Shown here: one piece after another, positions 1 through 25,277 of the stretch
Numbering within the stretch: the stretch's first letter is position 1
How the letters are laid out: every line of letters begins with the position of its first letter
NCBI GenBank assembly: GCA_023230535.1
Contig: JALNXC010000001.1
Coordinates: 1 to 25,277 of the forward strand
Source: Alkaliphilus sp.
GTDB lineage: Bacteria; Bacillota; Clostridia; Peptostreptococcales; Natronincolaceae
Direction: 5' to 3'
Length of the DNA: 25,277 nt
The notes under the pieces: model-generated
Databases searched by the model: none
Seen by the model: the letters and a program-made list of their open reading frames with translations, nothing else
What the model was told of the DNA's origin: nothing
Made by a program: the position numbers and the translations under genes

Positions 1-63
1 ATTACGGTATATTTTGTAAGGAGTAAGTTATAGGGGTGAATTGGGAATTGAGTAAAAAATTAA
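1..63 (+). repeat. Direct repeat copy 1 (63 bp, identical to 451-513; may continue left of the window)
   Basis: Bases 1-63 match 451-513 exactly (attacggtat...agtaaaaaattaa). The two copies then diverge (aggac vs ccgcc). Period is 450 bp. Confidence 0.97.
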
Positions 64-80
64 AGGACTATTTAGAGTAA
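51..80 (+). other. sigA: Probable last 9 codons of the primary sigma factor gene (SKKLKDYLE*), joined to the trmK 5' copy
   Basis: AGT AAA AAA TTA AAG GAC TAT TTA GAG TAA resembles the Firmicute SigA C-terminus (B. subtilis ...RSKRLKDFLE*). sigA normally lies just upstream of trmK, and a strong terminator follows. Only 9 codons are available, so this is an inference. Confidence 0.6.
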
Positions 81-121
81 AAATCTGTTTGATGATTATA
101 TCGATATTTATTTAAGCGATT

Positions 122-153
122 AAAATAGATTCGCATTATGCGAATCTATTTTT
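122..153. terminator. Bidirectional intrinsic terminator
   Basis: Perfect 14-bp stem aaaatagattcgca/tgcgaatctatttt with a 3-nt loop. It lies between the convergent SKKLKDYLE stop and the 210-404 minus-strand gene. Confidence 0.85.
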
Positions 154-209
154 AATAACCCGGCAATAAAAATATTATATAATGGCATAGATATGCCTGA
201 TTGTTCCAA

Positions 210-404
210 TTAATGCTTTTTATGGGCATAATCAATTTTATTTTGAAGTTCTTCATCGGATTCCTGATCATCCAGTTGGTCTTGCAAAATATGCATTACT
301 TGATCGGCTTCTTCTTCCCATTCCTGAGTTGTGCCTCCCCAGCTGAATTTTATCATTTTTTCCGGGCGCACAACCTTTTTAGGCCTTTTTTTAGTATGCG
401 GCAT
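210..404 (-). CDS. Small hypothetical protein (64 aa; basic N-terminus, acidic C-terminal half)
   Basis: Strong RBS AAGGAGGT 6 nt before the ATG on the minus strand, and a terminator downstream. No family recognised. Confidence 0.75.
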   Translation of the reverse strand: MPHTKKRPKKVVRPEKMIKFSWGGTTQEWEEEADQVMHILQDQLDDQESDEELQNKIDYAHKKH

Positions 405-450
405 GATATTACCTCCTTTGTATATAGTTTTAGGGTATAGCCTTTAAAAT

Positions 451-513
451 ATTACGGTATATTTTGTAAGGAGTAAGTTATAGGGGTGAATTGGGAATTG
501 AGTAAAAAATTAA
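451..513 (+). repeat. Direct repeat copy 2 (trmK upstream region and first codons)
   Basis: Identical to 1-63. Confidence 0.97.
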
Positions 514-1202
514 CCGCCAGGTTGCAAAAAATAGCGGCTCAGGTTACAATAGGCCACCGTGTTGCGGATATAGGAACGGATCATGGATATATTCCCGTAT
601 ATCTGTTAAAAAATAAAATAAGTCCTTTTGTAATAGCAGGAGATATAAATGAACGGCCTTTAAAATGTGCTGAGGATAATATCGCATTTAACAACCTTTC
701 ACATTGTATAGAGACAAGATTGGGAAATGGGCTTTCAATTTTAAAACCTAAAGAAGTTGATACTATAATTATTGCAGGTATGGGCGGGTTATTAATCAGT
801 GAATTATTGAATAGTTCAAAAGAAATAGTACAAAATCTTGATACCTTAATACTTCAGCCCATGCAGGCCCAATCAGAATTAAGAGAGTATCTGGTAGGAA
901 ATGGTTTTATCATAGAAAAAGATATATTAGTTAGGGAAGGCCGCCATATTTATGAAATTATCGTGGCAAAACCCGAGGAACGGATAAAGGCGATAGACCC
1001 AATTTATTATGAGGTTGGATTATATATATACAATAATCCCAGACCGTTAGCAATGGAGTTCATTGATAGGAAAATAAAAACAACAAGGGAGATCATACGG
1101 AACATAGGTGAAAATGTTTCAGGGCCTTCGGCTGAAAAGTTAAAAGAGATGAAAAAGAAGTTAAAAAAACTTGAGGAGGTATATTTATGTTTGCAACGGT
1201 AG
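486..1202 (+). CDS. trmK: tRNA (adenine(22)-N1)-methyltransferase
   Basis: Motifs VADIGTDHGYIP, IIIAGMGG and LILQP, plus synteny with nif3. GTG start at 486; TTG at 498 is an alternative. Confidence 0.93.
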   Translation: MNWELSKKLTARLQKIAAQVTIGHRVADIGTDHGYIPVYLLKNKISPFVIAGDINERPLKCAEDNIAFNNLSHCIETRLGNGLSILKPKEVDTIIIAGMGGLLISELLNSSKEIVQNLDTLILQPMQAQSELREYLVGNGFIIEKDILVREGRHIYEIIVAKPEERIKAIDPIYYEVGLYIYNNPRPLAMEFIDRKIKTTREIIRNIGENVSGPSAEKLKEMKKKLKKLEEVYLCLQR

Positions 1203-2305
1203 AAACAATAGCCGATATTATTGAAAATTTAGCCCCTTTAAATTATGCATGCAAATGGGACAATGTCGGGTTACAGTTGGGGCGTAGGGAAGATGTTGTA
1301 AACAGGGTTTTGACAACATTAGAAATAACAGATGCTGTTTTAGATGAAGCAGTAGAAAAAAATGTAGATATGATTGTCACTCACCATCCGATGATTTTTT
1401 CACCATTAAAAAGCATTACAAAGGATGATATGAAAGGAAAAATTATTTATAGGGCAATTCAAAATAATATTGCCGTCTATGCTGCCCATACTAATATGGA
1501 TGTGGCACCCGACGGATTAAACGACTATATTGCGAACCGATTAAACATACGGGACATAAAGATTCTGGACATAACAGAAAGAACTTTATATTATAAACTT
1601 GTAGTTTTTATACCCTCAGGTTATGAGGAAAAGGTTGCGGAAGCCATTAATGCCGCAGGTGCCGGACATATAGGCGGTTATAGTCATTGCACTTTTAGAA
1701 CCGAAGGTATGGGTACATTTAAACCTTTGAAGGGTACGAAGCCATTCATAGGAAAACAGGGAGAATTAGAGAGGGTAGAAGAAATCAGACTGGAAACCAT
1801 AATTCCAAAAGAAAAATTAAAAGAGGCAATAAAGGCTTTAACAGAATCACATCCATATGAAGAGGTTGCTTACGATATTTATCCTCTAGCAAACGAAGGC
1901 ATTGTTAGGGGCATAGGAAGGTTTGGGGAATTACATAAACCGAAAATTTTAAAGGAATTAGCGATAGAGGTTAAGAAGCGAATGGATATCGAATATGTCA
2001 GAGTAGCAGGGGACCTAGGAACAATTATTAAGAAGGTAGCCGTTATCAATGGGAGTGGTGCGGATTTGATCCAAATAGCATTGTATAAAGGATGCCAATG
2101 TGTAATTACCGGAGATGTAAAATATCATGATGCTCAGGATGCCATTTCTCAGGCGATAAATGTAATAGATATCGGGCACTATGACAGCGAAAAAATTTTT
2201 ACACATTTTATAGCACAATATTTAAGGGAAGAGACAGGCAAAAAAGGATTAAATATTGATATAATAGAATCATCTATAAATATAGATCCGTTTCAAACCG
2301 TATAG
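1187..2305 (+). CDS. Nif3-like dinuclear metal-centre protein (YqfO type, with PII-like insertion)
   Basis: WDNVGLQLG, IVTHHP, AAHTNMD, ITGDVKYH and DIGHYDSE motifs. The central KLVVF...AGAGHIG.YSHC insert is typical of YqfO. Overlaps the trmK stop by 16 nt. Confidence 0.92.
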   Translation: MFATVETIADIIENLAPLNYACKWDNVGLQLGRREDVVNRVLTTLEITDAVLDEAVEKNVDMIVTHHPMIFSPLKSITKDDMKGKIIYRAIQNNIAVYAAHTNMDVAPDGLNDYIANRLNIRDIKILDITERTLYYKLVVFIPSGYEEKVAEAINAAGAGHIGGYSHCTFRTEGMGTFKPLKGTKPFIGKQGELERVEEIRLETIIPKEKLKEAIKALTESHPYEEVAYDIYPLANEGIVRGIGRFGELHKPKILKELAIEVKKRMDIEYVRVAGDLGTIIKKVAVINGSGADLIQIALYKGCQCVITGDVKYHDAQDAISQAINVIDIGHYDSEKIFTHFIAQYLREETGKKGLNIDIIESSINIDPFQTV

Positions 2306-2372
2306 GGGCAATCCATGATTGCTTTCAGGGCAATTATTAACAGAAAATATAAAAATAGAAAAGGTGATAAAT

Positions 2373-2774
2373 TTGGCAGAAGCGATAATGTATACCGATG
2401 GAGGGGCCAGAGGTAATCCCGGTATGGCGGGAATAGGCATAGTTATAGAGGATAAAAATGGCAGCATAATAAAGGAGATCAGTCAATATATAGGGGAACA
2501 GACAAATAATGTAGCGGAATATAAGGCTTTAGGCCGTGGATTAGAAGTAGCATTAGATTTAGGAATAAAAAAAATTACTTGTTATCTGGATAGCGAATTG
2601 GTGGTAAAGCAAATTAAGGGGGAATATAAAGTAAAAAACGAAAGAATAATTTCTATGTACAATATGACCGTACCTTTAATTGAAAAGTTAGATAGTTTTG
2701 AAATTATTCATGTGAGAAGAGAACTGAATAAAAAGGCGGACAAATTGGTTAATGAAGCGATCGACAACAGATAA
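2373..2774 (+). CDS. Ribonuclease HI-family protein (133 aa)
   Basis: YTDGGARGNPG, NNVAEY, LDSELV and NKKAD give the D-E-D-D catalytic set. Start moved to TTG 2373 because of the RBS AAGGTGA upstream. Confidence 0.9.
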   Translation: MAEAIMYTDGGARGNPGMAGIGIVIEDKNGSIIKEISQYIGEQTNNVAEYKALGRGLEVALDLGIKKITCYLDSELVVKQIKGEYKVKNERIISMYNMTVPLIEKLDSFEIIHVRRELNKKADKLVNEAIDNR

Positions 2775-2927
2775 AGCATAAATTTATATTATATATACTA
2801 TTTTGGGGATATACGGAATTTTTTACATATTATTGTGCACAAAGTGCAAAGGCTACATTATTTAAATATTTTTTAAAATGAGATTTTTAATATTTATATC
2901 CTTTTTATTTCTGTTAATTTTTAGATT

Positions 2928-2956
2928 TTGACATTTGACTAAAAACATGATAATAT
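2928..2956 (+). promoter_or_regulatory. Sigma-A-type promoter upstream of rnpB
   Basis: TTGACA (2928-2933), 17 bp, TAATAT (2951-2956) with an extended TG at 2948-2949. A second TATAAT lies at 2975-2980. Confidence 0.6.
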
Positions 2957-2983
2957 TAGTACCTGGTTAAATAATATAATATC

Positions 2984-3470
2984 GTGAGTAAGCCGGATGA
3001 TCGCGTGTTTTTGCACGAGGAAAGTCTGGGCTCCATAGGGTAGGGCGCTGGATAACACCCAGTGGGGGTGACCCCAAGGATAGTGCAACAGAGAGATACC
3101 GCCATTGAGAGGCGGGAGGTTAGAAATGGGAAATGAGAATTAGGGAGTTAAAAAACTCTTTAAATTTTGTGTTTTACTTTAATTTACCGGTTAAATACAA
3201 AGTCGGTCTATTTAGCAGAAGATTTTATTTCTCACTTCTCACTTCTAGCCTCTCACCTCTCAATTGGTAAGGCTGGAAAGGTGAGGTAAGAGCTCACCAG
3301 TGATTAGGCGACTAATCTGCTATGTAAACCCCGTCCGGAGCAAGACCAAGCAGGGAGAGAAAAGGCGGCTACCCGTCGCTTCCCGTAGGTAGGTCGCTTG
3401 AGCCGCCTGGCAACAGTCGGCCTAGATAGATGATCATCAAAAACAGAACCCAGCTTATAGGCTTAGTCAC
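2984..3470 (+). ncRNA. rnpB: RNase P RNA, bacterial type A, with an enlarged P12
   Basis: CR-I GAGGAAAGTCTGGGC (3017-3031) and CR-V ACAGAACCCAGCTTA (3443-3457). P1 ends gtgagtaagcc/ggcttagtcac. P2 gatgatc/gatcatc, P9 ggggtgacccc, P13 ggtgaggtaagagctcacc, P14 gattag-gcga-ctaatc and P18 with a GCAA loop are all visible. Confidence 0.95.
3104..3264 (+). repeat. Inverted heptamer-repeat element inside rnpB P12
   Basis: The 3' arm 3229-3263 reads ttctcac-ttctcac-ttctagc-ctctcac-ctctcaa. The 5' arm 3104-3139 is its imperfect reverse complement: 30 Watson-Crick, 3 G-U and 3 A-C positions over 36 nt. Confidence 0.88.
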
Positions 3471-3476
3471 TTATTT

Positions 3477-3510
3477 AAAAATCAACATTATTTGTTGATT
3501 TTTTGTTTTT
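3477..3510 (+). terminator. rnpB intrinsic terminator
   Basis: 11-bp stem aaaaatcaaca/tgttgattttt followed by a T-rich tract, 6 nt after the P1 3' strand. Confidence 0.85.
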
Positions 3511-3609
3511 ATTATCTATTATAAAAAAGGAGAACCAAGTGTGAAGTAGAATATTATATTTATTAGCGTTGGAATATAAAATTCAAATTAGTTGTTGGGG
3601 AATAGATAA

Positions 3610-4320
3610 ATGGATAAGGGTATCAGTAATGTAACAAAAAGGCTGGCATGTCTCTCAATGATATTAGTGGTTTGGATCATAGTTGGAGGACCTTTTAATA
3701 CATATTATTTAATTTGGAATTTAATATTAGCCTGGATTCCTATGATTTTTGCGCTGATATTTAAAAAAAATATAGGAAAAGGATTTTCCCGGAGTAGAAA
3801 TATTATTGTTTTATTTTCAGGTTTAATGTGGTTGTTCTTTTTTCCTAATGCAGTATATATAATTACAGATTATATTCATTTGAGCAATGACATATTTTAT
3901 TATTCAAATTCCGATTATATATCCTATCTGGGAAAAAGAAAAAAAATATATAATCTTGATTCTCTTCCATGGAACAATTTTTTTTCAATTTCTTTTGCGG
4001 TTTTTTTGGGATGCGCTCTGAGTGTCCTTTCCCTCTATATTTTCCATACATATATTGAAAAAAAGGGAGGGAAAAGGAACGGATGGATTTTTGTAACTGT
4101 TGTTCATCTACTCAGTGGGTATGCTATATATTTAGGTAGGTTCATACGATTTAATTCCTGGGATGTAATTTTTAAACCTCTGTCATTATTTAAATTTTTA
4201 TTTTTAGATATGGATAAAGTAGCTATTACCTTTACATTTTATTTCTTTTTATTGAGTCTGTTTATATATGGTATCTTTTATTTGTTCATATATATCGCAA
4301 AAACAGACGAGAAGCATTAA
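3610..4320 (+). CDS. DUF1361-family integral membrane protein
   Basis: WNLILAWIP, FFPNAVYIITDYIHL and YLGRFIRFNSWD motifs; multiple hydrophobic segments. Confidence 0.8.
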   Translation: MDKGISNVTKRLACLSMILVVWIIVGGPFNTYYLIWNLILAWIPMIFALIFKKNIGKGFSRSRNIIVLFSGLMWLFFFPNAVYIITDYIHLSNDIFYYSNSDYISYLGKRKKIYNLDSLPWNNFFSISFAVFLGCALSVLSLYIFHTYIEKKGGKRNGWIFVTVVHLLSGYAIYLGRFIRFNSWDVIFKPLSLFKFLFLDMDKVAITFTFYFFLLSLFIYGIFYLFIYIAKTDEKH

Positions 4321-4531
4321 ATAAATTAAAGTTTTTACTGATCTGTAGGAAAGACAGCTATGGTTAAAGAATCAAATGTTCTTAATAAATAGATGATATA
4401 AAACAATCGGTATAAACAAAGGAATTATTAGATTATAAGAGGTTTTTAAAATTATTTTTATGTTATTATCAGCATATAGTGTATATATATCCTAAGGAGA
4501 AAGATAATAAACTGGTAATAGGGGGATCCTT

Positions 4532-4924
4532 ATGTTAAAGGAATTTAAAAAATTTGCCTTGAGGGGCAATGTGTTAGATTTAGCGATAGGGGTTGTTATA
4601 GGCGGAGCCTTCGGTAAAATTGTAACATCCCTGGTGAATGATATTATCATGCCTATTATGGGCCTTATAGTCGGGGGGGTTAATTTTACTGCGCTTGAAT
4701 ACATTATCGGTACTAAAAGGGAGGAACCGATAATAATAAAATATGGAGAATTTATTCAATCCGCAATTGATTTTTTAATTATTGCGTTTTCTATATTTTT
4801 ATTTATAAAAATTATCACTTCTTTTAAAAAGAAAAAAGAAGAAGCTCCGGAAACACCGCCGGAACCGACAAAAGAGGAAGTTTTGTTAGGGGAAATAAGG
4901 GACATTTTAAAGCAGGGGAAATAG
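4532..4924 (+). CDS. mscL: Large-conductance mechanosensitive channel
   Basis: [42 protein letters not shown]-terminus and [10 protein letters not shown]-terminus. Confidence 0.97.
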
Positions 4925-4984
4925 GTTGCCTATCATAGAACTTAAAAATAACAGTGGATTTGTTTATTTCATGGAGATGATTGC

Positions 4985-5380
4985 ATGTTTTTTATTTTTG
5001 GCGTATCAACTAAAAAAGATAAACTGGACTTCAACCAAAATATGATTTGCCCAAGTTGTGGAAGATACGGACGTTATGAGGTTACCGTAGAATATACATG
5101 TTTCAGTCTGTTTTTTATACCTATCTTGAAATGGGATAAAAAATACTATGTTAAAAATAGCTGTTGTGGCAGCATTTATTTGATTAGCAATAATATTGGC
5201 GATAAAATATCCGGGGGTGGGAATGTAAATTTAATGGAAAAAGATCTAAAATTAGTTCGAAGGGGAAAAGTTTACTCTATCAAACAATGTGAAAACTGTG
5301 GTTTTAAAACAGATGATGATTTTCAATATTGTCCTAAATGCGGGGCTGTTTTAAATGGGAACGAACATAAAAGACAGTAA
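4985..5380 (+). CDS. Zinc-ribbon domain protein
   Basis: MFFIFG start, CPSCG...FSLFFIP...CC, and a C-terminal CENCG...CPKCG. RBS GGAGA. Confidence 0.8.
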   Translation: MFFIFGVSTKKDKLDFNQNMICPSCGRYGRYEVTVEYTCFSLFFIPILKWDKKYYVKNSCCGSIYLISNNIGDKISGGGNVNLMEKDLKLVRRGKVYSIKQCENCGFKTDDDFQYCPKCGAVLNGNEHKRQ

Positions 5381-5399
5381 AAAGTTTTGAAATAAATTC

Positions 5400-5441
5400 A
5401 AAAGTAGAATCTATAATTATAGGCCGATAGATTCTACTTTT
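5400..5441. terminator. Bidirectional terminator between the zinc-ribbon and Nudix genes
   Basis: Perfect 15-bp stem aaaagtagaatctat/atagattctactttt between convergent genes. Confidence 0.85.
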
Positions 5442-5533
5442 GTTTATTATATAAATTAAACGGATATGACTTAATCTATAATTTTGTATACCTCAACTAA
5501 ATAATAAAAAAAATGATCAAAATAGCAGTCAAT

Positions 5534-6145
5534 TTATTTTAGAGTATCTAAGAAATTTTTGAGCAATTTGGCGGTAGTTCCCCAGATAATATGATTTTTA
5601 TATTTATAAAAGTAAAGCGGGTATATACCTGTTTTCCATCTATATGCTTTCCCTTTTTGTATCAAGTGAAATGGAAAGTCCTGAGGGGGACTCAGATTAA
5701 TTGTCATATTGCTTAACAGGGGATCTTGGTTTAGTAAGGCATCAATTGGGACAGAGAATATAGACGCGACCTCATGTTTATTGAATTCAATGGAATCAAA
5801 TTTTACATCATGAAGAATTCCACAGAAAGAATATATAATCATATTGGATGGAGTGACCAAACATGCTAATTTACTTATAATTTCAATATTATTTTTAGAT
5901 ACATTTAATTCCTCACAGGTTTCTCGCATGGCACAACCCAGAGCATCCTCGTTTTTTTCAATTTTGCCTCCCGGGAAACATATTTCACCTGGTTGATTGT
6001 TGAGGGATAAGGCCCTGACTTCGAAGAGTATATGGAGCTCATTGCTTACTTTGATTATAGGGATAACAATTGCAGATTGGAGGGTGGAGTCCAGAATTGA
6101 AAATTGTTTGTTTTCAAGTGTTTTTCTGATTAATGAAATATCCAT
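5534..6145 (-). CDS. CoA pyrophosphatase-type Nudix hydrolase
   Basis: QPGEICFPGG followed by the Nudix box GKIEKNEDALGCAMRETCEEL; C-terminal IWGTTA motif of the PCD/NudL subfamily. Confidence 0.88.
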   Translation of the reverse strand: MDISLIRKTLENKQFSILDSTLQSAIVIPIIKVSNELHILFEVRALSLNNQPGEICFPGGKIEKNEDALGCAMRETCEELNVSKNNIEIISKLACLVTPSNMIIYSFCGILHDVKFDSIEFNKHEVASIFSVPIDALLNQDPLLSNMTINLSPPQDFPFHLIQKGKAYRWKTGIYPLYFYKYKNHIIWGTTAKLLKNFLDTLK

Positions 6146-6333
6146 ATTACAAGTCTCCCTTCATTGATTGACACTATAACCATTATAACATGTTATTTTT
6201 AAAATATAGGTAATCAATCGAAATAATATAGAGTATCCGTATCCCTATCCAAGATAAAGTTATAATTATGTTATAATTAAGGAAATTTACATAGTATAAA
6301 CTTTTTAAATTAGAAGATTGAGAGGGTGGTTAT

Positions 6334-6861
6334 ATGTATAATGATATCCATGAAATATTATTTACGGAGGAAGAAATTTTTGAAAAGGTGAAATATTTGG
6401 GCAAACAAATATCACAGGATTATAATAAAAACGATGAGATAGTTGTAGTGGGAGTGCTTAAGGGCGCAAGCGTTTTTATGGCAGATTTAATACGTCAAAT
6501 AGATATACCGGTTTATATTGATTTTATGGCTGTTTCGAGCTACGGATATTCTACGGAGAGTTCCGGCATAGTCAGAATATTGAAAGATTTAGATTTTGAA
6601 ATTGAGGGGAGAAATGTTTTAATAGTAGAAGATATTATAGATACCGGACTTACATTAAAATATTTAACGGATAATCTGAGATCCAGAAATGTTAAAAGTT
6701 TAAAAATATGCACGTTGCTGGATAAACCTGAGAGAAGAAAATGTAATTTAGATATTGACTACATAGGATTTGAAATTCCGGACAAATTTGTTGTAGGTTA
6801 TGGGATTGATTATTGTGAGAGATATAGGAATTTACCCTATGTAGCGGTTATAAAAGAATAG
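6334..6861 (+). CDS. hpt: Hypoxanthine phosphoribosyltransferase
   Basis: GVLKGASVFMADL, PRPP motif VLIVEDIIDTGLT, and FVVGYGIDY...YRNLPY. Confidence 0.95.
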   Translation: MYNDIHEILFTEEEIFEKVKYLGKQISQDYNKNDEIVVVGVLKGASVFMADLIRQIDIPVYIDFMAVSSYGYSTESSGIVRILKDLDFEIEGRNVLIVEDIIDTGLTLKYLTDNLRSRNVKSLKICTLLDKPERRKCNLDIDYIGFEIPDKFVVGYGIDYCERYRNLPYVAVIKE

Positions 6862-6998
6862 CTGTCGGAAAAATTATTCCTTGTCCGGTAAAATATCAAT
6901 AAATTAACATGTTTTTTAAAAGTTTAAATATTGATTTGTATAAAAATATAAATAATTATTAATACTATAATTAGCTTATATTTTTGGGAGGGATAATT

Positions 6999-7169
6999 TT
7001 GGCTGATGTAAATTTTGAAATGATAAAGGATAGATTTATTAACGCCGATTTAGATGAAAAGATTGAAATTTATACAACAACTACCGGTCTGACAGTTGAA
7101 CAGTTCAAGGAGCTGTTAAGGCATTTTCCTTTACAGCATTTAGATAAGTTAGAGAGAGCCATGGGGTAA
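6999..7169 (+). CDS. Small hypothetical protein (56 aa)
   Basis: RBS GGGAGGG about 6 nt before TTG 6999 (MADVNFEMIK...), with its own hairpin terminator downstream. Confidence 0.7.
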   Translation: MADVNFEMIKDRFINADLDEKIEIYTTTTGLTVEQFKELLRHFPLQHLDKLERAMG

Positions 7170-7187
7170 TTTAAAAAAATTGTATCG

Positions 7188-7222
7188 GGCCACGGAAATT
7201 ATCTTCCGTGGTTATATTTTTT
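7188..7222 (+). terminator. Probable terminator after the 56-aa gene
   Basis: Stem ccacggaa/ttccgtgg with a 6-nt loop, then a T-rich tract. Confidence 0.7.
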
Positions 7223-7338
7223 CATTAAATACCCGGATTATTCGGTCATGGTATAAATTAACCGTTATTGGAAAAAATGAAGGTATATGGTTGATATATC
7301 AATGTAATTTGAATTTCAATAATGTGGGAGAGTTAATA

Positions 7339-8346
7339 ATGGAAAAAATTAATTCAGTGTTCAGATCTGCAATCGGCCGAATAAGAGGGCAGAAAGGAGA
7401 TAGGGCCAATAGTTTTCGGTTTAAAAAGTATTATTTGAGAACCCAAAATGGTGATAGGGGTGCATTTGCAAAGATACTTGATTATTTAGTATCGAGAATA
7501 ATTATACCGGTCATATTATTTTTATTTTTATACTTGAAAACGGATAAATTATATTTATCTACTTTTATTGCATTGGTTGTGGGGGCTGTATTTTATGTCA
7601 TGGGTATGAGGAACGGAATTCGCAGGTTTCAACAAATTAAGGAACAAAAGAGACGATATGTCGCGAGTCAAAAGATTTACAATGAAATTATGAATAAAAC
7701 GACAGGTGAAATGGGGGACTATATTCAGGAGGTATTTGCTCCTATGGGTTTTAACCAATTTGAATTTATTAGAGGTGCTCAAAAATATATATTATTAAAA
7801 TCCTTATATAAGGGTAATAAAGTTATAATACAGTTCGATATATATAGAAAAGGTTTTGATGTAGAATTGAAAGAAGTAAAAGAATTCATTTATACTATGG
7901 CCGATAATAAAATGAAAAAGGGAATTTTGATCACTGCATCGGATTTTACAAAGGACAGTTATGATTTTATAAATAAATTGAGCAAAAATTATACCTTGTT
8001 GCTCATCAACAGGGAAAAATTATTAAAAATAATTGAACAAAATGGTTTATTTCCTGATGAGGAAGAAATAGATGAAATAATTGAAAGTAAAATAAGCAAG
8101 AAAGAAAACAGATTAGATGAATATAAAAAAATAATTTTATCTAAAAGTAAAATCAGGGGATATATAATATTAGCTCTATACCTAATATTAACAGCTTGGT
8201 ATACTCCCTATATAATTTATTATATGATTGCAGCCGGTTTTATCATGGCCTTAGCTTTTATTACTTTTATATTTAATATTGGATATAATTCTGAAATGGA
8301 GAAAGATAAATCGATGGATTTCAGGGAATTATTGAAGAATATGTAG
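7339..8346 (+). CDS. Membrane protein with a central Mrr-like (restriction endonuclease type IV) domain, 335 aa
   Basis: Two N-terminal and two C-terminal hydrophobic helices. The centre matches the Mrr_cat pattern (IIQFDIY, VELKEVKEF, KGILITASDFT, LLINREKL). Start moved to ATG 7339 (RBS GGGAG), downstream of the terminator. Confidence 0.72.
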   Translation: MEKINSVFRSAIGRIRGQKGDRANSFRFKKYYLRTQNGDRGAFAKILDYLVSRIIIPVILFLFLYLKTDKLYLSTFIALVVGAVFYVMGMRNGIRRFQQIKEQKRRYVASQKIYNEIMNKTTGEMGDYIQEVFAPMGFNQFEFIRGAQKYILLKSLYKGNKVIIQFDIYRKGFDVELKEVKEFIYTMADNKMKKGILITASDFTKDSYDFINKLSKNYTLLLINREKLLKIIEQNGLFPDEEEIDEIIESKISKKENRLDEYKKIILSKSKIRGYIILALYLILTAWYTPYIIYYMIAAGFIMALAFITFIFNIGYNSEMEKDKSMDFRELLKNM

Positions 8347-8469
8347 TTGATATATTATTTTTTCCGGAATAGGCGGTACAAATACTTTCGATATATTTGT
8401 TTGATTTTTAATATGAAAACACATATAATACTACTTAATATATCAAAAATTACCGAAGGGGGAATTATT

Positions 8470-9048
8470 ATGAAAAAAAATATGCTTCCGGCCGCTTTAT
8501 CAAATAGACATATTCACTTAACTGAGGAAGATATTGAAATACTATTTGGTAGAGATTATGATTTAGTTAAACTCAGGGATTTATCGCAACCGGGGCAATA
8601 TGCATGTGAAGAAAAAATAGACTTGGTTGGGCCTAAGGGTACTATTAAAGGAGTTAGGGTTCTGGGCCCGGCAAGGACAAAAACACAGGTGGAGATTTCT
8701 TTAGCAGACGGTTTTACCTTGGGTATTGTTCCTCCGGTAAAAGATTCGGGGGATGTCACGGGGAGCCCGGGGATTAAAATAGTAGGGCCAAAGGGAGAAT
8801 TGGAAATTCAGGAAGGGTTGATTGCCGCGGCAAGGCATATACATATCAATCCCGATGATGCGGAAGCGTTTGGCGTGGTAGATGGTCAAAGGGTAAAGGT
8901 CAGAACATTTGGATTCAGGGCCCTTATATTTGAAAATGTTTTAATAAGGCTTGGGGATACATCTGTTCTTGAAATGCACGTTGACATAGAAGAGGGCAAT
9001 GCTGCCGGGCTTAAAAACGGTGATTTGGTGGAGTTAATTGTAGATTAA
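8470..9048 (+). CDS. pduL: PduL-family phosphate acyltransferase (192 aa)
   Basis: SNRHIHL, LSQPGQYA, VRVLGP.R..TQVEIS, AARHIH and MHVD..EGNAA motifs. Start moved to ATG 8470 (RBS AAGGGGG). Confidence 0.92.
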   Translation: MKKNMLPAALSNRHIHLTEEDIEILFGRDYDLVKLRDLSQPGQYACEEKIDLVGPKGTIKGVRVLGPARTKTQVEISLADGFTLGIVPPVKDSGDVTGSPGIKIVGPKGELEIQEGLIAAARHIHINPDDAEAFGVVDGQRVKVRTFGFRALIFENVLIRLGDTSVLEMHVDIEEGNAAGLKNGDLVELIVD

Positions 9049-9063
9049 TTTAAAAAATAGAGG

Positions 9064-9096
9064 TTGAGGACGGGCAAATTTTCTGTCTGTCCTCAA
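9064..9096. terminator. Hairpin between pduL and deoC
   Basis: ttgaggacgggca/tgtctgtcctcaa, a 13-bp stem with G-U pairs. The U tract is poor. Confidence 0.5.
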
Positions 9097-9121
9097 TTAA
9101 TTATACACCGATTTGGGGGAA

Positions 9122-9778
9122 ATGAGAGTGGATATAGCAAAATATATAGATCATGCCGTACTGAAACCTGAAACAACTGAAATAGAGGTTAAAAAGGCAT
9201 GTGAAGAAGCAAAAAAATATGGTTTTTATTCCGTATGTGTGAATGGGGCAAATGTTGCATTTGCGTGTGAACAGTTAAAAGGGACCGATATAAAAGTAGC
9301 TGCTGTTATAGGGTTTCCCTTGGGGGCCGTTACTTCTGAGGTTAAAGTCTTTGAAGCTAAAAATGTTATAGATAATGGCGCCGAAGAGATAGATATGGTA
9401 ATCAACATCGGAGCGCTCAAAGGAGGAAATACCGAAAAGGTTTTAAATGATATAAGATCCGTAGTCGATGTCGCGAAAGATCGGGCTATAGTTAAGGTGA
9501 TAATTGAAACTTGTTTATTGACCGATAAGGAAAAGATATTGGTTTGCAAGTTAGCCAAAAAAGCGGGAGCCGACTTTGTTAAGACCTCTACCGGTTTCAA
9601 CATAGGTGGTGCGGCCATAGAAGACGTAAGACTTATGAGGGAGGCCGTAGGACCGGGAATGGGTATAAAGGCTTCCGGCGGAATCGGAGATTTTAAAACC
9701 GCTTTGGCTATGATAGAGGCGGGGGCTACAAGAATTGGTGCCGGTGCATCGGTAGATATAATTAAATTTAAACAATGA
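9122..9778 (+). CDS. deoC: Deoxyribose-phosphate aldolase
   Basis: [19 protein letters not shown], Schiff-base motif DFVKTSTGF, and IKASGGI. ATG 9122 follows GGGGGA. Confidence 0.96.
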
Positions 9779-9780
9779 TG

Positions 9781-9898
9781 ATGGATGATGATATATTAAA
9801 CAAGCTTAATATCGAAATACCTAATAGAGAAGATGCTTTTTCCTATAGTCATGGGTGGAGGATTCACCGGTGGCGGAGGCGGTACAGGCGGATTTTAA
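9781..9898 (+). pseudogene. Frameshifted relic ending in a Gly-rich C-terminus (GGGFTGGGGGTGGF*), DUF2207-like
   Basis: A GC-rich run of Gly codons ends in TAA at 9896-9898 inside an AT-rich spacer. That frame is closed by TAA at 9797. The family assignment is from remembered similarity only. Confidence 0.45.
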
Positions 9899-9925
9899 AT
9901 AAAAATACAATGGGGGGTTTGTACG

Positions 9926-10501
9926 ATGAAGGCTTTGGTTATTTTAGGTAGCCCGAGGGTTAACATGAATACGGATACCTTGTTAAATGAAATAATTAAA
10001 GGGTTGCAATCACAAAATGCAGAGGTAGAAAAAATAATGTTAGGCCGGTTGAAATTTGACCCCTGTATTGCATGTGATGTCTGTGCTAAAACGGGGCATT
10101 GTTATAAACAAGATGATTTGACAAGTATTTATGATAAATTTAATAATTCCGATATTATAGTCATCGGTTCACCGATGTATTTTAATTCGGTAACGGCCAT
10201 AACAAAGGCCATGGTCGATAGGTGCCAGTCTTTTTGGTCCAGTAAATATAAATTAAATCAATCTTCTATAGATAGAAACAGAAAAAGAAAAGGTATGTTT
10301 GTAGGCGTGGGTGGAGCAAAATATACAGATCCGGAGAGAGGTTTTATTGGGGCCACGGTGGTAATGGAATTATTTTTTAAGGCGATCAATGCCGAATATA
10401 TGTATAACATGCTTGTAGATAACACGGATGAAACATTTGTGGGTGATAGCGAGGGAGTGCTTAAAGAGGCATATGAAATGGGTGTCAAACTTGCAAACTA
10501 A
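9926..10501 (+). CDS. Iron-sulfur flavoprotein / flavodoxin-like NADPH-dependent FMN reductase
   Basis: ILGSPR...NT, the Cx2Cx2Cx5C motif CIACDVCAKTGHC, and IGSPMYFNSVTAITKAMVDR. Confidence 0.88.
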   Translation: MKALVILGSPRVNMNTDTLLNEIIKGLQSQNAEVEKIMLGRLKFDPCIACDVCAKTGHCYKQDDLTSIYDKFNNSDIIVIGSPMYFNSVTAITKAMVDRCQSFWSSKYKLNQSSIDRNRKRKGMFVGVGGAKYTDPERGFIGATVVMELFFKAINAEYMYNMLVDNTDETFVGDSEGVLKEAYEMGVKLAN

Positions 10502-10532
10502 AAAATCTTGAATTGTGTCACTCCGAATATAA

Positions 10533-10591
10533 CTGAGCATAACGAAGAATCTGTGATATGTTGAAAACACGAGATTCTTCGCTTTGTTCAG
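10533..10591. repeat. Long imperfect palindrome (REP-like element and/or bidirectional terminator)
   Basis: ctgagcataacgaagaatct...agattcttcgctttgttcag with a perfect 10-bp core CGAAGAATCT/AGATTCTTCG, between convergent genes. Confidence 0.65.
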
Positions 10592-10631
10592 GTAGCAATT
10601 TTCACATAATCTGCTGCTCTTGGTTCGTTTA

Positions 10632-11726
10632 TTACACATTAAATCTGAACAGTATAACGTCTCCATCCTGTATTACATATTCCTTGCCCTCTAATCTTAT
10701 AAGGCCTTTTTCCCTGGTTGCGGCATTGCTTCCATGCCTTACTAGGTCCTCGAAGGTAACAACTTCGGCACGTATGAATCCCTTTTCAAAATCCGTATGA
10801 ATTTTACCCGCCGCTTCCGGTGCTTTAGTTCCTTTTTTGATTGTCCAGGCTCTTATTTCTCTTGATTCAGTGGTCAAAAAACTTATCAACCCCAGAAGGG
10901 AATAACAGGCTTGAATTAAGCGTTCCAAGCTTGATTGATTTAACTTTAATTCTTCTAAAAAAAATTGCTTTTCATCTTCGTCTAATTCAGCTATTTCAGC
11001 TTCGATTTTAGCACATATAACAACAACTTCAGCATTTTCATCTTTGGCAAATTTTTTCAGTGTTTGTACATGTGGGTTGTTTGCTCCATCATTTGAAATA
11101 TCGTTTTCGGAAATATTTGCTACATAGATTACGGGTTTCAAGGATAGCAGATCAAAGGTTTTCAATATTTTGGTCTCATTTTCGGTACAGTCTAAAGCTC
11201 TAACGGATGTTCCCTTTTCTAACATGGCCTTCAGCCTTTTTAAAAGTTCAAGTTCTGTTGCTAAACTTTTATCCCCTTTGAATAGTTTTTCAGTTTTTTC
11301 GATTCTTTTTTCAACCATCTCCAGATCTGAAAAGATCAGTTCAAGATTAACTGTCTCAATATCTCTTAGAGGATCTATATCTTCGCCGACATGAGTAATA
11401 TCGGGATCCTCGAAACATCTGACAACATGGACAACAGAAGATACTTCGCAAATATGGGATAAAAATTTATTTCCCAATCCTTCTCCCTTATATGCATCTT
11501 TTACCAGACCCGCAATATCATAGAATTTAACTGTGGCAGGAGTCATTTTTTCAAACCCGTATATGTTTTTTAAAACATCTAATCTATAATCCGGCACAGG
11601 TACTATTCCAATGTTGGGCTCTATAGTACAAAAAGGATAATTGGCCGATTCTACCCCTGCTGTTGTAATCGCGTTAAACAATGTGCTTTTTCCAACATTA
11701 GGTAAACCGATAATGCCAAGTTTCAT
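10632..11726 (-). CDS. ychF: Obg-family ATPase YchF
   Basis: GLPNVGKST, NYPFCT, DIAGLV, GEGLGNKFL, G4 variant NISE, and a C-terminal TGS domain ending GDVILFRFNV. Confidence 0.94.
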   Translation of the reverse strand: MKLGIIGLPNVGKSTLFNAITTAGVESANYPFCTIEPNIGIVPVPDYRLDVLKNIYGFEKMTPATVKFYDIAGLVKDAYKGEGLGNKFLSHICEVSSVVHVVRCFEDPDITHVGEDIDPLRDIETVNLELIFSDLEMVEKRIEKTEKLFKGDKSLATELELLKRLKAMLEKGTSVRALDCTENETKILKTFDLLSLKPVIYVANISENDISNDGANNPHVQTLKKFAKDENAEVVVICAKIEAEIAELDEDEKQFFLEELKLNQSSLERLIQACYSLLGLISFLTTESREIRAWTIKKGTKAPEAAGKIHTDFEKGFIRAEVVTFEDLVRHGSNAATREKGLIRLEGKEYVIQDGDVILFRFNV

Positions 11727-11789
11727 TAAAATCTTCTCCTCTATATTAAATATATATTTTAATTGATGTTAAAAATAAGTACAATTCAA

Positions 11790-11818
11790 ATTATACAATA
11801 TTTCTTATTTATTGGCAA
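11790..11818 (-). promoter_or_regulatory. Sigma-A-type promoter for ychF
   Basis: Minus strand reads TTGCCA, 17 bp, TATAAT, about 64 bp upstream of the ATG. Confidence 0.65.
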
Positions 11819-11981
11819 TGAATGAAAATTTTATGAATTTAAATAAAGTTTTTAAAATGGATTTATAAGGATATATAGAATAAAAAGTGGAATTTAATTA
11901 TGTTAATCAATAGAAAATAGTGAAAAATATAGTTTAATAAAAAGAAATATAAGAGAAACAATATATACAGGAGGTGATACT

Positions 11982-12557
11982 TTGAAAAATAAAAGTATAA
12001 TTTTAACAATCTGTATATTATTGATTATATCCTTGATAGCCGGATGCAGGCCGGCTCAAAGACCGGAACCGCGTACAACGCCGGCCCCCGATCAACAAGG
12101 CATAGATAGGGATGGGGTTACGGATGGAAACAATGTTCCGGGGACGGGTTTGGAAGAATCCGGGGATAATAAAATGCTTACAGATAATAATAGGCCCATT
12201 ACGGATAATAGAACCACCACGGATAATATGAGCGAAAGGGCCGATAGAATTGTAAGAGAGGTAGAAAGCGTAGATGATGTTAGAAGGGCTGCAGTAGTTA
12301 TTACAGAAGGTACTGCATTGGTGGGTATAGATTTAACTTCCGGAACTAAGGGTGAATTAAATAGCCAAATTAAACGAGATGTGGAAAACGCGGTTAAGAG
12401 GGCCGACAGAGATATAACCAAGGTCAGTGTAACCGCAGACCCGGACATATTCACGAGAATAGAAAACATTGCTGGAGATATAGGTGAAGGCCGTCCGTTG
12501 AGCGGATTTGGCACTGAAATAAAGGAAATTATGAGAAGAATAACACCGGGCACATAA
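11982..12557 (+). CDS. YhcN/YlaJ-family sporulation lipoprotein
   Basis: RBS GGAGGTGA, TTG start, signal peptide with lipobox LIAGC, and the ALVGIDL...VSVTADPDIFTRIENI...GRPLSGF domain. Confidence 0.88.
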   Translation: MKNKSIILTICILLIISLIAGCRPAQRPEPRTTPAPDQQGIDRDGVTDGNNVPGTGLEESGDNKMLTDNNRPITDNRTTTDNMSERADRIVREVESVDDVRRAAVVITEGTALVGIDLTSGTKGELNSQIKRDVENAVKRADRDITKVSVTADPDIFTRIENIAGDIGEGRPLSGFGTEIKEIMRRITPGT

Positions 12558-12730
12558 GAAATTCTTAGTTTTAAGGTAGTTTTAACTCCTATAAGATACG
12601 GAATTTTATGGTTATATTTGCGGGTGATATTCTTATAGACGATACTCTGTGAATATATTTAGATTCATAAATTTTTCATATGCTGTCTGCGGAAATAAAA
12701 GTATTAAAATTGCATACTATCAAATAGGAG

Positions 12731-12776
12731 AAAAATGAATAAAGACAAATTTCTCTCGTCTTTATTCATTTTTTAT
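12731..12776 (+). terminator. Strong intrinsic terminator upstream of lgt
   Basis: Perfect 16-bp stem aaaaatgaataaagac/gtctttattcattttt followed by more T. Confidence 0.85.
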
Positions 12777-12915
12777 TTGTTTTTATTTATTACTTATTAA
12801 ACTAAATTTGTTTGAAAAAGTACAATTCCCGACTTTTAAATGTGGTTTAAATGTAATATAATATAACGTATCAGTTTAAAAACACGATTGGGTTTTTATG
12901 GAGGAAGGTGGTTTA

Positions 12916-13644
12916 ATGAATCCGGTGGCTTTTAGAATTTTTGGAATAGAAGTAGCTTGGTACGGTATCCTGATTTCTTTAGGTATATTGTTTGGAATTC
13001 TAATAGCTACTCATAGAGCCAAAAAGGAGGGTTTATACGCTGATATCATAATGGATCTGGCACTTGTAACAGTACCGGCTGCGATTATCGGTTCCAGGGT
13101 ATATTATGTTTTATTCAGTTGGGAATTTTACAGACAAAATCCCGGGGAAATTCTTAATATAAGGCAGGGTGGATTGGCCATACATGGTGCCATCATCGCG
13201 GGAGTATTGGTGGGGTACCTATTTTGCCGTCATAAAAAGGTTGGATTTTGGACTCTTGCAGATGTATGCGCTCCAAGCATTATATTAGGGCAAGCTATCG
13301 GAAGGTGGGGCAATTTTATCAATCAAGAGGCACATGGCGGTCCTACGAACTTGCCTTGGGGTATAGAGATTAACGGTATAAAGGTACATCCTACATTTTT
13401 ATACGAATCATTATGGAATTTTGGAGTGTTTGGTTTTTTGCTGTATTATTCTAACAAGAAAAAATATAAGGGACAGGTATTTATTTTTTATTTAATTTTA
13501 TATTCTATTGCCAGATACCTTATAGAGGGTTTAAGAACCGATAGTTTGATGTTGGGTTCTTTTAGGGTTGCACAGCTGATAAGCATATTTAGTATTGTTA
13601 TTGCTGTTGCCGTGGATTTAATTAAGAGAAAGCAAAATAGTTAA
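12916..13644 (+). CDS. lgt: Prolipoprotein diacylglyceryl transferase
   Basis: WYG, GGLAIHG, IGRWGNF.NQE and HPTFLYES motifs. ATG 12916 is preferred because of the RBS AAGGTGG. Confidence 0.96.
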   Translation: MNPVAFRIFGIEVAWYGILISLGILFGILIATHRAKKEGLYADIIMDLALVTVPAAIIGSRVYYVLFSWEFYRQNPGEILNIRQGGLAIHGAIIAGVLVGYLFCRHKKVGFWTLADVCAPSIILGQAIGRWGNFINQEAHGGPTNLPWGIEINGIKVHPTFLYESLWNFGVFGFLLYYSNKKKYKGQVFIFYLILYSIARYLIEGLRTDSLMLGSFRVAQLISIFSIVIAVAVDLIKRKQNS

Positions 13645-13813
13645 ATATATAGTTAAATTTCATAAGATATTATATTTGTAATTTAAAATACAATATATAT
13701 ATTGAGTATAGACAAATTTGCACATAAAATTTGATTTATGTGATTAAAACGAGCAATTGGGAGAAAAAAACAGTAAATGTCTAATAATACTACATTATTT
13801 AATTTAATTTTAT

Positions 13814-13842
13814 TTGACAAATCTTGTATATTTGAATAAAAT
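13814..13842 (+). promoter_or_regulatory. Sigma-A-type promoter of the Spo0E-like gene
   Basis: TTGACA (13814-13819), 17 bp, TAAAAT (13837-13842). Confidence 0.72.
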
Positions 13843-13908
13843 TTGATTACAGCTAATCCGATACGAGATTAAGCAAACTGAATGACGGTTAAGATTGAGG
13901 TGGAAAAG

Positions 13909-14058
13909 ATGCTAAAGAATGAAATTGAGCGCCTTCAAAACATGTTAAACAGTGCTATTGAGGGCAATCAAGATGAAGAATTAATATATGATTTAAGCAT
14001 TCAACTGGACGAATTGATAGTGAGCTATTATAAGGAGATAGAATTAAAGGTTAGCTAG
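13909..14058 (+). CDS. Spo0E-family aspartyl-phosphate phosphatase-like peptide (49 aa; not in the supplied ORF track)
   Basis: MLKNEIERLQNMLNSAIEGNQDEELIYDLSIQLDELIVSYYKEIELKVS. RBS GAGGTGG; two-helix pattern with SIQLD resembling the Spo0E signature SQELD. Confidence 0.8.
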   Translation: MLKNEIERLQNMLNSAIEGNQDEELIYDLSIQLDELIVSYYKEIELKVS

Positions 14059-14241
14059 GAATACCGGCAACCGATAATTTAAAAAATTATATATAATAAA
14101 AAATTTAACTTAGGTACATACCAAGATTAAATATTAAACGAAATTGTTAAGGAATTAACTATACTTAAAATTTAGATAGTTAATTACAAAATTTAAATTA
14201 AAATTATACTAAATATATAAATATATTAGATAATTGATTGC

Positions 14242-14267
14242 AACTGCTACTATGTGGCAGTTTTTTT
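14242..14267 (+). terminator. Terminator before the dcw promoter
   Basis: aactgcta/tggcagtt 8-bp stem (one G-U), followed by a T run. Confidence 0.6.
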
Positions 14268-14330
14268 ATTTTTTAAAAAATAATTTTAAATTTAGAAGGA
14301 TTTTAGGAAAAATAATAGAATTAGTATGTA

Positions 14331-14360
14331 AAAGTGGTACAAAGTGGTATGTAGTGGGTT
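14331..14360 (+). promoter_or_regulatory. MraZ-binding repeats (3 x AGTGG, 10-bp period) just downstream of a candidate -10 (TAGAAT 14316-14321)
   Basis: aaaGTGGtac-aaaGTGGtat-gtaGTGGgtt, with GTGG at 14334, 14344 and 14354. Matches the known GTGG/GTGGG repeat operators of MraZ. Confidence 0.8.
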
Positions 14361-14385
14361 GAAAGTCCATAAGGATGGGATAAAA

Positions 14386-14817
14386 ATGTTTATTGGAGAA
14401 TATTGCCATTCGGTTGATGTTAAGGGGAGAGTGAGTATCCCGGCAAAATTTAGAGAGGAATTGGGAGAAAATTTTATCCTTACAAAAGGGTTAGATAATT
14501 GTTTATTTATATATTCCATGGGTGAATGGGACATATTGGAAAGTAAATTGAAACAATTACCGTTGACTAATAGGGATGCGAGAGCTTTTGTGAGATTCTT
14601 TTTTTCAGGTGCGACCGAATGCGAATTGGATGGCCAGGGAAGAATAAGGATTGCAAATAATCTGAGAGAACATGCTAATTTGGAGAAAGAAGCAGTAATT
14701 ATAGGAGTAGGTACAAGGGTAGAGATTTGGAGCAATCATGAGTGGCAAAGATATAACAGCGATGATAATTTAAGTTACGATGAAATAGCAGGCAAGATGG
14801 CAGAATTAGGCATCTAA
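14386..14817 (+). CDS. mraZ: Division/cell-wall cluster transcriptional repressor MraZ (143 aa)
   Basis: MFIGEY.HSVD.KGR..IPAKFRE and ELDGQGRI motifs. Start moved to ATG 14386. Confidence 0.96.
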
Positions 14818-14834
14818 TAAATGAAGGTGGTAAA

Positions 14835-15770
14835 ATGGAGTTTAAACATGTACCTGTGTTATTAGAAGAATGCATTGAAAATTTAAATATTAAAAAAGAT
14901 GGTATCTATGTAGACGGAACATTAGGAGGCGCGGGCCATTCCGGTGAAATTGCAAAACGCCTGAATAAGGACGGATTGTTGATTGGAATTGATCGGGACG
15001 AGAATGCAATCGAAGCAGCTGCGGAAATCCTGACCGATGTAATGTGTAAGGTCAGGCTGCTCAGAGATAATTTTAGCAATTTAAAATATATATTAGAGGA
15101 TCTCGGAATAGAGAGCTTTGATGGGCTTTTATTGGACTTGGGAGTATCATCACATCAGTTGGATGATATTGAACGGGGTTTTTCTTATATGCATGATGCC
15201 CCTCTGGATATGAGAATGGATAATAGAAATAACTTAACAGCCGGGGACGTAATCAATAACTATTCGGAAAGGGATCTGGAACAAATTATTAAAAATTATG
15301 GGGAAGAAAGATGGGCAAAGCGTATAGCTCAATTTATTGTAAAATTTAGAACGGACGAAGAGATTATTACTACTTATCAATTAGTTGATATTATCAAGAA
15401 GGCAATTCCAAAAGGGGCTCGTATAAAAGGCCCGCATCCGGCTAAACGAACCTTTCAGGCTGTACGAATTGAGGTCAACAAAGAACTGGACATCATTGGA
15501 GAAACTATAGAGTCGGCCGTTGAAAGATTAAGTATTGGCGGAAGGATCTGTGTGATTACATTTCATTCCCTGGAGGATCGAATTGTAAAAAATACCTTCA
15601 GATCTTTGGCAAATCCCTGTGTTTGTCCGCAGGAATTTCCGATCTGTCAATGCAATAATAAGCCGAAAATTAGAATAATCACACGTAAACCGATAGTACC
15701 CACGGAAAAAGAACTCGAAATAAATCCGAGGTCAAGGAGTGCAAAATTGCGTGTGGCGGAAAAGATATAG
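14835..15770 (+). CDS. rsmH: 16S rRNA m4C1402 methyltransferase
   Basis: [40 protein letters not shown] and [10 protein letters not shown]. Confidence 0.97.
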
Positions 15771-15803
15771 ATAAGTTCTAAAGTTGAGAAGGGGTGAATA
15801 AAA

Positions 15804-16289
15804 TTGGTATTAGCTCGGGAAGAATCCATTTATACAAATGAACAAATAAAAAAGGAAAAACAGTTTTCTGTTCACAAAAAAAGGCGAAAAAGTTATATGT
15901 TCGAGAAAATTGTTGTAATGGCAGTTGTTGGCGTTGTGTTCGTATGCAGCATGCTAATTTTAACGAGATTTACAGCCATCACTGAGGTCAGGTATAGTGT
16001 GGATAATTTAGAAAAACAAATTGAAAGACTGGAAACTGAAAAAACAAAATTAAGGATAGAGGTAGAAAAGGTTTTGAAATCCGGATGGATAGAGGATGAA
16101 GCAAAAACCAGATTACAAATGGATTATCCGACTGCCGAGCAGGTAATAGGTATAAATGTTAACCCGGCAAAAGTTGCAATGTTAACGGGCGAAATAAATA
16201 AACAAAATTATGATGATTCTGCCAAAGTAGGAGAGAGCAAAAATATATATGCTTTTTTTAAAAAACTGATCAGCTATACAAAAATTTAG
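15804..16289 (+). CDS. ftsL: Cell division protein FtsL-like
   Basis: Basic cytoplasmic N-terminus, one TM helix, coiled coil and IEDEAKTRLQM motif; canonical position between rsmH and the PBP gene. Confidence 0.8.
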   Translation: MVLAREESIYTNEQIKKEKQFSVHKKRRKSYMFEKIVVMAVVGVVFVCSMLILTRFTAITEVRYSVDNLEKQIERLETEKTKLRIEVEKVLKSGWIEDEAKTRLQMDYPTAEQVIGINVNPAKVAMLTGEINKQNYDDSAKVGESKNIYAFFKKLISYTKI

Positions 16290-16302
16290 AGGGGGAATAT
16301 GA

Positions 16303-18480
16303 GTGTCTCAGCCCGGTATGTCCAGCAAAAAAAGACTTATAGTCATGTTTTTACTTGTATCTATGGTACTATTTGCGCTTATAGTGCGATTAGGATGGAT
16401 ACAGATAGTAAGGGGAGAAAAATACAAGGAACTGGCTAATAAGTATCAAACAAGAGATATTCCCATACCTGCGAAACGTGGAATAATTTATGATAGAAAT
16501 GGGAAAGAATTAGCTATAAGTGCAAGTACAAGCACAATATGGGTACATCCCAGCGAGGTTGAAGAACCTGAAAAAACAGCTTCAATTTTATCAAATATTT
16601 TGGAACTTGAAGAAGAGGCGATATTAAAAAAGGTAAAATCTAATCAGTCTATAGTATCTATTGCGCTTTATGTTGATGATGAGCCCGCAAAAGCAATCAT
16701 AAAGGAAAATCTGAAAGGGATTTCGGTTTCTGAAAGCAATAAAAGATATTATCCTTATGGAAATTTTGCTGCATATGTTTTAGGGCATACAAACATTGAT
16801 AATCACGGGATTGCCGGTATAGAATTAGAATATGATAAATATTTAAGCGGAATACCGGGCCGTTGGATTAAAAACACTGATGGGAAAGGCAGACAGTTAT
16901 CTTTTAGCACCGAAAAATATTATCAGCCGGAGGACGGGCTCAATGTTGTACTTACAATAGATGAAGTTATACAGCATTTTGCTGAAAAAGCCGTTCAAAA
17001 CGCGTTGGAAATTCATAAGGCAAAGCGAGTATATGTGGTTGTGATGGATGTTAAAACTGCGGAAATATTGGCTATGGCCGTCAAACCTGATTATGACCCC
17101 AATTCTCCGCGGGTACCTTTAGATGAAAATCTGAAAAAAGAAATAGAAACGATGGATAAGGACAAACAATTGGAAGCACTGTTTGCAATGTGGAGAAATC
17201 CTGTGATCAATGATACATATGAACCCGGCTCTACTTTTAAACTGATTACCACATCTGCTGCCTTAGAGGAAGGGGTGGCTACACCAAACAGTATTTTTGT
17301 AGGCAGCGGGCATATAATGGTAGCCGGAAGAAGAATCCGGTGTTGGAGATGGTATAATCCACATGGTGCTCAAACATTGGTGGAAGCGATAAAAAATTCA
17401 TGTAATCCGGTGTTTGTTGAATTGGGTCAGAGGATGGGTGCACGAACATTTTATAATTATATAGACGGTTTTGGGTTTTCCGATGTTACGGGAATAGATC
17501 TTCCTGGAGAAAGAAAATCAATTATGTATGATATAGATAATGTTGGACCGGTAGAATTGGCGACAATTTCCTTTGGACAGAGTATTTCTATAACACCTAT
17601 TCAGCTTGTCAATGCTGTGGCAGCTATTGCGAATGATGGAAAATTGATGAAACCGCATTTAGTAAAAGAATTAACAGATGCGGACGGTAATGTAGTTCAT
17701 CGGTTTGAAGAAACAATGGTTAGACAGGTTGTTTCGGAAAAAACTTCAAAGATGATGAGGGATATAATGGAGGCTGCTGTTGCTGACGGATCGGGAAATT
17801 ATGCCTATATTCCGGGATATAGGGTGGGAGGTAAAACCGGTACGGCTCAAAAAGTTGTCGGTAAGGGCTATGCACAGGGTTTATATGTGTCTTCATTTGC
17901 CGGTATAGCACCGGTAGATGATCCTAAGTTGGCTGTTTTGGCAATTGTTGACGAACCGGGGGGCTTTAGTACTTATGGAAGTATGACGGCAGCTCCGATT
18001 GTTAAGGAAATATTAGAGGATTCGTTGAGATATTTAGATGTCAGTCCCAGATATACGGATAAGGAAGAAGAGGAATTCGTCAGAAAAGAAGTGGTGTTGC
18101 CGGAGGTTAGAAATATCACTGTCAAGGAAGCTTCTAGGATATTAATCGATAACAATTTACAGTTTAATACGGAGCCGGAGTATTATGCGGATGAAAATGC
18201 TATAGTTGTAGATATGTTTCCAAAACCGGGTGCAAAAATTCCTGAGAAATCCATTGTACTTTTATATACAAAACCTAATGAAAATATTCCCTCTTCTGTA
18301 GAGATTCCGGATTTGAGGGGCAAAACTATCAGAGAAGCAAATATTATTTTAAATAATTTAGGTTTGAGATTAAAAATTAGCGGTAGCGGTTTAGCATTTG
18401 GTCAATATCCCGAGGCAGGGATAACTGTGGAGTCAGGTACAATAATAAGTGTAGAATTTAAGCCCGAACAAACACAATAG
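16303..18480 (+). CDS. spoVD: Class B penicillin-binding protein SpoVD/FtsI with C-terminal PASTA domains
   Basis: SxxK (PGSTFK), SxN (SCN) and KTG (GKTGT) motifs, RGIIYDRNG, and two PASTA-like repeats. GTG start 7 nt after GAGGGGG. Confidence 0.88.
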   Translation: MSQPGMSSKKRLIVMFLLVSMVLFALIVRLGWIQIVRGEKYKELANKYQTRDIPIPAKRGIIYDRNGKELAISASTSTIWVHPSEVEEPEKTASILSNILELEEEAILKKVKSNQSIVSIALYVDDEPAKAIIKENLKGISVSESNKRYYPYGNFAAYVLGHTNIDNHGIAGIELEYDKYLSGIPGRWIKNTDGKGRQLSFSTEKYYQPEDGLNVVLTIDEVIQHFAEKAVQNALEIHKAKRVYVVVMDVKTAEILAMAVKPDYDPNSPRVPLDENLKKEIETMDKDKQLEALFAMWRNPVINDTYEPGSTFKLITTSAALEEGVATPNSIFVGSGHIMVAGRRIRCWRWYNPHGAQTLVEAIKNSCNPVFVELGQRMGARTFYNYIDGFGFSDVTGIDLPGERKSIMYDIDNVGPVELATISFGQSISITPIQLVNAVAAIANDGKLMKPHLVKELTDADGNVVHRFEETMVRQVVSEKTSKMMRDIMEAAVADGSGNYAYIPGYRVGGKTGTAQKVVGKGYAQGLYVSSFAGIAPVDDPKLAVLAIVDEPGGFSTYGSMTAAPIVKEILEDSLRYLDVSPRYTDKEEEEFVRKEVVLPEVRNITVKEASRILIDNNLQFNTEPEYYADENAIVVDMFPKPGAKIPEKSIVLLYTKPNENIPSSVEIPDLRGKTIREANIILNNLGLRLKISGSGLAFGQYPEAGITVESGTIISVEFKPEQTQ

Positions 18481-18588
18481 GAGTATAATATATAATATAG
18501 ATAAATAGTCTGAATATTTAATAAGAGACGTATTTTATGTATTTTTTATTAAACATGATGGTCGGTTATCTGTAATATACAAAAAAAG

Positions 18589-18632
18589 GGCAACTAAAAT
18601 TAAAGAGAAAACTTTAATTTTAGTTGCCTTTT
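18589..18632. terminator. Long hairpin between spoVD and murE
   Basis: Perfect 17-bp stem ggcaactaaaattaaag/ctttaattttagttgcc, with an A run before and a T run after. Confidence 0.8.
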
Positions 18633-18672
18633 AAAAATTCGTACAGGTATTAACAGTGGTAGGAGGAAAGAT

Positions 18673-20136
18673 ATGTTTTTGAGAGATATTCTTAATAAGA
18701 TTAAAATTAAAAAGGTTGTTGGGGATGTAGATATAAATATTAAGGATATACAACATTATTCACCATTTGTAACTAAAGGCAGTTTATTCATATGCATAGA
18801 GGGATTTAAAACTGACGGGCAATTATATATAAAAGAAGCAATCAATAGGGGCGCCGTGGCAATCATTTCCGAAAAAGAAACAGAAGTTGATGGGTTAACT
18901 GTGATTCAAGTTGAAAATGCAAGAAGAACAATGTCCTCAATTGCGAATTATTTTTATAATGAACCTACAAAAAAAATGCGTTTAATAGGTATAACGGGAA
19001 CAAACGGCAAGACTTCCATCACATATATGGTAAAAAGTATTTTTGAATTCTGTGGCAAAAAAATTGGCCTTATCGGTACAATATCCAACTGGATTGGAGA
19101 TATAAAAATTGAGGCCATACGAACTACGCCGGAATCCTTGGATCTGCAGAGGATATTTTCGCGAATGTTACGGTATTCTATAGATACGTGTGTTATGGAG
19201 GTTTCTTCCCATGCTTTAGAATTAGGGAGGGTAGACGACTGTACATATGGTATCGGTTTATTTACTAATTTGAGTCCGGAACACTTGGATTTTCATATTA
19301 ATATGGAAAATTATAGAGATGCAAAGAAAAAGTTGTTTTATAAAACAACTTTATATAATATCATCAATATTGATGATTTTCATGGAAAGGTTATAATGGA
19401 ACAGATTAAAGACATCGAAACACCTTTATTGACATTTGGTGTTAAAGAAAAAGCGGATATATATGCTACCGATATAGATATGAACATTAAAGGAGTGCGT
19501 TTTAACATTAATATGCCAAAGGGCATGGTATATGTTGATGTTAAAATACCGGGTATGTTTACTGTCTATAATGTAATGGCGGCGGCAGCAGTCTGTTATT
19601 GTTTGGGTATCGATATAGATAAAATAGGCAGGGCATTAAATAATATGGAAAGTATACCCGGGCGTTTTGAGGTGATTAAAGAAATAGAGGATTTTGTAAT
19701 AATAGTTGATTATGCTCATACGCCGGATGCACTTGAAAATGTGCTTAAATCGGCCAAAATGTTTGCAAAAAATCGAATAATAACGGTCTTTGGTTGTGGC
19801 GGAGACAGGGATAAAAATAAAAGGGCCATAATGGGGGAAATATCCGGCAGATTTAGCGATTATACTATCGTGACTTCTGATAATCCAAGGACGGAGGAAC
19901 CGTTAAGCATAATGAAAATGATAGAAAAAGGTGTAGTTAAGGTAACCGATAAATATAATATGATTGAAGACAGAAAAACCGCTATACAATATGCTGTCAA
20001 AATGGCCGCCGGTGATGATATAATTATTATTGCAGGTAAAGGTCATGAAGCGACACAAACTATAGGCAATAAGATATTACCTTTTGATGATTACAAAATA
20101 GCATTACAGATAGTTAGGGAGGAAAGGTCGATATGA
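18673..20136 (+). CDS. murE: UDP-MurNAc-L-Ala-D-Glu:meso-diaminopimelate ligase
   Basis: GITGTNGKTS, TTPES, MEVSSH, VDYAHTPD; the DNPR motif indicates meso-DAP specificity. Confidence 0.95.
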   Translation: MFLRDILNKIKIKKVVGDVDINIKDIQHYSPFVTKGSLFICIEGFKTDGQLYIKEAINRGAVAIISEKETEVDGLTVIQVENARRTMSSIANYFYNEPTKKMRLIGITGTNGKTSITYMVKSIFEFCGKKIGLIGTISNWIGDIKIEAIRTTPESLDLQRIFSRMLRYSIDTCVMEVSSHALELGRVDDCTYGIGLFTNLSPEHLDFHINMENYRDAKKKLFYKTTLYNIINIDDFHGKVIMEQIKDIETPLLTFGVKEKADIYATDIDMNIKGVRFNINMPKGMVYVDVKIPGMFTVYNVMAAAAVCYCLGIDIDKIGRALNNMESIPGRFEVIKEIEDFVIIVDYAHTPDALENVLKSAKMFAKNRIITVFGCGGDRDKNKRAIMGEISGRFSDYTIVTSDNPRTEEPLSIMKMIEKGVVKVTDKYNMIEDRKTAIQYAVKMAAGDDIIIIAGKGHEATQTIGNKILPFDDYKIALQIVREERSI

Positions 20137-21524
20137 TTGAACAGAATATAATCGCCATTGCAAAGGCATGTAATGGGGTTATAATCAATAGAGGCAACAT
20201 AGAAACGGTTAATGAAATATCCACCGACACTCGTACCCTTAAAAAGGGTAACCTTTTTGTCCCTTTAATGGGTGAAAATTTTGATGGCCATATATTTATC
20301 GGGGAGGCCATAAAAAAAGGGGCTAGTGCTATATTAGTTCAAGAGGACAGGAAGGGAAATATAATTGATGCGGATGGAGTAAATATTATACAAGTAGAGG
20401 ATACTTTAAAGGCACTAACTCAAATAGCCCGTTATTATAAAAACTTGTTTGATATTCCATTTATAGGAATTACGGGAAGTGTGGGAAAGACAACTGCTAA
20501 GGATTTGATAGCGGGTGTTTTGTCCGGAAAATATAATGTGCATAAAAATATCGGTAATCTCAATAATGAAATCGGGCTGCCCATTACATTATTTAATTTG
20601 GAACATCATCATGACATTTCCGTATTGGAAATGGGCATGTCCTCTTATGGAGAAATATTAAATTTAGTAAATGTTGTACATCCTAATATTGCTATAATAA
20701 CAAATATAGGGGTTTCTCATATCAAATATTTTGGTAGCAAAGGAAATATTATGAAAGCAAAGATGGAGATTACGGCTAATTTAAAAAATGGAGATTATTT
20801 ATTAGTCAATGGAGACGATGAATATCTAAAAAATATAGACAGAAAAGATAGGGGTTATAATATTATTTTTTATGGTTTATCTTCGCACAATGATTTTTAT
20901 CCCATAGATGTTAAAAATTTAGGAGCAGGGGGAAGCAGTTTTACCATGGATGTGGGGGGTAAACTTGCACGATTTAAAATAAAACAGCTCGGTTTGCACA
21001 ATGTGTATAGCGGATTAGCTGCAATATGGATTGCTACCGGATATGGCATGACCCCGGAAGAGATACAAAATGGATTAAACAATTTTGAGTTATCCGGAAT
21101 GAGATTAGAGGTAATAAATAAGAACAATATAAAAATTATCGATGATACATATAATGCCAGTCCCGACTCTATGAAGGCAGCCATAGATGTTTTGGAAAGT
21201 GTGGAGGCCGGAAGGAAAATTGCAGTACTGGGTAATATGTTTGAATTGGGCAATTTTTCCGAAAAGGGCCACAAAGAAGTGGGAGAGTACTTGGCTGATA
21301 AAAAAATTGATCTACTGGTTACCGTAGGAGAAATGGCATATTGGATATCTTCGGAAGCCGAAAAGAAGGGATTTAAAAAAGAGAGTATATTTGCGGTTTC
21401 TACTAATGAGGATGCTATTAATATATTGAGGCGGAACGTGCGAGATGATGATGCTGTTCTGATAAAGGGTTCCAGGGGCATGATTATGGAGGAAATCGTA
21501 AATTTTTTACAAGAGGGGAGCTAA
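20133..21524 (+). CDS. murF: UDP-MurNAc-tripeptide:D-Ala-D-Ala ligase
   Basis: GITGSVGKTT, NNEIGLP, EMGM, DTYNASPDS and KGSRG. ATGA overlap with murE. Confidence 0.95.
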   Translation: MIEQNIIAIAKACNGVIINRGNIETVNEISTDTRTLKKGNLFVPLMGENFDGHIFIGEAIKKGASAILVQEDRKGNIIDADGVNIIQVEDTLKALTQIARYYKNLFDIPFIGITGSVGKTTAKDLIAGVLSGKYNVHKNIGNLNNEIGLPITLFNLEHHHDISVLEMGMSSYGEILNLVNVVHPNIAIITNIGVSHIKYFGSKGNIMKAKMEITANLKNGDYLLVNGDDEYLKNIDRKDRGYNIIFYGLSSHNDFYPIDVKNLGAGGSSFTMDVGGKLARFKIKQLGLHNVYSGLAAIWIATGYGMTPEEIQNGLNNFELSGMRLEVINKNNIKIIDDTYNASPDSMKAAIDVLESVEAGRKIAVLGNMFELGNFSEKGHKEVGEYLADKKIDLLVTVGEMAYWISSEAEKKGFKKESIFAVSTNEDAINILRRNVRDDDAVLIKGSRGMIMEEIVNFLQEGS

Positions 21525-21528
21525 TTAA

Positions 21529-22527
21529 ATGACATTAGAAAGTAGGCAGATTATATATACAATTATCATAGGTTTTTTTATCACATTGATTTTGGGGCCA
21601 TTGATAATTCCTTTTTTAAAAAGACTCAAAGTAGGTCAAACTATAAGGGAGGACGGACCTAAAAGCCATTTGCAAAAAACCGGCACACCCACCATCGGGG
21701 GTATTATATTGATTATATCAATAACAATTACTTCTCTCACTTCCGGGTTGTTCAATAGAGATCTGATAGTCGCATTAGGGGCTACATTGATATTTGGATT
21801 GATTGGATTTATTGATGATTTTATAAAGGTGGTATTAAAGAGATCCTTAGGATTGAGGGCATATCAAAAATTGGGTTTACAGACTATTGTAGCGGTTTTT
21901 TTAGCGGCATATCAGTCTAATGTTTCTGTCATGGGGACTAAGGTAATAGTACCTTTTGTACAGGGCAGTATTTCTATCGGGTCTATCAATATACCGCAGT
22001 ATTTTGACTTGGGAATTTTATATATACCTTTTGTGGCATTTGTTGTGGTAGCGACTGTAAACAGCGTAAATTTGACCGATGGCCTTGATGGATTAGCTTC
22101 AGGGGTAACCCTCATTATTGCTGCTTTTTTTGCGTTATTGGCTATGAACTGGGGATATATCAGTTTGGCTGTTTTTTCGGCTTCGGTAGCGGGAGCGTGT
22201 CTGGGGTTTTTGCGGTATAATTCTCATCCGGCACAGGTGTTCATGGGCGATACCGGATCCTTATCATTAGGCGGTGCAATTTCAGCGGTTGCCGTACTTA
22301 TGAATGTTTCTTTGATCATACCGATAGTCGGAGGGATTTATTTTGTGGAATCCGTGTCGGTTATTTTACAGGTAATTTCATATAAGTTAACTAAAAAACG
22401 TATATTTAAAATGAGTCCCCTCCATCACCACTACGAACTCAGCGGATGGGCAGAAACTAAGGTGGTAGTTGTATTTTGGGTAATCACCGTTATTTTATGT
22501 TTAGTGGGAATATTAGCTTTAAATTAG
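21529..22527 (+). CDS. mraY: Phospho-MurNAc-pentapeptide transferase
   Basis: KTGTPTIGG, GFIDD, NLTDGLDGL, FMGDTGS and PLHHHYE. Confidence 0.96.
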   Translation: MTLESRQIIYTIIIGFFITLILGPLIIPFLKRLKVGQTIREDGPKSHLQKTGTPTIGGIILIISITITSLTSGLFNRDLIVALGATLIFGLIGFIDDFIKVVLKRSLGLRAYQKLGLQTIVAVFLAAYQSNVSVMGTKVIVPFVQGSISIGSINIPQYFDLGILYIPFVAFVVVATVNSVNLTDGLDGLASGVTLIIAAFFALLAMNWGYISLAVFSASVAGACLGFLRYNSHPAQVFMGDTGSLSLGGAISAVAVLMNVSLIIPIVGGIYFVESVSVILQVISYKLTKKRIFKMSPLHHHYELSGWAETKVVVVFWVITVILCLVGILALN

Positions 22528-22543
22528 GAAAGTTGGTGTATTA

Positions 22544-23908
22544 ATGAATCTAAAGAATAAAAGGGTACTGGTTGTTGGCTTGGCTGTTACCGGTGTACCC
22601 TTAGTAAAGGTTTTATGCGACTTAGGGGCCGATGTAATTGTAAATGACCTAAAGGATGAGAAAAACCTGAGGGACAGTATCGATAAGTTATCAAATTTAA
22701 ATGTGGATTATGTATTGGGAAAACATCCGCAGGCCATAGATTCATTAGGGCATATTGATTTGATGGTAATCTCGCCGGGGGTACCTCTCGAAATACCCTT
22801 TATACAGGAAATAAAAAACAGGGGTATAGAAATTATTGGCGAAATAGAACTGGCATATAGATTATCAAAAGGGCATATTATAGCTATTACAGGGACCAAC
22901 GGTAAAACTACTACGACTGCTTTGGTTGGAGAAATTTTTAAAAATGCCGGAAAAAATACACATATAGTCGGTAATATCGGTATAGCTTTTATATGTAAGG
23001 CTTTGGAAACAAAAGAAGACGATATAGTTGTAATAGAAGTCAGCAGTTTTCAATTGGAGAGTATAGTTGATTTTCATCCACAGGTTGCAGCATTTCTCAA
23101 TTTAACCCAGGATCATTTAAATCGGCACAGAACCATGGCTAATTACGAAACAGCGAAACTTAATTTATTTAAAAATCAAACTAAAAAAGATTTCGTGATA
23201 ATAAACTATGATGATTTGAGGGTACGGGAGATTACAAAAAAACTGAAAGCGGTTAAAATTTATTTCAGTAGAAAAGAGCATCTGGAGCGAGGGGTTTTTG
23301 TAATAGATGATAAGGTAGTGTTTGCAAGTGATGGAGATAAAAAAGAAATTATTTCTATAGACGATATATATATTCCCGGCAAACATAATTTGGAAAATGC
23401 TTTAGCTGCTATCTCTATTGCTATTGCAATGGATGTAGATATGGAACCTATCATACATACTTTGAAAACTTTCAGGGGTGTGCCCCACCGTGTTGAGGCT
23501 GTTGATATGATCGATGGAGTGAAATTCGTCAACGACTCCAAAGCTACTAATGTTGATGCTGCCATTAAAGCGATAGAGGCGATAGATGCACCCATTTTAT
23601 TATTAGCGGGAGGGTTGGACAAGGGAACAGGATTTGAGGATTTTATAAATGCTTTTAACGGAAAAGTAAAGCATATGTTTGTATATGGGGAGACAGCACA
23701 AAAACTTTTGGAGACAGCCGGCAGATTAAATTTTAATTTTATAACTAAAGTCAATGATTTGGAAGAGGCTGTTGACAATGCCTATAAGATGTCTTCCGAT
23801 GGCGACACTATATTGCTTTCCCCCGCATGCGCCAGTTGGGATATGTATAAAAGCTTTGAATTGAGAGGCGAACATTTTAAGGATATAGTTGCAAAATTGA
23901 GGAGGTAG
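22544..23908 (+). CDS. murD: UDP-MurNAc-L-Ala:D-Glu ligase
   Basis: ITGTNGKTTT, EVSSFQL, NDSKATN and LSPACASWD. Confidence 0.96.
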   Translation: MNLKNKRVLVVGLAVTGVPLVKVLCDLGADVIVNDLKDEKNLRDSIDKLSNLNVDYVLGKHPQAIDSLGHIDLMVISPGVPLEIPFIQEIKNRGIEIIGEIELAYRLSKGHIIAITGTNGKTTTTALVGEIFKNAGKNTHIVGNIGIAFICKALETKEDDIVVIEVSSFQLESIVDFHPQVAAFLNLTQDHLNRHRTMANYETAKLNLFKNQTKKDFVIINYDDLRVREITKKLKAVKIYFSRKEHLERGVFVIDDKVVFASDGDKKEIISIDDIYIPGKHNLENALAAISIAIAMDVDMEPIIHTLKTFRGVPHRVEAVDMIDGVKFVNDSKATNVDAAIKAIEAIDAPILLLAGGLDKGTGFEDFINAFNGKVKHMFVYGETAQKLLETAGRLNFNFITKVNDLEEAVDNAYKMSSDGDTILLSPACASWDMYKSFELRGEHFKDIVAKLRR

Positions 23909-23912
23909 GCTT

Positions 23913-25034
23913 ATGGCAAGAAAGCAGCCCCAAGATTATATATTGCTCCTTTCGGTAGGAGTGCTGGTTATTATCGGAATTATAATGGTATTCAGTTCAA
24001 GTTATTCTTATACACTGGTAAAAATGAATGATGGATATTATTATCTCAAACGAGTATTTATATGGGCGGCGGTGGGAACCTTTGCTATGATATTTTTCTC
24101 GAAAATAAATTATTGGCATTGGTCTAAATATGCAAATTTTATTTTTATACTGAGTATAATACTATTAATTTTGGTATTAACCCCCTTGGGTATTGAGAGA
24201 AATAATGCAACACGGTGGCTTGGCGCGGGTAAGACGCTCACCTTTATGCCTTCCGATGTCGCAAAATTGGCTGCTATAATATTTATATCTACCAGTATCA
24301 GTCGGAAAAAGGAAAAAATGCAGAGTTTTGTACAGGGCTTTTTACCCTATTTATTGATCATGGTTTTATATTTCGGTTTAATTTTTGAGCAACCGGATTT
24401 TAGTACCGCTTTTGTATTAGTTGTTATGATTTTTGCAATGGTATTTGTGGGCGGCATGAAACTTTCACATTTTATAGCTTTGGCCACAACCGGTTTACTC
24501 GGATTAACCGGAATGTTGACTTTTATTTTTCTCACCGGAAAAGATTATAAGGCCAAAAGGATTACGGCTTTTTTGGATCCTTGGCAGGATTCATCGGATA
24601 CCGGCTATCAAGTTATACAATCCTTATTGGCATTAGGTTCCGGAGGTATCTTCGGAAGGGGCCTCGGTAGAAGCGTTCAAAAACATTTTTATTTACCGGA
24701 GCCGCAGAATGATTTTATATTTGCTATTATAGGTGAAGAGTTAGGTTTTATTGGGGGAACGATTGTTATTATTTTATTTGTTATTTTGATATGGCGGGGA
24801 GTGAGGATTGCTATCAATGCACCGGATATACAAGGTTGTATTATGGCTACAGGCATCATCACCATGATAGCCATACAGGTTGTCATAAATATTGCGGTTG
24901 CGACGTCATCCATGCCTGTTACAGGTATGGGGCTTCCCTTTATAAGTTATGGCGGAAGTTCCTTGGTTATTTTTATGGCTTCCATAGGGATATTATTAAA
25001 CATATCTAAACATATAAGTTTGGATAGGAGTTGA
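23913..25034 (+). CDS. ftsW: SEDS peptidoglycan polymerase FtsW/SpoVE
   Basis: Multi-TM protein with ATRWL, QPDFST, LPEPQNDFIFAIIGEELG and GLPFISYGGSS motifs. Confidence 0.92.
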   Translation: MARKQPQDYILLLSVGVLVIIGIIMVFSSSYSYTLVKMNDGYYYLKRVFIWAAVGTFAMIFFSKINYWHWSKYANFIFILSIILLILVLTPLGIERNNATRWLGAGKTLTFMPSDVAKLAAIIFISTSISRKKEKMQSFVQGFLPYLLIMVLYFGLIFEQPDFSTAFVLVVMIFAMVFVGGMKLSHFIALATTGLLGLTGMLTFIFLTGKDYKAKRITAFLDPWQDSSDTGYQVIQSLLALGSGGIFGRGLGRSVQKHFYLPEPQNDFIFAIIGEELGFIGGTIVIILFVILIWRGVRIAINAPDIQGCIMATGIITMIAIQVVINIAVATSSMPVTGMGLPFISYGGSSLVIFMASIGILLNISKHISLDRS

Positions 25035-25038
25035 GAGT

Positions 25039-25277
25039 ATGAAGGTTATTTTAAGCGGCGGTGGCACGGGCGGGCATATTTATCCTGCCATATCTATTGC
25101 TAATAAAGTTAAAGAAAAATATCCTGATGCAGATATATTATTTATAGGTACAGCAGGAGGAATGGAAAGCAATATAGTGCCCAAGGAAGGTTATATGATA
25201 AAATTTATCACCGTAAATTATTTAAAAAGGAGATTTTCTTTACATAATATAAAGAGTGCGGCAATGCTTTTCAAGGG
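25039..25277 (+). CDS. murG: MurG glycosyltransferase, 5' part (truncated by the window edge)
   Basis: MKVILSGGGTGGHIYPAISIA..., immediately after ftsW/spoVE. Confidence 0.93.
   Translation, partial: MKVILSGGGTGGHIYPAISIANKVKEKYPDADILFIGTAGGMESNIVPKEGYMIKFITVNYLKRRFSLHNIKSAAMLFK

Follow-up and report, generated by a model that had tools for sequence, protein, structure and literature searches.

Knowledge of STRR-type heptamer repeats goes back to the 1980s, and they were recognized in cyanobacterial RNase P RNA in 1997. Vioque reportedly described STRR heptamers in the P12 helix of rnpB from heterocyst-forming cyanobacteria in that year. To our knowledge, these heptamers are without an accepted origin or function. 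A further group of sequences found in essential RNAs is formed by the intervening sequences of 23S and 16S rRNA, for example in Salmonella and Leptospira, which are excised by RNase III. The P12 helix itself contains no universally conserved nucleotides and is absent in Mycoplasma fermentans (PMC2858038). A passage of the same article, which cites Vioque 1997 on this point, gives P12 as dispensable in cyanobacteria.

The cyanobacterial parallel had been drawn in an initial annotation of the DNA discussed here, and its period-7 build could be re-derived from the rnpB genes of Aliinostoc, Spirulina and Microcystis, in which 7-nt units make up P12 helices of 90, 110 and 150 nt, respectively. In Spirulina the 5' side consists of GAAGGCA units and the 3' side of TTCATCC units, giving a purine-rich 5' strand and a pyrimidine-rich 3' strand, while the units of Microcystis read CTGATAA. 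Our literature search found no report of a heptamer-repeat P12 in Firmicutes. The gene that we describe lies in a window of 25,277 nt (the whole stretch of DNA that was analysed) and belongs to a Bacillota-like host: the nearest protein clusters of the genome are those of Bacillota, in agreement with the initial annotation. This genome, denoted G000, is a metagenome-assembled genome (MAG) of 1.65 Mb with 37% G+C in 304 contigs and is 82.7% complete. Other G-numbers denote the relatives with which it was compared.

The rnpB gene and its P12 insert

The type A RNase P RNA model of Rfam (RF00010) matches the gene over its full length (269.6 bits, E = 2.8e-87, gathering threshold 100 bits), with an alignment that spans model positions 1–367 of 367. 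A search of G000 with this model gives this one match, and rnpB is thus present as a single copy in the assembly. The conserved core blocks are found in order and with high posterior probability. These are the P4 strands GAGGAAAGUC and ACAGAACCC together with the J11/12 and J12/13 regions, all of which are invariant in four species of the genus. By these sequence criteria the RNA is a bacterial RNase P RNA of type A, and catalysis on pre-tRNA is predicted. All of its extra sequence is located between model positions 136 and 137, corresponding to the apical loop of P12. The features of the locus are collected in Table 1.

Table 1. Features of the rnpB locus (positions in the window)
Feature	Position	Strand	Basis
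Promoter-like site of rnpB (TTGACA, 17 nt, TAATAT; TG before the second hexamer)	2928..2956	+	Consensus scan, 10/12 matches
rnpB, 489 nt	2985..3473	+	RF00010
P12 native base, 5' strand ACCGCC	3098..3103	+	RF00010 alignment; invariant in the genus
Insert 5' arm, five degenerate purine-rich heptamers (consensus RYGRGAR)	3104..3139	+	Register and pairing computed
Insert AT-rich core, 89 nt, predicted three-hairpin junction	3140..3228	+	MFE and centroid fold
Insert 3' arm, five pyrimidine-rich heptamers	3229..3264	+	Tandem Repeats Finder and pairing with 3104–3139
P12 native base, 3' strand GGTAAGG	3266..3272	+	RF00010 alignment; the contig of G005 starts exactly here
AT-rich hairpin and T run after rnpB, probable terminator	3479..3507	+	Read from sequence

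The promoter-like block, which is of the sigma-70 type, is kept in the sister species G009, where the remaining upstream spacer has diverged. The hairpin behind the gene is likewise kept in G009, with divergence of the spacer beyond it; it is not flagged by a strict terminator scan that demands three G-C pairs. A consensus scan of the P12 insert gave no promoter or terminator inside it.

The insert comprises 162 nt (3104–3265) at the tip of P12 and brings the total length of this helix to 175 nt. A P12 hairpin of about 10 bp is thereby turned into a predicted rod of 36 bp capped by an AT-rich junction. The rod helix (3104–3139/3229–3264) consists of 30 Watson–Crick, three G-U and three A-C/C-A pairs, such that all six non-Watson–Crick pairs are transition-type wobbles. 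The units of the 5' arm are TTGAGAG, GCGGGAG, GTTAGAA, ATGGGAA and ATGAGAA, and those of the 3' arm are TTCTCAC, TTCTCAC, TTCTAGC, CTCTCAC and CTCTCAA; the latter represent the same unit as the genomic arrays described below. Tandem Repeats Finder reports a period of 7 with 4.9 copies of TTCTCAC at 3229–3262. The 5' arm alone stays below the threshold of the program and is a degenerate complement of the 3' arm in the same 7-nt register.

The predicted fold of the segment 3098–3272 has an energy of −69.7 kcal/mol, compared with −35.3 ± 3.9 kcal/mol for shuffled sequences (z = −8.9), and none of the 200 shuffles is as good. Three sub-hairpins are predicted in the core (3140–3163, 3164–3203 and 3205–3224), and this core is not derived from the repeat. 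When the insert alone was compared with Rfam at E values up to 1, only sub-threshold matches to plant miRNA-precursor models were obtained. We regard these as generic long-hairpin noise and have rejected a known RNA family hidden in the core. The same insert, identical base for base, is found in two more public assemblies (ENA ERZ27247376 and ERZ27247346), and no length polymorphism is seen across the three assemblies of this species.

These results agree well with the initial annotation, which had proposed a type A RNase P RNA with an insert in P12, given the insert 162 nt and its helix exactly the base-pair composition above with five units per arm, and placed at least two sub-hairpins in the core. 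Both of the sub-hairpins that it named are among the three predicted here. A small correction concerns the length of the RNA, which had been put at about 487 nt and is 489 nt according to RF00010.

Variation of P12 among relatives

Outside P12 the rnpB genes of the genus are 91–98% identical, and the cores of G003, G006 and G008 are 94–98% identical to that of G000 (97.8% for G003) despite P12 helices of only 35–67 nt. G000, with its 175-nt P12, has 5+5 units and the 89-nt core. The rnpB of the sister species G009 is 493 nt long and contains a homologous insert with about seven near-perfect GTGAGAA-type units on the 5' side, four units on the 3' side and a homologous AT-rich core. In G006 and in the metagenome locus L164, P12 measures 51 nt and contains a 2+2-unit hairpin without a core, and in G003 it measures 35 nt with two units in the loop (2+0). 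G008 and two metagenome contigs have an AT-rich P12 of 67 nt that is unrelated in sequence and is free of heptamers. Scanning of metagenomes with a genus-specific rnpB 26-mer yielded three loci, two of the G008 type and one of the G006 type, and no further large insert.

The comparison of rnpB across relatives that the initial annotation had suggested uncovers both presence/absence and size variation within a single genus. The genus provides a natural deletion series in which 162, ∼164, 37, 21 and 0 nt of heptamer-derived insert are carried on near-identical cores, and which can be used for testing the effects of the rod on folding, stability and processing. The remaining assemblies illustrate a practical consequence, namely that heptamer arrays break short-read assemblies. 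No rnpB was found in four of the ten genomes of the genus (G001, G002, G004 and G007), and in a fifth, G005, the gene is split at P12, with the 5' half missing from a contig that begins exactly at the P12 3' end. Such gaps matter where rnpB serves as a marker or as a completeness check.

In a tree of the rnpB cores rooted on other genera (∼325 sites, supports of 0.84–0.96), G009 is the first branch, followed by the pairs (G000, G003) and (G008, G006). On this topology the large insert looks ancestral and later reduced: the ancestor of the genus probably had it, and it would have been lost or shortened at least twice thereafter. Alternatively, G000 and G009 could have come to share the insert by transfer or gene conversion.

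G000 and G009 are 82.6% identical over the insert and 93.9% over the ribozyme core, against ∼57–75% in the flanking spacers, of which the upstream one is barely alignable. Eight changes fall at predicted base pairs of the insert, all of which are one-sided and pair-keeping, and no double change is seen. The hairpin 3164–3203 is common to both species, and the one-sided changes in it keep its pairs. The first sub-hairpin of the core is not conserved. The arms of G009 are unequal (∼7 versus 4 units) and its predicted helix is much less regular than that of G000, so that a long perfect duplex is not the conserved trait.

Beyond the genus, mutually homologous heptamer-periodic P12 inserts of 115–123 nt are found in G016, G017 and G050, which represent three more genera of the family. 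These inserts contain four compensatory pairs. The congeners G047 and G018 have a short P12 without an insert. G017 also contains dispersed arrays of its own heptamer variant, whereas its 101-nt P12 insert has no second full copy in the G017 genome. In the wider class to which G000 belongs, 145 of the 150 sampled genomes have a type A rnpB, mostly of 330–375 nt. Expansions of P12 or of the whole RNA occur in several lineages of this sample, with rnpB genes of 382–429 nt and one of 619 nt. The initial annotation had named equally long P12 helices being routine in the clade as a point against its reading. In the sample of 145, the 489-nt rnpB is the second longest and only the 619-nt gene is longer. 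Eight long rnpB genes of the class were inspected by eye and have no evident period-7 build.

The heptamer unit elsewhere in the genome

The unit GTGRGAA/TTCYCAC, with YNRGARR as a looser form of its purine strand, is a genome-wide repeat in G000. Two tandem units, (TTCYCAC)2 with at most one mismatch, give 71 matches against one in the reversed control, and a degenerate four-unit pattern of YTCYNRY gives 144 matches against none. Twelve intergenic tandem arrays of 8–40 units are spread over 11 contigs and represent 11 loci, one locus being held by two contigs. For seven of the arrays a contig end is no more than 200 nt away, indicating that short reads break there. Wherever a neighbouring gene is visible, at least one neighbour has the purine strand GTGRGAA as its sense strand. 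The exact three-unit 21-mer is present in six of the ten genomes of the genus and in none of the 26 genomes from the other 15 genera of the family.

Heptamer hairpins are also found between tRNA genes. In a cluster of ten tRNA genes on contig C110, the spacer between tRNA-Lys and tRNA-Ser is a 6+6-unit heptamer hairpin; its ends, ATTGAGATG...CCTCTAAAT, are similar to those of the P12 insert, ATTGAGAG...CTCTCAAT. The spacer between tRNA-His and tRNA-Gln is a second heptamer-periodic hairpin. Both are built in the same way as the P12 rod, with the purine arm 5' and the pyrimidine arm 3'. The corresponding two spacers of G008 are occupied by heptamer hairpins that differ from these and have other lengths. 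A loose search for inverted heptamer pairs (one mismatch per unit) performs no better on the genome than on its reversed sequence (428 versus 378 arrays). For inverted pairs we relied only on the strict pattern and on visual inspection of hairpins.

G000 contains further repeats. A hairpin element of ∼83 nt, whose arms are heptamer-periodic, is present at least 16 times, interleaved with a 22-nt GC-rich REP-like hairpin that gives ∼100 matches against one in the control. The genome also contains six matches to Y1 transposases at four to five loci; on its short contigs these genes are not adjacent to the repeats. Assignment of the P12 insert to the 83-nt hairpin family was considered and rejected, as an iterated nhmmer search never reached the insert.

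A short-word BLAST search of the 82.7% complete assembly gave no second copy of the whole 162-nt insert or of its 89-nt core, and matched the heptamer arms only. The initial annotation had viewed the insert as a MITE-like heptamer element that has invaded the ribozyme, and had proposed searching the genome for its unit and for inverted pairs. The unit is indeed repeated across the genome and not confined to rnpB, and inverted heptamer hairpins of the same build recur in the two tRNA spacers. The MITE-like reading itself is supported only in part, as the genome has the AT-rich core just once; the insert as a whole is single-copy and no target-site duplication is readable.

Interpretation and comparison with known systems

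We favour the reading that the 162-nt insert is an STRR-like repeat expansion of P12 that is tolerated and retained in the mature RNA, to which we assign a probability of about 0.62. The distal P12 stem consists, on both strands, of the lineage's own heptamer repeat, and its arms grow and shrink between species. At the DNA level the arms would change through slipped-strand mispairing and through deletion between units, as the differences in unit number suggest. Since these numbers differ both between arms and between species (5+5, 7+4, 2+2 and 2+0), slippage and deletion fit better than transposition. The insert would then be transcribed with the ribozyme and kept in the mature RNA, where the rod is expected to point away from the catalytic core and from the substrate-binding face. 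It would persist because nearly any helical cargo is tolerated in distal P12, and not because the cell needs it.

Judged from the sequence comparisons, the constraint on the insert is intermediate. The insert is better conserved than the spacers and related inserts contain compensatory pairs, so some constraint on its fold, and with it some selection, is possible. DNA-level processes can likewise maintain matching arms in palindromic repeats. A stronger form of this idea would be a selected extension, in which the rod and the AT-rich junction are kept for protein docking, for stability of the S-domain or for localization or regulation of RNase P. The conservation of the insert above its flanking spacers, the one-sided changes that preserve predicted pairs, the four compensatory pairs of the G016, G017 and G050 inserts and the presence of a non-repeat core with a hairpin common to G000 and G009 would all be in agreement with it. 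We nevertheless consider it unlikely, as the insert is lost or reduced in the nearest relatives (to 35 nt in G003 with its 97.8% identical core, to 51 nt in G006 and to an unrelated 67 nt in G008), two other genera have members with and without it, G000 and G009 do not share the first sub-hairpin, and P12 is described as dispensable or absent in other lineages (PMC2858038). In addition, selection for a defined rod does not easily account for arms that differ in unit number, as those of G009 do. An origin from a mobile element, in which a transposase or RAYT-type enzyme would have placed a MITE-like or REP-like hairpin with heptamer-periodic arms in the P12 loop instead of its having grown in place, is doubtful. 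The 83-nt and 22-nt families are numerous in G000, a 13-nt motif of the 83-nt element recurs in the 3' arm of the P12 insert in G050, and the ends of the G000 insert resemble those of the tRNA-Lys/tRNA-Ser spacer hairpin. As Y1-transposase genes are present, a repeat-mobilizing enzyme is conceivable. The profile of the 83-nt family, however, misses the G000 insert, the insert and its core are both single-copy, and the Y1-transposase genes are not beside these repeats on the available short contigs. The ATT/AAT that flanks the insert may be native P12 stem, given that it also flanks the short P12 of G033, and a target-site duplication can thus not be read from it.

The insert might also be an intervening sequence, as the initial annotation had suggested. 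RNase III would cut the rod and the insert would be discarded, leaving a two-piece RNase P RNA held together by the remaining fold. The predicted 36-bp duplex of the rod is nearly continuous, its sole interruptions being single mismatches of the wobble type, and the genome contains an rnc gene for RNase III (G000:C97:1713-2093, PF14622, 149 bits). Hairpins of the same type occur in tRNA-operon spacers, which are removed from the primary transcript anyway. We know of no report of a naturally fragmented bacterial RNase P RNA, and the unequal arms and much less regular helix of G009 speak against a duplex maintained for cleavage. The cyanobacterial precedent is reportedly a lengthened P12 and not a split RNA. 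Excision thus appears quite improbable. A wider version, in which heptamer hairpins are RNA-level elements that favour stable-RNA transcripts as double-strand processing sites, the P12 rod again being excised to give a two-piece RNA, is more improbable still. The entire observation could in principle be an artefact, either a mis-assembly of repeat reads or an rnpB pseudogene, since the assembly is a fragmented MAG in which heptamer arrays often end contigs. This is hardly credible with an identical insert in two further public assemblies, a homologous insert in the MAG of another species (G009) and all conserved model regions matched in what is the sole rnpB of the genome.

Taken as a tolerated repeat expansion, the insert is of value mainly through the size series within one genus and through the link between P12, the tRNA spacers and the genomic heptamers. 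The layout shared with cyanobacteria consists of 7-nt units in P12 with a purine arm 5' and a pyrimidine arm 3', in addition to intergenic arrays of the same unit. Its occurrence in a second, unrelated lineage means that the pattern is not a cyanobacterial oddity, and it points to a general rule by which distal P12 is a permissive site where the genome's own repeats pile up.

Among the known systems, the insert has features in common with several. Like the rRNA intervening sequences, it extends a peripheral helix at its tip in an essential structured RNA, has a long predicted duplex at its base, is patchy among relatives and is found in a host with an RNase III gene. The rRNA intervening sequences, however, are not built from heptamers, and excision is their defining property. 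With REP/BIME and MITE repeats it shares imperfect inverted arms, many genomic relatives and a fast turnover at occupied sites, and the genome also contains a GC-rich 22-nt hairpin family and Y1-transposase genes. In contrast to these repeats, the P12 insert is single-copy, its arms are tandem arrays of variable unit number, and there is neither a readable target-site duplication nor a linked transposase. The other long P12 helices of the class have in common with it that P12 is a length-variable helix, but the eight inspected lack an evident period-7 build. The cyanobacterial STRR systems differ in host, G000 being a Bacillota/Clostridia-like anaerobe, and in their units, the three cyanobacterial P12 units being distinct from GTGRGAA/TTCYCAC. 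The G000 insert also exceeds theirs in length (162 nt) and contains an AT-rich junction of 89 nt that is not made of repeats. It nevertheless resembles them in that a 7-nt tandem unit is present on both strands of distal P12 and lengthens the helix, that the unit is also found in dispersed intergenic arrays, and that its size varies among relatives while the ribozyme core is left untouched.

Heptamer arrays and hairpin mosaics in the Alkaliphilus genome

Outside the window, intergenic gaps of the Alkaliphilus sp. genome (G000) are filled by pure tandem arrays of GTGRGAA/TTCYCAC, each of 8–40 units. The arrays often start only a few bases from a gene end, and their purine strand has the same orientation as at least one adjacent gene at 11 of 11 loci. 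For seven arrays a contig end lies less than 200 nt away. Heptamer-repeat hairpins also make up the His/Gln and Lys/Ser spacers of a ten-tRNA cluster. In a sister species (G008) the same two spacers carry heptamer hairpins that differ from those of G000, also in length, and both spacers look like long-occupied sites with fast turnover, like the variable helix P12 of RNase P RNA.

G000 further contains a BIME-like mosaic of two alternating hairpins, an element of 83 nt (ATTAGAGGTCAGAAATCGG...CCGATATCCGACTTCTAAGT) and a GC-rich one of 22 nt (GGGGCRGACCYRTGTGTCYGCC). The 83-nt element was found at locus L201 and in at least 15 further places. The 22-nt hairpin gave about 106 matches versus 1 for the control. 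The Y1-transposase family (PF01797) is represented by six matches at four to five loci of this genome, none of which was seen adjoining the 83-nt or 22-nt hairpin repeats.

Repeat-bearing loci and unusual rnpB genes
Feature	Genome	Contig and positions	Score (bits)	P12 (nt)
Array	G000	C28:10579-10704		
Array	G000	C43:3374-3478		
Array	G000	C66:118-397		
Array	G000	C66:5100-5281		
Array	G000	C171:974-1085		
Array	G000	C179:3-163		
Array	G000	C194:3934-4045		
Array	G000	C220:4-171		
Array	G000	C240:3405-3474		
Array	G000	C295:2658-2741		
tRNA-spacer hairpins, L200	G000	C110:556-697, 854-956		
tRNA-spacer hairpins, L204	G008	C71:1032-1145, 1317-1475		
Stretch with the 83-nt element, L201	G000	C217:2800-3200		
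83-nt element, further copies	G000	C283, C41, C13, C197, C71, C56, C81, C2, C304, C44, C110, C33		
rnpB, L168	G051	C1:2842407-2842761	307	33
rnpB, L178	G051	C1:2866055-2866427	304	52
rnpB, L192	G192	C47:21108-21726		

Variation within and between rnpB genes

A contig from a second sample (L216), compared with window positions 2775–3809, is identical until about position 3368. Beyond this point, over the remaining 3' portion of rnpB and the gene that follows, about 5% of the sites differ from the window. The switch is either a strain chimera made by the assembler or a recombination junction within rnpB.

The complete genome G051, from the same family, carries two type A rnpB genes, both full-length and separated by about 24 kb, and their P12 helices differ from each other. 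In another family of the class, rnpB of G192 reaches 619 nt, with about 300 nt of additional P12 sequence that shows no evident build from heptamers.

The heptamer in other phyla and in cyanobacterial P12

A pattern scan of genome contigs returned at least 120 stretches with the exact 21-mer (TTCYCAC)x3 (L039–L158), with a chance expectation of about 2. Among the matches listed are Gemmatimonadota, Acidobacteriota, Planctomycetota, Bacteroidota, Verrucomicrobiota, cyanobacteria and Clostridia, with arrays of up to 36 units among the Bacteroidota matches listed. The heptamer is therefore not lineage-specific. The reversed control of the degenerate heptamer pattern itself gave 8–10 matches in three genomes of the same family (G047, G018 and G019), which thus hold other families of heptamer arrays, for example (CACYCTT)n.

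Microcystis and Spirulina are cyanobacteria that do not form heterocysts. A heptamer-built P12 is present in both Microcystis sp. BLCC-F210 (P12 of 150 nt, rnpB of 512 nt; L180) and Spirulina sp. CCNP1310 (110 and 438 nt, respectively; L181), and the phenomenon is therefore broader than is suggested by the title of Vioque (1997), on heptamers in P12 of rnpB from heterocyst-forming cyanobacteria.
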